DNA of 64,000 bases from a virus, in the IMG/VR virus record IMGVR_UViG_3300037418_001469. One strand, given 5' to 3'. The number at the start of each line of letters is the position of its first letter. Within the stretch, counting starts at the first letter, position 1. Under the pieces are notes generated by a model. It was not told the DNA's origin and searched no databases. It was given only the letters and a program-made list of their open reading frames with translations. Shown here piece by piece: positions 1 to 64,000 of the stretch. A program made the position numbers and the translations under genes.

Positions 1-1
1 G

Positions 2-517
2 ATTGTTCCTAAACTTTTGTCCTGCTGTTTCTTCTTTTTTGTTTTCGACATAATCTTCATCTCCTCCTTGGTAAACGAAAGCCACGAGACCATCTTTGAA
101 AATATCCTCCACCATCGGAAGGACAACTCCATTCCAATCGCCTCCTCCAAGCCCACAACCGAGCCTAAATGGGATAACAACATCTACATTAAGAGCCTGT
201 GCCATCATTTTAACATCTTCTAAGCCTGTACGCAAGGCATTGTAGTCAGTATATCTCTTGCCATCTCTTCCATAAAACTCTTGACCAATAATATTGCAGA
301 CATACTTATCAGGTTCTACCTCAATATATGAAGTATATCCCAATTCTAGAAGTCCTAATTCGTACTCAGCACGATAATGTTCGTAAACCATTGGATATTT
401 ATTACGAATGGCTTTAGCTAAGCCTGAACCCATTACTCCTTGAGCGTTGCATTGTTGAACCATAATACACTTATTAGGTTGTCCATCAAATATATCGTTC
501 ATTACATGAATTATCAT
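2..517 (-). CDS. Macrodomain ADP-ribose hydrolase (Poa1p/TARG1/T4 Tk.4-like), 3' end runs off window
   Basis: Manual translation from ATG at 517 (absent from ORF track because no stop in window): MIIHVMNDIFDG...QQCNAQGVMGSGLAKAI...NIIGQ...IPFRLGCGLGGGDW, the two Gly-rich macrodomain loops; RBS AAGGAATGAG upstream. Confidence 0.9.
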   Translation of the reverse strand, partial: MIIHVMNDIFDGQPNKCIMVQQCNAQGVMGSGLAKAIRNKYPMVYEHYRAEYELGLLELGYTSYIEVEPDKYVCNIIGQEFYGRDGKRYTDYNALRTGLEDVKMMAQALNVDVVIPFRLGCGLGGGDWNGVVLPMVEDIFKDGLVAFVYQGGDEDYVENKKEETAGQKFRNN

Positions 518-635
518 TGTCTCATTCCTTCCTATTACAGACTCACCGCAATGAATACAGTGAACCCAATCGTCACTAGTATAGTCTATCTGACATACTG
601 CTTTACCCCTACGGTTGGGACAAGAAAGATGGGTA

Positions 636-2205
636 TCAGTCGCCATTGTTGCTTGCCTCTTCAAATTCACCACAATCTTTACATTTCATCCATAATCCTG
701 AGTCATAGTAGTCTCCATATCCATTTATGGTACAATTCTCACTTCCGCATTTTTTACATATAATTTTAATTGAAAAACTATCAGTATCTTTTTTCACTTC
801 GCTCCAACCTCCTATAATAAAATATGTGACTATACCTAAAGCGAGAAGAATCCAAGATATATCTCTTTTTTTCACTACATCATTCCTTTTTAATATATAT
901 GATTATGAGTAATAAAACAGGAGAGTATAGTAGTCCTGCTATAAATATTATGTAATCATTCATTACTATACCTCCTCAGACGCTCAGAATAGCCTCCTAA
1001 ACGATTTTAAAAAGGAAGTAGTATAAATACTACCCCCTCGTGTTATAATTGCTCCTAGAGCCTGTCTTTAACTGTAAAATTGAACTTAATCTTATTGAAA
1101 GATTTAAGTAGTCGTTCCTTCTCTTGCTCATTAGTATTAGTAACAATACGATACCGTATCTCTTTGTTAATATCTTCTTTCACTTTATCAATCACATCCT
1201 CTACTGTTAAAGAACTAAGTTTTTCGATTATTCTTCTGTCGTAATCATAGACCGATTCTCTGCTTGATTTCCAAATAAGGTCGATGCAATTAGTTTCTTT
1301 CTTAAAGCCTTTTACCTTATATGTATACTTTATATAATATGCTTCTTTGTAATCATAACGGTCATATTTCATTACTATACTAGCTTTAACTTTAATTTCC
1401 ATATAAACACCTCCATAAGCAAGATTTTCTATAGCCTCGCTCAATTATTTTTTACTTAAAATTGCATCAAGAAACAAACAAGTAAAAAAGGCAACTATCC
1501 AAACACCTAAGCCACTCATATGCGTTCCAAAAGCATCGTTAAAATTATACACTACTTCATTTGCTTTACCAAATATATTTATTAGCACTAATGCAATAAT
1601 CAAAAAAAATGTAAACATTTATTCCACTTCCTTAAACATATAGCGTACTTTGTCAAATCCTTTAGCGTTATCATATATAGTGTATTGTTCTAACAGAAAA
1701 GCAACTAACTTTTCATAATCCTTTACTCTGCAATCAGGGTTAAACACCATTTGTTTAGGCATTTGAAAATGTACAAGTTGACCACTGTGTAGTTTTAGAT
1801 AGGAAATCTCTCCAACCGCATCAATAGTAGCTGTGTCATTTTCCAATTCAAAATCAGGTTCATTTTCAAAGGGATTAGGCATGGCATAGTGACCGTACAT
1901 ACTATCGTACATTTTCTCATAACAGTTATAGCATAGATTTTTGTGGTAATGATGCAAAGCAACATTGTGATTATTGCACTCAGAACATCTACCTTCCATT
2001 TGTATCACTCCTCCGTATTGTAAATATCAACTAATCTTAGCTTGCTAGTTATTGCGTAATAGGTCTTTCCACAGCAATTGGCTCTATATGATGTTCCATC
2101 TGCATCAAAGTCAGCGTAAAATTCTAACTTGCTCTTGCAATGTGGACATTCAGACTCATATAAAAGCTGACTAATATAGTACTCATTTAAAGGTATTGGT
2201 ATCAT
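636..2205 (-). other. Cluster of small hypothetical phage genes (636-875, 1055-1444, 1619-2008, 2005-2205), several with CxxC pairs
   Basis: Co-oriented ORFs with GGAG/GGTG RBS; sigmaA-like promoter TTGACT-N18-TATAAT on minus strand at about 2234-2263. Confidence 0.7.
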
Positions 2206-2322
2206 TTTATCACTCCTTAGTATATTATAGTTATATTATACTAAAAAAAATTGGTAAAGTCAAGGAGGTACTTGTATAAATACATGAAAGATGGTTATAA
2301 TATATTCATGGAGGTGTTGAAT

Positions 2323-2874
2323 ATGAATATATTTGATTTTACAGGAGAAAGAATCATTTTTGCAGGAGATAAGAAGCTATTTTTGTACAGCGTGGACAAG
2401 CAAGAGGAATTGTTCAAGATGAATTTTAAAGGAATTGATACGTTTTTTAATACTCTTGATTCAGTAGGCAATAAGGCTATCGGTAATGCAATGATTCTTT
2501 TTGATGGTTACAATGATGTGGCTACAGAATTATATGAGGTTCCACAAGTAAGAAAATTCGTAAAAGAGCTGTTTAATCGCTATCCTTATTTGCTAAATTA
2601 TATCAACTTTGATATAGAAGGACATCATTCATTGTTGGCTTGCTTATTAGATATAGAGGTAATGTATAAAGGAGAAAGACTTACATTCGATGAGCATGCT
2701 AAGAGATATGGCTTTGGAAAACCTATGCCAAAACATAATGTGCATATGAAAATGCCAAGTGAATTATTAGCACACTTGGTAAAGTCTATGTTTTCACATG
2801 GAAATACAACAGGAACTACTAAATATGCGGACAAGCAAGCATATAAGTTGATGGAAATATTTAAGAGGGCTTAA
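2323..2874 (+). CDS. CRR6/DUF1817-like domain protein in a moron-like unit
   Basis: Motif FDGYNDVATELYEVPQVRKFVKELFNRYPYLL resembles the CRR6-family GYxxDxRELyEIPEVR motif; GGAGGTG RBS before ATG 2323; own promoter and terminator, opposite to flanking genes. Confidence 0.55.
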   Translation: MNIFDFTGERIIFAGDKKLFLYSVDKQEELFKMNFKGIDTFFNTLDSVGNKAIGNAMILFDGYNDVATELYEVPQVRKFVKELFNRYPYLLNYINFDIEGHHSLLACLLDIEVMYKGERLTFDEHAKRYGFGKPMPKHNVHMKMPSELLAHLVKSMFSHGNTTGTTKYADKQAYKLMEIFKRA

Positions 2875-2892
2875 ATAGCCCTCTCTTTTTTT
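2864..2892 (+). terminator. Intrinsic terminator
   Basis: AGAGGGC-ttaaata-GCCCTCT followed by T-run, between convergent genes. Confidence 0.8.
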
Positions 2893-3139
2893 CTAATTCC
2901 ACTCATTCCAACACCAGTTTTCTAGTTTATTTATTATTTTATTGCTCATGACATATTCAATAGCTTTATCTCTAGGCATAAACAATGTGACTAACATCAT
3001 TAGTGAAAGTGGAATAAGCACAATAAGAAACTTAATATAGAATTTCCAACCTAGACTCATGGGTTCAACCTTCCTTCTTTATAGCCTGTTTTAAATCCAA
3101 TGGTATAGGCAACAATTACTAGTATTAGAGTTATAATCA

Positions 3140-4433
3140 TTATAATGCCTCCTTGTATTTGGGTTCAATTAATTTTTCTACATAATACTCAAAACAATTA
3201 GTTTCACTGCACAGGCAAGCACCATCAAATCCTAGCCTTATGTAATTATCTCCTACATAAATAGGCTCGTTACACTCGTCACAATAACAGAACACCTTTT
3301 CTTCTTGACCGCTAGCTAACTTCCACTCATCGTAGTCTCTCATTCTTCCACCTTCTTCTTTCTATATGCCTTAGCAGTAGTAATAACAACTACTCCATCA
3401 GGATATATTTGATTGTTTATATTGAGAACCTTAGTGTCGATATCTGTTATAAGAGCATCACGGTCATGTAGCATATATTTTCTAGCCAATCCAAACAATG
3501 CCTTGATTTGATAACCGATTGTATAGTCTAGCAACTTTCTGTCTGCATATCGCTTATCTTCAATGATATTTTTAACTTCAAACTCTTCTAATAGTACTAG
3601 TTCATACTTACTCATTGCTATATACTCTCGCTTTCGCTGTTATTTTTAAATAGTTATCACCAAATAAAGGATAGTTAGGGAAATCATCTTCTTCTTTAAA
3701 AGATATGCTAATTAAAGCATCGTCAATATCTATATCTACGAATGCATCTATAAGCCTATGAGCTAATTGTTTCTTTGTTTCTTTGACAATATCAACCTTT
3801 GCTGATTTAATCAGTTCATAGTTAAGTGTAGATTCAACATAAAAAGTTTCCTTTTTTTTATATTCCACAATACCACTCCTTAATAATTGTTATTAACCTT
3901 TTGGAACTTTTAATAACTTTTTTTATTAACCGTTATTAACGTCCGTCTTTCCAAGCTATGTACAAGCCTACCAAAATAATTGCTCCGATTATACCGAAGG
4001 TGACAAAGCCTGCAATAAAATTAGTCCAATCCATGTAGTCACCGCCTTTTAATTATTAATCCACCATAGTCAACATAACATAGATAGCCATCAATATAGC
4101 ACCTAAGTCGAGTGTACCTTTGTTTGCCTGCTTTAAAAATTGAAGACATAAGCCAACTAACATAACTAATCCAAATACGAACATAAACATCTCTCCTTTA
4201 TATTATAAGTATAATATAATTATACAACAAAAAAAGAAACTAGTCAAGGACTAGTTCCCTTTACATTCTATACAAACAGTGTTTCCTTTTTCAGGCACAG
4301 ACCAGTTATTATAATGTTGGACATTGAAAAAAGCACCTGTCTCTTCTTTTTCATCACGCACTAGCTTACCTACTGGAACTCCGCACTTATAACAAGAAAA
4401 CTCATATGGACTTGCCTTAGATTTAGTTGTCAT
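3140..4433 (-). other. Small hypothetical genes (3140-3343, 3340-3615, 3608-3868, 4251-4433)
   Basis: Overlapping stop/start coupling; CxxC pairs in 3140 and 4251; 3340 and 3608 share a C-terminal ITxxA(K/R)xY motif. Confidence 0.65.
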
Positions 4434-4869
4434 TCAGCACGCCCCATTCACTAGGCATTGGCTTTCTAATTTCATATGTTTTGCTAGGGTTAAACTTAAG
4501 TTGTTTGAATCCATTAGCAACATCATACCTCTTAACTCGGACGATAGCATCAGGAGGAATAATACCATCATACTCTATAGCCTCGCAACCATAGAAACTT
4601 ACACTATGGTCTGAGGAGTACTGAGCCATATTCCAATCCAGTTTAGCTGTGTCAATTTTCAAGAAGTCAATAACAGGGTTGCTAACTACTTCATTTGTAT
4701 CATAATCAAAACGTGTTTTTGGTAATGCAAAGAATCTAAAACAATCCTCTAGTGAGAAACAGGCATATACATAGCCCCAACTAGGCTTTATGCCCTCTCT
4801 TAAGATGTTACTAACATTGCTAGGTGCTGTGCCATGCCATATAAAATGAGGTCTAGTTGGTTTTTCCAT
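4423..4869 (-). CDS. ADP-ribosyltransferase-fold protein (KptA/Tpt1-like)
   Basis: WHGT...NILREGIKP...YVYA...LKID...EYDGIIPPDAI pattern typical of H-G-T ART-fold proteins. Confidence 0.65.
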   Translation of the reverse strand: MEKPTRPHFIWHGTAPSNVSNILREGIKPSWGYVYACFSLEDCFRFFALPKTRFDYDTNEVVSNPVIDFLKIDTAKLDWNMAQYSSDHSVSFYGCEAIEYDGIIPPDAIVRVKRYDVANGFKQLKFNPSKTYEIRKPMPSEWGVLNDN

Positions 4870-5271
4870 CTCTACTCAGCTCCTTCATAATTTGTTTAAT
4901 ATCTTGTAAAGACAAAAAGAAGTCACGAACTATTCCGCTATCCATTTCTTGATAGATACGAACAAACTTTCTTCCTTTGTAGTCTTCTTCGATTTTGAAA
5001 TAATCTTCTGTTCCATTATGCATATAGTCGTCGAATTTGGTCATTTAATCCACCTTCCTCCCCTTCCTAACCCTCATTCTTCTCTCTATCAAATCACCAC
5101 ACAAGCCCCACCACGCCATAGCAACGCCAAACAAACACACGACAATTCCACCCAGGAATAAACCCCCAACAACCACCCAAGCCACAACCAATTCCCATTC
5201 CACTGTCATTTTGTCGCCTCCTACTTTTACATTATAAATATAATACAGGGCAAAAGTCAAGGATTGTCTTT

Positions 5272-5664
5272 TCACTTTTTATTTAGTTTTTGTTCAATTT
5301 TACGGACGCAATCATTTACGTTTTTATTAATCTCAGAACCACTAAAACGTAACACAGACTTATAGCCATTCTTGTATAGATAAGAACTCCTCCTTTTATC
5401 GTACTTTTTTTGGTCGGGGGAAGAATGAAAAGCCTTACCATCGCACTCAATAGCAATATTACCTATAGTCATATCTATATAGTAGGGACCACACCTAGTC
5501 TGAGATTTAACTTTATATCCTTTTCTTGCTAATGCATTATATAACTTCCACTCTATAGGAGATTCACATTTAGGTTTTGTATCTGTTTCTTTATATAATA
5601 TCCATGCAGGGACAAGCAGTGTAGTTAGGAACATAACCACAAGTGATAAATTACCAACACCCAT
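5272..5664 (-). CDS. DUF559/Vsr-like endonuclease with N-terminal transmembrane anchor
   Basis: ESPIEWKLY, YYIDM, IAIECDGKAFH, DKRRSSYL, VLRFSGSEI motifs; hydrophobic residues 6-24. Confidence 0.85.
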   Translation of the reverse strand: MGVGNLSLVVMFLTTLLVPAWILYKETDTKPKCESPIEWKLYNALARKGYKVKSQTRCGPYYIDMTIGNIAIECDGKAFHSSPDQKKYDKRRSSYLYKNGYKSVLRFSGSEINKNVNDCVRKIEQKLNKK

Positions 5665-6177
5665 ATATAGTCTCCTTTATTTATTTTCCTTTATTGCCTT
5701 TAAAATTATTTTTAAATTTCTCCTCATTTCAACAAGAATCCAAATAGTTTGTAGATTAGCAAGAAACCACCCTGCTATATGAGACCAAGCAAAGAATGTT
5801 ATTCGTTCTTTATCACTCGATAACTTTAAAAATCGTTTCATAAATTTCCTCATAGTAACCTCCTTATTAAATATTAATAAGTGTTAATAACCAACCATAA
5901 GCAACTATATCTGTTTATGCTTAGCTATGTATTTTATTATACCCCACTTAGTCTTGCTTGTCTATGGTACTTAGTTATGACTAACTAGGTCTCTAACTAG
6001 TCCATCCCAAGAGCTACCTATATAGGACGAGATGCAACTTCCAAAAACTAACGAGTTCTTTACTCGTTCCTCGTGCGCCCTCTACCTGCGCTCGGTCTCC
6101 CCCACGGAACTACCAAGCTATATCCTTTAGCCTGCTAAAGAGTGGTCTTTTTCTATACGACTTGTCCCTATACTATA

Positions 6178-6218
6178 TATTATACCTATATTATGACACA
6201 ATATACACCCTTTTATAC
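6178..6218 (-). promoter_or_regulatory. Overlapping sigmaG-like and sigmaF-like promoters
   Basis: Minus strand GTATA-N18-CATAATA (6218-6189) and GTATA-N15-GGTATAATA (6206-6178). Confidence 0.4.
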
Positions 6219-6619
6219 ATGTTTTTCGTTCGGAAAATGTAGAATATTTTTTCCAAAATAGGGCACGATTTTTTTTCCAAAAAGTAGTCCGAATTTTTTT
6301 TCAATTCCTATAATCAGGAATGGAATTTTTTCTATATAAGTGTAATTTTACACCCCCTAGGTACTGGATTTTTTTTCCAATAAGGCTGAAAAGTCTATAA
6401 TGTATGGGTTAGGGTGCGTATATCCCACTTCGTGGGTTTTTTGGTCTTTCATTTGAATATACCCCTACCCTACCCAAAAAGACGGGAAATATTGCAGGAA
6501 ATAATTCCTATAACCTATGTTATGGGAATTAAGTCAATTGTACACAATATAATTTTAGACTATAAAATCGTACTCACAATTGTATTAATCAAAAAAACTT
6601 GATATGTAACCTAATATGC

Positions 6620-6671
6620 TTAGTTTAACCAATAAACAAATACCATTAGTTTACCCAATTAACAAATACAA
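6620..6671. repeat. Two tandem 26-bp direct repeats in the divergence region
   Basis: TTAGTTTAACCAATAAACAAATACCA / TTAGTTTACCCAATTAACAAATACAA. Confidence 0.75.
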
Positions 6672-6747
6672 AATTGAATTGTGCACAATTGATTCAAACA
6701 GCTAGAACTCTATGTAGTTTACACATACATAGAAAATCTAGGTAAGT

Positions 6748-6765
6748 TTGTGAATGTTTTCACAT
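6748..6765. promoter_or_regulatory. Rex- or Fnr/Crp-like palindromic operator
   Basis: TTGTGAA-tgtt-TTCACAT: one mismatch to Rex TTGTGAAnnnnTTCACAA, perfect TGTGA-N6-TCACA. Confidence 0.35.
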
Positions 6766-7105
6766 ACCTATATCTTTTATTATAATAGAAAGAACATGAA
6801 ATCAAGTAAATTTACTTGACAGTAAAACGTAGTAATATCAAGGCTTTGACGAGTTTCTTCCTATATAGAAAAAAGGACCAAAAAAGAATCTTTAAAAAAG
6901 ATGAAAAAATGAGCAAATAGGAGGAAATAGGAGATAATAGCAGAAAAACATGCTTTTTTAAGCTAAAACGGGCTAATATGAACTTATTTGGAGTTTTACT
7001 TATTTTGCTCTAGGTATTATGATTGCATTGTAAGATAAATTAAATAAAGTTAAGGTTTGGTTGAGGGGGTGCTTTTCTACCCTTCAAAAAAGTTTTTAAA
7101 AAAGG

Positions 7106-7473
7106 TTGCATATTTTCCTACAACCTGCGTATAATGATAGTAGCATCACAATTGATAATCAAATAGCTTATTCTTCTCACACCTTCTATCTAGTATAGAG
7201 GGGATGGACATAACGACGTTTTATAGTCAGGTGAATGTGAGAAAAAACTTTTTAAAAAAAGTGGAATAAAGTTCTTGACTATCACATAAGCTATACTGTA
7301 AGATGATTATAGTACCACACTAACTTAATACGCTTTACCTTACAGGGATTGTCTCCCCTACATTAACCTTCTATATAGAGGGTATCTCCAAAAAGGCTTA
7401 GTAAGAAACTTAAAAAACTTTTTGGAAAGATTTTAAAATAACGCTTGACAGTTTAAAACTTAACCTTTACAAT
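7106..7473 (+). promoter_or_regulatory. Three tandem sigmaA promoters at start of the plus-strand region
   Basis: TTGCAT-N18-TATAAT (7106-7135), TTGACT-N18-TAAGAT (7275-7304), TTGACA-N17-TACAAT (7445-7473), each preceded by A/T tracts. Confidence 0.8.
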
Positions 7474-7499
7474 TAGGGTAGCTTCAAAATTAACGCTTG

Positions 7500-8440
7500 A
7501 CAGTGAATAAACAGGGTAGTGAGAAAAACCCTACTATATTGTTCATAAGTGGTAACAAGCAACCCACTATAAAAATAGGCTTGCATGAGTTCCTTGACAA
7601 GAAAATAGTTCAAAGAAGACTTACACCCTTCATGTTTTAAAGAGGGTTCGGGTCTTGTCTAACTGATACTCGCTGAAAAAGGTGATTCTTGCCTAATCTA
7701 AGTGAGTGCCAATGGGTTAGCTAATTAGTCAGATATCATGCTTGCATAGGTGATGGAAGATGTCCAAATTACAGGTGAAACTAAGGGTTTTTGACTTAGC
7801 AGGTTCTCTGGAAACGGGCTTGGTGAGTGGGTCAACAATAACCGCAATGACTAAAAGGTGGAACCCAAGCAATTCCGAGCAAAGCGACTTGATTCTAAGG
7901 TTACGAACTAGCTTGGATAGTAAGCTATACACCCCACACTGTATCACCTGAAAAGGTGGGCAGTCTGTGACTTAAAAGTAAGGGGTGAGAACTTGGCAAG
8001 GTTAGGCAGGGACGGGCGACAAGGGTAGCAAAGCGAATCTAAGAACTATTTGACAATACAGGTTAACTTAAAACTTTCTTAGGGAATATTTTATGTTTGT
8101 TGTTGAAAGTTGAAAGTTGAAAGGTTAACCGCTAAAAGTTGGGTATAGCATATCCAAGTGGGAAAAGTAACCATTCACAATATGTGCGGTTACAATGTAG
8201 GATAGCGAGAGCGAATCCAAGGTATAGCAACCTATACCATAATTAAGGTTGTAAATTTCGGATTGTTAAGCAAGTCGAGTAGTCCAAACAATGAGTCCCT
8301 AGGGATTACCATTACAGGCACACTGAAAAAGGTTAGTCTCCTTATTAGGATAAACACTTTAGTAGGTTAGACTGTAAAGGCAAACAAGGTACTATACTCA
8401 CTGGAGCACATGGTACGACTTGCTTGATTGAATCTGATAC
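7500..8440 (+). ncRNA. Candidate large structured non-coding RNA (multi-domain, about 0.9-1 kb)
   Basis: No credible ORF; GC-richer than flanks; nested helices 7603-11/8043-51, 7686-99/7999-8012, 7818-23/7865-70, 7930-35/7982-87, 8126-32/8186-92, 8267-77/8416-26; mismatches are mostly G-U. Confidence 0.75.
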
Positions 8441-8506
8441 GGTTTTATTCGGGGGTTTATCCCTTGAATAATGCTAATAGTCGAATATAAAACTATAACT
8501 TAGGAG

Positions 8507-8827
8507 TTGTTGAAATTGAGAAAAATTGCTAACGATACAAAATTAAACTTTAAGAAAGATTTATCTAACATTGAATTAATGGGAATTGAACATATCTTAA
8601 ACTCGTTTGAAACTGATATTGAATCTGAGGTATTAATGGCTGAGGATTACGGTTTAGCTTATACGAGTTCATCATCATATGCTATGTATAATGTTACGGA
8701 ACATGTAGTATTTGATGGTTTAACTGTTAGTCACTTCTCTATTACTGATAATGATATGCTTATTATGGTATGTACTGATGATGATGAGAATAATCATTGT
8801 TATGAAATAGAGGGTTCGGATTACTAG
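8507..8827 (+). CDS. Acidic hypothetical protein (first stem-bracketed cassette)
   Basis: ORF with TTGGAG RBS; D/E-rich. Confidence 0.75.
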   Translation: MLKLRKIANDTKLNFKKDLSNIELMGIEHILNSFETDIESEVLMAEDYGLAYTSSSSYAMYNVTEHVVFDGLTVSHFSITDNDMLIMVCTDDDENNHCYEIEGSDY

Positions 8828-8943
8828 TCCTTTACCTTTTCCGCCAAATTAAAATCTAACATTCGACTGTTAGTGTTATTCAAGGGATAACATTATCCTC
8901 TGAATAATGGTTATAGTCGAAAAATAAATCATAATTAGAAAGG

Positions 8944-9394
8944 TTGTTGAATATGTTTAACAGTAATCAAATTAAAGTAGTTAGGGAATATTTAGAAAAA
9001 CGTTTTAATACAATGAATGTAACGTATATTAAATCAGGTGCTAGTGGCATACTATTCCAAGTGAATGAATTTGAGTTAGTAGTTATTATTGATACTGATT
9101 ATAATGTTACATTGGGTTATACAAAATATGATGAAGTTCACACTATTAAAGGTGGTTACTCATTAGGGTTATTAGAAAATGCATTGAAAGAAACTGAATG
9201 TGCTTATGCTTAAATGGTTAGTGATGATTACAGTCTTATTTTTGATTCTTGTACTTGGGTTGGTTAATGATGCATTATCAGTATACAGTGTTACTCATTA
9301 TATAGATGTTGTGTTTGTATCTACTATAGGAGTTGCTTTACTATTTGTTTATGTTGTATCTGTATTTGTTACAGTGTTGATTCACAAAAATTAA
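8944..9394 (+). other. Two small genes (8944-9213; 9200-9394 two-TM membrane protein) in second stem-bracketed cassette
   Basis: AGAAAGG RBS; overlapping ORFs; two hydrophobic segments in the second. Confidence 0.7.
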
Positions 9395-9528
9395 TTCCTT
9401 TCTTTTCCCGCCCGCAAAATTTAAGTTCTAAACTTTAAATTAAAATCATATAATCGACTATAACCGTTATTCAGTGGATAACATTCACTGTTAGAATCAA
9501 AAAATAAATCATAGGAGCGTGCTTATTT

Positions 9529-10842
9529 ATGAAAAAATCAGATTTTCTAGAAATGAAAGTTCAAAAATCAGGGGAGTCTTTAAAGGGAATTGCAAGTCTT
9601 ATTACTCAGTCTTTTGAGGTTGAAGCAATGACAAAAAGTGATGAAGATGTTTTATCTCGCAAATTAGATTCAATTGGCAAAGGTTTAGCAAGGGATAAAA
9701 GTATTAACGATGGTAATGGTTGGAATGATGATGTACACCATGATGTTTCATTAACTTCTTATACTCATGATAATGGTGGTCTATATGGTACTGAAACAAG
9801 TTCTTCACCTATTGATATCTGCAATTGGTTTGAATTGAAAAACTATTTAAATCAAATATTAGACACTTATTTACAAGCTAGTGGGAATAAAGTTCATTTT
9901 ACTGTTAGAGGTTCTATGCATGTACACAATACATTATCATATACTTATGATGAGGATTACAACCTTCTTAGTGCTGTAAAATTAGACATTAACGGTGTCT
10001 ACCATAATGTGGCTCGTTTTATCCTTAAGTTTATGCCCGTTATGAAATGGTTGGTAATGACTGATAGAAAAGGTGCTCGTGGGGTTCGTGGTTCATCATA
10101 TGGTGATAAATTTGATAATGATAGATTATTTTCTTGGTGGTCTGAATATGAGGGTTCTATAGATACTGATAGCACATACAGACTAACTCATTTTGATAGA
10201 AACTCATGTTTTCGAGTTATGCAAGCTAATTGCTTACACTATGAAAATCGCTTAGCAGATTGTAGTTTTAACGCTACACACATTGGTATGTGGTTGTCAA
10301 TCAATCGTGCAATAACTCTTATGGGTATTGATTTTTCAAGGAATGGTTATTTGTTCAATATCAATGGTGATGATGTAGAATTATCTAGAGACTTGATGTA
10401 TCAACATTCTAGAGGTTATAAATACGTTGGCAAAGAATCTATCGAAATGCTATATAAACAGTTTGTTGGATATCTTGCAAAATATCTTAAAATTATTGGT
10501 TCACTAGAAACTATTGAAGTGATGGATAAGTTAATCAAGTGTCCTATTTCAGAATACTTAAATGAGAACAATATTACTGAGGAATATTGGAATCTAGAGA
10601 TTATAGAAAAAGTGTTTAATACTAGGAATCGTGCTAGTGATACGGTTCTAAGAGATAGATTCTTAGAAGGTATCAAGGCTATGCTTATTCCTAATGCGGA
10701 TAGCTTGAACGACTTCTTAGATAATACTGCAAGTTATCTAGAGGTAGAATCTAAAAAGGTTAAATCATTATATCAGATGTTCAAACGTGAAAACGTGGAT
10801 ATTGAGTTCTTAGGTGGTAGACTTGTATATCTTGGGGATTAA
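9529..10842 (+). CDS. Amidoligase (glutamine synthetase-like COOH-NH2 ligase), long type
   Basis: SFEVE, HDVSL, TETSS, GSMHVH, HYENRLAD; colinear with 26836-28137 including C-terminal extension. Confidence 0.7.
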   Translation: MKKSDFLEMKVQKSGESLKGIASLITQSFEVEAMTKSDEDVLSRKLDSIGKGLARDKSINDGNGWNDDVHHDVSLTSYTHDNGGLYGTETSSSPIDICNWFELKNYLNQILDTYLQASGNKVHFTVRGSMHVHNTLSYTYDEDYNLLSAVKLDINGVYHNVARFILKFMPVMKWLVMTDRKGARGVRGSSYGDKFDNDRLFSWWSEYEGSIDTDSTYRLTHFDRNSCFRVMQANCLHYENRLADCSFNATHIGMWLSINRAITLMGIDFSRNGYLFNINGDDVELSRDLMYQHSRGYKYVGKESIEMLYKQFVGYLAKYLKIIGSLETIEVMDKLIKCPISEYLNENNITEEYWNLEIIEKVFNTRNRASDTVLRDRFLEGIKAMLIPNADSLNDFLDNTASYLEVESKKVKSLYQMFKRENVDIEFLGGRLVYLGD

Positions 10843-10904
10843 TTTCCCCTTGGTATTAAGTTATAAGTTTAAAGTTTAAAATTATATCGTAGGGGGAATT
10901 AATA

Positions 10905-11504
10905 ATGAAAGTGTCCGTACAAGTAGCTAGGGAGCAAATGAGAATCTTACTAGGTGCAGGTGCAGAATTTAATTGGAGAGAGAACTATATTCATGGCACA
11001 TGGTTAGAGTTTAATATTAAATCATGCTATGCGGATAGAGTAGAAACAATTTGTGATATGATTAGTAATGATTGGGGATATGAATTAGACAGAAAAAATA
11101 ATATTGCTACATTCTCATTATTCGATTTTAATAAGGAGAATACAGTGGAAAAGAAACAACTAATTAAGGTTCGCCAATGGTTAACTAGACGAGATAGCAA
11201 CCCTATTCCAATGCGTACTATGGAATGTGTAGTAGTTAGAGAGACAGCTAGAGCAATTCAGGTAAAGTTGAAGGGACATTTAAATCCATCTAGTAATTGC
11301 AATCATTGTGGTAGAAAATTAACGCACCCTGTAAGTTTAATGTATGGGCTTGGTCCTATTTGTGGTGGGCATTTTCATATTAACCCTTGTGATAATGAGC
11401 AACAATTGAAGGCTCGTTATGATGATATGAAGCGTAAAATGGAAAGTGTAACATGGGAAGGTTGGATACCTAGAAGTCAAATAGAATCTATGCAAACAGT
11501 ATAA
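10905..11504 (+). CDS. DUF6011-like zinc-finger protein
   Basis: CNHCGRKLTHPVSLMYGLGPICGGH signature. Confidence 0.75.
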   Translation: MKVSVQVAREQMRILLGAGAEFNWRENYIHGTWLEFNIKSCYADRVETICDMISNDWGYELDRKNNIATFSLFDFNKENTVEKKQLIKVRQWLTRRDSNPIPMRTMECVVVRETARAIQVKLKGHLNPSSNCNHCGRKLTHPVSLMYGLGPICGGHFHINPCDNEQQLKARYDDMKRKMESVTWEGWIPRSQIESMQTV

Positions 11505-11888
11505 TATTATATCCTACACTGCCTATAATCTAAAAATAGATTATGGGCAGGAATGTTATAATATTAAATTATAAGGAGGTGGTAATATGATGACTAGGGA
11601 TGAATTAATTGCGGAATTATTAAAATTGTCACCCAATGATTGTGTAATTGGTGTCTATGTGGAAAGTATTGATAGTGTTGTTGATGTTACTGGTGTTGAA
11701 ATGTATAACGGTGAAATTAATATTAGGGTTGATTATTAAATTATAAGGAGTGGGAAGAATGAGAGACTTATCACATTTAAGCAAAGAGGAATTACTAAAA
11801 TTACTATCTGTTATTTATGATAATGCTGATTTTTTCGGTAATGATATGACCACTGGTATTATCTGTAGGGCAGAGGAGGAAATTAAAA

Positions 11889-13362
11889 ATGTATAAGTGT
11901 TATAGCAAGAAACAATTTGAATATTTCTTAAGGAATTTATTAATTGAGAATCGTTTAGGGTTCTTATCTGATGTTACTGATACACATAATCAAACTTGGG
12001 AATATATATATGAAGTTAGTACACGCAATCCATCTGTTAAAGTTATCATCTTTTCTTCCGTTGATAAGCGCACACAAAAAACTAGAGATAATGGTGATGA
12101 TAGGGTTCGCTTGGTTCTTAGGTGGACTAACAGGAAAGGCGAACACGTTTATAAGCGGTTAGCTAGACATAACCGTATTGAAACACTATTTAACAATGTT
12201 AAGAGTACATTATTAAATGCTAATGTATTCAATCTTAACTTGTCAGAGTTTAGCAATAAACTACCATTTTAAAGGAGTGTTGACAATGGGATTCTCATGT
12301 ATGAAATGCAAAAAATTTACTACTGATTTAGAGTTTATCACCAAGAAAACGCAACCTAAAAAGTTTGATGATTATACTAAAATTGGCGTATGTCCTGCAT
12401 GTAAGGCAAAACGTGAAAAATGGATGAAATCAAGGGGGTTAGCATGATATGTGGATTGTAACTTATTACAATATTAGCACTTGGGATAAAGAGTGGGCTG
12501 AATTTGATACTCGTTGTGAAGCTATGGACTATGCTATGGAAAGATTAGAAAAGCAAAAAGAGTCTGCATACTTAGATGGTAAAGTTAAAGTGTTTTCGTC
12601 TACCGCAGATGATGAAATAGAAGAACCTAAATTAGCTTATAAACTAGCAAAAATGATGGCTGATTGTATTGACAAAGAGAATAGTGTTATTACTATTGAT
12701 GATTTTTATGATAGTGTTGGTATATGTGAATCTAATAGGACTGATTTTGGAACTACTAGTCTTATGAAGGATGCTAATAAATACTTGGACAGATGGGGAT
12801 ATTAACAGTGTTATCTGCCTATGATATAAAATTATATCGTAGGTAGCCTAGACTGTTAAAGTCTAAGATTATATTATTAGGGAGTGTTGGGGATGGCACA
12901 ATTAAAAGTAGATATTGAAAAATTTGTAGTAGAAAATAAGGAGGAATTAGTTAGTAACTACCTTGCTAAGGTATGCACTAAGTTTAAGAGTCAATTATTA
13001 GATTTACATGATGCAAGAAAGGGGTATGATGAAATTATTAGCTTTATCCTATCATTAAAGTATAAGTATATAGTATAATATTATAGTGAGGTTGTTGTAT
13101 GTTGTGGCTATCTTTACTACTATTGCAATTCCTACCTATGTTTCTAGCTTGTGTAAAATCTAATAATCAATTATAAGGAGTGGGGAAAATGACAGATAAG
13201 GGAATAATGATGCTAGATAGAATTTTAGTTATGGTAGAAGAAATCAATTCAGAGTTACATTGGCTAGAGGAACTGCCTACATTAACATGTGAACAAGCGG
13301 ATAGATGGCAACGATTAACTATTAAGCATGAAACTATAAAAGAAATTATGGGGATGATGTAA
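11889..13362 (+). other. Small hypothetical early genes (11889-12272, 12449-12805, 12884-13078, 13180-13362 and shorter ORFs)
   Basis: Co-oriented ORFs with GGAG RBS. Confidence 0.65.
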
Positions 13363-13937
13363 TGACTAGTGGGTTTGGTGTTATAATAGCGATTGTTGAA
13401 TTGTTTCTATATTGTAGCTTAGTAGCTTGTATTGGCTATCTTTTAAACAGATTCTTTCCGCCATTCAAAAAATTAGTTAACTTTCTTGTTAATGCTGATA
13501 AATAATAATTGACAGTTTAAAGCTGATAGTATAATATAGAGTTATACCAACTAGAGGAGAGTGTTAGATTGAGAACGTATAATCTATTATTAAAGCGTAA
13601 AGGTATTATCTGTACTGATACAGTTACTACTAACCCTATCGGTCTAATATTATATCGTTGGAAGAATAGACTTTGGGAAGTTACGGTTATTGAATAGTAA
13701 TTGGTGCTTACAATCTGATTTTAGATTGTAAGTAGTCGTGACTAGTCAATGAGTATAGTCAAATATTATATTAGGAGGTAAGATATGTATATTGTCTCAT
13801 TTACAGATAATAGCGGAAAAGTGCATGAACATGAGCATGAGTATGAAAGCACTGCTAAATTATTTATTGAACACATGAAAGAATTTTATCCTAATAGTAA
13901 TCCTGTTTTAAAAATCAAAAATTAAATTATAAGGGGC

Positions 13938-14366
13938 GTGGGGAAAATGATTAAAGTAGAAAATAATACTGTAAGTGTTAATGGGATATCTATTCAATTT
14001 GATTCTACAACAAGTCTTAATAGTTTTTTATTAGACTATGTTTCTAAGCATGAGCAGGTTGTTTCGCAAGTTGAAAAGATTATTATAGAAAAACCTTTTA
14101 ATTATAAGCTACAAATGTTAATTGATACTTGTGGGTATATTGAAATTGAAGAACTTGGTTTATCAGTTCGTTCTTTCAATTGTTTAAAGCGTGCAGGAAT
14201 TAATATAATTAAAGATGTTCTAGAATTAGATTATGAGCGTATAATTAGAGTAAGAAACTTAGGGATTAGAAGTATTAGAGAAATTGAAAGTGTGGTAAAT
14301 GAGTTCACACGTTCTAATTATATTAATTGGTCTGAATCTTTACCGCCCGTTGCAGTCGAAAATTAA
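13938..14366 (+). CDS. RNA polymerase alpha-subunit CTD-like protein
   Basis: [20 protein letters not shown]...[12 protein letters not shown] versus B. subtilis RpoA [20 protein letters not shown]...VRNLGRKSLEEV; no alpha-NTD. Confidence 0.9.
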   Translation: [142 protein letters not shown]

Positions 14367-14699
14367 ATCTTAAGGAGTGAGTAGCTTTGGAGAAGAAGGA
14401 AATGCAAGGATTTAAAGGAGGAAGCAAAATGAGATTAGTTAAGATGACAATTCATTGGATAATGATGAAGTGGTATTTTCAATTATGGCATAAGGTTTCA
14501 AGAATGACCAATCAAAAATGGCATGACAAATTTTACTATTATGCAGAAACATTGATAAAAATGTGAAAAAACGGGTACCAAAAAATTTTAAAAAATTTGG
14601 TACCTTTTACTTTTTGACTCGTAAAGTTTTAAGTTGACCATTGACAATTGTTTTCTTATGGTGTATGCTTAGGATAGTCAAACAAACTAAATTTAAGGA

Positions 14700-15926
14700 G
14701 TGGTTGTAATGTGTAATGATAAAAAACGTACTTATGGAATCGAACTAGAGGGTTATACAGATGAGAATATTAGGGGTAATCATATAGGTCAGGGTTGGAA
14801 AGTTATTGAAGATGGTTCTTTAAATGATGGAACAGATGAATGTTGTGATTGTGATGGTAGAGGTCACAATGAATGTTATCGTTGTGATGGTAGAGGTAAT
14901 GTTGATTGTGATGATTGTTGCGGTAGTGGTGAAGTTCCTTGCGGTGAGTGTGATTGCACAGGATATATAGAATGCCATCATTGTGATGGTGAAGGCGGTA
15001 GTTGGGTATCTGATGATGAAGGTGATGAAGATTGGGTAGAATGTGAACATTGTGAAGGCAATAAAACATTAGATTGTAATGATTGTAATGGTAGTGGGTA
15101 TACTACCTGTGAAACTTGTGATGGTGACGGTGAAATTGAATGTGAATCTTGTGATGGTAATGGAAGTTACGAGTGTGAATCTTGTGATGGTCGTGGTTCT
15201 CATGGTGATGGTGAATACTATGGTGTTGAATGTGTGAGTGGTATCTTAACAGAAGGTGATTATGAGCCTATTAATCATATATTTGACTATATCGAACGCT
15301 ATGATTGGACTATTGAAGATGATTGCGGTACTCATGTTCATATTGGCGGTGATGATTTAAATGAGAAAGACTTGTCTAAACTTTATATTCTTGCTAATAT
15401 TCTTGAGCCTGCTATTTATGGTTCACTTCCTAGTAATCGTATTAATGGCACTTATGCAAAACACACACAGAGAGATATGGCAGAATATTTAATTGGAAAA
15501 GGAGAGGATATTACATTACAACAATTAGCTGATTATTATTATGGATATAGCGTTAGATTAAACGGACACTTTCAAAAATATGATAGCGCTAGATATTATG
15601 GTTTAAATTTAAACTCTTGGTTCTATCGTAAGACAATTGAGTTTAGATACTTTGAAGGTGCTATCAATAGAGAGAAAGCTAATAATTGGATAGAGTTGTG
15701 CATTAAGCTAGTAGACTTTGCAAAATATACTACCTTTGAGCAGTTAATGGTTATAGGCAAAGACTTCTATTTGATAGATAACCTACAAGAATTACTAGAC
15801 AAAACAGAAGAATTATTAGGTTTAGAGTATAATATTGGAGCATATAGTAACTACGCATATCAGGAATCAAAGCATAATGTAGCAAGTCAATTCAGAGATA
15901 CTCACATTATTACTCGTGCAGTATAA
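14700..15926 (+). CDS. Amidoligase_2-family enzyme with inserted 10x CxxCxGxG DnaJ-like zinc-finger region
   Basis: YGIELE, DGSL, GVECVS, CGTHVH, RYYGLN, TIEFRYF; ten CxxC repeats between DGSL and GVECVS. Confidence 0.85.
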   Translation: MVVMCNDKKRTYGIELEGYTDENIRGNHIGQGWKVIEDGSLNDGTDECCDCDGRGHNECYRCDGRGNVDCDDCCGSGEVPCGECDCTGYIECHHCDGEGGSWVSDDEGDEDWVECEHCEGNKTLDCNDCNGSGYTTCETCDGDGEIECESCDGNGSYECESCDGRGSHGDGEYYGVECVSGILTEGDYEPINHIFDYIERYDWTIEDDCGTHVHIGGDDLNEKDLSKLYILANILEPAIYGSLPSNRINGTYAKHTQRDMAEYLIGKGEDITLQQLADYYYGYSVRLNGHFQKYDSARYYGLNLNSWFYRKTIEFRYFEGAINREKANNWIELCIKLVDFAKYTTFEQLMVIGKDFYLIDNLQELLDKTEELLGLEYNIGAYSNYAYQESKHNVASQFRDTHIITRAV

Positions 15927-15999
15927 TAATTGACTATTAGGTGAAGGGGGGATTGTCCCCCTTTCCTAGTATAATCTAAAATTAAACTATTAAAAATCC

Positions 16000-16452
16000 T
16001 TGTTATTTACTAGGAGGTTTAGTATAATATGTATATACATTAAATTAGGAGGTAGAATTATGGAAAGTAATTATCGTACTATTGAGGTGAAGTTGGGCAA
16101 TTATATTAAGAGATTTGAAATGAGAGATACTTATATTGGTACTTTTGTAGTGGACAATAAGCTATTTAATGTTATTGGCACTCAACATTCAATGGAAAGG
16201 CTAGACGAACGTAACATAAACAAGTATCATATTTTGTCTAGCATTGTCGGATTAGGTGAAAAACTTGCGACACACAATAATAGTGGTAAGCACATTATTA
16301 TTAGTGACGAAAAGAAAGATATCTCTACTATCTTTACAATCGAAAATTTCACTGTAGTATTAATTACTGTGTTGGACAGAGGACAGATGTATATTTCTCC
16401 CAATGTTACACATAAGCGGACAGTCATTGAAACGTATGATAATGTTGGTTAA
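16000..16452 (+). CDS. Hypothetical protein (likely start ATG about 16060)
   Basis: AGGAGG RBS before MESNY; own promoter TTGTTA-N17-TATAAT; TQHSMERLDERNI motif. Confidence 0.6.
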   Translation: MLFTRRFSIICIYIKLGGRIMESNYRTIEVKLGNYIKRFEMRDTYIGTFVVDNKLFNVIGTQHSMERLDERNINKYHILSSIVGLGEKLATHNNSGKHIIISDEKKDISTIFTIENFTVVLITVLDRGQMYISPNVTHKRTVIETYDNVG

Positions 16453-16545
16453 TTAATTAGTGATTGGTTGCCTAGAGTTGATTATTTGATTCTAGGCAAG
16501 GGGTGACTAATTAAAAACTAGTCTAAAATTAGATTACAAGGGAGA

Positions 16546-17271
16546 TTGATAGGTATGACATTTAAAATTGAGGGACAATGTGTAGCTTGTGAAAATATGG
16601 CAGTAGATGAAGTACTAGATGAGACTATGGTAGAATATTTGAGTGTGTGTGACGATTGCTACAAAGAAGTATTTATCAATGTTGCTAATAGTGGGGAGCA
16701 ATATTTCTTTGAGTGGGCAGAAGAAATGTATGGTACGGAAAAAGCAGTAGGACTAACAAGTGAAATTTTTGGTCAAGAGTCTACTATTAGATTAGGAGTT
16801 GAAGATATGGGTAAAAAGCGGAAAAGAAAAGAAAATGAAAGAATGATAACTATGTTTACTTATGGCATATTAAAATATCCTTACAACATTAAACGTGAAG
16901 GCGGTATAAATATAGTCGAAAATTCGTTTATAAGAGGACATAAAATGCATCTTTATGCTAGTTCGTTCCCTATTACTAGAATGACTAATGATGATACAGA
17001 TTTTGTTTATGGCACACTATTTGAAGTACCTGAAAGTCAAGTATTATACTCTTATGATTTTACAGAAGGATATAACCCTAAAGCACACCCTTCTATGAAT
17101 ATGTATAATAGAATAGAGGTTGAAGTAGTTAAGCCTAATGGTGAAATTGTAATTGCTAATATGTATTATGCTAATCAAAGACAGTTTGCCCAACATTTGA
17201 ATAATAACACATGGATTCCTACAGGAAATTTTGATGATAGACAAATGGCTAAGTCATACAAAAGGAAGTGA
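16546..17271 (+). CDS. Gamma-glutamylcyclotransferase (GGCT/AIG2-like) with N-terminal Zn ribbon; internal start at 16807
   Basis: MFTYGILK, VYGTLFEV, YDFTEGY (catalytic Glu position), YNRIEVEV, ANMYY; N-terminal CVAC..CDDC. Confidence 0.8.
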   Translation: MIGMTFKIEGQCVACENMAVDEVLDETMVEYLSVCDDCYKEVFINVANSGEQYFFEWAEEMYGTEKAVGLTSEIFGQESTIRLGVEDMGKKRKRKENERMITMFTYGILKYPYNIKREGGINIVENSFIRGHKMHLYASSFPITRMTNDDTDFVYGTLFEVPESQVLYSYDFTEGYNPKAHPSMNMYNRIEVEVVKPNGEIVIANMYYANQRQFAQHLNNNTWIPTGNFDDRQMAKSYKRK

Positions 17272-17514
17272 TGCTATGAAAGATTGTCTAGGTCTTTTCT
17301 TACTTGGACTTGGTGGAATATATTTATTCTTCTTATTGATTGTTTGTAACCTATAAAATTAAACTATAAACTTTTAGTTGACAATTGAAAGTGAGGTATG
17401 CTATGATTGAGGTAGCTAATACAGTAGTGATTGCAGTTTGTCTTTGTTGGTTCGGTTCTTATATTGTAATAATAGACTATAAGGCAAACAAAAAATTGAA
17501 AGAGGGTAGATAAT

Positions 17515-18962
17515 ATGTCAATTAAATTAAACATTGGCGATTCTGTTTATGTAGATAACAATGAAACGTTTATAGTCGAAAAAAGAACTGTAGGGTATGC
17601 ACTTGTTGGTTTAAGCGGTGAGACAGTAGCTAAATTTCCTCACCTTGCACAAATACCACATTATCTCAATAGCATATATGATACAGTGGAAATAATCAAA
17701 AATAAGACTGTAAGTGAGAAAACTAAGGTAGAATATAGTATTATAACAGATGAATTAGAATATGTCGATGGCTTTGATGATACTATCTATATGGCACTAC
17801 AGAACATTGGCAAGATTAAAGGAATGAACATAGAAAAAATGTATCGTGAAGGTATTCTTACTAATGAGATGTTAGCTGAGATTCGTGTTTTTGTAGTCGA
17901 ATATTTGAATAAAGTTACAGATAATACTATTGACCTTTCTCCACCTGAAAAAGAATACAAATTAGGTGATGAAGTAACCGTATATTATGAAGATACTGTT
18001 CAAAATGCTACTATTATATGGTTGTCTGATGAAGAGAAGTATGGTCTATTACTTTACGGTGAGTTTACAGTCGAATATTCTACTGCTAATGCAGATTGTG
18101 ATAGTCCAACTAATTATATCTTGTGGCTACAAAGAAACTATGGTTTAAATATAGAGTAGGAAATTAAACTATTGGAGGAGATAGTATGAGTATTGAAAAT
18201 CAGAAAAGATTTTATATTGACTTCAATTCAATTAGAATGTGCTATCCATATGAAATAAGTAAAAGAATTAATGATTTTGGAGTGTTAGAACAATATAAAG
18301 ACAAGAAATATACAATGGCAGAGATAAATCAAATAGTTGCAGATTTAATAATGAAGAATCCATATATTAGTAATTCTATGTTCATTAAAATTTGTGTTAT
18401 GAGTGGCATGGGTTATCATCATATATTAGACATTAAGAACTATAATTATAGCAAGCAAGAGCGAACAGATAAAGAGGTTAGGTTTCAATATTAGAGTAGA
18501 ATTTTCTACTCTTGGGATTTCAATTTAGTATTATACCTTAAGGAGTGATTACTATGGTCAAATATTCTACCAATATAGGTGTTACTGTTGTTTGTCTTTC
18601 TCCTATTGAAAAAGGTGATGTTATTAATGTTGTTGACAAGAAAGGAAATTCTGTTACTAAGTATGTGGAAAGTATTAAAGATAATCACTTAGAACTAGAA
18701 AGTTACCATATTCAATCAGTCATAATCAAACATTAAACTTTAAGGAGGTGATAACATGTCTCACATAGGAGATGGTAAGTTGTTTGCTATCGGTGATGCT
18801 TTGATGCAATTACAAAAACGCACATGGTGTCATATATCAAGTCGTAGAGAGACAGAAATTCAATTAATTCTTGAGATTGTTCATAAATTAGATTATAACG
18901 TAGAAGTGGACACAACATTAGATGGAGTAACTCGAATCTTTATATCGAATTACCTTGACTAA
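17515..18962 (+). other. Hypothetical early genes (17515-18159, 18186-18494, 18545-18736, 18756-18962)
   Basis: Co-oriented ORFs with RBS. Confidence 0.65.
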
Positions 18963-19092
18963 AATGTTAAGGTTGTGGTAAGATATAATAGTAAACAGTA
19001 AGGGATAATGCACCTAGAAAATAAAAAAACAGTTGACAAATGAAAGTTGAATGTGGTAAGATTAAACTAACAAATATTAAGGAGTGTTGTAA

Positions 19093-19992
19093 ATGAATGA
19101 AAAGTTAAAGGTGACACGCACATTAGGATTTGAAATTGAGTGCTTTGCAGATGTACCTTCTCGAACAGATAGTTGGGGTGACACATATGTTGATTATGAT
19201 GATGTATCTATTCGTAATTGCGAAGTTAGTACTGATGGTTCATTATATGGAGGTAGCGGTACTCCATTAGAAGCAAAGACAGACCCTATTAAAAATCTTA
19301 ATATTGTAGAAGAAGTTTATAAAGAGTTAAGCGGAATGGATATGAACGTAAATAAAACCTGTGGTCTACATATTCATGTAGATACTAGCGACTACACAAT
19401 TGAGGATAAAGCAAAGTTGTTACGTTTTGGAGCAGGAATTGAATTACTAATGTTCGCATTAGTTGACAAGTCTCGTCAAGGAAACGAATATACAGAAAAA
19501 CTTCATAAAGGTTGGAGAAAGTTATTTCGTTCCAATTTTATGACGCAAAGTATTCCTTTTGATTCTTTTAACAATTTTAGTCAATTAGAAAGATATATAC
19601 AGAATAACTCTACACATAGAGATGCTAGACATATTTGGAATGGTAGATACCAATGGTTAAATGCAGTAGTTAGTCATTGTCCTACCGCAGAGTTTAGAAT
19701 CTTTAGCGCTACTACTGATTATAAACAAGCACAAAAGTTTGGCATGTTAGCCTATCATATCGTAGAAACAATCAAAAATTCTACTATAGAACAAGTAAGG
19801 TTCATTATTCAATCTATCTATCAAAGTCAATCAGTGGACGAAATGCTTGACAGACTATTCGACTCTATTGGATTAGACGGTGAGTTCAGACCTGAAATTT
19901 TAAATGATAAAATGGCTGAATATATTGACAATAAGTTCTGCAAGCCTATTCGTGAGCGTGAATTAGTAGGCGGTGAGCAACGAGCAGTTTAA
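19093..19992 (+). CDS. Amidoligase_2-family enzyme
   Basis: LGFEIE, TDGSL, LEAKT, TCGLHIHVD, GRYQWLN, TAEFRIF. Confidence 0.88.
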   Translation: MNEKLKVTRTLGFEIECFADVPSRTDSWGDTYVDYDDVSIRNCEVSTDGSLYGGSGTPLEAKTDPIKNLNIVEEVYKELSGMDMNVNKTCGLHIHVDTSDYTIEDKAKLLRFGAGIELLMFALVDKSRQGNEYTEKLHKGWRKLFRSNFMTQSIPFDSFNNFSQLERYIQNNSTHRDARHIWNGRYQWLNAVVSHCPTAEFRIFSATTDYKQAQKFGMLAYHIVETIKNSTIEQVRFIIQSIYQSQSVDEMLDRLFDSIGLDGEFRPEILNDKMAEYIDNKFCKPIRERELVGGEQRAV

Positions 19993-20038
19993 AAAAGTTG
20001 TTGACAGTTGAAAGTTGATGTGCTAAGATAGTATTACA

Positions 20039-20185
20039 GTAAGCAATCCTCTAGGGAGGGACGGACACCCTCCTCTCATGAAGCCCATCCTCCTTGAGTA
20101 AGAGGAAAATTATTTTAAATTGGTAAGGGGACTACAGGAGATTGACTGACTATCTATCTCTTGCCTTGCCTAGAGGATTGCTTAC
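20039..20185 (+). ncRNA. Structured 147-nt leader or small RNA closed by a perfect 17-bp stem
   Basis: GTAAGCAATCCTCTAGG (20039-55) / CCTAGAGGATTGCTTAC (20169-85) just after promoter 20001-20029; internal hairpins. Confidence 0.65.
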
Positions 20186-20218
20186 AATAAAATAATAGAC
20201 TATTGGAGGTTATTGTGA

Positions 20219-21118
20219 ATGAGAATGAAGAAGGACTTATTAAAAGGTATTGAACTAGGTAGAACTATTGGAGTAGAAGTAGAAGGTTACACTGGAATGT
20301 ATCGTTCAATGGTTAACAACGGGGTAAGACATAGTTCAACTAAATATGATGGCAGTCTAGGACAGTCTAGAGCTAGTCAAGGTATTGAAGTAGTAACTAA
20401 GCCTATTAAACAACTAGATTTGTTAGATGAAGTATTTGAGGATATCACTAAGTATCAGTGGAATGTTGGCAGAGGAAAGGCAGGCACTCATGTACATGTT
20501 GATGCTAGAGACTACAACGTATTAGACAGAATTAAGATGGCAGTATTTATGAATCTGATTGAAAAGGCTATGTTTTTAATGGTGAAAAAGTCTAGATGGA
20601 GTCGCAACAGCTATGGAAGAAATACTTATTGCAGACCTGTTAGTGGTGGTTGGAAAGACTTATTAAATAAGCTAAATACGGACTATCCTGAATTTGACAT
20701 AACCAAATACGGAAATATCGGACCTTTGCAGTATGATATTATTAACAAACGTAATCTGAACTATAACAGACTAATCACTCCTAATACTATTCGCTATCAG
20801 TTTGTGAATATATGGTCATCTAGCCACAATACAATTGAATTTAGAATCTTTCATGCTATCCGTTCGGCAAAAGATGCTAAGCTATTCTCATTAATGGCAT
20901 ACCACCTAGTAGAAATAGTCAAACATTCTACTCTAGAACACTTAGAGTATCTTGCTGATGAAATCATGAATCAATCAACTAGTGCTGAAAACATGCTAGA
21001 AAGATTTTCTCAAGCTATTGGACTTGATTTTATTCCCAAGATTTACAATGCTGATTTAAAAGCTATAATAGATAGAGATAAGCGTGTCGGTGCAAGAACT
21101 TCATTTGTTGCGGTATAA
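20219..21118 (+). CDS. Amidoligase_2-family enzyme
   Basis: IGVEVE, YDGSL, IEVVT, AGTHVHVD, IRYQFVN, TIEFRIF. Confidence 0.88.
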   Translation: MRMKKDLLKGIELGRTIGVEVEGYTGMYRSMVNNGVRHSSTKYDGSLGQSRASQGIEVVTKPIKQLDLLDEVFEDITKYQWNVGRGKAGTHVHVDARDYNVLDRIKMAVFMNLIEKAMFLMVKKSRWSRNSYGRNTYCRPVSGGWKDLLNKLNTDYPEFDITKYGNIGPLQYDIINKRNLNYNRLITPNTIRYQFVNIWSSSHNTIEFRIFHAIRSAKDAKLFSLMAYHLVEIVKHSTLEHLEYLADEIMNQSTSAENMLERFSQAIGLDFIPKIYNADLKAIIDRDKRVGARTSFVAV

Positions 21119-21800
21119 TATTAAACTCTACCCTTCGGGGTAGGGTTAGGGAACTAAATTATAAAATTAAATTATAAGAAAGGTAGTGGACACCATGAAC
21201 GAACAGATGTATAATAGGTATGTACAGTTGATTAATAGACGCTACAAATATGATAACACTAATATGAAAAGATATGGGCTAGTGCTAAAACTTATGGCTT
21301 GGCAATACAATGTAGGTAGAAACAAAGAGGAGGTAATGTAAAATGTACGTTATTCAAAACAGACAAAAGGGTGAGGGCTTCTATTGTGGAATCTTGTATC
21401 ATGGTGAGGTTGGTTATTATACTAGTTTTTTTCCAAACCTCAACTTCAAAGAGGTAAAGAAATATGACACTAAAGAACAAGCTAAATTCGACTTCTATTA
21501 TCTAGTGGACATTTGGAATGTTGACCTTGGATTCCTTGAAATAGTACCTGTTGAATTGGTGGTAAAAACAGATGAATAATGACTATATACTATTGTTCAT
21601 GATGATAGCACTTCTTGTAGGTTCATTAATATATAGGGTGTGGAAAGACGAACAAGATTTTAAGAAGGCACACAATAAGCGTAAAAAGAAAAAGTTTTGG
21701 ATATAATACAATAATAGACTTTAAGGAGGTGATTCTTATGGCAATTAATCTTAAGAAAAAACCTTTCGCAAATTTAACTAAGAAAGTTTTAAAAAAGTAG

Positions 21801-21914
21801 TTGACAGTTGATAACTGATATGATACAATTAAGAAGTGGTAAGGGAGAGGTTATTCTCTCCCACAAAAAAATCTAAAATAAAAGGATGATGTGAATATGT
21901 GTGGAATCAAGTAG
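21801..21914 (+). pseudogene. Orphaned promoter, RBS and first codons (MCGIK*) of the glutamine amidotransferase gene
   Basis: Near copy of 22501-22605; ATG TGT GGA ATC AAG TAG at 21897-21914. Confidence 0.8.
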
Positions 21915-21990
21915 AGCATAAAGTTTCCTCCAATGAGAAGAATATATAATAACGTGGAATTAAATATTATATTCTTAGGAGGAATTAGAA

Positions 21991-22497
21991 ATGAGCAAAG
22001 GTAAACAGTTAAAAAGCAAAGAAGAAGTAGTCGAAAGATTTTGGTCTTATGTAGATAAGGCAGATGGTTGTTGGAATTGGTTAGGAAGTAAGAATAACAA
22101 AGGCTATGGTCAATATCCAACGGTAGTTAAGCATGAAATATTCGACTCTAAGCTAGTACACAGAATAAGCTACTATCTTAATAACGGTGCTTATGATAGA
22201 AAATTAGATGTTTGTCATAAGTGTGATAATCCTTCATGTGTAAATCCTAGTCATTTATTCTTAGGTACTAGGTCTGAAAACATGATAGATTGTGTAGAAA
22301 AAGATAGGCATGATACTAGTAAGAAAGCTAAAGGCGAAAGAAGTGGTAGAGCAAAACTAGATTGGACTAAGGTTAGAGAGATTAGAGAGAAGTATGCTAA
22401 GGGTAATACTTCAACTAGAAAGTTAGCTACAGAATATGGTGTAGACAACAAGGCTATACATGCTATAGTTCAAAACAGAACTTGGATTGAAAAATAA
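21991..22497 (+). mobile_element. Free-standing HNH homing endonuclease with C-terminal HTH
   Basis: CWNWLG..GYG..HRISY..VCHKCDNPSCVNPSHLFLGTRSEN; C-terminal STRKLATEYGV HTH. Confidence 0.92.
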
Positions 22498-22593
22498 CAG
22501 TTGACAATTGAAAGTTGATATGGTAAACTTAAGAAGTAGTGAGGGGGCTAACCTCCTCCTACTAAAAAATCTAAAATAAAAGGATGATGTGGA

Positions 22594-23832
22594 ATGTGCG
22601 GTATAAACGGAATGGTTTTCTTAAAAGGTGTAAAACGTGATGCTCAAATGATGGCTAAAGTACGCTTTATCTTTGATGAATTAATGGTTGAGACTATGGA
22701 TAGGGGCGAACATGCTACTGGATTAGCTAGCTTTAAGCGTGATGGAAGTTACGAATTTCATAAGAAAAATATCAATGCAGATAAAATGACTACAGAAGAT
22801 GAAAAATATCGTGAAATTGTTGCTAACTTTGACGGTGAAGATACTAGTGTAGTAATCGCTCATACTCGCTACATGACTCAAGGAACAGCAACAAACATGG
22901 ATAATAATCACCCATTTGATATTGGCAATATCGTCGGACTACATAATGGTTCGGCAAAGAATGACAATATTCTATTCAATGAATATAAAGATAAGTTTAC
23001 TCGTATTGGTCAAGTTGACAGTGAAATTGTGTTTCAATTAATTAATCACTATAACCAAGATGATATTACATTAAAAGGCTTAACAAGTGCATTGGAGGAT
23101 ACTAAGTTAAGAGGACTATTTGCACTAGCTTTTGTCCACAAGAACAATCCTAATATGTTACACTTAGTTAAGCAAGAAAAACCTATGTACATTGCTTATT
23201 GGAAAGAGGCAGGAATTGTTATTTTCAACTCGATTGACGACTACATTATCAAGGCTTTCCGTAAATTAGAGCGTATAGGATTCTCATTCGGACTAAAAGA
23301 CACCAAGCAAAGTGTAGAGATTAAGAAAGTTACTGATGATAGATACTTCACTGTTAATGCTGATGCTGAAACAGTAGCAGATGCTATTAGTGATGAAGTT
23401 CGTTTGTATATCGAATCTTCTTCTTACACTTATTACAAAAGTGGTGTAACAACTACAACTACTACCACTAATAAGACCACTAAGGCAACTGTTGAAGGTA
23501 AGCGTGAAAAAGTAACTGCTACAGATAGCAAAGGTTTAGTGTTGCAAGGTGAAATTGACACTGCTACAGGTGAGGTTATTATTTGGTCTAATGATGATAT
23601 TAATGATGCTGATGATGGTAGTGGTCTAAATGATGTTGAGGAATTGTCTTGCTTTGAGTGTAATGAATTAATCACAGAAACAGATATAGATGCTAGCTAC
23701 AATCGTGACAATCCAAAAGACGAGTGCATTTGTTTCGATTGCTACACTGAAATCATGAACACATATGTAAATGATATGCTCGATGAAAGAAAGGAAGAAT
23801 CTGTTGATTGCGATGGTCAAAAGATAGGCTAA
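22594..23832 (+). CDS. Class II (Ntn) glutamine amidotransferase with C-terminal Zn ribbon
   Basis: MCGI start, RGEHATG, AHTRYMTQG, NNHPF, HNGS, VDSE; C-terminal CFEC..CFDC. Confidence 0.92.
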   Translation: MCGINGMVFLKGVKRDAQMMAKVRFIFDELMVETMDRGEHATGLASFKRDGSYEFHKKNINADKMTTEDEKYREIVANFDGEDTSVVIAHTRYMTQGTATNMDNNHPFDIGNIVGLHNGSAKNDNILFNEYKDKFTRIGQVDSEIVFQLINHYNQDDITLKGLTSALEDTKLRGLFALAFVHKNNPNMLHLVKQEKPMYIAYWKEAGIVIFNSIDDYIIKAFRKLERIGFSFGLKDTKQSVEIKKVTDDRYFTVNADAETVADAISDEVRLYIESSSYTYYKSGVTTTTTTTNKTTKATVEGKREKVTATDSKGLVLQGEIDTATGEVIIWSNDDINDADDGSGLNDVEELSCFECNELITETDIDASYNRDNPKDECICFDCYTEIMNTYVNDMLDERKEESVDCDGQKIG

Positions 23833-24347
23833 TGTGGAGGGAGTAATCCTTCCTTTGGGATTTAAAATTATACTATAAAGAGGTGGTGCTATGATACACT
23901 TCCATAAGTACAAAGAAGTTGATAGGTACTTAATGTTTACAGGTGAAGATGCAGTTATCTATAAGTGTGAAAAATGCAACAAAGAAAAGGTTAAATACAC
24001 ATTAGAGACTTATATTGGTTTGAAAGATGCACTACCGTATAAAGAGTGGTTAAAATCTAAAAATATATCATAAGGAGTGGTGTTTATGAAATGGATAGCC
24101 TTAGTTAAAATAACAGATTGGCAAATGTTACATTCATGGCATAGCGGAAGTTGTGACACATACAAGTCTAAAGCTAACTTGGAAACAAAAGAACAAGCAG
24201 AAGAATTTATTAATGAAGTGGAAAAACTTTATGAAAGTCATTACAATATCCATCGTAGCGACAGTGATAAATATAGATTAAAACCATGTATTCTAAGCTA
24301 TGATGAATCTCAAAGCGAGAATGTGGAGAACTTCTTTAGATACATGT

Positions 24348-24860
24348 AATCTAAAATTAAACTATAAGGAGTGTTGAATATGATATTAGAGAATAGGTTT
24401 GGTTTATTTGTAGACGATAAGAAAATAATTATTGAAACTAATTGTGATGAAGAAGTTTTTGAAAAAGTTGTTAAATTGGTTGTTGACCATGCTATGTACT
24501 ATAACATAGAACAAGTGCTTGATGTAATTAAATCATTAGGTTATGAAGCTGAGTATCTTGATGATAGCACTAATAAAGATTTTGATTTTTAATCTAAAAT
24601 TATACTATAAGGAGTGCGTGATATGATGGAGTTTACTTATAAGATGAATATATTTGGAGAAAATGACAGCTATATGATACAAACAGATTGTCCACTTGAT
24701 ACATTCAGAAAGGCAGTAGATTTCGTGAGATGCGTAAAAGATTATGATGGTTATACATTGTTAGAGGTACTAAAAGTGACAGGTTATAATGCTGAATTTT
24801 TTGAGCCTGATAATATTACTGGAACATTTAGTTTTTAATCTAAAATTAAACTATAAGGAG
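24348..24860 (+). repeat. Three 24-bp direct repeats at consecutive gene junctions
   Basis: AATCTAAAATTAWACTATAAGGAG at 24348, 24591 and 24837. Confidence 0.9.
24371..24838 (+). other. Tandem paralogous small genes (24371-24592, 24614-24838)
   Basis: IETNC..VF.KVV..V...VIKSLGYEAEY versus IQTDC..TF.KAV..V...VLKVTGYNAEF. Confidence 0.75.
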
Positions 24861-25184
24861 TTGATAATATGACTTTAAGAGAGATAATTAAAAATCAAAT
24901 ATTAGATTCTACAAATGAACTAAATGTAGAACTAAGTAATGAAGAACTAAGGATTGCAATAGCAGGAGTTGAACATTGTGTCAGTGAATGTATGGCTGAT
25001 TCAGTAAGTGATGCAATTTCAGGTGTTCTTTATGATAGAAAATTAGATTCTAATTTCCCACAAGATATGCCTGATTCATTTAAAAATTTCATAAAAGAAA
25101 GGAGCAAATAAAAATGACTTTTAAAATAACTGTTGACAATACAAAACTGATACTGTATGATGTTATTAAAGGAGGAAATACAAC

Positions 25185-25448
25185 ATGAACAACATGACAT
25201 TCGCAGATTATATCAAGATTAAACGTGCAGAAAAGAATCTTTCAAGAAGTGAAATGGCAAGGAGAGCAGGCTTTACTCCCCAATATGCTATGGATATTGA
25301 AAGAGGTAATATGATACCTACAGAAGATAAAATTGAAAGCCTTGTTAATGTTCTTGAATTAGATGAAAGATTAGCTTTTCAATTAGCTGACAAAATTCCT
25401 TTAAGAATATATGAGCAAGCTAAACAGAAATTCTTTGGTGAGGAGTGA
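25185..25448 (+). CDS. XRE-family HTH transcriptional regulator
   Basis: IKIKRAEKNLSRSEMARRAGFTPQYAMDIERGNMIP; own promoter at 25133. Confidence 0.9.
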   Translation: MNNMTFADYIKIKRAEKNLSRSEMARRAGFTPQYAMDIERGNMIPTEDKIESLVNVLELDERLAFQLADKIPLRIYEQAKQKFFGEE

Positions 25449-25452
25449 TTAA

Positions 25453-26013
25453 ATGCCTGTATCATTGGAAAAAGATTTTCCATTTCGATTAGAGCCACAA
25501 GTAATATGTAGTTGCGGTAAAATTATCTATGAAATAGATACAATGTTTTGCTCAGGTTGTGGTGATGTAACATGTGAGAATTGCTACACTGATTGTTTTG
25601 ATTGCGGTAAGATGTATTGTAGTAATTGCTCTGAAAACACTTCACAATGCCTAAGATGTAACATAAACAGTAATATAAAAGTACCTGATGAAAAAGCATT
25701 TCTAGTTATCAATGGAGTTACAACACCAATTAAGAACAGTGCTTTTATGATACAAAAGACCTCACTTGTTAATGCTAGAGACATTAGGCTTACTCTTAAT
25801 GGAGTAGAGTATAGATATACTTATCGTTCATTGACACAAACAGAAAATGATAAAATGATATATGATTACCACTTATATTTTGAAGAAGTAAAACAAGTAG
25901 CGAATATGAACGATGAAGAATTTGCAATAAGTGTGAGAAATGCTTTAAGAAGTTTCAATGAAACGCATGGATTAGCAGATGAATACGATGATTATAGCAC
26001 ATTAGGTTGGTGA
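25453..26013 (+). CDS. Cys-rich zinc-finger protein
   Basis: Six CxC/CxxC pairs in the N-terminal half. Confidence 0.7.
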   Translation: MPVSLEKDFPFRLEPQVICSCGKIIYEIDTMFCSGCGDVTCENCYTDCFDCGKMYCSNCSENTSQCLRCNINSNIKVPDEKAFLVINGVTTPIKNSAFMIQKTSLVNARDIRLTLNGVEYRYTYRSLTQTENDKMIYDYHLYFEEVKQVANMNDEEFAISVRNALRSFNETHGLADEYDDYSTLGW

Positions 26014-26835
26014 TAATATGTCAAAAGGGTACTATGATTGCTATGGATATTTTGCAATAGACCGTCCTCATAACACCTACCCGATAAAAAATGTTGAGCG
26101 TCACTTAGAGTCTATTCTTTCACTAAAGAAGGGTGACGTTCTTAATCTTAAAGGAATTGGTGATTTACAAGTCATAAATTTAAATATTGATGAATATAAT
26201 TATCGTGACAAAGGTAAAGATTGTCTTTATCAAGAGATTGGAATAGTATGTATAACAATATAATATTAAACCTTAGTTGAGGGGGTTGTCTTGTGCTACA
26301 TGTGGTTAGTATGAAAGTGTATGGCATAGATGAAAATGGTGACGATGAAAGGCAATGGTATAAGATTAAGAACGGGGAGGAAGTTCTTAATATGGAATTA
26401 TGTAGCGGTGATAAAATTCTAATAGATGGCATAGGCAACCTAGAAATACTCGGACTTCACTACAAAAGCGAAGAAACAGGCACTCACCCTTACAAGTCAC
26501 TAGAAATAACTTGTGGGTTAATTACAAACGAATAATTTAAAATTAAACTATAAAAAGTAGTTGACAGTTTAAAGTTGACTATGTTATACTTAAAGTACAG
26601 TAAGCGAAGGAGCTGATTGGTATGATAGGTAATTCTAAATTCAACATGTGGACTATAACATATATAAACAAAAAAGGATTACACTCAAATATTGAATGTC
26701 AGGATAAGGCAGAACTCTCTATTGAATTGTCTTACTTACGAGAAAACGGTCAAGATATGGAATACGTCAATGTATTTCCTCCAAAAAGTAACCTTACTTA
26801 TGATGAATTATTAAACTATTAAGGAGTGTTGTTCA

Positions 26836-28137
26836 ATGAGAATGTTTGATTACTTACTGTTTAACGATAGATTGGGTAAATTATCCACTAGAGATTGTGA
26901 ATATTGGCAAATGATGTTCCGTAAGATTCTAAAAGTTGGTGAAGAGTTCGAAGTGCAAGCACCTAGAAACAAAGACTTAGATGATGTGTTTGATACTTTT
27001 AATCGTGCTTTTAATCCTTCTCGCTCTATTCATCATCATGGTCAACATGGTGTCAAAGAAGTAATGGGTGATGGTTCTGTACCTCATGGTGTAGAAGTAG
27101 TAACAGTAGGCAAACGGTTTGATTGGAAAACATTCTATCAAATGAATGAGCATATCATGGATACATTCGCTAAAAATGATATTCAAACTTCACATCATAC
27201 AGGAATGCATATCCACTTACTAGCAGGATATACTAACAATGACATGACAGAATTAGAACGTAATGTACCTGAAATTATTTTAGCTAACTTTTATCAACTT
27301 CACCGTATCTTTGCACCTGAACTATATTGGATTGCTAGTGGTGGAAAAGATGATTATGCTATCACTCGATATATGTTATTTAGACGACCACCATTTGACT
27401 ATTCGGCTACCAATACTGCTATGAGCATTATCAGAGAAGAAATGAACGAACGTTATGGTAAATATCAGATGTTCAACATGAATCATTCTAGATTCAGTAG
27501 GAGAGAGTTGTCTACTTTCCATGTTGAGATTAGACACCCTGACACACACTTGTCTCCTGCGGTATCAACAGCCTTAGTTGCCCTAGAAGTAGCATTGTTG
27601 CATAAAGCAATCGACCTATCTCAATGCGGTATTATTTCTATTAAACAAGATGAGTACGACTTTAAGAAAGCTATCTTTGATAAGTTTGTCAATATGGGTA
27701 CTGGTGACAGAGAATCTGATAGTACCGATTTAGACCAAGATGATATTGAGAACTTGCAATTGCGTACTAGTGCAATGATTCGTTGGTTAAAAGGAGAAAT
27801 CTATAATTTAAATCCAATTGCCTATGACATTCTTAAAAAGATTGCGGTTACTCCATCATCATTAATGAGAATCAACGGAATGTCTTGGAGTCAAATTGAT
27901 GAAAAGATTTATACTCCACGAATGATTGACCGAGAGAATGTTGATAAGCTACTAGAAATGATTGTTCTTCAACAAATTACAGATTGTGGTAATGGTGGAG
28001 AATGGATTGATAAAGCTAGTGAACGCTTGCGACTTCCAATAGAAAAGACCAATCAACTTCTAAAAGATATTCAACTAGAGAAAGTAATGGTCTTTGATGA
28101 TGAACTAGGCTCAATGTTGATGAAACAAATAGTCTAA
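26836..28137 (+). CDS. Amidoligase (COOH-NH2 ligase), long type
   Basis: VGEEFE, GDGSV, VEVVT, TGMHIH, KYQMFN, HVEIRHPD. Confidence 0.82.
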   Translation: MRMFDYLLFNDRLGKLSTRDCEYWQMMFRKILKVGEEFEVQAPRNKDLDDVFDTFNRAFNPSRSIHHHGQHGVKEVMGDGSVPHGVEVVTVGKRFDWKTFYQMNEHIMDTFAKNDIQTSHHTGMHIHLLAGYTNNDMTELERNVPEIILANFYQLHRIFAPELYWIASGGKDDYAITRYMLFRRPPFDYSATNTAMSIIREEMNERYGKYQMFNMNHSRFSRRELSTFHVEIRHPDTHLSPAVSTALVALEVALLHKAIDLSQCGIISIKQDEYDFKKAIFDKFVNMGTGDRESDSTDLDQDDIENLQLRTSAMIRWLKGEIYNLNPIAYDILKKIAVTPSSLMRINGMSWSQIDEKIYTPRMIDRENVDKLLEMIVLQQITDCGNGGEWIDKASERLRLPIEKTNQLLKDIQLEKVMVFDDELGSMLMKQIV

Positions 28138-29053
28138 TATTATATCGCAATTAAAGAGGGCTATGCCCAAGCAGATTAACTTCTCCAAGTCGCTATCCCT
28201 CTTTAATATATAATCAAAAATTCGATTGTAGGAGTGTGTATCATGAGTGAGATTAGAGACAGAATAGAAGAACTGGAAAATAGAAAAAGCAGTATGGAAA
28301 GCATATTAGATTCAATTAATGATGAATTGAATGAACTGTATCAAGTAGAGAGTGAATTAGAATATAATAATAGACTGTAGGTGATACTATGTTTATTGCT
28401 AAAGGAACGAAAGTAAAAGTTGGAAACTCACAGGTAGTACTAAGTCAAGAAACTGGATACTATCAACTAATTGAGCAAGTAGAAAGAATATATCCAATTT
28501 TAAAAGTAGTAGGTTTTAGATTTATTAGCAAAGACACAATGGTTTTATTGACAACAGAAAAAGAAGGTGATAGTGTGGTAATCCCAAAAGGAACGACTGT
28601 TTCATTTGTTGCTAATGGAGAACTTCAAAAGTATGAATTAGAAATGAATGCTACTATTGATATGGTCGAAGAGTCTATCTTAGAATGGTTTGAAGGCTAT
28701 AGAGAAGAGTCTTTATGCTTCAACGGTATAAACTACATGTTTCCTAATATAGCGTCAGGATATGCGATTATTGAAGGCAAGATGGCAGAACGTTTTGAAG
28801 AAGAAAATAAAAAAACATACTTTTCAATGAAAGATGTAAAAAATGTACTTACGCTTGGGGTAAGAAAAGGTGACACATTGCACCTAAAAGGTTACTCTAG
28901 CTTTAAAGTATCTAGTGTTGACTTTGGCAATAATATGATTTGCCTTTCACTTGAGTAAAAAATTTAAAAAAGTAGTTGACAACTGACATTGGATAGTGTA
29001 ATATAAAGGTATAGCAAAAAACAAAATTTGAAAAACGAAAGAGGTAATGTGAA

Positions 29054-30172
29054 ATGTGTGGAATCTTCGGCTTAATGATGTACTCAAAACAACGTACAAA
29101 GGAAGAATTACGATTCATTAAGGAATTAGCGACAGAACTAGCTATTGAAAATCAGGCTCGTGGCACTCACGCAACTGGTATTGCTACATTCGGAAAAAAT
29201 GGCAATGATGTACTAAAGCACAACGTATCTGCTGATGAACTTACAAGCTATGCTACATGGTGGAATTTCTTAGATAAGAATATTAGTGATAATACTTACA
29301 ATATCCTTGGTCATACTAGATATGCAACTCAAGGCTCTCCTGATAACAATGATAATAACCATCCTATCGTGACAGCTAGTGCAATTGGTATTCACAACGG
29401 TTGGATTAATAATGATGATAGCTTATTCAACAAAGAGAATTTGTTTAGGCAAGCAGAAGTTGATAGTGAAGTAATTTTTCGACTAGCTGATAAAGAAATT
29501 GGCAATGACAGAGAGAATACAAAGACAATGGCAGAAAAACTAGCAGGAGTGTACGCAGTAGCATTTGTTAAAAAGAATGAACCACATATCCTTAACTGGT
29601 TTAGAAACAACAACCCTACTACATTCGCTTATATTCCTGAATTAAATATCACTGTATTTGCTAGTCTACAAGCATACATTAAGAGTGCAATTGCTACAGT
29701 AAATGCCTCTGTATACTATGAAACAGGATTCTCAGTAAGTGAGCAAATTGAATACTTCTCACCTATTCAAGATACTATCATGCAATTCGATGTAACTGAA
29801 AACACTCCTATCCAACAACTAGCACAAGAACCTTTACGATTTCAAGAATCATACGATTACTCATATGGTGGTTATGGCTATAGCAAAGGTGCTTGGTTTG
29901 ATGAAGAGTGGTACGACTACCGCACTGACAGACAACAAGAAGAAGAACATGCTAATTCAATTGAAAGCATTTATGAATTTATCGAAGAAAAGAATCTAGA
30001 ATATTTTATGAGTACTGATGAATATGCTGAAATGATTGAATTGCTAGACCAAAATGAAAAAAACGAATGGTCTAAAGGCTATAAGGCAGGAAGAGAATCT
30101 ACTGAAAACGAAATTAAACTACTCAAAGAACAAGTCAGAACATTATCGCTAGGAGCTAAACTAGCTAACTAA
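29054..30172 (+). CDS. Class II glutamine amidotransferase (second paralog)
   Basis: MCGIFG, RGTHATG, GHTRYATQG, NNHPI, HNGWI, VDSEV. Confidence 0.92.
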   Translation: MCGIFGLMMYSKQRTKEELRFIKELATELAIENQARGTHATGIATFGKNGNDVLKHNVSADELTSYATWWNFLDKNISDNTYNILGHTRYATQGSPDNNDNNHPIVTASAIGIHNGWINNDDSLFNKENLFRQAEVDSEVIFRLADKEIGNDRENTKTMAEKLAGVYAVAFVKKNEPHILNWFRNNNPTTFAYIPELNITVFASLQAYIKSAIATVNASVYYETGFSVSEQIEYFSPIQDTIMQFDVTENTPIQQLAQEPLRFQESYDYSYGGYGYSKGAWFDEEWYDYRTDRQQEEEHANSIESIYEFIEEKNLEYFMSTDEYAEMIELLDQNEKNEWSKGYKAGRESTENEIKLLKEQVRTLSLGAKLAN

Positions 30173-30206
30173 TCTAATAATATATCTTAAAGGAGCGTGT
30201 TGTGTA

Positions 30207-31289
30207 ATGCCAATTAATAGAATCCCTAGACCTCGACGAACAGAAGAACGAGTCGAGTATATTAGCCGAGAAACAGCAGACCAATGTTTGGTTGATTATT
30301 GTGAGGAGTTTGACATTAACCTAAATAGAATACCTCATGAGAATATTGGTTCATTTCTTAATGAAATTAGATACACTCCTTTAGATGTACCAACAGAGGC
30401 AGTGGCAGAAATTTGTGGAATTACACCCGAAGACTATATATCAGAAACTCCTATTGTTGAAAGCCTTAATGATTTTGAAAATGATTTTGAACAGTGGTAT
30501 TCAACTGTTATAAATAATAGTCGCCCTGCTAGGATTAGTAATAATTTCGCAGAACTAAGGCAGGAAGCAAATGCTAGTCAAAATACTGCAATTCCAATTA
30601 GTTTTGCTGATATTGCGGTATCTACCCCAATTTTTCAAACCACAATGGCTAAGAAAAAGAAAAAGCCACAAAGGAGTGAAAGAGAGATAATGATGGAGAT
30701 TATTAGAGGAGAGAATTTTCCTAAGCCTAACTTTAAAGATTGGTCATCTAGAAAAGAACTACAAGATATTGTTAACGATTGGTTTAGGAATATTGAATAT
30801 CGTGAGCAATGGATTTTTTCTAGAAGAGAGCGTGAAGGATTCAATAGACGAAATGTTGGAATGTTCAATCTTGATGATGTAATGGCTCGTATGACGAAAC
30901 GTAAAAACGGACACCCACTTGATACTGAAAAGAGTAAGTTTTACGATTGGAAATTAGGTGGAACTGATTGGACACTTCGACTTGAGTTATATCAACATGA
31001 ACAATACTACTTCTTAATTAGTCGCTATATTCACAAGCCTACACACGCAGAGATTAAGTATGATGTACGCTATTGGAGTGGTAACAGTTTTCAGGTAATC
31101 AATACATTAGTTTCAAACGAAAAAGGTCACGAATTACAATTTGAAATGGCATTCGGTAGTAACAATCCTGACAGTGATTACTATGTTGAGCCTCATGATG
31201 GTAATGATGATGATTTTTATGATAGTCCTTTTTATTACACAAGAGAGTCTGACGATGATTGCTTAGAAGAACCGTGGGAAGACGATTGA
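30207..31289 (+). CDS. Hypothetical protein with acidic termini
   Basis: 360-aa ORF with GGAG RBS directly after the amidotransferase; no motif recognised. Confidence 0.7.
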   Translation: MPINRIPRPRRTEERVEYISRETADQCLVDYCEEFDINLNRIPHENIGSFLNEIRYTPLDVPTEAVAEICGITPEDYISETPIVESLNDFENDFEQWYSTVINNSRPARISNNFAELRQEANASQNTAIPISFADIAVSTPIFQTTMAKKKKKPQRSEREIMMEIIRGENFPKPNFKDWSSRKELQDIVNDWFRNIEYREQWIFSRREREGFNRRNVGMFNLDDVMARMTKRKNGHPLDTEKSKFYDWKLGGTDWTLRLELYQHEQYYFLISRYIHKPTHAEIKYDVRYWSGNSFQVINTLVSNEKGHELQFEMAFGSNNPDSDYYVEPHDGNDDDFYDSPFYYTRESDDDCLEEPWEDD

Positions 31290-31401
31290 TATCTTCCCTC
31301 TCTTGGGATTAAAATATAAAATTATAATCTAAAATTATATTTAAAAATTAAGTTGACAACTAACAACATATGTAGTAAAATTACATTAGAGGTGATAGCT
31401 T

Positions 31402-32427
31402 ATGAGTAAAAGACCACAAACATTTCATGATTACATTGGTCAAGACAGAATGAAAAGACAACTATCAGTAACGATGAGTGCATGTAAGAAAATGAATGAA
31501 CCACTTCCACATCTATTGGTAAGTGGACCCCCAGGTTTAGGCAAAACAACTATCGCAAAGATTATTGCAAGCGAAATGAATGTAGGATTTCATGAAGTAA
31601 TGGCTAGCAATATCAATAGCTTGGACGACTTAGAAAACGTATTCATCAATCTAGACGACAAGAAATATGACATATTGTTTATTGATGAAATTCACAGATT
31701 GCCAATGAAAGTAGAAGAACTGCTTTACCCTATCATGGAGGACTTCACTATTGAAGTAGAATCAACAGACCAATTTGGAAGAAAAAAACCTGAAAGATTT
31801 TGGATTCCTAAATTTACCTTGATAGGTGCTACTACATTAGCAGGAGACTTATCGCAACCAATGAGAGATAGGTTTGGACTTAACTTCACTCTTCAAAAGT
31901 ATTCTCAAGAAGAGACAGCAATGATTATTAACAATCTAGCATTGAGACAAGGAACAGAAATTACAGAGAATGCCCTAATGGATATTGCTAAACGTGCCAA
32001 AGGAACAGCAAGAATCGCTATTAATTACTTTAACCGTTGCAAAGAATATGCGACATTCCTAGGTAAAAAATTAATTGATGAAATAGCAACAACAGAACAG
32101 TTTGAATTGCTAGGTATTGATGAGTTAGGGTTAGATGAAAAGGACTTTGCTATCTTAGAATATCTAGCAACTCAAACTGCCCCAATTGGAATTGATACAC
32201 TAGTAACCGCAACCAACATAGACAAGAGCACAATACAAACGATTATTGAGCCTTATCTAGTGCAACAAAGATTGATGGATAGAACTAGAAGTGGTCGAAG
32301 AATTACCCCTAGAGGACTTGATTGGATTTACAGTAGTGGAAATTATGAGGTTGCTACTGAAATTATTGAGCCACAAATACAAGTAGCTACAAATAACGGA
32401 ATGAATAGATTCGGAAGTAGACGATAA
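31402..32427 (+). CDS. ruvB: Holliday junction branch migration ATPase RuvB
   Basis: RPQTFHDYIGQ, GPPGLGKTT, FIDEIHRL, FTLIGATT, MRDRFG, IEPYL, RTRSGR. Confidence 0.95.
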   Translation: MSKRPQTFHDYIGQDRMKRQLSVTMSACKKMNEPLPHLLVSGPPGLGKTTIAKIIASEMNVGFHEVMASNINSLDDLENVFINLDDKKYDILFIDEIHRLPMKVEELLYPIMEDFTIEVESTDQFGRKKPERFWIPKFTLIGATTLAGDLSQPMRDRFGLNFTLQKYSQEETAMIINNLALRQGTEITENALMDIAKRAKGTARIAINYFNRCKEYATFLGKKLIDEIATTEQFELLGIDELGLDEKDFAILEYLATQTAPIGIDTLVTATNIDKSTIQTIIEPYLVQQRLMDRTRSGRRITPRGLDWIYSSGNYEVATEIIEPQIQVATNNGMNRFGSRR

Positions 32428-32440
32428 GGAGTGACTGCTT

Positions 32441-33620
32441 ATGATAGGTTTTGATTGGATAACAATGAACCCAATTAAAGTTAATGAACCCACAAAGTCA
32501 AATTTACCTCAAATTTATACGTTTAAGTATAAGATTGGCGATGTGTTTTATGACCCTAACCAAGGAAATATCATTGAAATAACAGGATATAATTATAGTG
32601 CTATCGTAACATATAAAGGTGATATTACAACAAAAAATGCTAGCACTACGACAATAATAAAAACCAATACTATATATCAATCTGCGCTAGATAAATTAGA
32701 AAGGTATGATTCTTTGAGCAACTTAATGGACAGTAAGAAAAAGAATGGCATTAACTACAGAATACACTATGTTGATTTAGACACAAGCAAAAAAGTAGTA
32801 AAAGAAAAAGTAAAGCACACTACTATGACAATGACAGGCATCAGAGCATTAGCAAAGATGTTGAACTCCATGATAAAACGTAATCCTAATCGAAAAATTA
32901 TTATGGTGTCAGTAGTAGACGACCAAGGTATATATTTAAAAAGTGTTAAGTTTCTCCCCGAAGAGATAAAAAAACAAGTATTCTTAACAGGCATGAAGGA
33001 AAGGTTACTTGCATTTGCTAAATACGAATGTGGTTATGATATAGCAATAGGATTTTAAGGAGTGAATATATGTACAGATATAAGATATATTTTTATGACA
33101 GAGATATAAACTCTGAATATCCTGTAACAATAGAAAAAAAAGATATATGTGATTTGTGTAAGTGGTTGAATAAGCACACAACTAGGTGGAACTTAGAAGT
33201 TGTTTATGCTCAATTATTAGACGATAATCTTAATGTTAAAGGTCAAGTTGCACTACTACAAGAAGAATTGGATATTCAACACTTTATTACTTCACTACCC
33301 ACAAGACTGATTGCCTACCATGAGTTTATAAGCGGAGGTGTTTAATAGTGAACCTATATCGAATAAAATTAAGTGGACAATTCGCTAACTATATTTACTC
33401 TTATTCTAAATGTAGCGACATATTATCTCTCGCTAGGTTCGTCAATAAAAGAATAGAGAATTATCCAAAAGAAAGAATATTTGAAATTGACTTGGTAGAG
33501 AATTACGATGACAAAGAAGGAATCAGAGTGTTCTCACAGCATGAGTATAATATACAATATTTTTATGAGACATACGAAATGAGACTAATACAACACTATA
33601 GAGAGAAAAACGCAGTGTAG
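32441..33620 (+). other. Three paralogous hypothetical genes (32441-33058 C-terminal part, 33070-33345, 33348-33620)
   Basis: Shared Y(R/K)I...I..L.(K/R)..N...Q.F......RL pattern. Confidence 0.65.
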
Positions 33621-34291
33621 GGGGCTTACCCCTATACATAGGGAGAAACATATAATATTAATTATAGGAGATGGTTGGTATGATGACAGAGACAAAATTT
33701 AAAAGAGGCTATGAAAATGGAGAACAGACACTAGAGATTTATGAAGGCAAGGTAGACTTAGTATTGTATAATGACAAACCTAATAGTCCTAGTTTTTACT
33801 TCTATCGCTTTCCTTCGCAAGTAGTATTCGGAGAGAAACTAAGTAGAGAAGTTAGCCTAGTGCATAGACATGAAGTTGAGAAATTTCTTAAAAAGAAAGG
33901 AATGGATTACGGTGAATTAATTGAGAAGTTGCTACATGTAGCATGGTCAAATGATATGACAATGAGAGATGAAATGTAGCAAAAAAGTTTTTAAAAGTAG
34001 TTGACATAAGCTAGTCAGTGTGCTATACTAAAGATAGTTAAAGGAGATGATAACATGATTCACAATAATTACGAGAAACTAACCTATGAGGAAAGAAGGA
34101 TAACTGATGAAATGTTTGCCGAAGCATACAAGTATGCTATGAATAGAGGACTAAAACTATCAGGTGATGATAGGGCAGAAAGGTTGATTGAGGCTATTGC
34201 GACATATATAGTCGAAAGCAAAAAAGTTTAAAAATCAGGTATAAAACCTAACTAAATAACATATAATTATAATACAACAAACAAAGGAGAA

Positions 34292-34954
34292 GTGATAATT
34301 ATGGCAAAATCAATCGTTGAGGCTCGCAAAGCAAAAGCAAAGGTTAACGAAGATGATTTAGATTTCACAGTAGGTACTATTGCAGGATTGGAAGATACTA
34401 CTGACAATGAAATCATGCAAGTTGTAACAAAATTAAACGAAAACAAAGAAACTCAATTACAAGGAGATGATGTTGATATGACAACTCAAACAATCGAAAA
34501 AAACGTGGTCACACCTGAATCATTAGAAGGAACTGTTGAATTAAAACTTCGCAAGAATTACAAGCCACTTGTGGATACAATCATTAAAAACAATGACAAC
34601 GTAATAGTGCAAGAATTTGATACACACTTTCAAATCAATGCTCCACAGATTAAATTGACTCGTCAAGATGGAGAGCGTGCGCTAGGCAGACTGAATGATG
34701 GTCAATGGAGAGTTCTATTCATGAACAAACAAGGTGAACTAGTTAAATTTGATGATTATTCGTTTATCTTAGGTGTCCTTCCTGAAGAAATTGAAGAAAA
34801 CAAAGAAACCGCACAGCTTAACACTCGAATCGACTCCAAGGCTAAGTTAGAAATGGACGAAATTCGTGACTTATTAGGAATGACACAATCTAAGTTCCTT
34901 GAAGTGGCAATTGCTGAATATGTTTCAAAAGTCAAAGAGGAAATGATTCTATAA
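34292..34954 (+). CDS. Protein with C-terminal ribbon-helix-helix DNA-binding domain
   Basis: AQLNTRIDSKAKLEMDEIRDLLGMTQSKFLEVAIAEYV. Confidence 0.6.
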   Translation: MIIMAKSIVEARKAKAKVNEDDLDFTVGTIAGLEDTTDNEIMQVVTKLNENKETQLQGDDVDMTTQTIEKNVVTPESLEGTVELKLRKNYKPLVDTIIKNNDNVIVQEFDTHFQINAPQIKLTRQDGERALGRLNDGQWRVLFMNKQGELVKFDDYSFILGVLPEEIEENKETAQLNTRIDSKAKLEMDEIRDLLGMTQSKFLEVAIAEYVSKVKEEMIL

Positions 34955-35874
34955 TAGAGTGGGTTTATCCCACTCTTTAAAGGAGGTGAGTAATCAAATA
35001 ATATAACATAGGAAGGTGATAGTAATGGTCGAAACATTCAAACAAAAAATATTCGGAAGAAAAGCAAAATCACTATTCAATGTACTTCGTAACAGTGGTA
35101 AGATATCATTTGCTAATGATGTAATTGGTCTTAAGGTAACTAAAATTATAGATGGTGAATCAGGAAAATATGTTCTTCCTGACGGATTCTATGATTACCT
35201 TCCACTAAACGAGAGAGGATTGTATTACAAAGTATTCCTAGAAGATGGCTCTGACTACATTATAACAATAGACGAACAAACAAATAGTTTAATATTCAAC
35301 TTTAACACCACAACAGAGAAATTAAAAGGATTACAAGAAACAATCTTAAACTTTATTGATTATGATTATGGCAAGGAAAAGGATTAATTCCTTGCCTTTC
35401 CAAGGGAAATATATTATAATTATGTTATATGTGAGGAGATGTTGGCATGCCACGAACTAGAGATAGTTTTACAATCCGAATAAGTAGAGAATATTGGATT
35501 ACACAGGAAGGAAAAAAGATGTATGCACATGAATTTGATGACGAGCACCTATCTAACACCCTTGGACTTTTACATAGGCAGGCAAAAGCATACAGACTAG
35601 ATGAAGCACTACGCTTATGTGATATGGTTGATAGAATAGGATATGAAGGTCATAATCAACAAGGAGACTATCAGACATACAAGAAAAAAGTTGATATGTT
35701 TCTAGACCCTTCTATTAGTGACAAAGAATGGCTCAAACAAAACTCTAAAATATATGTCCTGCTTATGGAAGAGGCAAATTTTAGAGGAATTAAAGCTAAT
35801 GACACCATACCAAAGAAAATATTAAAATCAAAAATCACAGGTAGATATGCTTATGGAAACAACTATTCATTTAC

Positions 35875-36276
35875 TTGGACTTAAGGAGATGGCTTATAAT
35901 GGAAAACACAACAAAACATGAGGCAGATTTCGTATTTATTCAAGGTGGAAGTAATGTGTACTTCATAGAGAAAGATAGATATAACTGGTTAGATATATTT
36001 GTCGCTGTTGATGGATTTACGTTGCAGAGTTTTATAGATAGCGAGTATAAGACAACTGTATTAAATACGAGAGGAGAGGTTATCATGCAAAATTTTAAGA
36101 ATGTTGACATGAAGGTGGTGCAAGAATTATTATCAGGTGTAGAGAAATCATATGAAGAACGACTACAACTGCTAGCTGATATTGACAAGGCACTAGATGA
36201 AGGTGACAAAGAAAAATTCATGCGACTAACAGAATTATTAAATGGAGGTATCGAGAATGAGCGTGGAATCGCCTAA
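35875..36276 (+). CDS. IDEAL-domain protein
   Basis: C-terminal QLLADIDKALDEGDKEKFMRLTELL. Confidence 0.75.
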   Translation: MDLRRWLIMENTTKHEADFVFIQGGSNVYFIEKDRYNWLDIFVAVDGFTLQSFIDSEYKTTVLNTRGEVIMQNFKNVDMKVVQELLSGVEKSYEERLQLLADIDKALDEGDKEKFMRLTELLNGGIENERGIA

Positions 36277-38093
36277 AATACAGTACGGATTGATATACAA
36301 AAAGAAAGATAGAATGCTAGGAATAGAAAAAGCATATAATGGTGACGATAGGTATGCTTGCGGTGAATACACTTACAAGCTAAGTGAGTGGCTCGATGAA
36401 GAACCTTGGTTACTAGATGATTTAAACAAGGTTCTTATGGCAAAATGGGCATCAGAGGAGTGGTATAATTCATCATATGAGGAGCCTGTTAATCCATATC
36501 ATCCAACAGATTTAGAAATTATCAAAGTAGTAACTATCGTTACAACTATGGAGTCTGATGTACTGGAAGAATTGGAAGTTGTTAATGAGAATTTAAAAGA
36601 ACAAGGATACGCACCAATTAATGTTAAAAAGTATGTTCATGGTGATGACCCACCTATTGAAGAGGAGTAATTAAATTGAAAAGTTGGCAAGAAAAACCTT
36701 GCCTTCTTTTGGGAAATATATTATAATATAATTATCGGATAAGGACGTGATAATATGGCAAAAGGACTTAAAAATTTATGGTGGTATTGGTGCATTCTAT
36801 GTGGAATTACAATGACACTTATTATTGTGAATGGCGGTAAAATTGATACAGGTAACGGTATTGTAGGAGTATTGCTAAAAATGTTTGGAGGTTGATTACA
36901 ATGAGTATAATAGGTAAGAAAACAAAGTCTCGTGGCACTTGGGGTAGCATTAAGCCTATTACAAGAATTAAAGAGAGTGCTAGGGCTTACGATAGAAAAC
37001 AAACAAAAGCTGATACTAAGAAAAGGGTGAAAGAATATGAATAAAATCCCTATTGGTGACACATGGCTCTATTGGTACAATAGAGAGCACCGTGATAACG
37101 GATTCTACCAAGAACTAGAGGCACTGGAAAGATTGATTGAGATGGAGAAAGAGTTTCCAATCAAAGGTGAACAGTGGTTACGAGAATCAATTAAAAAGAA
37201 AATTATCTTACAGTGTAAAATTAAATCCTTGAAAAGTGGTGTTGTAAATGAGTAAAAACGTAGCTTACATGATTGTTGAAAAAGACACAAATAGAATACT
37301 TGATTCAGAGGCAAGACGTTTAGTAGAAAAAGAAGTTACTTTTCATTCATTATTTCCTGCAAGGTATGTTGCAGAAAATTTTCGCAATCGTGACTTAAGT
37401 GACAGACAAGGTAATTATTATAAAATTGTTGAAGTGGAGATTGTGGAGTTTGTCAATAATCAACTGACAATTGCCTGCGAAGAATACGAAGAAGAATTTA
37501 ATGCTCCATTCTAAGGAGGTGATATATATGAAGATTTGCCCAACGTGTAGAAAAAGACAGCTATATCTTCCATTAGTTCTTAATCCATTATCAAAAGACG
37601 GTCAAACCTATATCTGTAGACCATGTAAGGAGGAAGGAAAATGAGTAAGCAGAGGGCTACTTAAGCCCTTTGTACATAAGGAGGCAATCATATGAAATTT
37701 GAACATATAGATGGAAGGATATATTTACAGCTATACGAAAAGAAAATTGATGTAACAGATAGCGTAATGCCTGTTGTTGATGATTACTTAGACTTTCATT
37801 TAGGATTAGTTGGAAAACATGAAATGAAAAGACAGGCGCAGGAAGATAGACCACTTACTGATGCTGAGAAACTAAAGATAAACGAAGAATATCATAAGCA
37901 AAGCAATTGGAGGTAGACAATATGATGTTCAGAGTTAAGAGTGAATATAATCATGAAAACCCTTTGTATTATCATATAGATACAATTGCAATTGAACGAA
38001 AAGAAGGAGATATGGCTTACGTTTATGACACTAACGATGGAAATTACTTTTGGATTGAAGTTAAGAAATTAGAAATAGCAGAGGAGTTGTAAT

Positions 38094-38930
38094 ATGATAC
38101 TATTAAACAGTAAAGAAGTTGAGTTTGGTTCATTTCCAAACGGAGAAACATTATTTAAAAAAGACGGATTAGAGATTGCAACATCAATTCCTAATGAAAT
38201 ATCATTTAAATATGAGAATGATAGCGACTTAATTAAGCTGATGTTTCTAAAGAACTACTTAGACATTTTCAATGTCAGAAATAATCTAACAATATACTAT
38301 ATGCCTTATAGTCGAATGGATAGGAGTGAAGATGGTTCACCATTCACATTGAAGTATGTAGCTAACTTCATTAACAATCTAAAATTTGATTATGTAGAAA
38401 TAGTTGAGCCACATTCAGATGTTACATGTGCATTAGTTGATAGGTCTTTACCTAGATATATAAATTATCAGTTGATTGGAAGAGTCATTGAGGAAGTTGG
38501 TTTTAATCCACAGAATGATTATATCGTATTCCCTGATGCAGGTGCTCAGAAACGATACACTATGAGATTTCCTAATGTATTGGTAGGAAATAAAAAGCGT
38601 GACTTTACGACAGGAAATATATTAGGACTTGATATTGTCGGTGACATAAACAATGTTGGCACTAAGGCAATCATAGTTGACGATTTAACATCTAAAGGTA
38701 CGACATTCGTTAAGACAGCAGAAAAGCTAATAGATTTAGGCATGGAAGAAATATACTTGCTTGTTGCTCATGCTGAAAATACTATGTTTAAAGGAGAGTT
38801 ATTTGATGGACTGATTGATAAGATATTCACAACTGACTCACATGTTACTGAGCATGGTTTTTGGAGTAGTAGAAGATTCCAAGACAAGCTAAAGATATAT
38901 GATATTGAGGAGGTATTGAAAAGTGAGTAA
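38094..38930 (+). CDS. prs: Ribose-phosphate pyrophosphokinase-like (Adps-like in NARP1 context)
   Basis: FPNGE, YMPYSRMDR, EPHS, FPDAGA, KKRD, IVDDLTSKGTT, LVAH. Confidence 0.9.
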   Translation: MILLNSKEVEFGSFPNGETLFKKDGLEIATSIPNEISFKYENDSDLIKLMFLKNYLDIFNVRNNLTIYYMPYSRMDRSEDGSPFTLKYVANFINNLKFDYVEIVEPHSDVTCALVDRSLPRYINYQLIGRVIEEVGFNPQNDYIVFPDAGAQKRYTMRFPNVLVGNKKRDFTTGNILGLDIVGDINNVGTKAIIVDDLTSKGTTFVKTAEKLIDLGMEEIYLLVAHAENTMFKGELFDGLIDKIFTTDSHVTEHGFWSSRRFQDKLKIYDIEEVLKSE

Positions 38931-39119
38931 TCCGTTTAGATTAAGAGCAGAGCAAAGAGAGTTTGAGCAACAATACTATGGTGGATATTGCAACCAAGCT
39001 AGAGCAAAAGGAATTGAGCCTATGTCCTATGTGAAGTTTCAATTTAGACTAGGACTATTGTTAGGAAGAGACTTAACTAAAAAACAAATTATGAACGAAC
39101 TATTGAGGAGTGATGTTTA

Positions 39120-40853
39120 ATGACAAATACTAATCCATTTTTATTAGCTGACTTTTATAAGATAGGACATATTGCCCAATATCCAACTGAAACAGAGATG
39201 ATTTATTCTTCTTGGACACCACGAACTTCACGTATTAAAGGCATTGATAAAGTAGTTATGTTTGGTCTACAAGGATTCATCAAGCAATATCTAATCGACT
39301 ACTTCAATGAAAACTTCTTTGACAGGAATAAAGAAGAAGTTGTTAGTGAGTACGCTAGAGTCATAAAATATACTCTAGGAGTAGAGAATCCTAAGACAGA
39401 CCATATTGAGGACTTGCATGATTTAGGCTATCTGCCTATTAGAATAGATGCCCTCAAAGAAGGAACACTGACACCTTTACGAGTACCAATGCTAACTATT
39501 TATAATAGCAACCCTAAATTCTTTTGGCTAACAAACTTCCTAGAAACGCTAATGTCTGCTGAGTTATGGCAACCAATGACAATTGCTACATTATCAAAGC
39601 AGTATCGTAAAATATTAGACCGTTATGCTTTAGAAACTACTGGCTCTACAGAAGGAGTAGAGTTCCAAGCACACGATTTCTCTCTTAGAGGTATGGCAGG
39701 TGTTGAGGCAGGTAAGAAAGGTGGAGTAGGACACTTGTTATCCTTTGTAGGTACTGATACTATCCCATCTATTACTTACGCTGAGGCATACTATAATGCG
39801 AATATAGAGAAGGAGTTAGTTGGAACTTCTATTCCTGCAACCGAACACTCAGTAATGACAGCTAATTCTGATTATGAAACTCGTGATGAATACGAATCAT
39901 TCAGACGACTAATCGAAGATACTTATCCTAATGGATTTGTTTCAATCGTATCTGACACATATGATTTTTGGAAAGTTGTAGGCGAAGTTATACCTTCACT
40001 GAAAGATAAAATTATGGCTCGTGATGGTAAGGTAGTCATTCGTCCTGATAGTGGAGACCCTGTTGAAATTATTTGTGGTAAGCCTATTACTGACCTGACC
40101 AATGAAAAATACTGTGATACACTTGAAAATGCTAGAGATTTCTTCTATGAAGAACTAATGGATATACTACGAGAAGAGACTCCTCATGGTGAATATGGAG
40201 ATGATGAAGTTCGTGGTAGATTCAAGTATCAAGATAAATACTATGAACTAAGGATTAGTGTTGATTATGACAGATACGATAAGCAGTATTACTTCATTTG
40301 CGGTCATAAGATTAGGCTCTTTAAGGAATTTACCCCAAGCCTATCTGACCTAGGACTCATTGAATGCCTATATAATATCTTTGGAGGTACAGTAAATGAG
40401 AAAGGTTATAAGGTATTAGATTCTCATATCGGTGCTATCTACGGTGACTCTATCACTCTAGAGAGAGCAGAAGAAATTTGCAGACAACTTAAGGAGAAAG
40501 GCTTTGCATCTACCAATATTGTATTTGGTGTCGGTAGCTTTACAATGCAATATAATACCAGAGATACCTTTAGTTTTGCCATGAAAGCTACTTTCGGAGT
40601 CTTTAATGGTGAAGATAAGTTGATGTTTAAAGACCCTAAGACTGATAGTGGTATCAAGCGCTCACAAAGAGGATTAGTAGCAGTTGTGAAGAATGAAGAA
40701 GGAGAGATTACCTATATTGATGGTTTTGATAGAGAGTCTTATGGAGTTGACGAAATGCAACACTTTACCCTATTAGAGCCTGTATTCGAAGATGGTAAGC
40801 TACTTCGAGACCAATCATTAGCAGAAATTCGTGAGATTTTAGCAGGGGCTTAA
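39120..40853 (+). CDS. nadV: Nicotinamide phosphoribosyltransferase-like (Namat-like in NARP1 context)
   Basis: DFYKIGH, HDFSLRG, GTDT, PATEHSVM, VSDTYD, IRPDSGDP, YGDSIT, GVGSFT, KDPKTD; insertion after DSGDP. Confidence 0.93.
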   Translation: MTNTNPFLLADFYKIGHIAQYPTETEMIYSSWTPRTSRIKGIDKVVMFGLQGFIKQYLIDYFNENFFDRNKEEVVSEYARVIKYTLGVENPKTDHIEDLHDLGYLPIRIDALKEGTLTPLRVPMLTIYNSNPKFFWLTNFLETLMSAELWQPMTIATLSKQYRKILDRYALETTGSTEGVEFQAHDFSLRGMAGVEAGKKGGVGHLLSFVGTDTIPSITYAEAYYNANIEKELVGTSIPATEHSVMTANSDYETRDEYESFRRLIEDTYPNGFVSIVSDTYDFWKVVGEVIPSLKDKIMARDGKVVIRPDSGDPVEIICGKPITDLTNEKYCDTLENARDFFYEELMDILREETPHGEYGDDEVRGRFKYQDKYYELRISVDYDRYDKQYYFICGHKIRLFKEFTPSLSDLGLIECLYNIFGGTVNEKGYKVLDSHIGAIYGDSITLERAEEICRQLKEKGFASTNIVFGVGSFTMQYNTRDTFSFAMKATFGVFNGEDKLMFKDPKTDSGIKRSQRGLVAVVKNEEGEITYIDGFDRESYGVDEMQHFTLLEPVFEDGKLLRDQSLAEIREILAGA

Positions 40854-41548
40854 TGCCCTTGCTGAACACTTGACATAAAAGACGAAGGAGTGAAAATCGT
40901 GAAAAAAGGTGACGTTGTTGTTTTTGTAATTGGTACAGACAAAACGCAATACAAAGTAATCACTGATGAATACGAACTTCATGGGCGAATAGTAGTCGAT
41001 TTAGAAGGGTATTCGGGAGAGGTTGCAGTTGATTATCTTAAATTAGTTTAGTCGTCTTACGAAGATATAGCGAAAGGAGGAATACACATTGAATAAGATA
41101 GCTTTGAAGGATAATAAAACACTTCACATTACAAAAGGTAAAGAGTATGAATTAAGAACCTATGATGTCAGAGGCTTGGTTTCTGTTGTAAACGATGTTG
41201 GTGACAAAGTGATTATGTCAAGATATGATTTTGAATTTGAGATGATGGACTAGATAAAGGAGGAGATAGTATGGAAAATCTAGATGTTGCAATTTTTATT
41301 GAGAGATTTATGTATAGAGAAGGTTTAAAAAGTGGTGAAACTTCCGTTGCTGAATTGGTAAAAAAATTATTAGAAGAAGATGAATAAAAACCCTTGCTTT
41401 TCTCTTGGAAAGCAATTATAATATAAATATACGATAAAGGAAAGGTTGTTGATACTATGGAAAATCAAACACACTTGAATGCAGTCGGAGAGATTACTGA
41501 ATTGCTTTACTTTGCTAAAAATACTAATGAGAAGGAAGGTAGATAATT

Positions 41549-42277
41549 ATGGCACTAGATTTAACTAAAAAAGTAGCAGTAGCGAAGGTAGTATTGGAGA
41601 AGAAAAATGTATTTGGTCAGAAAGCACAGATTGTTATTGCAACTGATATCTCAGGTTCAATGAGTAGACGCTTTGAGCAAGGCAAGGTACAAGAACTTAT
41701 CACACGAATGCTAGGTATTGGAATGAATATGGACGTTAATAATGCTATTGATGTATTTGCTTTTAACAATAGGAGTCATGTAATTGGTGAAGCTACACAG
41801 TACAATATTGATGGATTTGTTGATAATGTCTTCCTTCGCAAAGTATCAGTTAATGGAGGTACTAGTTACTCTCCTGTAATGAGTGACATTGTTGGTAAGT
41901 TTGGAAATGTTGTTCAACCGCAAAGTGGTTTTGGTAAGTTGTTCGGTAAAAAATCTGAGCCTGTAATTGCGAATGTTCCTACTTTAGTATTCTTTATTAC
42001 TGATGGAGAACTTGGTCGGTCAGATAAAGAGGCAACAGAGAAGATTATCCGAGATTCCTCTAACCAAGCTATCTTTTGGCAGTTCATTGGTATTGGAAGT
42101 GAGGAGTTTGACTTCTTGCAAAAGCTAGATGATTTAAGTGGAAGATTTCTTGATAATGCTGACTTCTTCAAAGTAGAAGACCCAACTACTACTCCTGATG
42201 AATGGTTCTATGAGCAAATTCTAAATGAGTTTCCTTCTTGGTTGAATCAAGCAAAATCTAAAGGTATATTATTATAA
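41549..42277 (+). CDS. Ter-associated vWA domain protein (TerF-like vWA)
   Basis: MIDAS motif DISGSM, GGTSY, FITDG, IFWQFIGIG, LDNADFF. Confidence 0.88.
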   Translation: MALDLTKKVAVAKVVLEKKNVFGQKAQIVIATDISGSMSRRFEQGKVQELITRMLGIGMNMDVNNAIDVFAFNNRSHVIGEATQYNIDGFVDNVFLRKVSVNGGTSYSPVMSDIVGKFGNVVQPQSGFGKLFGKKSEPVIANVPTLVFFITDGELGRSDKEATEKIIRDSSNQAIFWQFIGIGSEEFDFLQKLDDLSGRFLDNADFFKVEDPTTTPDEWFYEQILNEFPSWLNQAKSKGILL

Positions 42278-42295
42278 TATAGGAGTGTTGTAAAT

Positions 42296-43072
42296 ATGAT
42301 AGATTTGATTATGCAATATGGATACTTAGTGCTTACACTAATAATTATGGAAGGACTACTTTCGGCTGATAATGCCCTAGTCCTAGGAACAATGGCAAAG
42401 AAAGCAGGTAAGGAGAACGAAAAGAAAGTTCTCATGTATGGTATGTTTGGTGCAGTTGGTTTTCGTGCAATCTGTATCTTACTAGGAACAACACTAATTA
42501 AGTTTTGGTGGTTGAAATTGTTTGGTGCGTTATACCTAGCAAAGTTAGCCATTGGTCATTTTACTAGTAAAGACTTAAACGAAGATGGCATTGACGATAA
42601 CTATCAAGATACCTTGCTACATAGGTTCTTAGGAAAGTTTGGCATCAGGCTAAGCGTGTTTTGGACGACTGTTATCTCAATCGAATTGATGGACTTGACA
42701 TTCAGTGTTGACTCTATCCTAGCTTCACTTGCCATTAGCGACAGTTTCTATGTATTACTTCTAGGTGGTGTCCTTGGTATTCTAATGATGCGTGGTGTAG
42801 CACAATTCTTCATTAAACTAGTTGAGAAAGTGCCAATCCTTGAGCATACAGCATATATCCTAATCGGCATTATTGCTATCAAGATGTTCTTAACAACTCT
42901 TGGTCACTTGGGAGAGTGGCTAGCTAAAGCAGGCGAGTATCTGGTAGGTGTTGGAGATATTGAGGTGTCTTCCCTAATCTTCCTTGGTATCTTAGTTCTG
43001 ACATTCCTAGGTACTTTTGTTGTTAATGCTTTTATGAAGAAGGAAGAAAAGGTAGAAGTTGAGGGTGCTTAA
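42296..43072 (+). CDS. terC: TerC-family membrane protein
   Basis: EGLLSADNALV, IELMDLTFSVDSI, multiple TM segments. Confidence 0.92.
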   Translation: MIDLIMQYGYLVLTLIIMEGLLSADNALVLGTMAKKAGKENEKKVLMYGMFGAVGFRAICILLGTTLIKFWWLKLFGALYLAKLAIGHFTSKDLNEDGIDDNYQDTLLHRFLGKFGIRLSVFWTTVISIELMDLTFSVDSILASLAISDSFYVLLLGGVLGILMMRGVAQFFIKLVEKVPILEHTAYILIGIIAIKMFLTTLGHLGEWLAKAGEYLVGVGDIEVSSLIFLGILVLTFLGTFVVNAFMKKEEKVEVEGA

Positions 43073-43300
43073 TGCACCCTTGATGCAAATTGTGACGCGA
43101 GGAGGAATGGAAAATGATTAAAACAGTTGATGAATTGATTAATGAATTAGAAAAGTATAGAGGTAAAGAAATTGTTGTAGGCGGTATGTTTGTTAGCCAT
43201 ATAAAAGAAGTTGCAATAAAAGAGGAACATGTTCCTAATCGTCCTGACAGAGTTTTTATTAAAATTCATTAAGACGCTATTCGAAACAAAAGACGAAGTA

Positions 43301-43401
43301 TCCGAACAAGGGTTAACAGTAGGCGAGACTGCAATCCTCTAACCCTGCGTCATAGAAATATGGCAACACCCAAGCACGAGCGAGAGCAAGTGTAGTACGG
43401 A
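43301..43401 (+). ncRNA. Candidate ~100-nt multibranch structured RNA
   Basis: TCCG/CGGA closing stem; AGGGTTA/TAACCCT; GTCATA-GAAA-TATGGC; GCAC-GAGCGAGAGCAA-GTGT; GC-rich intergenic island. Confidence 0.5.
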
Positions 43402-44104
43402 GTTAGGCAGTCCATTTTTTAGGAGGAGATAGAAATGAGGTTGATAAAGCATAAACCACTTAAGTTAAGAACTGAACATAGAAGACATTATAATGATGAT
43501 GATACAGTCAGAGAAATTGATGTATTAAGAGCCGATATTGAAGAACTTTTTGATATAAAAGAAATTTGGAGAACAACTAAATGGTTGACTGAACAGACAG
43601 AACATGGTTGTGCAAGATTTGATTTTGCCGTATATTGTATGGCTACTAAGATAGCTAAACGTGTTTTAACAGGAGAAGAATTAAAAGAACTAGAAGAATA
43701 CAATAAAGATACTATGTTGTTTAAGAAGAAAGAAAGAGAAATGCTATCTGATAGTACTTATGGCGCTATTAGAAAGTATGTTTTTAAGTGTTGGAAAGAA
43801 TATGAGAAGTTTAACATGTTGAAATTCACTAAGGTTCAATATACAAAAACTTTTGGTTGGGGTAGAAGAAAAAGAAGTTATACTTATCATGAAACAGCAG
43901 TAAAACTAACTGAAAAAGGAAAGAAGGTTGAGGTATGACGAAATTTAATGAAGAATCAGAAGAAATTGTAATTGTAAGCAAGTCAGGAGCAAGAACACTT
44001 ATGCCTAGTTTGTGGATGGCAAAGTCATATGCAAAAGGTATATGGAAAGGCAGTGTAGATAGAATCGAGATTAAAACAGTAATCAAAGTTGAGGATGAAG
44101 AAGA

Positions 44105-44808
44105 ATGAAAAAGTTACTAATACTATTGTTTATGTCACTATTACTAGTAGGTTGCGAAAGAGCATATGCCCACAAGGAAGGTGAGTTCATAGGTAATATA
44201 CATGTTGAATCTAAGAATGACGAAGAAGTAGCCCTATTTAAACAATCTAATGGTAAGATTTTAAATCTCTTTTGGAAAGATGATAAGCCTATTGAACTGA
44301 AAGTAGGAAAGAAGTACAGAGTAACATATCAGACTAGTGATGATTTTACAGATTATTTAGAAATAATTGACTTGGAGGAGATAAAATGAAAAAATTAGCG
44401 TTTATTATTGTATCATTAGCAGTATTGGTATTGTCGGCTTGTGGAGGTCTACAACCTAGAAAATATAATAAGACTGTAGGCTCAAGTACTAGTAATGACA
44501 CAGTATTGTGGGTTAATAGTGATGGAACAGATTGTGACTTAGGAGATTTTCTAGAAGGTGACAAGGATTGTCATAAGACCAAGAAAACTGTTTACTATAA
44601 AGCCCCAAAACAATCAGTTATATCTAAATTGAAGAATAAACTAGGCAAGACTAAGGCAGTTGCTACACCTAAAGTAGCCACACCTAAGACTACAGTTAAG
44701 AAACCTGTTAAGAAAACAGTGACATATAAGCGAACTACACCTAGAAAGAGTTCATACAGTAAGCCAAGAACTAGGTCATTCAGTAGTCATACACGAAAGA
44801 GGCGATAA
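44105..44808 (+). other. Two predicted lipoproteins (44105-44389; 44386-44808 with Lys/Arg-rich tail)
   Basis: Signal peptides with lipoboxes LVGC and LSAC. Confidence 0.75.
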
Positions 44809-44810
44809 TT

Positions 44811-45242
44811 ATGCAACAAATTAAATTTTGGGGAGCTGACCGCCCCAACGGTTTTCTAAGTAACTTTTACTTTAGTTCTATGAAGATTGATGGAGTTATC
44901 TACCCCACAGTGGAACACTACTTTCAATCAATGAAGTTTGAAGGAACTGGATATGATGAATACATCAGAAACCTTAGATACCCATCAGAAACAGCTAGAG
45001 AGGGTAAGCGCAGAGACCTTCCACTTCGCCCTGATTGGGAGGAAGTAAAGGAAGATATTATGTATAAAGCCTTAAAAGTTAAGTTTAACAACTACACCCT
45101 ACAGAAAAAATTACTGGAAACAGGAAATAAAGAACTTGTTGAGGATTCTCCGTATGATTCTTATTGGGGTGTCGGAAGGAATGGAACTGGTAAGAATCGT
45201 CTAGGTATCTTGCTAATGAAACTAAGAGAGGAGTTGAAGTAA
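44811..45242 (+). CDS. NADAR-family (YbiA-like) hydrolase
   Basis: FLSNFY, YPTVEHYFQSMKF, RPDWEEVK, LVEDSPYDSYWG, GKNRLGILLM. Confidence 0.93.
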   Translation: MQQIKFWGADRPNGFLSNFYFSSMKIDGVIYPTVEHYFQSMKFEGTGYDEYIRNLRYPSETAREGKRRDLPLRPDWEEVKEDIMYKALKVKFNNYTLQKKLLETGNKELVEDSPYDSYWGVGRNGTGKNRLGILLMKLREELK

Positions 45243-45970
45243 TATGAAATTTGCATATTACAATGATACTAATAGAAATGTAGGTATTCACCCTGCTACG
45301 ATTATCCATGGTTGCGAAGTAGATATGGAAGTTATCAAACATGGTGAGGTTAGAGAGTTTACACTTCCCGAAGGAACATATCCTTGGGTAAAGATGTGGG
45401 ACTATGGTGATAAACATGGTCTACAGATTCTCGTTTCCCCACGCAGTTTAGACAATAACAGTGGTGTAAAGCATGAACCTTTATATGAACTATCTAAGGA
45501 AGAAGCACATAATATTATTGAGCATTTGAAGAAAATAAATCCGCACGATAAAAAGGAGAAATAATATGAAAACAATAATGGTGATAGGTGAGAAACAAGA
45601 ATTAACACCTGAACAAATGAAATATGTATTAGACAAGATTCACAAGGAGGAGTCGATAAATGAAGACGATATGTGAACATGATTATGTGTTTTATCAACT
45701 ATTAGATAGGTGTAGCCCTGTTTTGGTTGAGTTCATATGTACAAAATGCGGAAATATTATTGAGGAAGAAGACTAAGGAGTGGTAACATGAATATTGAGA
45801 AATTGTTAGAGTGGAAAAGAATTTCTGATTTAAAAGAAAAATGTACTAGCGACCATACCATGTGCGACAGGTGTAATGAACAATTGTATTTCTGTGATTG
45901 TTGCAAATACTTAGCAGATGTAATTATCTTAGAAAATTACGATTTAATATTAGATGCTTTAAAAAAAGAT

Positions 45971-46000
45971 ATGGGCTAGAAGTTAACTAGCCCATCTTTA
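45971..46000 (+). terminator. Probable intrinsic terminator
   Basis: ATGGGCTAG-aagttaa-CTAGCCCAT then CTTTA. Confidence 0.55.
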
Positions 46001-46107
46001 CTATACCATATAGAGTCTAATATTCCTTGACAATAGCATATTTTTCTTATAGAATATAAGTATTAGAACCGAACCACTAGAAACATTTAAAAAGGAGAAA
46101 AATACTT

Positions 46108-47127
46108 ATGACAAGAAAAAAAACCGTTGAGGAAATTTGTATTGCAATAAAGGAAATGTATGGATATGAATTAATATCTAAAGAATACTTAGGAAATAAA
46201 GAGCCAATAATAGTTAGTTGTGGAAAATGTGGAGAATTTGAAACAACATTTAACTATCTTATTAGAGGAAGAGGACTATGTGAATGCTATAAAAAGAGAG
46301 TACAAAAACACGATATTGGTAGTATAAGGCTAGAATTTGAAAAAGAAGGATACCTGCTTCTTTCAGACAAGTATGAAGATAATAAAAAACCACTATGGTT
46401 TATCTGCAACAATGGTCATAAAACTACCACAACCTATGCTCAGTTTAAAAAAGGTCAAAGATGTGGACAGTGTTTTGGAAACATAAAAAAAGACATCGAA
46501 TTTGTAAGGCAATATTTCAAAGACAGAGGTTGTGTATTAATTAGTAGAGAATATGAAGACGAACACTCACCGTTAGTATTTATGTGCGATTGTGGTAGTA
46601 AAGCTATTACAACTTGGAACAAATTTCAAAGAGGTTGCAAATGTAACAACTGTAGATATCAAAGAGCAAGTCAATCTCTATATAAAAATGGAACTGTGCC
46701 ATGCTCAAAAGGTCAATATCTAATCCATTCAATAACAGGCGGAGAGATAAACTATCCAATATCTCACTATAATGTAGATGTAGCATTATTAGATAAAAAA
46801 ATCTTCCTAGAGTTTGATGGTTTTGGGCATGATTTCCAAGTTAAAAAAGGTCAAATGTCTAGAGAAGGATTTGAAAACAGAGAAAAAGCTAGGCACAAAA
46901 ATATAGCAAAAGAAGGTTGGAAAGAGATTAGAATATTGTGCTATGAAAATAGAGCACCTAGCAAGGAGATTCTTTCTAAAACAATACATCTTGCCATCCA
47001 ATATTTGTCAGTTAATGAGGATAGTAAGTTTATTATAGATTTAGATAATGGTCTATTAGTCTATGGCGGAGGTAAGTTCATCATTGACCTAGGTAGAAGA
47101 AAGCATATAACACATAGAATGTTATAA
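46108..47127 (+). CDS. Zn-ribbon-repeat plus Vsr/PD-(D/E)XK endonuclease (homing-endonuclease-like)
   Basis: Three repeats of L(I/L)SxxYxxxxxP(I/L)xxxC...C..C; C-terminal DVAL..IFLEFDGFGH..GWKEIRI. Confidence 0.75.
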   Translation: MTRKKTVEEICIAIKEMYGYELISKEYLGNKEPIIVSCGKCGEFETTFNYLIRGRGLCECYKKRVQKHDIGSIRLEFEKEGYLLLSDKYEDNKKPLWFICNNGHKTTTTYAQFKKGQRCGQCFGNIKKDIEFVRQYFKDRGCVLISREYEDEHSPLVFMCDCGSKAITTWNKFQRGCKCNNCRYQRASQSLYKNGTVPCSKGQYLIHSITGGEINYPISHYNVDVALLDKKIFLEFDGFGHDFQVKKGQMSREGFENREKARHKNIAKEGWKEIRILCYENRAPSKEILSKTIHLAIQYLSVNEDSKFIIDLDNGLLVYGGGKFIIDLGRRKHITHRML

Positions 47128-48102
47128 GCTATCTGTTATACCGTTTGTATACCATATATCTTCAAGTATTTTAACATGCCTACTTTGGGGTACAAGTCTT
47201 CGTTTTCCTAATGAGTTCCTGTACTCCTTAAACGTATCTACATAAAGTTTATCATATGTCGTAGACATAAAGTTTAGATTGGTGTTTATTCTTCTTGTAT
47301 AGTCTATTAATTCCTTTGCCTGTTCATCTTTGTGAAATATAAAAAGAATTATAGGAAAGCCATTAAACAACTTAGACCACTTCTCGTTTCGCCATTCACC
47401 ACTGGCAAAATACCTTCTATAGTTATTGACTTTTCCTAAAATTGTTTCAATAGGCTCAGTTGCATTATCACACTCTAAATAGAAAAACTTTGAATCTCCT
47501 CTAGCTGTATACTTGTATATACAGAAAGCATCAGGTATTAACTTTCCTTGATGAACTTTATTATCCATAGTGAAATGAAACTTCTTCATTTGCTCTGTAT
47601 CGAATCTAATTATCTCTCCTATTGTTCCTTCATCAGTATATCCTAATTGACGATTTAGAACGTGTAGTAAGGCTTTGAAATCTATTATCTTTAAATAGTG
47701 GCGATAATGTTGAGGAATATAATCTCTCTTGCGAAATTTAAATTGTTTCTTAGTGTATCCTAGTTTACTTGCTAATGCCATAGCACCTGCATAATCAAGA
47801 ACATAGTGAGCCTCTGACGAACCTGCATCACGTTCCACTGGTGGATACCATCTATCAATACAATTAGCCTTATAGAGCCTTCTGAGTCTGTCATTTGCTC
47901 TGTTCCTCGAATTTGAAATCTTTAGGTCGTTAAATATCATCATTTCAATCTGACTCGTGTTTAAAAATTGATGTTTGACTAATAGTTTGAGTATTTCATA
48001 GTCTCGGTCTGTTATCCAAGATAAGGACTCGACATATTCATTTGTAATTCTAATATTTTCTCTTTCATATTTAGTAATTGTACGTTTTTCAGGCACAAAC
48101 AT
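47122..48102 (-). CDS. Replication-relaxation (Replic_Relax) family protein
   Basis: ITDRDYEIL..FLNTSQI..RLRRL..HYVLDYAG..HYL..PDAF..FYLECDNATE..K..NY. Confidence 0.85.
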   Translation of the reverse strand: MFVPEKRTITKYERENIRITNEYVESLSWITDRDYEILKLLVKHQFLNTSQIEMMIFNDLKISNSRNRANDRLRRLYKANCIDRWYPPVERDAGSSEAHYVLDYAGAMALASKLGYTKKQFKFRKRDYIPQHYRHYLKIIDFKALLHVLNRQLGYTDEGTIGEIIRFDTEQMKKFHFTMDNKVHQGKLIPDAFCIYKYTARGDSKFFYLECDNATEPIETILGKVNNYRRYFASGEWRNEKWSKLFNGFPIILFIFHKDEQAKELIDYTRRINTNLNFMSTTYDKLYVDTFKEYRNSLGKRRLVPQSRHVKILEDIWYTNGITDSL

Positions 48103-48351
48103 TTAAACTCCTCCTTGATTTTTTTTGGACTATCTGTTATAATATAATTATAAGATGAAACGGAGATGATAATATGTTAGGAGTAGTACTTGCATTAGCA
48201 GTAATAATCTTAGTTGCCCTGTTGATGATTATTATTGATTTAAATGAAAATTCTTATTTGTGTAAACACATTGCAATGATGTTTCTAGTTATAGGATTGA
48301 TTGTTTCATTCTTTGCAATAGTAACCGCAATCGGTTAATAAATTATATGAT

Positions 48352-50768
48352 TTGGAGGTCGGTATTATGTTGCCTTTAGATGTGTGGTCTAAAAACAGAC
48401 GTAAAGAGCATGAAAGACAAGAAGAAATTGATACATTAAGAGAAAAAGCTAAGAAGTATGACGAACTACAAAGTTGGTGGTGGTGGCTAGAAAGACGCAC
48501 ACATAATGGCAAGACTACCAATGGAAACATCAGGACATTCTTAAATGGCATTGAAGAATACTTTGAATCATATGAGGAGGAAAATAAATGATAGAATTTA
48601 TACAAACATTGTCAGGAGTCTACACATTAGCAAATCTGGTTATGGTATATATAATGCTTGAATATATCTTCACTTACTATGATATCGTAGGCTTTAGAGT
48701 AAAACATCTAACATTAGCAATACTATTTCTACCTTCTGCTTTGCTTACTGCGATTTTATTTTTATTGGCTATATTAGTGGCGGTAATTACTAACGCAGAT
48801 TTTTGGAATAAGAAGTTGTTCTAGATGATTGCACCAATAGTAATGCTTATCAGTGTTGTTGTTATTTTTCTTGTATTCCTATATTTAATAATATTTAAGT
48901 AGAATAAGGAAGTGGTAGCATGAGAAGAAAAATTTTAATTGTATTACTTATTATAGCTGTTCCATTGGTCTCGTATTATGAAGGTTTTAAACATGGTGAA
49001 GCAAGTGTATACGAAAAAGCTAAAAATGATGCAAAATTACTAGACATGTATAAGTGAGGTGATTAAATGATTACACTATCAGTTATTGCTTATTTGATTA
49101 TTGCATTGATTATAGCAATTACATATCAAAAAGACAATTATATTAATAGACCATCTTTCTTAAAGAGACTTAGAACAGGATTATTATGCCCTGCAATTCT
49201 TGTCTTGGTATCATTCCTCCTTGTTATGCTTTGTAAACTATTTTTTATTTTGTTCACATGGTTACTTTATACAATTTTTTGGATTGGAACAAATATGCCT
49301 TAAGGAGATGATTAATATGGAAGTTAAAGAGAGTTATCGTGCTACGATAGGTGGATTGCATGTAATAACCGTTTACACAGGAATTGGTGAAGTTTTTACA
49401 AGTATTGATAGTGTAAAAGCAAAAAATCTTAGCGAAGAAGATGCTCAATGGTTGCTAGAAAATACAGATGCAAAAGTAACAAAGGTTCGTGTCACAGTAG
49501 AAGAAATTGAAATTAAGGAGATGATTGTTGATGAAAAATAAATTAATTTTATTTTTTGGCTTAGCTTTATTGGTAATGTCTTTAGCTTTAGGATTGGTAA
49601 ATATCTATAGTGGTATTTCGCTTATCATAGGAGGAAGGTTTGTCTTGATAGGCTTTCTGTTTACAATTTGTCAGTTAGCTATCTTTTATTTTCTCTTCTT
49701 TAAACCAGTAATAGATACATATAAAAAATATAAAAAATCCAAGAAAGTAGGCATATAATATGAAGAGATTTCTTAAATCATTATTAATAGTTTCAATGGT
49801 TGGTAGTCTATTAGCAGGTTGTACATCAGAGGCAGATACGGTTTCAGAGAACCTATCAAAGTCAGCAGATTCATTTGAAGTGCAACGGAGAGTAATTTTC
49901 GTAAATGGTATAACAGACAAATACCTACTTGAGATTGACGGACTATGTTCTATTACTGACGAAGGAAATCAGCTTGAAGTAACATGCAAGGTTGGAGAAG
50001 GTCTATACAAAAAGCATTTCCTAGGATTAAGTGACAATGTTACTTACTTTGTAGAACAAACTGACGCAAAATATGAGGATGCTTATCACTACAAGGTGTT
50101 ATTCCGTCCCGAAGAAATCATTCCTGATATTGACTTACAAACAAGCATAACGGATAAGGATTAATACTATGATAGTATCTTTTATTATAGCGTATATCTT
50201 GTCAGCAAGTTTTAATTTGGCTATGTGTATTAACCATTACAAAGAAAAAGGTAGCACTAAGGATTTCAACTCTGCTGATGTAGTTCTAATATTTATGCCT
50301 TTTGTAAATGTTATTGTAGCTATTGCAATAATCATCTACGATGTGATGCTAGCAATATCATTAAGAGAAAAGAAGAAGGAAGGTGCAAAGAAATGATAAA
50401 AGAATATGTTATAGCTTATTATGGCAAGAAGTATACAAAGGTATTTAGCAATCCTAGAGGTTGGCATGACCAATACATAGGAGAAGGAATTATTCACGAA
50501 GTAAAATTTGATAATCTACCTAGAGTAGAACATATCAAGCTTTACAAACCAAAAGAAGAATATGCATATGCTAGAATTGAAGAAAGGTATTATTCATATG
50601 AATGAGGTCAGAATTGAACTGACTGAGAAAGACATACAAACAGCTATTAATGACTATCTACATAAAAAATATCCTAATTTTCAATTAACTGGAATGTGGT
50701 TAAAATACAATGGAAACTACTGTGGTGGTCATGTTAATGGATATTTAAAGGACAGAGAGGGAAAATAA
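48352..50768 (+). other. Block of small membrane and hypothetical genes between relaxase and coupling protein
   Basis: Multiple short hydrophobic ORFs with RBS; promoter TTGATT-N17-TATAAT at 48115. Confidence 0.65.
49760..50164 (+). CDS. Conserved phage lipoprotein
   Basis: Lipobox LAGC followed by EADTVSENLSKSADSFEVQRRVIFVNGITDKYLL. Confidence 0.75.
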   Translation: MKRFLKSLLIVSMVGSLLAGCTSEADTVSENLSKSADSFEVQRRVIFVNGITDKYLLEIDGLCSITDEGNQLEVTCKVGEGLYKKHFLGLSDNVTYFVEQTDAKYEDAYHYKVLFRPEEIIPDIDLQTSITDKD

Positions 50769-50784
50769 GCCCCTCTCTTTTTTT
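50754..50784 (+). terminator. Intrinsic terminator between convergent operons
   Basis: AGAGAGGG-loop-CCCTCTCT followed by T-run. Confidence 0.75.
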
Positions 50785-50878
50785 ATAGTTTTCTTCGGAC
50801 AACCTTATATAAGAATACTCCTACTACACCAATACCAAAGAGCGTTCCTACCGTTGGCATAAACATAATATCTCCTCC

Positions 50879-53278
50879 TTAAACTATATCTTTTAGGTTT
50901 TTAATAAGTTCTTCATCTAATTGAGCCTCGTAATCCATTTCGTCTTCTTCGACTAGTGCTAAGTTCTGTAACACATCTTCGTATCGTTTTTCTACTATTT
51001 CTTCTACTTCATGGAGTGGTTTAGCGTATAGCTTACTGCTCCTTTCTGCTATTTCTTCAATATTTCCTGCTATATTATCTCTGTTGGAATCATCACGCTT
51101 ATGAAAATTAAATGGAATCTTGATAGTAAATGGCGAAGTAGGTTGACCGTTAATGCTAACCTGTGCGACACCATGAAGATTAGGGAAGTTACGCAGTTCC
51201 TCCTTCTTGTAGTAGTCTTTAAATATTGATGCGTATATATCTAGGTCGTCCTCACCGATTTTTAAGGCGCAGATATTTGGTTTGTTTCCTATCAATGCCT
51301 TAAAAACTTTCTTATTGTTAGCTTTAATTTGGTCTAAATATTGGAATCCTAGGATAATACCTAGTCTAAATTTTCGTGACTGTGACAACATGATAGGGAA
51401 GTTATCATTGATTACATCATCTGCTTCATCACTAGCTAGAAAACAAGGTTTTCTTTCATGTATTGGCTGATTTACCCTTGACAATGCGGCTAGCCAAATT
51501 TTACTAACAACTAGATTGGATATTAGTTGCCAACTTCCTACTAAAGTTCCTTTAGGTATAGTCACTACCACTATTTTACCTGTGTCCATCATCTCACGAA
51601 AGTTATAATTTTGAGTTCCTTGGCAAAGTATGTTTCTAACCATAGGAGATTCGATAAAACTTCCTATCTTGTTAATGCTAGGCATGACCATTTTCATCTT
51701 TTGACTTACGTTATAGTTAGTTTGGAATGTATGCCAAAATGACCAACAGAAAGGTGCTTTGTTTCTAATTTGCATAGTAACCTCGTCACGATAAGAATCA
51801 TCAACGAGCATACGGAACATCTCCATAATTGTACCTCCTGTTTCGATGGTTGCTGTGATATTGTTTCTAGTGATATATTCAGTTTGTGGTCCAAAGTTGA
51901 TTCCATACATTTTTTTGAAGATAGATATTAGCTCATTTTTAGCTATGTCCTTAACAAACATTTCATCTACACGACTTTGATTTTGGTCTTTTCCTAGTGA
52001 CACAAACTCAAGTAAATCTAAGGAAGGTGGATTAAGTAAATCTCCAAAGTTGAGCCAAACAACTCTGTGATGTTCGGAAGGTGGAATCTGAGATAAAAAA
52101 TCATTTGTCATATCTCCTTGTGTGTCTAGCAAGATTACAGAGTAGCCTGCTAGCGCTCTTGCAAGCATCATATTAATAATCATACTCGTTTTGCCTGCAC
52201 CCATGCCCCCCGTCAACATAAATGGATGAACGAAGTCCTCCATATTCTCAGGATTCATAAAGGTTTCAAGTAGCTCTGAATTATACATACCATGAGCAAA
52301 AAATAATCCTTTGTCTAGTCCTTGTGGAATAGGTAGCATCTTGAGAGTTTTCTTCAACTCAGGTACATTAATATTCTTATTAGCTAACCTGATGATTGGT
52401 GATAATTCCGATGTGGTTACTATATCATTTGTCCGTTTATCAATACTCCTCTCTCTAATGAACTTCATGGTCTGTTTTGCTTTTGTCTTAACCCTCCTCC
52501 ATTCATTGTCTGAATCCAATTCAATAAAACTATTAGCTAATTCTGATATCCTTGTAGCACTAATATTAGGATTGGTAGATTCAACTGCTAATCTAATACT
52601 TGTATTAAAGGCAGGCATGGCTATCTTCTTTTGTGTTCCTTTTAACTCCTCTCTTTCTATTGGTGTATTCTTTTTTTCGCTACTATCTGATAATCCGTAC
52701 ATAGACTCGATAATCTTAAATAAGCCACCGATAGAGTATAATATTCCACTCAAAAGCTTTCTTCTCGGTTTGTTCGGCTTAATTCCTTTGAAAAGCATTT
52801 CACGATATTTAGTGTAAGCCTTACCTTGCCATATATTGTTGATGGGCAACATGGTAATCTGTAAGAGCATTTTCTCATCTTCTTCAAGTCTGCTCATAGA
52901 GTTTAATATTGAATTTAACGGTGTGTCTCCTGTATTTATTTTTGTCGCAAACATGTGATGTTTGTGGAGTTCCATCTTAGCTGTGAAAGGTTTCACAAAC
53001 TTATTTGTGTAGTCTTGCTCAATTGTTCTTACTTCGGCACTAGGGTAAGCGTCTTTTATTCGACTCTTAATCAATCGTTCTAGTCGGCTCGGAACAACAA
53101 CATAAAAACCAATTTTATCCTTCTCAGCAAATATCTCCCACGATATTCGTGTGGGATTTCTCCAATTTCTTTTTTTGTATGGCTCGATAGTACGATAGAA
53201 GGAACGGAGAAGTCTCTCCGAATCCTCTAAAGTACTACCGTCTAACATATTTGACATTTCCATAATTACGTTAGACAT
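50879..53278 (-). CDS. virD4: VirD4/TraG-like type IV coupling ATPase
   Basis: Walker A GGMGAGKT, LLDTQGD, Walker B LASDEA, LSQSRKF, FQYLDQ. Confidence 0.8.
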   Translation of the reverse strand: MSNVIMEMSNMLDGSTLEDSERLLRSFYRTIEPYKKRNWRNPTRISWEIFAEKDKIGFYVVVPSRLERLIKSRIKDAYPSAEVRTIEQDYTNKFVKPFTAKMELHKHHMFATKINTGDTPLNSILNSMSRLEEDEKMLLQITMLPINNIWQGKAYTKYREMLFKGIKPNKPRRKLLSGILYSIGGLFKIIESMYGLSDSSEKKNTPIEREELKGTQKKIAMPAFNTSIRLAVESTNPNISATRISELANSFIELDSDNEWRRVKTKAKQTMKFIRERSIDKRTNDIVTTSELSPIIRLANKNINVPELKKTLKMLPIPQGLDKGLFFAHGMYNSELLETFMNPENMEDFVHPFMLTGGMGAGKTSMIINMMLARALAGYSVILLDTQGDMTNDFLSQIPPSEHHRVVWLNFGDLLNPPSLDLLEFVSLGKDQNQSRVDEMFVKDIAKNELISIFKKMYGINFGPQTEYITRNNITATIETGGTIMEMFRMLVDDSYRDEVTMQIRNKAPFCWSFWHTFQTNYNVSQKMKMVMPSINKIGSFIESPMVRNILCQGTQNYNFREMMDTGKIVVVTIPKGTLVGSWQLISNLVVSKIWLAALSRVNQPIHERKPCFLASDEADDVINDNFPIMLSQSRKFRLGIILGFQYLDQIKANNKKVFKALIGNKPNICALKIGEDDLDIYASIFKDYYKKEELRNFPNLHGVAQVSINGQPTSPFTIKIPFNFHKRDDSNRDNIAGNIEEIAERSSKLYAKPLHEVEEIVEKRYEDVLQNLALVEEDEMDYEAQLDEELIKNLKDIV

Positions 53279-53504
53279 TAGTGAACCTCCTTTTCATTTT
53301 GTATGATTGCATTAGGGAACATTTCTAACATATCCTCCTCACTTTCAGCAGTTAAGATAAAATCAGCATCCACTAAATCCATAAAGGCATTAGCAACAAT
53401 AACTGCTTGTAGGTTTGGTTGTTGTGCTAATGTATCTTCAACAACCATTGTTATATCCATTATTGCTACGTCTTTTTCACTTTCTTGCCAAACTACGTAT
53501 ACTC

Positions 53505-62625: not shown

Positions 62626-63475
62626 ATAATCCTCTCCTTAAAAACTAGAAGGGTCAAGCCCCTCTTAGCGTAAATTAATTTTAACAATCTGAGTGAAAGC
62701 AGTATACATAAATTCAGATATAACTCGTTCAGCAACAGGCTCAGCAATGTAACCATCAGAGATTAAGCCCTGCAATTCTACTCGTAAATCCTCGACTACT
62801 GACTTATACACTTCTAAGTCGTCTAAGTGAATCCTAGGTACACGAACTCCGTCTTTTTCTACCTCTACCTCTGCTCCTGATACTTGATTTTGGTTTACTG
62901 AAAATTTTTTTTCCATTGCGAATCGCTCCTTATGTATATTTTTTTTGACGTACCCCACCCACGTTACGCCAAATCTTCCACCGAACTATTATCAGTGAAA
63001 CCCATATTTTATATTATAGTTATATTATAGCACATTTACATAGAAAATGCAAGGATATACCTCGCAATCTCTCAGTTATTACTTATTACAGTCTACTAAT
63101 TTTAGCTTTAAACCGTCACCTAAATTAAATTCATTTTCACAGTCTAGCAATCCTAACACCTTCGTTAGTATGTAGTACGTTTCAGTAGAAATTTCATCTA
63201 GAACGAGTAAATGTTCTACACAATTTAAAACCTCTGTTTTTAGTGATGATTTTGTAGATTCTCCTACCTTTGCCTGCATACGACCTACCCCCAATATATT
63301 CTTTTTTTAATTAGCAATGACCTTTATTTATAATATAATTATAACATAAGCATGTCTCGATAGTCAAGGGATAAATAGGAAATTCCTCTATTTTTTTCTG
63401 ACAATTCTGAGATATAAAAAAATAGAGTTGGCTTAGTGGGAACACCAACTCCATTACAAATATATTACAATATGA

Positions 63476-63883
63476 TTAAATTTTTTGCAATACGTTTTCA
63501 TTTTTATTACTCCTTGAAATTGTTTCCAATTCATTTACACGTTTTTCCAAGACAGAAATGCGTTCATCACGCTCAGATAATAGATTTTGCAAATATTTTA
63601 TTTGGTCTTCCTGTGTTTGTTTAGCATTAAAACCTTCAATATCTCCACGATAAACATAAGTAATTGGGAATCGTCTTGAGGAGGGCTTTAGGATAGAGAG
63701 TATTCCTCTGTTTTCTAACTCTTTGATTGCTTTATGCGCTGTAGCTAATGCGACACCTGCTCCTTCTGCTATTTCAACTACAGTTGCTTCTAGTCTTTTA
63801 CTTCCTGTTGAGATGATTGACTCAACAAAATAATTTTCAACTTTTCTTAGGTTTTCTTTAGATACGTTTGCCATGTTGACCAA
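63476..63883 (-). CDS. Winged-helix DNA-binding protein with C-terminal coiled coil
   Basis: ATVVEIAEGAGVALATAHKAIKELENRGIL. Confidence 0.8.
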   Translation of the reverse strand: MVNMANVSKENLRKVENYFVESIISTGSKRLEATVVEIAEGAGVALATAHKAIKELENRGILSILKPSSRRFPITYVYRGDIEGFNAKQTQEDQIKYLQNLLSERDERISVLEKRVNELETISRSNKNENVLQKI

Positions 63884-64000
63884 CTCCTTAGTTTTTGTAT
63901 TCCTCCTCCTTAGCCTGATAGTTACATTGTAACATAATTATAATACAACGTCAAGGCACGCAGAAGTGAAAATGATTGTTTTTGCTCTTAATCATAATAT

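What the first reader, a model, noticed from the sequence alone, without database searches (positions are those of the whole stretch)
7500..8440. About 1-kb ornate non-coding RNA at the head of the early transcript
Seen: an ORF-free, GC-richer stretch directly downstream of three strong promoters. One domain of about 450 nt is closed by AAATAGTTC/GAACTATTT (7603-11/8043-51) and contains a 14-bp helix (7686-99/7999-8012, four G-U) plus helices 7707-12/7993-98, 7801-08/7987-94, 7818-23/7865-70, 7909-27 and 7930-35/7982-87. Further domains lie at 8061-8130, 8126-8192 and 8200-8238, and a ~180-nt domain is closed by 8258-77/8416-37. Recurrent motifs: CT(G)AAAA(A)GG loops (near 7673, 7851, 7948, 8323) and AGC-(GAGA/AAA)-GCGA hairpins (near 7878, 8027, 8204). 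Established: Firmicutes phages carry large ornate RNAs (ROOL, GOLLD) with poorly known function. I cannot match this one to a family by eye, so it may be a new class (scaffold, decoy for defence proteins, ribozyme or antiterminator).
Basis: partly seen in the sequence, partly recalled or inferred. Interest (0 to 1): 0.88.

Follow-up and report, generated by a model that had tools for sequence, protein, structure and literature searches.

The report
New large folded phage early RNA
The gene-free kilobase behind this Bacillus-type phage's early promoters encodes a large folded non-coding RNA of an uncatalogued family, kept by compensating mutations in related uncultured phages; its job is unknown.

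Summary
Window 7500-8450 has no ORF above 72 aa, 42% GC against 30% around it, and lies behind tandem sigma-A-type promoters.

It is a real, conserved structured RNA. Homologues sit at the same place in at least five lineages of uncultured phages (loci L010/L037, L005, L008, L006, L032/L034). The RNA is 74% identical where the neighbouring protein is 42%. In the core, 37 of 71 predicted pairs show compensatory changes, against 15.0 +/- 2.7 in shuffles and 2-9 in slid controls.

No Rfam family matches the window or four homologues. 50,697 GenBank phage records and IMG/VR hold no relative.

The RNA starts with a hairpin plus a boxA-like block, as rRNA operons do. Long double-stranded stalks, the kind RNase III cuts, bracket its 3' domain and the genes after it. 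No terminator separates RNA and genes.

Function is unknown. I favour a processed stable RNA acting in trans (about 0.4) over a purely cis-acting leader (about 0.3).

The scan has noted unrelated boxA-led large phage RNAs before (phiEco32-like coliphages, soil phages); none is this family.

The parts
7107..7136 (+). Promoter P1, TTGCAT-18-TATAAT
   Evidence: Read from the sequence. Its first hexamer falls below the scanner's threshold.
7275..7304 (+). Promoter P2, TTGACT-18-TAAGAT
7445..7473 (+). Promoter P3, TTGACA-17-TACAAT (11 of 12); likely main start near 7480
7496..7524 (+). Second copy of the AACGCTTGACAGT box with a weak -10. It aligns with the single conserved promoter of every homologue.
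   Evidence: L005 has TTGACA-17-TAGAAT and L010 has TGGTAAGCT at the same place.
7545..7587 (+). Leader hairpin(s) ending a few bases before the boxA-like block
   Evidence: Five of six full-length homologues fold a hairpin here whose sequence differs between lineages; in L037 the fold moved a little upstream.
7589..7601 (+). BoxA-like block GUUCCUUGACAAG
   Evidence: Same place in L005, L010, L037 and L032, with a one-mismatch version in L034. It matches 8-10 of 13 positions of the B. subtilis rrn boxA consensus AUGAUCUUUGAAA from PMC13753749.
7669..7998 (+). Conserved core. Helices: P1 7669-74/7701-06; P2 7707-12/7993-98; P3 7713-18/7862-67, 7720-22/7857-59 and 7725-31/7848-54; P5 7873-80/7911-18; P6 7885-90/7898-7905; P7 7930-35/7982-87; P8 7938-40/7962-64; P9 7944-49/7954-59, capped by GAAA. 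7732-7847 is a variable insert that L005 and L008 lack.
8014..8060 (+). Conserved joint GCGACAAGG followed by the hairpin module GGGU-AGCAAAGCGA-AUCU-AAG
   Evidence: GCGAMMAG is present once in all seven homologues. The module recurs at 8200-8222.
8063..8120 (+). Hairpin P10 carrying the invariant UAGGGAAU
   Evidence: It forms in all seven sequences, and the closing stems differ between lineages.
8126..8257 (+). Middle domain, poorly conserved in sequence and length
8258..8437 (+). 3' cassette: about 140 nt of folded RNA closed by a 20-bp stalk, 8258-77/8416-37
   Evidence: The stalk is kept in L010/L037 (21 bp), L008 (25-nt arms, 80% complementary) and L032/L034 (13-14 bp) with other sequences. 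L006 is 86% identical over 8322-8450.
8446..8470 (+). Tail hairpin UUAUUCGGGGG/UCCCUUGAAUAA. It overlaps the left arm of the first gene stalk.
   Evidence: Partners change together in L006, L005 and L037.
8457..8501 (+). Left arm L1 of the stalk that pairs with 8846-8890 around gene 8507-8827. It marks the 3' border of the RNA.
   Evidence: The motif TGAATAATGNTNAYAGTCRAA occurs 4 times, against 0.02 expected.

Best explanation
Window about 7480/7530 to about 8450 (+ strand) encodes a roughly 0.9-kb structured non-coding RNA of a family in no catalogue I could search. Host sigma-A RNA polymerase makes it as the first part of the phage's early transcript.

Shown:
- The RNA and its promoter are conserved as a unit in related uncultured phages.
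- Its helices are kept by compensatory changes, and only on the + strand.

Inferred, step 1: a leader hairpin plus a boxA-like block (7589-7601) loads NusB/S10-type antitermination factors, as on rRNA operons and the T7 early operon. RNA polymerase can then cross a kilobase of untranslated, folded RNA and go on into the early genes.

Inferred, step 2: long double-stranded stalks (8258-77/8416-37 and L1/R1 8457-8501/8846-8890) are cut by host RNase III. This frees a 5' RNA of about 0.7 kb and a 3' RNA of about 0.15 kb from the mRNAs.

Inferred, step 3 (weakest): the freed RNA is stable and acts in trans during host takeover. Its conserved loops and repeated AAUCUAAG / GCGAA hairpin modules would serve as a scaffold or decoy for a host or phage protein.
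For: - Homologues lie at the same place, with nhmmer E-values of 1e-58 to 1e-14 and for L037.
- The RNA is 74% identical to L010 over 464 nt. The adjacent protein is 42% identical, and the coding DNA is not detectable by blastn.
- Core covariation: 94.1% of cells paired against 78.4% in shuffles. 37 pairs have double changes, against 15.0 +/- 2.7 (0 of 500 shuffles) and 2-9 in slid controls.
- The second subfamily L032/L034 shows 14 compensatory and 0 broken pairs out of 156. Substitutions fall in 35 of 312 paired columns against 89 of 280 unpaired columns.
- Invariant G-U pairs fix the strand.
- P10 forms in all seven sequences with different stems.
- Hairpin plus boxA-like block: the block is in all six full-length homologues and a hairpin directly before it in five. 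The consensus and the hairpin-then-boxA layout are taken from PMC13753749.
- T7 has a working boxA behind its early promoters (PMC3709561).
- Stalks of 20-45 bp bracket the 3' cassette and the genes.
- The gene that follows the RNA differs between lineages, so the RNA is not a leader tied to one gene.
- Gene callers found no gene in any homologous stretch.
Against: - There are no expression data.
- No terminator separates the RNA from the genes, so it is physically the 5' part of the early mRNA.
- The boxA-like block matches only 8-10 of 13 positions and contains TTGACA, so it could also be read as a weak -35. One copy in 64 kb is no more than chance; only its conserved position counts.
- No partner protein is evident. 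The next large gene is an amidoligase-fold enzyme.
- Only 4-5 deep lineages are available, and the structure was derived from the same alignment on which it was scored.
- Earlier checks in this scan priced the trans-acting reading of analogous coliphage RNAs at 9-15%.
Confidence: 0.4

Rival explanations
1. It is only a cis-acting leader. The folded kilobase is the untranslated front end of the early mRNA. It serves to assemble the antitermination complex, to protect the 5' end from B. subtilis-type 5' exonuclease, or to time early expression. It has no function once cut off.
For: No terminator lies between the RNA and the first gene. A boxA-like block is present. The T7 early operon has the same promoter-boxA-RNase III layout without a trans-acting RNA (and established knowledge). 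Earlier checks of analogous coliphage RNAs favoured this reading.
Against: About 900 nt with invariant loop sequences and more than ten covarying helices is far more than boxA loading or a 5' stabiliser needs. The RNA is better conserved than the genes it would serve. The downstream gene differs between lineages. Stalks would sever it from the mRNA.
Confidence: 0.3
2. It is a precursor of several separate small RNAs: a 5' core, a middle part and a 3' cassette, each released by stalk cleavage and each with its own role.
For: The 3' cassette has its own 20-bp stalk with the AGUCG/CGACU core of the gene stalks. The middle domain varies in length while the core and cassette are conserved. L010/L037 carry about 170 nt extra in the 3' part.
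Against: No stalk was found around the 5' core. Long-range helix P2 (7707-12/7993-98) ties about 290 nt into one domain.
Confidence: 0.12
3. It is a DNA-level element. Tandem promoters would drive an R-loop primer for replication, or the stretch is the genome end that enters the cell first, and the RNA fold is incidental.
For: It lies at a divergent intergenic zone with tandem promoters. GC skew is positive.
Against: Compensatory changes that preserve pairing, invariant G-U pairs that would be A-C on the other strand, and hairpins kept with different sequences are signatures of selection on RNA. The same GC skew continues through the downstream genes.
Confidence: 0.05
4. It is a diverged member of a known RNA family (ROOL, GOLLD, OLE, raiA, group I/II intron, RNase P) or a decayed protein gene.
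For: Its size and ornate look resemble ROOL and GOLLD, which occur in phages of Firmicutes (PMC12286853).
Against: No Rfam match at E up to 10 apart from four chance hits below 18 bits. No gathering-level match in the window or in four divergent homologues. There are no tRNA genes nearby. No ORF is conserved in any homologue.
Confidence: 0.03

Closest known systems
GOLLD and ROOL large ornate RNAs of phages and prophages of Firmicutes (Rfam; PMC5737381, PMC12286853)
   Same: They are also 0.6-0.8-kb, many-helix non-coding RNAs carried by phages. They are abundant, have highly conserved loops, and have no known function.
   Different: There is no sequence or model match. This RNA is not next to tRNA genes. 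It heads the early operon behind tandem promoters with a boxA-like leader and is followed by genes without a terminator. Oligomer formation is untested.
Phage T7 early operon: promoters A1-A3, boxA, RNase III sites between genes (PMC3709561; RNase III sites from established knowledge)
   Same: Tandem strong host promoters, a boxA-type element behind them, and double-stranded processing sites that cut the polycistronic early RNA into units.
   Different: T7 has a short leader of a few hundred bases with no conserved large fold. Here a conserved structured RNA of about 0.9 kb fills the space. The host is Gram-positive, and boxA function and cleavage are inferred only.
B. subtilis rRNA operon leader: small hairpin followed by boxA-like AUGAUCUUUGAAA, bound by NusB (PMC13753749)
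   Same: Tandem promoters, a hairpin, then a U-rich CUUUGA-type block ahead of a long untranslated structured RNA flanked by double-stranded stalks.
   Different: Only 8-10 of 13 positions match. The true host and its boxA are unknown. The product has no similarity to rRNA.
Abundant early long non-coding RNAs of Herelleviridae: phage K lnc001/lnc002 (PMC9241854) and highly transcribed non-coding regions of Listeria phage CKA15 (PMC12282133)
   Same: Large SPO1-related phages of Firmicutes produce abundant 0.5-1.2-kb non-coding RNAs; phage K lnc001 has its own early promoter. Their function is unknown.
   Different: There is no sequence similarity to the phage K loci. The phage K RNAs lie beside tRNA genes. 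No structure or covariation has been published for them.

Membership tests
ROOL / GOLLD / OLE / raiA / HEARO and all other Rfam 15 families | Match to the family covariance model at or above its gathering score | tested here: not met
   There were 0 matches in the window. At E up to 10 over 6900-9000, only four chance hits of 12-18 bits appeared. Homologues L005, L010, L032 and L037 gave 0 matches.
ROOL / GOLLD | Usual location beside tRNA genes in phage or prophage DNA | tested here: not met
   ARAGORN finds no tRNA gene in the 64-kb window.
ROOL / GOLLD | Homo-oligomeric RNA-only assembly (cryo-EM) | not testable with these tools
   No RNA 3D or complex prediction is available here; it needs in vitro transcription and cryo-EM or native gels.
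rrn-type boxA antitermination leader | BoxA sequence close to the host consensus | tested here: inconclusive
   The window, L010, L037, L005 and L032 match 8-9 of 13 positions of the B. subtilis consensus. L034 matches 10 of 13 by my own count in the correct register, because the script misregistered it. The host is unknown. A single copy is not above chance; the conserved position is the argument.
rrn-type boxA antitermination leader | Small hairpin directly upstream of boxA, downstream of strong promoters | tested here: met
   A hairpin ending within about 10 nt of the block is predicted in five of six full-length homologues, with different sequences between lineages; in L037 the predicted fold lies further upstream. 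Promoters.
rrn-type boxA antitermination leader | Binding of NusB-S10 and resistance to termination | not testable with these tools
   Needs EMSA or NMR as in PMC13753749, plus read-through reporters.
RNase III processing stalks (T7 / SP82 early mRNA, rRNA precursors) | Double-stranded stem of about 20 bp or more flanking each unit | tested here: met
   8258-77/8416-37 forms 20 bp. 8457-8501/8846-8890 has 45-nt arms, 80% complementary. 8893-8920/9454-9481 has 28-nt arms, 93% complementary. Counterparts occur in L008, L010, L037 and L032.
RNase III processing stalks (T7 / SP82 early mRNA, rRNA precursors) | Cleavage by RNase III | not testable with these tools
   No RNA data were available.
Phage K lnc001 / lnc002 | Sequence similarity | tested here: not met
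   nhmmer with two profiles and --max against NC_005880 13000-15000 and 37000-39500 gave nothing below E 4.7.

The most novel reading that the evidence does not exclude
The phage copies the whole logic of a ribosomal-RNA operon (tandem promoters, hairpin plus boxA, processing stalks). It uses this to make, in the first minutes of infection, large amounts of a stable processed RNA that works in trans. That RNA would act as a self-assembling scaffold like ROOL/GOLLD, or as a sponge that ties up a host factor such as NusB-S10 or another RNA-binding protein, through its repeated conserved modules. This would make it an RNA effector of host takeover.
Probability: 0.3. Interest if true: 0.85.

Novelty: new variant of a known kind. 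Interest (0 to 1): 0.66.

Why it matters
Structured non-coding RNAs longer than 500 nt are rare, with about a dozen classes known in bacteria and phages. Nearly every one whose function was solved turned out to be a ribozyme or a major ribonucleoprotein.

This one is strongly conserved and sits at the most privileged spot of a large phage genome, as the first product of the strongest early promoters. It appears to borrow the host's rRNA transcription and processing signals.

If it acts in trans, it would be an RNA effector of host takeover in Gram-positive phages. If it acts in cis, it shows how a phage gets host polymerase across a long untranslated stretch in bacteria that do not couple transcription to translation.

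Similar but unrelated boxA-led RNAs have now been noted by this scan in several phage groups. That suggests a general and so far undescribed strategy.

Tried and rejected
Searches that found no further homologues:
- blastn of the window RNA and of the L032 and L005 versions against 50,697 GenBank phage records: no match.
- Whole genomes of the nearest cultured relatives by the neighbouring protein (PJN02, FADO, 2S-4): no match.
- Pattern scans of IMG/VR, JGI metagenome contigs and GTDB genomes: only chance hits, none confirmed by nhmmer.
- Relatives that carry the neighbouring gene but not the RNA: L004, L009, L035/36 and L038-41.

Tools that gave nothing usable:
- The search for related loci with the neighbouring protein in IMG/VR: nothing.
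- No whole genome is held for the window, and no Bacillus genome handle could be obtained. A search of host genomes was therefore not possible.
- mafft-qinsi and mafft-xinsi are not installed.
- RNAalifold on a MAFFT alignment of the P10 region predicted nothing, because the 3' strands vary in length. Single-sequence folds were used instead.
- duplexfold of the leader against the trailer, to look for a stalk around the 5' core, was uninformative.

Readings rejected or dropped:
- Alifold helix 7999-8007/8066-75 was rejected in favour of P10.
- T-box, Shine-Dalgarno-like and tetraloop-receptor readings of the motifs were considered by eye and dropped, because the defining residues are not conserved.
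- The 437-aa downstream gene as an RNA partner: it has an amidoligase/GCS2-like fold and no RNA link.

Full report
**Context.** The window is a large, low-GC (about 30%) phage contig. It carries a terminase, amidoligases, a glutamine amidotransferase and NAMPT. Its proteins have only distant tblastn relatives, all in Bacillus-type phages (SPO1, phage G, Bastille-like, PJN02/FADO). No DNA-level match exists in GenBank phages. No whole genome is held for it. Transcription diverges around 6600-7100: genes upstream are on the - strand and genes from 8507 onward are on the + strand.

**The observation.** Between 7500 and 8450 the longest ORF in any frame is 72 aa. GC rises to 0.42 against about 0.30 on both sides. 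Plus-strand sigma-A-type promoters lie at 7275-7304 and 7445-7473 (11 of 12 matches). TTGCAT-18-TATAAT lies at 7107-7136. A duplicated AACGCTTGACAGT box at 7491-7503 has a weak -10. The + strand folds better than shuffles (-273.9 kcal/mol, z -3.5) and better than the - strand (-228.9). Rfam gives nothing at gathering score for the whole window. At E up to 10 for 6900-9000 it gives only four chance hits of 12-18 bits. There are no tRNA genes.

**Homologues.** I used the downstream gene (8507-8827, phrog_4874) as a handle. Protein searches and contig look-ups gave loci from uncultured phages. nhmmer then found the non-coding stretch itself in these loci:
- L010/L011/L012, nearly identical to one another: E 1e-58, 74% identity over 464 nt.
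- L037, a close relative of L010, full length.
- L008, a contig cut at the 5' side.
- L006, the last 245 nt, 86% identical.
- L005, matching over the whole length at E 1.5e-14.
- L032 with L033/L034, a more distant subfamily whose two branches are 89% identical to each other.
- L030/L031, the last 140 nt only.

In every full-length case the stretch was left gene-free by the gene callers. It lies at the head of the + strand early genes and begins with a conserved TTGACA promoter. A DUF559/MTES_1575 gene sits divergently upstream in the window, L005 and L032. The neighbouring protein is only 42% identical between the window and L010. blastn detects no coding DNA between these loci, only the RNA and the short intergenic elements. 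The non-coding stretch is therefore the best conserved sequence of the region.

Other relatives carrying the same gene lack the RNA: L004, L009, L035/36, L038-41, and the cultured phages PJN02, FADO and 2S-4. GenBank phages, IMG/VR, the JGI metagenome collection and GTDB genomes yielded no further member.

**Structure.** I aligned the core (window 7660-8110) with L010, L037, L005 and L008. RNAalifold predicts 71 pairs, of which 37 have at least one compensatory double change. Counting those pairs gives 94.1% standard pairs against 78.4% after shuffling. Double-change pairs number 37 against 15.0 +/- 2.7 (0 of 500 shuffles) and 2-9 when partners are slid by 1-3 columns. The structure was derived from the same alignment, so these figures are somewhat flattering, but the margin is large.

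Supported helices in window coordinates are:
- P1 7669-74/7701-06
- P2 7707-12/7993-98
- P3 7713-18/7862-67, continued by 7720-22/7857-59 and 7725-31/7848-54
- P5 7873-80/7911-18
- P6 7885-90/7898-7905
- P7 7930-35/7982-87 (seen; a one-column register shift hides it in A6)
- P8 7938-40/7962-64
- P9 7944-49/7954-59, capped by GAAA

P3 is a good example. It reads UGGGUU/AACCCA in the window, UGGGUU/AAUCCA in L010, UGAACU/AGUUCA in L037, UGACAU/GUGUCA in L008 and UGGUGU/GCACUA in L005.

Several G-U pairs are invariant. They would be A-C on the other strand, so the + strand is the functional one.

Hairpin P10 (8063-8120), which carries the invariant UAGGGAAU, forms in all seven sequences, with closing stems that differ between lineages. 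I prefer it to alifold's competing helix 7999-8007/8066-75.

In the distant subfamily, L032 and L034 differ at 21% of aligned columns. Even so, they show 14 compensatory, 7 one-sided and 0 broken pairs out of 156. Substitutions fall in 35 of 312 paired columns against 89 of 280 unpaired columns.

Three are conserved: 7707-12/7993-98, 7930-35/7982-87, and the stalk 8258-77/8416-37. Three exist only in this window: the 'closing' helix 7603-11/8043-51, the 14-bp helix 7686-99/7999-8012, and 7801-08/7987-94. Two lose to covarying alternatives: 7818-23/7865-70 and the 7909-27 hairpin. The recurrent motifs are real. AATYYAAG occurs three times in the window, L010 and L037, against 0.12 per kb in the rest of the window. 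CTGAAAA occurs two to three times against 0.22 per kb.

**Leader.** A block GUUCCUUGACA (7589-7599) recurs at the same distance from the promoter in L005, L010, L037 and L032, with a one-mismatch version in L034. A recent paper gives AUGAUCUUUGAAA as the boxA-like consensus of B. subtilis rrn operons. It shows that this follows a small 5' hairpin and binds NusB (PMC13753749). The phage blocks match it at 8-10 of 13 positions. In five of the six full-length homologues a predicted hairpin ends within about 10 nt upstream, with different sequences between lineages; in L037 the predicted fold lies further upstream.

One copy in 64 kb is not above chance, so only the conserved position and context count. 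As a promoter -35 the block has no credible -10 in any lineage (read). Phage T7 has a working boxA behind its tandem early promoters (PMC3709561).

**3' border and stalks.** The motif TGAATAATGNTNAYAGTCRAA occurs four times in the window, against 0.02 expected. These copies form the arms of long inverted repeats around the first genes: 8457-8501/8846-8890 and 8893-8920/9454-9481. The RNA's last bases (8446-56) pair with the first half of L1 (8459-70). That pairing changes on both sides in L006, L005 and L037.

The last 180 nt of the RNA are themselves closed by a 20-bp stalk, 8258-77/8416-37. It contains the same AGUCG/CGACU core. Counterparts occur in L010/L037 (21 bp), L008 (25-nt arms) and L032/L034 (13-14 bp). 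Stems of this length are the usual substrates of RNase III (established knowledge), but cleavage here is an inference. No intrinsic terminator lies between the RNA and the genes.

**What it is and how it may work.** The following is shown: a conserved structured RNA, its strand, its promoter, and the absence of any match to a catalogued family in either the window or four homologues.

The following is inferred. An rRNA-operon-like mode of synthesis (hairpin plus boxA) would carry host polymerase over a kilobase of untranslated RNA. RNase III cuts at the stalks would free a 5' RNA of about 0.7 kb and a 3' RNA of about 0.15 kb from the early mRNAs.

The role of the RNA is open. I favour a stable, trans-acting scaffold or decoy, for three reasons. 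The amount and pattern of conservation far exceed what a leader needs. The gene that follows differs between lineages. The stalks would detach it from the mRNAs.

The main rival is a purely cis-acting leader. It fits the lack of a terminator and the T7 precedent. Later checks in this scan preferred it for analogous coliphage RNAs. No partner protein emerged: the next large gene (9529-10842) has an amidoligase/GCS2-like fold.

**Comparison with the known.** The RNA is not a member of ROOL, GOLLD, OLE, raiA, intron or RNase P families. It resembles GOLLD and ROOL only in kind. Abundant long non-coding RNAs are reported for phage K, where lnc001 has its own early promoter, and for Listeria phage CKA15, both of unknown function (PMC9241854; PMC12282133). 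The phage K loci show no similarity to this RNA.

Earlier notes of this scan describe boxA-led large RNAs at the head of early operons in phiEco32-like coliphages and several soil phages. Sequence look-ups found no link to the present family. This is therefore a new family of a kind that seems to recur, and the first instance I see for a Gram-positive, SPO1-related phage group.

**Verdict.** This is a real feature and an uncatalogued RNA family. The mode of expression is plausibly rrn-like, and the function is unknown.

Noticed in passing
window 8457-8501/8846-8890 and 8893-8920/9454-9481: Early genes are bracketed one by one, or in pairs, by long inverted repeats sharing the motif TGAATAATGNTNAYAGTCRAA (4 copies, 0.02 expected). 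At each junction the right arm of one stalk can also pair locally with the left arm of the next (for example 8877-8905).
   Followed up: partly
window 7686-7699 / 7999-8012: A 15-bp, -20 kcal/mol pairing exists only in this phage. In the homologues the 5' partner forms a local hairpin (P1a) instead. It may be a lineage-specific alternative fold or chance.
   Followed up: partly
window 7440-7452 and 7491-7503: The promoter box AACGCTTGACAGT is duplicated 51 nt apart. The upstream copy keeps a good -10 (TACAAT) and the downstream copy does not. Homologues have a single copy.
   Followed up: no
window 7183-7203 and 7366-7384: Promoters P1 and P2 are each followed by a similar inverted repeat of the type CCTTCTAT...ATAGAGGG. 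These may be 5' stabiliser hairpins of the transcripts.
   Followed up: no
window 9529-10842: A 437-aa early protein has no Pfam, PHROG or PDB sequence match. The Atlas model resembles amidoligase / glutamate-cysteine ligase folds (TM 0.5-0.6). It is a further amidoligase-like enzyme beside 14700-15926 and the glutamine amidotransferase at 22594-23832. Counterparts of 431-511 aa occupy the same position in L030, L032, L010 and L037 (homology not tested).
   Followed up: partly
window 13938-14366: A 142-aa protein has an RNA polymerase alpha C-terminal domain (E 1.5e-18) and a weak, below-cut-off match to the phi29 gp4 late activator at its N-terminus.
   Followed up: no
L038 472-1763: A relative that lacks this RNA has a 1.3-kb gene-free gap at the head of its + strand genes, with no similarity to the present RNA. 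It could hold another non-coding element.
   Followed up: no
L010 5450-5950 and L037 1150-1650: The 3' part of the RNA is about 170 nt longer in this lineage and contains an extra stalk-bracketed unit (L037 1298-1311/1469-1482). This suggests that cassettes are gained and lost between stalks.
   Followed up: partly

Follow-up and report, generated by a model that had tools for sequence, protein, structure and literature searches.

Covarying long-range RNA helices enclose putative early genes in a group of uncultured phages and may act as RNase III processing sites

Small protein-coding genes in the 64,000-nt DNA of an uncultured soil phage analysed here (IMG/VR record IMGVR_UViG_3300037418_001469; the window) lie in two consecutive cassettes, each bracketed by an upstream (L) and a downstream (R) arm that can anneal across the enclosed coding unit. 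Judged from the alignments, compensating substitutions in 12 genomes establish that the structure under selection is a sense-strand RNA helix between the two arms of the same cassette, L(n):R(n). On the same comparative evidence, this long-range pairing outcompetes the local hairpin that R(n) could form with the next arm, L(n+1). The best model for the cassettes appears to be a discrete, end-protected mRNA, and by analogy they are probably cut out or protected in the manner of rRNA.

Features of the locus are collected in Table 1. Read from the sequence, all 30 positions of stem 1 were paired, three of them as G-U (8472/8875, 8473/8874 and 8478/8869). Stem 2 contained 26 Watson-Crick pairs, one G-U pair (8908/9466) and one U-U mismatch (8899/9475). 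L1 and L2 differ at four positions, and at three of the four the cognate R arm carries the compensating change. Only two nucleotides (CA) separate R1 from L2, and the hairpin that these neighbours could form has three true mismatches (A-C, G-G and U-U). The pairing of both stems, the compensated differences and the three mismatches had all been described in an initial annotation of this DNA and were recovered on the sequence. Folding analyses predicted plus-strand duplex energies of -42.8 kcal/mol for L1:R1, -39.3 kcal/mol for L2:R2 and -27.1 kcal/mol for the local R1:L2 duplex; the corresponding minus-strand values were -33.3, -34.3 and -20.1 kcal/mol. Both long-range stems were present in the minimum free energy (MFE) fold of 8440-9520.

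Table 1. Features of the cassette locus in the window
Feature	Position	Strand	Remarks
Tandem sigma-A-like promoters	7445..7525	+	TTGACA-17-TACAAT at 7445-7473, 11/12 consensus match; repeated AACGCTTGACAGT at 7440 and 7492
GC-richer leader of ~0.9 kb, promoters to L1	7526..8456	+	ORF-free (no credible ORF); islands 7536-7583 and 8198-8254 conserved in relatives
L1, 5' arm of stem 1	8457..8486	+	30 bp with R1, dG -42.8 to -44.2
Cassette 1 gene, phrog_4874 family, about 103-106 aa	8507..8827	+	E 3.6e-29; likely start TTG 8516, after AGGAG 8502-8506
3' tract of cassette 1, TCCTTTACCTTTTCCGCCAAATTAAAAT	8828..8859	+	remnant of a promoter-upstream element plus -10 box; intact in relatives (33, 34, 35b, 38)
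R1, 3' arm of stem 1	8861..8890	+	pairs with L1
L2, 5' arm of stem 2	8893..8920	+	27 pairs with R2, dG -39.3 to -40.6; begins 2 nt past R1
Cassette 2 gene 1, about 86-89 aa	8944..9213	+	likely start ATG 8953
Cassette 2 gene 2, 64 aa, hydrophobic	9200..9394	+	ORF call
Decayed promoter module	9397..9452	+	upstream element TTTTCCCGCCCGCAAAAT (9403-9420), degenerate -35 with a deletion, TAAAAT; includes CCTTTCT
R2, 3' arm of stem 2	9454..9481	+	pairs with L2
Short alternative local hairpin	9472..9490	+	outer R2 CAGTG 9472-9476 with CACTG 9486-9490; dG -7.2, z -2.6
Conserved 437-aa gene, locus marker in all relatives	9529..10842	+	predicted glutamine-synthetase / YbdK-like carboxylate-amine ligase fold

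Searches of the 64 kb with the 30-mer and a degenerate 28-mer returned these four arms only, and nothing in 100 shuffles. In a G-U-tolerant scan of the whole window, L1:R1 and L2:R2 were top-ranked (34/38 and 28/32) over a background maximum of 25/28; maxima in 20 block shuffles ran from 23 to 31, with stem 1 above all of them and stem 2, taken alone, only in the upper tail. The CACTG that can anneal with the outer end of R2 belongs to the remnant of a third L arm (9484-9513), and at 8 of 13 loci the last R arm is followed by an equivalent covarying hairpin.

The same layout was found directly upstream of the gene for the 437-aa protein in 11 further uncultured phage contigs, the loci carrying it being L001, L006, L033-L038, L040, L041, L043 and L044. 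The 12 genomes held 20 intact pairs of 23-33 bp with loops of 311-852 nt and dG of -31 to -56, and in these pairs the best match of each arm was its own partner. One or two units were present per locus, abutting within 0-7 nt, and every genome had a single locus; scans of the whole window and of the whole relative G001 revealed no others. Loop cargo varied from none to three genes drawn from 19 protein families, and included one empty cassette, found in L039, whose arms are 67 nt apart. Homologous stems thus enclose different cargo in related phages, as a check proposed in the initial annotation had asked. Between orthologous cassettes the arms diverged in step with the cargo, indicating vertical descent.

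Selection for pairing was evident in the aligned cores of the 20 pairs, where 97.8% of 496 cells were paired, cells that are not independent since the pairs share descent. Pairing dropped to 69.7 +/- 1.4% (maximum 75.3%) with partners swapped between cassettes and to 34-46% with partners slid, and nearly every column contained several pair types. G-U pairs outnumbered A-C pairs by 40 to 2 (p = 2e-10), an excess to which strand-biased C-to-T mutation pressure could contribute, 20 to 1 not being plausible from that source. The plus-strand duplex was more stable than its minus-strand counterpart in 19 of the 20 pairs. These column statistics were obtained with custom scripts; RNAalifold, run on whole orthologous cassettes with arms not pre-selected, also predicted the closing helix, including pairs with both members substituted. 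The initial annotation had argued that long-range pairing is selected over the R1-L2 hairpin and that the G-U bias marks single-stranded pairing. The former was borne out by covariation and energies and the latter by the wobble and strand asymmetries; covariation in homologs, which it had named as a test, was present in the 20 pairs.

Within the arms, the outer and inner blocks were conserved in sequence and the middle was variable with compensating changes; a mismatch and a U-G wobble recurred at fixed positions. The conserved blocks, mismatch and wobble could mean that the arms bind a specific protein, one distinct from RNase III. A DNA-looping operator was considered and rejected on two grounds, the pair-specific covarying middle of the arms and the G-U asymmetry.

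It is very improbable that the intergenic hairpin R(n)-L(n+1) is the functional unit and that the long-range match derives from a duplicated palindrome. R1 and L2 can indeed fold (-27.1), every junction shows complementarity between the outer 6-10 bp of R(n) and L(n+1), and the short hairpin downstream of the last R arm is recurrent and shows covariation. However, the variable middle of R(n) fitted L(n), and not L(n+1), in all tandem arrays; the first L arm and the last R arm have no full local partner; and pairing with swapped partners reached 70%, compared with 98% for the real ones. The local hairpins weakened from -27.1 in the window to -19.1 in L001 and -9.5 in L006, whereas the long-range pairs had values of -32 to -47.

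The presence of unrelated genes inside homologous arms, in numbers from zero to three, and the abutment of cassettes within 0-7 nt would also fit an element acting at the DNA level, in which the arms are terminal inverted repeats (TIRs) or single-stranded DNA fold-back sites of the attC, MITE/Correia or PeSL kind and RNA pairing is a by-product. In contigs from four metagenome runs relatives matched the arm segments only, with other sequence around them; the outer and inner arm blocks are conserved in sequence, and single-stranded DNA too tolerates G-T wobbles. We nevertheless consider a DNA element improbable. Mid-arm compensation and the 40:2 ratio of G-U to A-C are unexpected for protein-recognised TIRs or for gene conversion, each genome has one locus, no integrase or transposase is adjacent, and orthologous arms diverge along with their cargo. 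Inspection of the flanks by eye found CA on both sides of stem 2 and no matching duplication at the L001 and L006 junctions. No strand-switch joints were listed in the contigs of the four runs, a weak point drawn from contigs only.

The early transcript containing the cassettes likely begins at the tandem promoters upstream of the leader, promoters that were called on consensus match and on repeat families. Inspection of the sequence upstream of L1 revealed no promoter directly ahead of it, placing L1 inside the transcript and L1 and R1 on one RNA. No terminator-like site was seen between cassettes or arms, and U-tract terminators were absent. Co-transcription of L and R arms was inferred from this arrangement. 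The leader gave no Rfam match at the gathering threshold or at E <= 1, and a search for tRNA genes found none. Orthologues of the cassette 1 gene are stem-enclosed in L035, L044, L041 and L043, and those of the first cassette 2 gene in L033, L034, L038 and L035; the second cassette 2 gene had no homologue in other cassettes. In 33, 34, 38 and 35b, an intact TTGACA-17-TAAAAT promoter lies immediately next to the last R arm; inspection by eye indicated the same for 36b and MB. The 437-aa protein was considered as an RNA-processing partner and ruled out because of its ligase fold (structure model pLDDT 88; structural matches 1tt4/1r8g, E about 1e-6).

We propose, with somewhat better than even confidence and by analogy with known substrates, that the cassette helices are cleaved by host RNase III to release end-paired early mRNAs. 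Each cassette would be a stretch of one early sense transcript whose flanks pair over 300-850 nt into a helix of 23-33 bp, looping out the whole coding unit together with its ribosome-binding site (RBS). Near-perfect dsRNA of such length would be a substrate of the host enzyme, and the helices would serve the same purpose as leader-trailer stems do in rRNA operons. Staggered cleavage of the two arms would leave a monocistronic mRNA with its ends still paired through the inner half of the stem and so shielded from a 5' exonuclease of the RNase J1 type and from 3' exonucleases. What happens to a cassette would then no longer depend on the long untranslated leader or on adjacent cistrons. Transcripts from a promoter just before the last R arm would start inside R without an L partner, and the outer segment of R would instead form a small hairpin at their 5' end. 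In G001, a relative that is 88% complete, no RNase III gene was found, and the host enzyme would thus be needed. RNase III of B. subtilis cuts the dsRNA stems flanking 16S and 23S rRNA, and SP82 phage early RNA is also a known target (PMC4838370). The duplex formed in S. aureus by the 5' and 3' untranslated regions (UTRs) of icaR is likewise a substrate of RNase III (PMC3868564). As for icaR, the effect of RNase III on the phage mRNAs could be destabilising and not stabilising.

The evidence from covariation and strand asymmetry fits equally well if selection maintains the RNA helices for a role that needs no cleavage, as exonuclease barriers, as folding insulators that keep the RBS context of each cistron independent of the long structured leader, as closed loops that bring stop and start codons together for ribosome re-use, or as a switch in which promoter choice sets the fold through the alternative local hairpin. 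The conserved mismatch and U-G wobble and the covarying hairpin after R suggest more than generic dsRNA, and promoters abutting the last R arm would yield two RNA species with different folds. We judge such a role rather unlikely, in that a near-perfect duplex of 28-30 bp is unlikely to escape RNase III where the enzyme is present (PMC4838370). Direct translational masking is also made unlikely by the Shine-Dalgarno sequence (SD) lying outside the stem and by 5'UTR-3'UTR pairing beyond the arms that is at chance level.

The initial annotation had envisaged excision of each cassette as an end-protected or circular mRNA, or attC-like exchange of single-stranded DNA. Of these, the end-protected mRNA agrees with the RNase III model. 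A circular mRNA was unsupported because neither of the two families checked, RtcB and the PF09414 RNA ligase, was present in G001, the one relative examined and 88% complete. Exchange of the attC type was unsupported because pairing spans 300-850 nt, no integrase is adjacent and there is one locus only: ten ORFs of at least 100 aa, from ~8.5 kb upstream to 7 kb downstream, contained no recombinase domain, and the sole tyrosine recombinase of G001 lies about 38 kb from its cassettes. The same annotation had noted that CCTTTCT (9397-9403) is complementary to the RBS AGAAAGG (8937-8943). The match is present and paired in the MFE fold; it is not conserved and is incidental. Pairing of this SD/anti-SD type between 5' and 3' UTRs was not above shuffles in 13 cassettes, and the idea was discarded. 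The pyrimidine tract containing CCTTTCT is the upstream element of a sigma-A-type promoter, decayed here and intact in relatives. Antitermination of the boxA/rRNA-operon kind was set aside as not above chance: the best boxA match (7588-7600) has two mismatches, and the 25 matches in the window were fewer than the shuffle mean of 30.

Sequencing runs matching this DNA were soil and rhizosphere DNA metagenomes only. A DNA search of a cultured-phage collection with the locus and 25 kb of the window gave no match, the 89-aa and 437-aa genes had no cultured relative in protein searches, and arm-pattern scans of IMG/VR returned either no match or partnerless chance matches only. Protein matches were confined to phages of Bacillales, and solely on this basis the host is taken to be a member of that order. 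Homologues of the cassette 1 gene in the cultured Bacillus phages PJN02, 2S-4 and Flapjack are without bracketing stems, and no gene-bracketing stems were found in the host-takeover region of SPO1; the device is thus not general.

Long-range 5'-3' pairing around whole coding units is textbook for rRNA and barely documented for bacterial or phage mRNAs. The comparative support obtained here is unusually clean, with 20 pairs, 98% pairing and strand-specific wobbles. What the stems bracket are small accessory early genes, and host takeover most often involves genes of this class. If the stems are RNase III sites, the phage would borrow the rRNA-processing logic of its host to set the dosage and lifetime of single early messages within one transcript, and the exchange of genes with preservation of expression context would be explained. 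The conserved arm ends, together with a common AU-rich leader/RBS module, also make the loops sites of gene gain, loss and swap. A tentative extension is that gene-in-a-loop modules are an undescribed general unit of early gene expression and evolution in phages. If true, the helix would be both a processing and stability device, making an autonomous pan-handle mRNA of each looped-out segment with promoter choice switching between the closed loop and a local 5' hairpin, and a protected docking bay that could take up, lose or exchange genes while expression signals stay intact. With arms of about 30 nt on either side of the cargo, the elements are compact as well as portable, and are potential insulating or stabilising parts for synthetic operons.

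The initial annotation knew of no equivalent for phage mRNAs. No published description of gene-enclosing stems in phage mRNAs was found, which agrees with that statement, but rRNA helices, icaR, Correia elements and the PeSLs of T4-type phages share part of the logic. The closest resemblance of layout is to rRNA leader-trailer helices, in which flanks hundreds to thousands of nucleotides apart anneal, a single transcript carries a chain of such units and the helices covary (PMC10250234; PMC4838370). Their long flanking helix (at least about 20 bp) is present here, with co-transcription inferred. Unlike rRNA, the phage loops contain protein-coding genes and the accompanying RBS as part of a putative early transcript, the stems abut within 0-7 nt, boxA is not above chance, and cleavage is predicted by analogy.

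In icaR, also a Firmicute mRNA, the 3' UTR pairs with the 5' UTR to form an RNase III substrate; there a short UCCCCUG motif, by pairing with the SD, prevents translation and favours decay, and the authors called icaR a singular example (PMC3868564). The phage stems, in contrast, are 23-33 bp long and do not include the SD, and SD/anti-SD pairing does not exceed chance.

RNase III sites in SP82 early mRNA were reportedly described by Panganiban and Whiteley in 1983 and by Mitra and Bechhofer in 1994, both cited in PMC4838370. In the early mRNAs of T7 and SP82 the RNase III sites are local intergenic hairpins. As there, related double-stranded elements between genes would split a polycistronic early RNA, cut by host RNase III. 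The helix strands here, however, lie on opposite sides of one or more genes, 311-852 nt apart (except L039, with its 67-nt loop). SPO1, a close relative of SP82, is without gene-bracketing stems in its host-takeover region.

Correia elements (CREE) of Neisseria are bounded by inverted repeats, may carry promoters and, when transcribed, yield a repeat that is bound or cleaved by RNase III (PMC2649163); the empty L039 cassette looks similar to them. They are non-coding MITEs of about 100-150 bp in hundreds of scattered copies (PMC2649163), whereas the phage cassettes form one or two units at one locus, enclose whole genes and have arms that covary pairwise. No dispersed copies were found here and, by eye, no matching target-site duplication at the L001 and L006 junctions, with CA on both sides of stem 2. 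The PeSL cassettes of T4-type phages also place conserved regulatory modules around small variable early ORFs in a plastic genome region and are associated with gene shuffling among related phages, but they are direct repeats of a promoter and a local terminator hairpin that act through DNA recombination (PMC2839356, PMC4122927). The repeats described here are inverted and pair as RNA across the gene with a G-U strand bias; they have no U-tract terminators, and a promoter precedes only some R arms. Integron attC sites, finally, share imperfect inverted repeats, exchangeable gene cassettes and single-strand folding with the phage elements. An attC site is a local hairpin at one cassette end, recombined by the adjacent IntI, whereas in the phage cassettes the local fold is weak (-9.5 to -27.1) and without covariation, and pairing takes place across the gene.

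Two long RNA helices, each enclosing protein-coding sequence, were found in the window, and the positions assigned to all four arms by the initial annotation were borne out by the sequence. The arms of cassette 1 (L1 and R1, pair W1) were paired at 30/30 positions, including three G-U pairs (8472/8875, 8473/8874 and 8478/8869), and those of cassette 2 (L2 and R2, pair W2) formed 26 Watson-Crick pairs, one G-U pair (8908/9466) and one U-U opposition (8899/9475). R1 and L2 were separated by the dinucleotide CA. As originally described, L1 and L2 differed at four positions, three of which were compensated in the R arm, and the local R1:L2 hairpin carried three true mismatches. This hairpin (-27.1 kcal/mol) was weaker than either long-range duplex (L1:R1, -42.8 kcal/mol; L2:R2, -39.3 kcal/mol). 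On the opposite strand both duplexes were 5-9.5 kcal/mol weaker. Both long-range helices were present in the minimum-free-energy fold of 8440-9520, and the arm motif was confined to four occurrences in 64 kb, with none in shuffles. When the whole window was scanned with G-U pairs tolerated, W1 (34/38) and W2 (28/32) ranked highest, against a background of at most 25/28 and maxima of 23-31 in 20 block shuffles. Taken alone, W1 exceeded chance; W2 does so by virtue of being homologous and adjacent to W1.

Relatives were reached through the conserved 437-aa gene just after the cassettes, and comprised L001 (an IMG/VR contig whose whole 157-kb record is G001), L006 (a JGI contig) and twelve further contigs, L033-L044. 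One or two helices around genes were present in eleven of these contigs. In ten of them the helices lay immediately 5′ of the conserved gene, and in L043 the helix lay 3.3 kb upstream of it; none was found in L042, a distant, GC-rich relative. Including the window, 20 intact pairs were identified in 12 genomes, with 23-33 bp, loops of 311-852 nt and ΔG of -31 to -56 kcal/mol, and the + strand duplex was the more stable in 19 of them. Tandem cassettes lay 0-7 nt apart or overlapped by shared bases. In L039, the homologous arms of an empty cassette lay 67 nt apart with no ORF, enclosing only remnants of the 5′ (RBS) module and the 3′ TTTTCCCGCCCGCAAAAT element, and this duplex was already decaying (-20.7 kcal/mol). 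Whole-sequence scans of the window and G001 revealed no further such pairs, indicating a single-locus feature rather than a dispersed repeat.

Coordinates of the cassette locus and of other elements in the window and its relatives
Feature	Sequence	Position
L1 x R1	window	8457-8486 x 8861-8890
L2 x R2	window	8893-8920 x 9454-9481
Decayed promoter modules	window	8828-8859, 9397-9452
Short hairpin after last R arm	window	9472-9490 (CAGTG 9472-9476 x CACTG 9486-9490)
Short hairpin after last R arm	L033, L034, L036-L039, L044	
In-loop sigma-A-type promoter (TTGACA-17-TAAAAT/TAAGAT), preceded by TTTTCCCCGCC..AAAAAAT	L033	1888-1934
Same	L034	3079-3107
Same	L035	1322-1355
Same	L038	1915-1943
Empty cassette	L039	1276-1394
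Stem-enclosed zeta-toxin/AAA_33-like kinase and DUF4258 protein	L037	1455-1922, 2067-2318
Conserved 437-aa gene	window	9529-10842 (+)
DUF559 / REase_MTES_1575 gene	window	5272-5664 (-)
ORF-free leader	window	7480-8456
Conserved leader islands	window	7536-7583, 8198-8254
Motif TAAAATTATATCGTAGG	window	10877, 12827, 12857
RNA polymerase alpha CTD/gp4-like protein	window	13938-14366
Inverted repeat	window	20034-20060 / 20164-20190
299-aa ORFs	window	19093-19992, 20219-21118
Inverted repeat	G001	29063-29093 / 29154-29184

The complete sets of L arms and reverse-complemented R arms were aligned together. Standard pairs occupied 97.8% of the 496 core cells, which are not independent since the cassettes share ancestry, compared with 69.7 +/- 1.4% when partners were swapped among cassettes (maximum 75.3%, 2000 permutations) and 34-46% when the partner was slid by 1-3 columns. 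Most arm columns contained three to six pair types and no non-pairs. The best or equal-best partner of each L arm was its own R arm, ties being limited to orthologues and to the two cassettes of the window; in L001, the arm middles of the two cassettes were quite different. When whole orthologous cassettes were submitted to RNAalifold with no pre-selection of arms, the closing helix was recovered for each of the two recurrent cassette families and included pairs in which both bases had changed. Outside the window, the local hairpin of an R arm with the next L arm (-19.1 in L001, -9.5 in L006) was again much weaker than the long-range pairing. These data support the earlier proposal that the long-range pairing of each L arm with its own R arm is what selection acts on. 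Across the 20 pairs, G-U outnumbered A-C by 40 to 2 (binomial p = 2e-10), an excess to which strand-biased mutation pressure could add. The initial annotation had taken the G-U bias to indicate single-stranded pairing; a bias of this kind marks pairing within the sense strand and not a DNA repeat. The RNA helix itself is well supported.

In each arm, an outer block (consensus TTATCCCTTGAAT) and an inner block (TATAGTC) were conserved and flanked a middle of ~8 nt that varied and covaried; in 12/20 pairs, a mismatch followed by a U-G wobble occupied fixed positions close to the outer end. A module of AU-rich leader and RBS (AAAAATAAA..AGGAGTTGTTG), common to cassettes with unrelated genes, lay 3′ of the L arm. 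In many cassettes the R arm was preceded by TTTTCCCGCC..AAAAAT and then by TTGACA-17-TAAAAT, the -10 box touching the arm. A promoter abutted the last R arm in L033, L034, L035 and L038 and, by eye, in L036 and L006; it evidently serves the conserved downstream gene, and its transcripts would begin within R. Both window copies of the promoter module had decayed. The post-stop CCTTTCT formerly matched to the RBS AGAAAGG belongs to the second of these copies, and the match was not conserved; pairing between 5′ and 3′ UTRs in 13 cassettes was at the level of shuffles. The last R arm can also pair, through its outer part, with a short downstream complement, giving a covarying hairpin in 8/13 loci (CGAGTGG/CCATTCG, AGGCGGA/TCCGTCT, TCAGTG/CACTGA, CAGTG/CACTG). 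This hairpin cannot coexist with the outer pairs of the long-range stem, and transcripts lacking the L arm would adopt it.

Homologous stems were found to enclose different genes, as the initial annotation had suggested checking: the 29 enclosed proteins fell into 19 families, with 0, 1, 2 or 3 genes per loop. Two families were recurrent, the phrog_4874-like protein of cassette 1 (also in L035, L044, L041 and L043), with identity down to 28% and arms almost completely diverged, and the ~89-aa protein of cassette 2 (also in L033, L034, L038 and L035); the others were singletons. The cargo of cassette A in L006 corresponded to the third gene of a three-gene cassette in L040. With the zeta-toxin-like kinase and DUF4258 protein of L037, the looped-out cargo includes toxin-like host-takeover candidates. 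No bracketing stems were present in cultured Bacillus phages with a phrog_4874 homologue or in the SPO1 host-takeover region. Comparison of the cargo indicates an ancient origin and vertical maintenance for the helices, and turnover of what the loops contain. This turnover would also suit a minor alternative, a DNA-level cassette mechanism in which the arms act as TIR or attC sites, but the compensatory, strand-specific substitutions, the confinement to one locus and the absence of a recombinase nearby argue against it, and with it against the attC-like exchange first envisaged.

The window belongs to a large, uncultured phage. An identical 437-aa protein was encoded on a ~174 kb contig, and window DNA was present in soil and rhizosphere metagenomes. 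A DNA search against cultured phages gave no match, and the window's proteins matched only phages of Bacillales, at low identity. The cassette locus heads a rightward block of early-looking genes and is preceded by a 2.7-kb divergent region with consensus-based sigma-A-like promoters, followed by an ORF-free leader of ~0.9 kb. A Vsr-like endonuclease gene marks the left border of the divergent region, with a homologue at the same relative place in L036. The leader, situated between tandem promoters and L1, was relatively GC-rich and without a match in Rfam. Every relative had 1-2 kb of gene-free sequence at this position with short, highly conserved islands, the first of those in the window being 94% identical to L034 and L038; the leader is possibly a large structured non-coding RNA heading the early transcript. 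No promoter was found directly before L1, and L1 and R1 are therefore expected on the same RNA.

The conserved 437-aa protein had no Pfam, PHROG or PDB sequence match. Its confident model (pLDDT 88) was that of a glutamine-synthetase / YbdK (gamma-Glu-Cys ligase-like) / PafA-type carboxylate-amine ligase, and DUF6011, Amidoligase_2 and glutamine amidotransferase genes lay 3′ of it, with GGACT genes in relatives; the group may thus constitute a small-molecule or peptide/DNA modification module. Farther downstream, a motif (TCTAAAATTATAT; TAAAATTATATCGTAGG in the window) lay just upstream of ribosome-binding sites. G001 contained 24 copies, clustered at 26-40 kb, against 2 of a reversed control pattern. 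The motif may be a 5′ UTR element or a promoter -10 region. A small protein conserved in the relatives had a phi29 gp4-like N-terminal part joined to an RNA polymerase alpha C-terminal domain (E 1.5e-18). Between two 299-aa ORFs lay a strong inverted repeat of 27 nt, 85% complementary and with 103 nt between its arms, and a comparable repeat was present in G001.

As to what the helix does, we infer a role in RNA processing. A near-perfect duplex of 28-30 bp is a canonical substrate of bacterial RNase III. In B. subtilis, this enzyme cleaves the stems flanking 16S and 23S precursor rRNA as well as SP82 early RNA (PMC4838370), and in S. aureus icaR its site is made by pairing of the 5′ and 3′ UTRs (PMC3868564). 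No RNase III and, among ligases, no RtcB or PF09414 RNA ligase was found in the 88%-complete G001, and the conserved neighbour, a glutamine-synthetase/YbdK-like ligase, was rejected as an RNA enzyme; the economical assumption is therefore an enzyme of the host. Cleavage of the helix would free each cassette as a monocistronic RNA with its ends still paired, which would shield it from 5′ and 3′ exonucleases, and would part it from the long leader; the net effect could be either stabilising or destabilising. The main alternative is that the helix acts uncleaved, as a decay barrier, a folding insulator or a promoter-dependent switch.

The closest analogue is the leader-trailer helix of rRNA (PMC10250234); a boxA signal in the window was not above chance. 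The T7 and SP82 sites are local hairpins, unlike the gene-spanning stems described here. Correia elements (PMC2649163) and PeSLs (PMC2839356) resemble this locus in combining promoter, repeat and RNase III site or in cassette shuffling, but are without a gene-spanning, covarying RNA helix. A literature search returned no account of genes being individually looped out in phage mRNAs, although absence from the literature searched is not proof. By analogy with rRNA, the logic of the processing stalk would here be applied to protein-coding phage cassettes.
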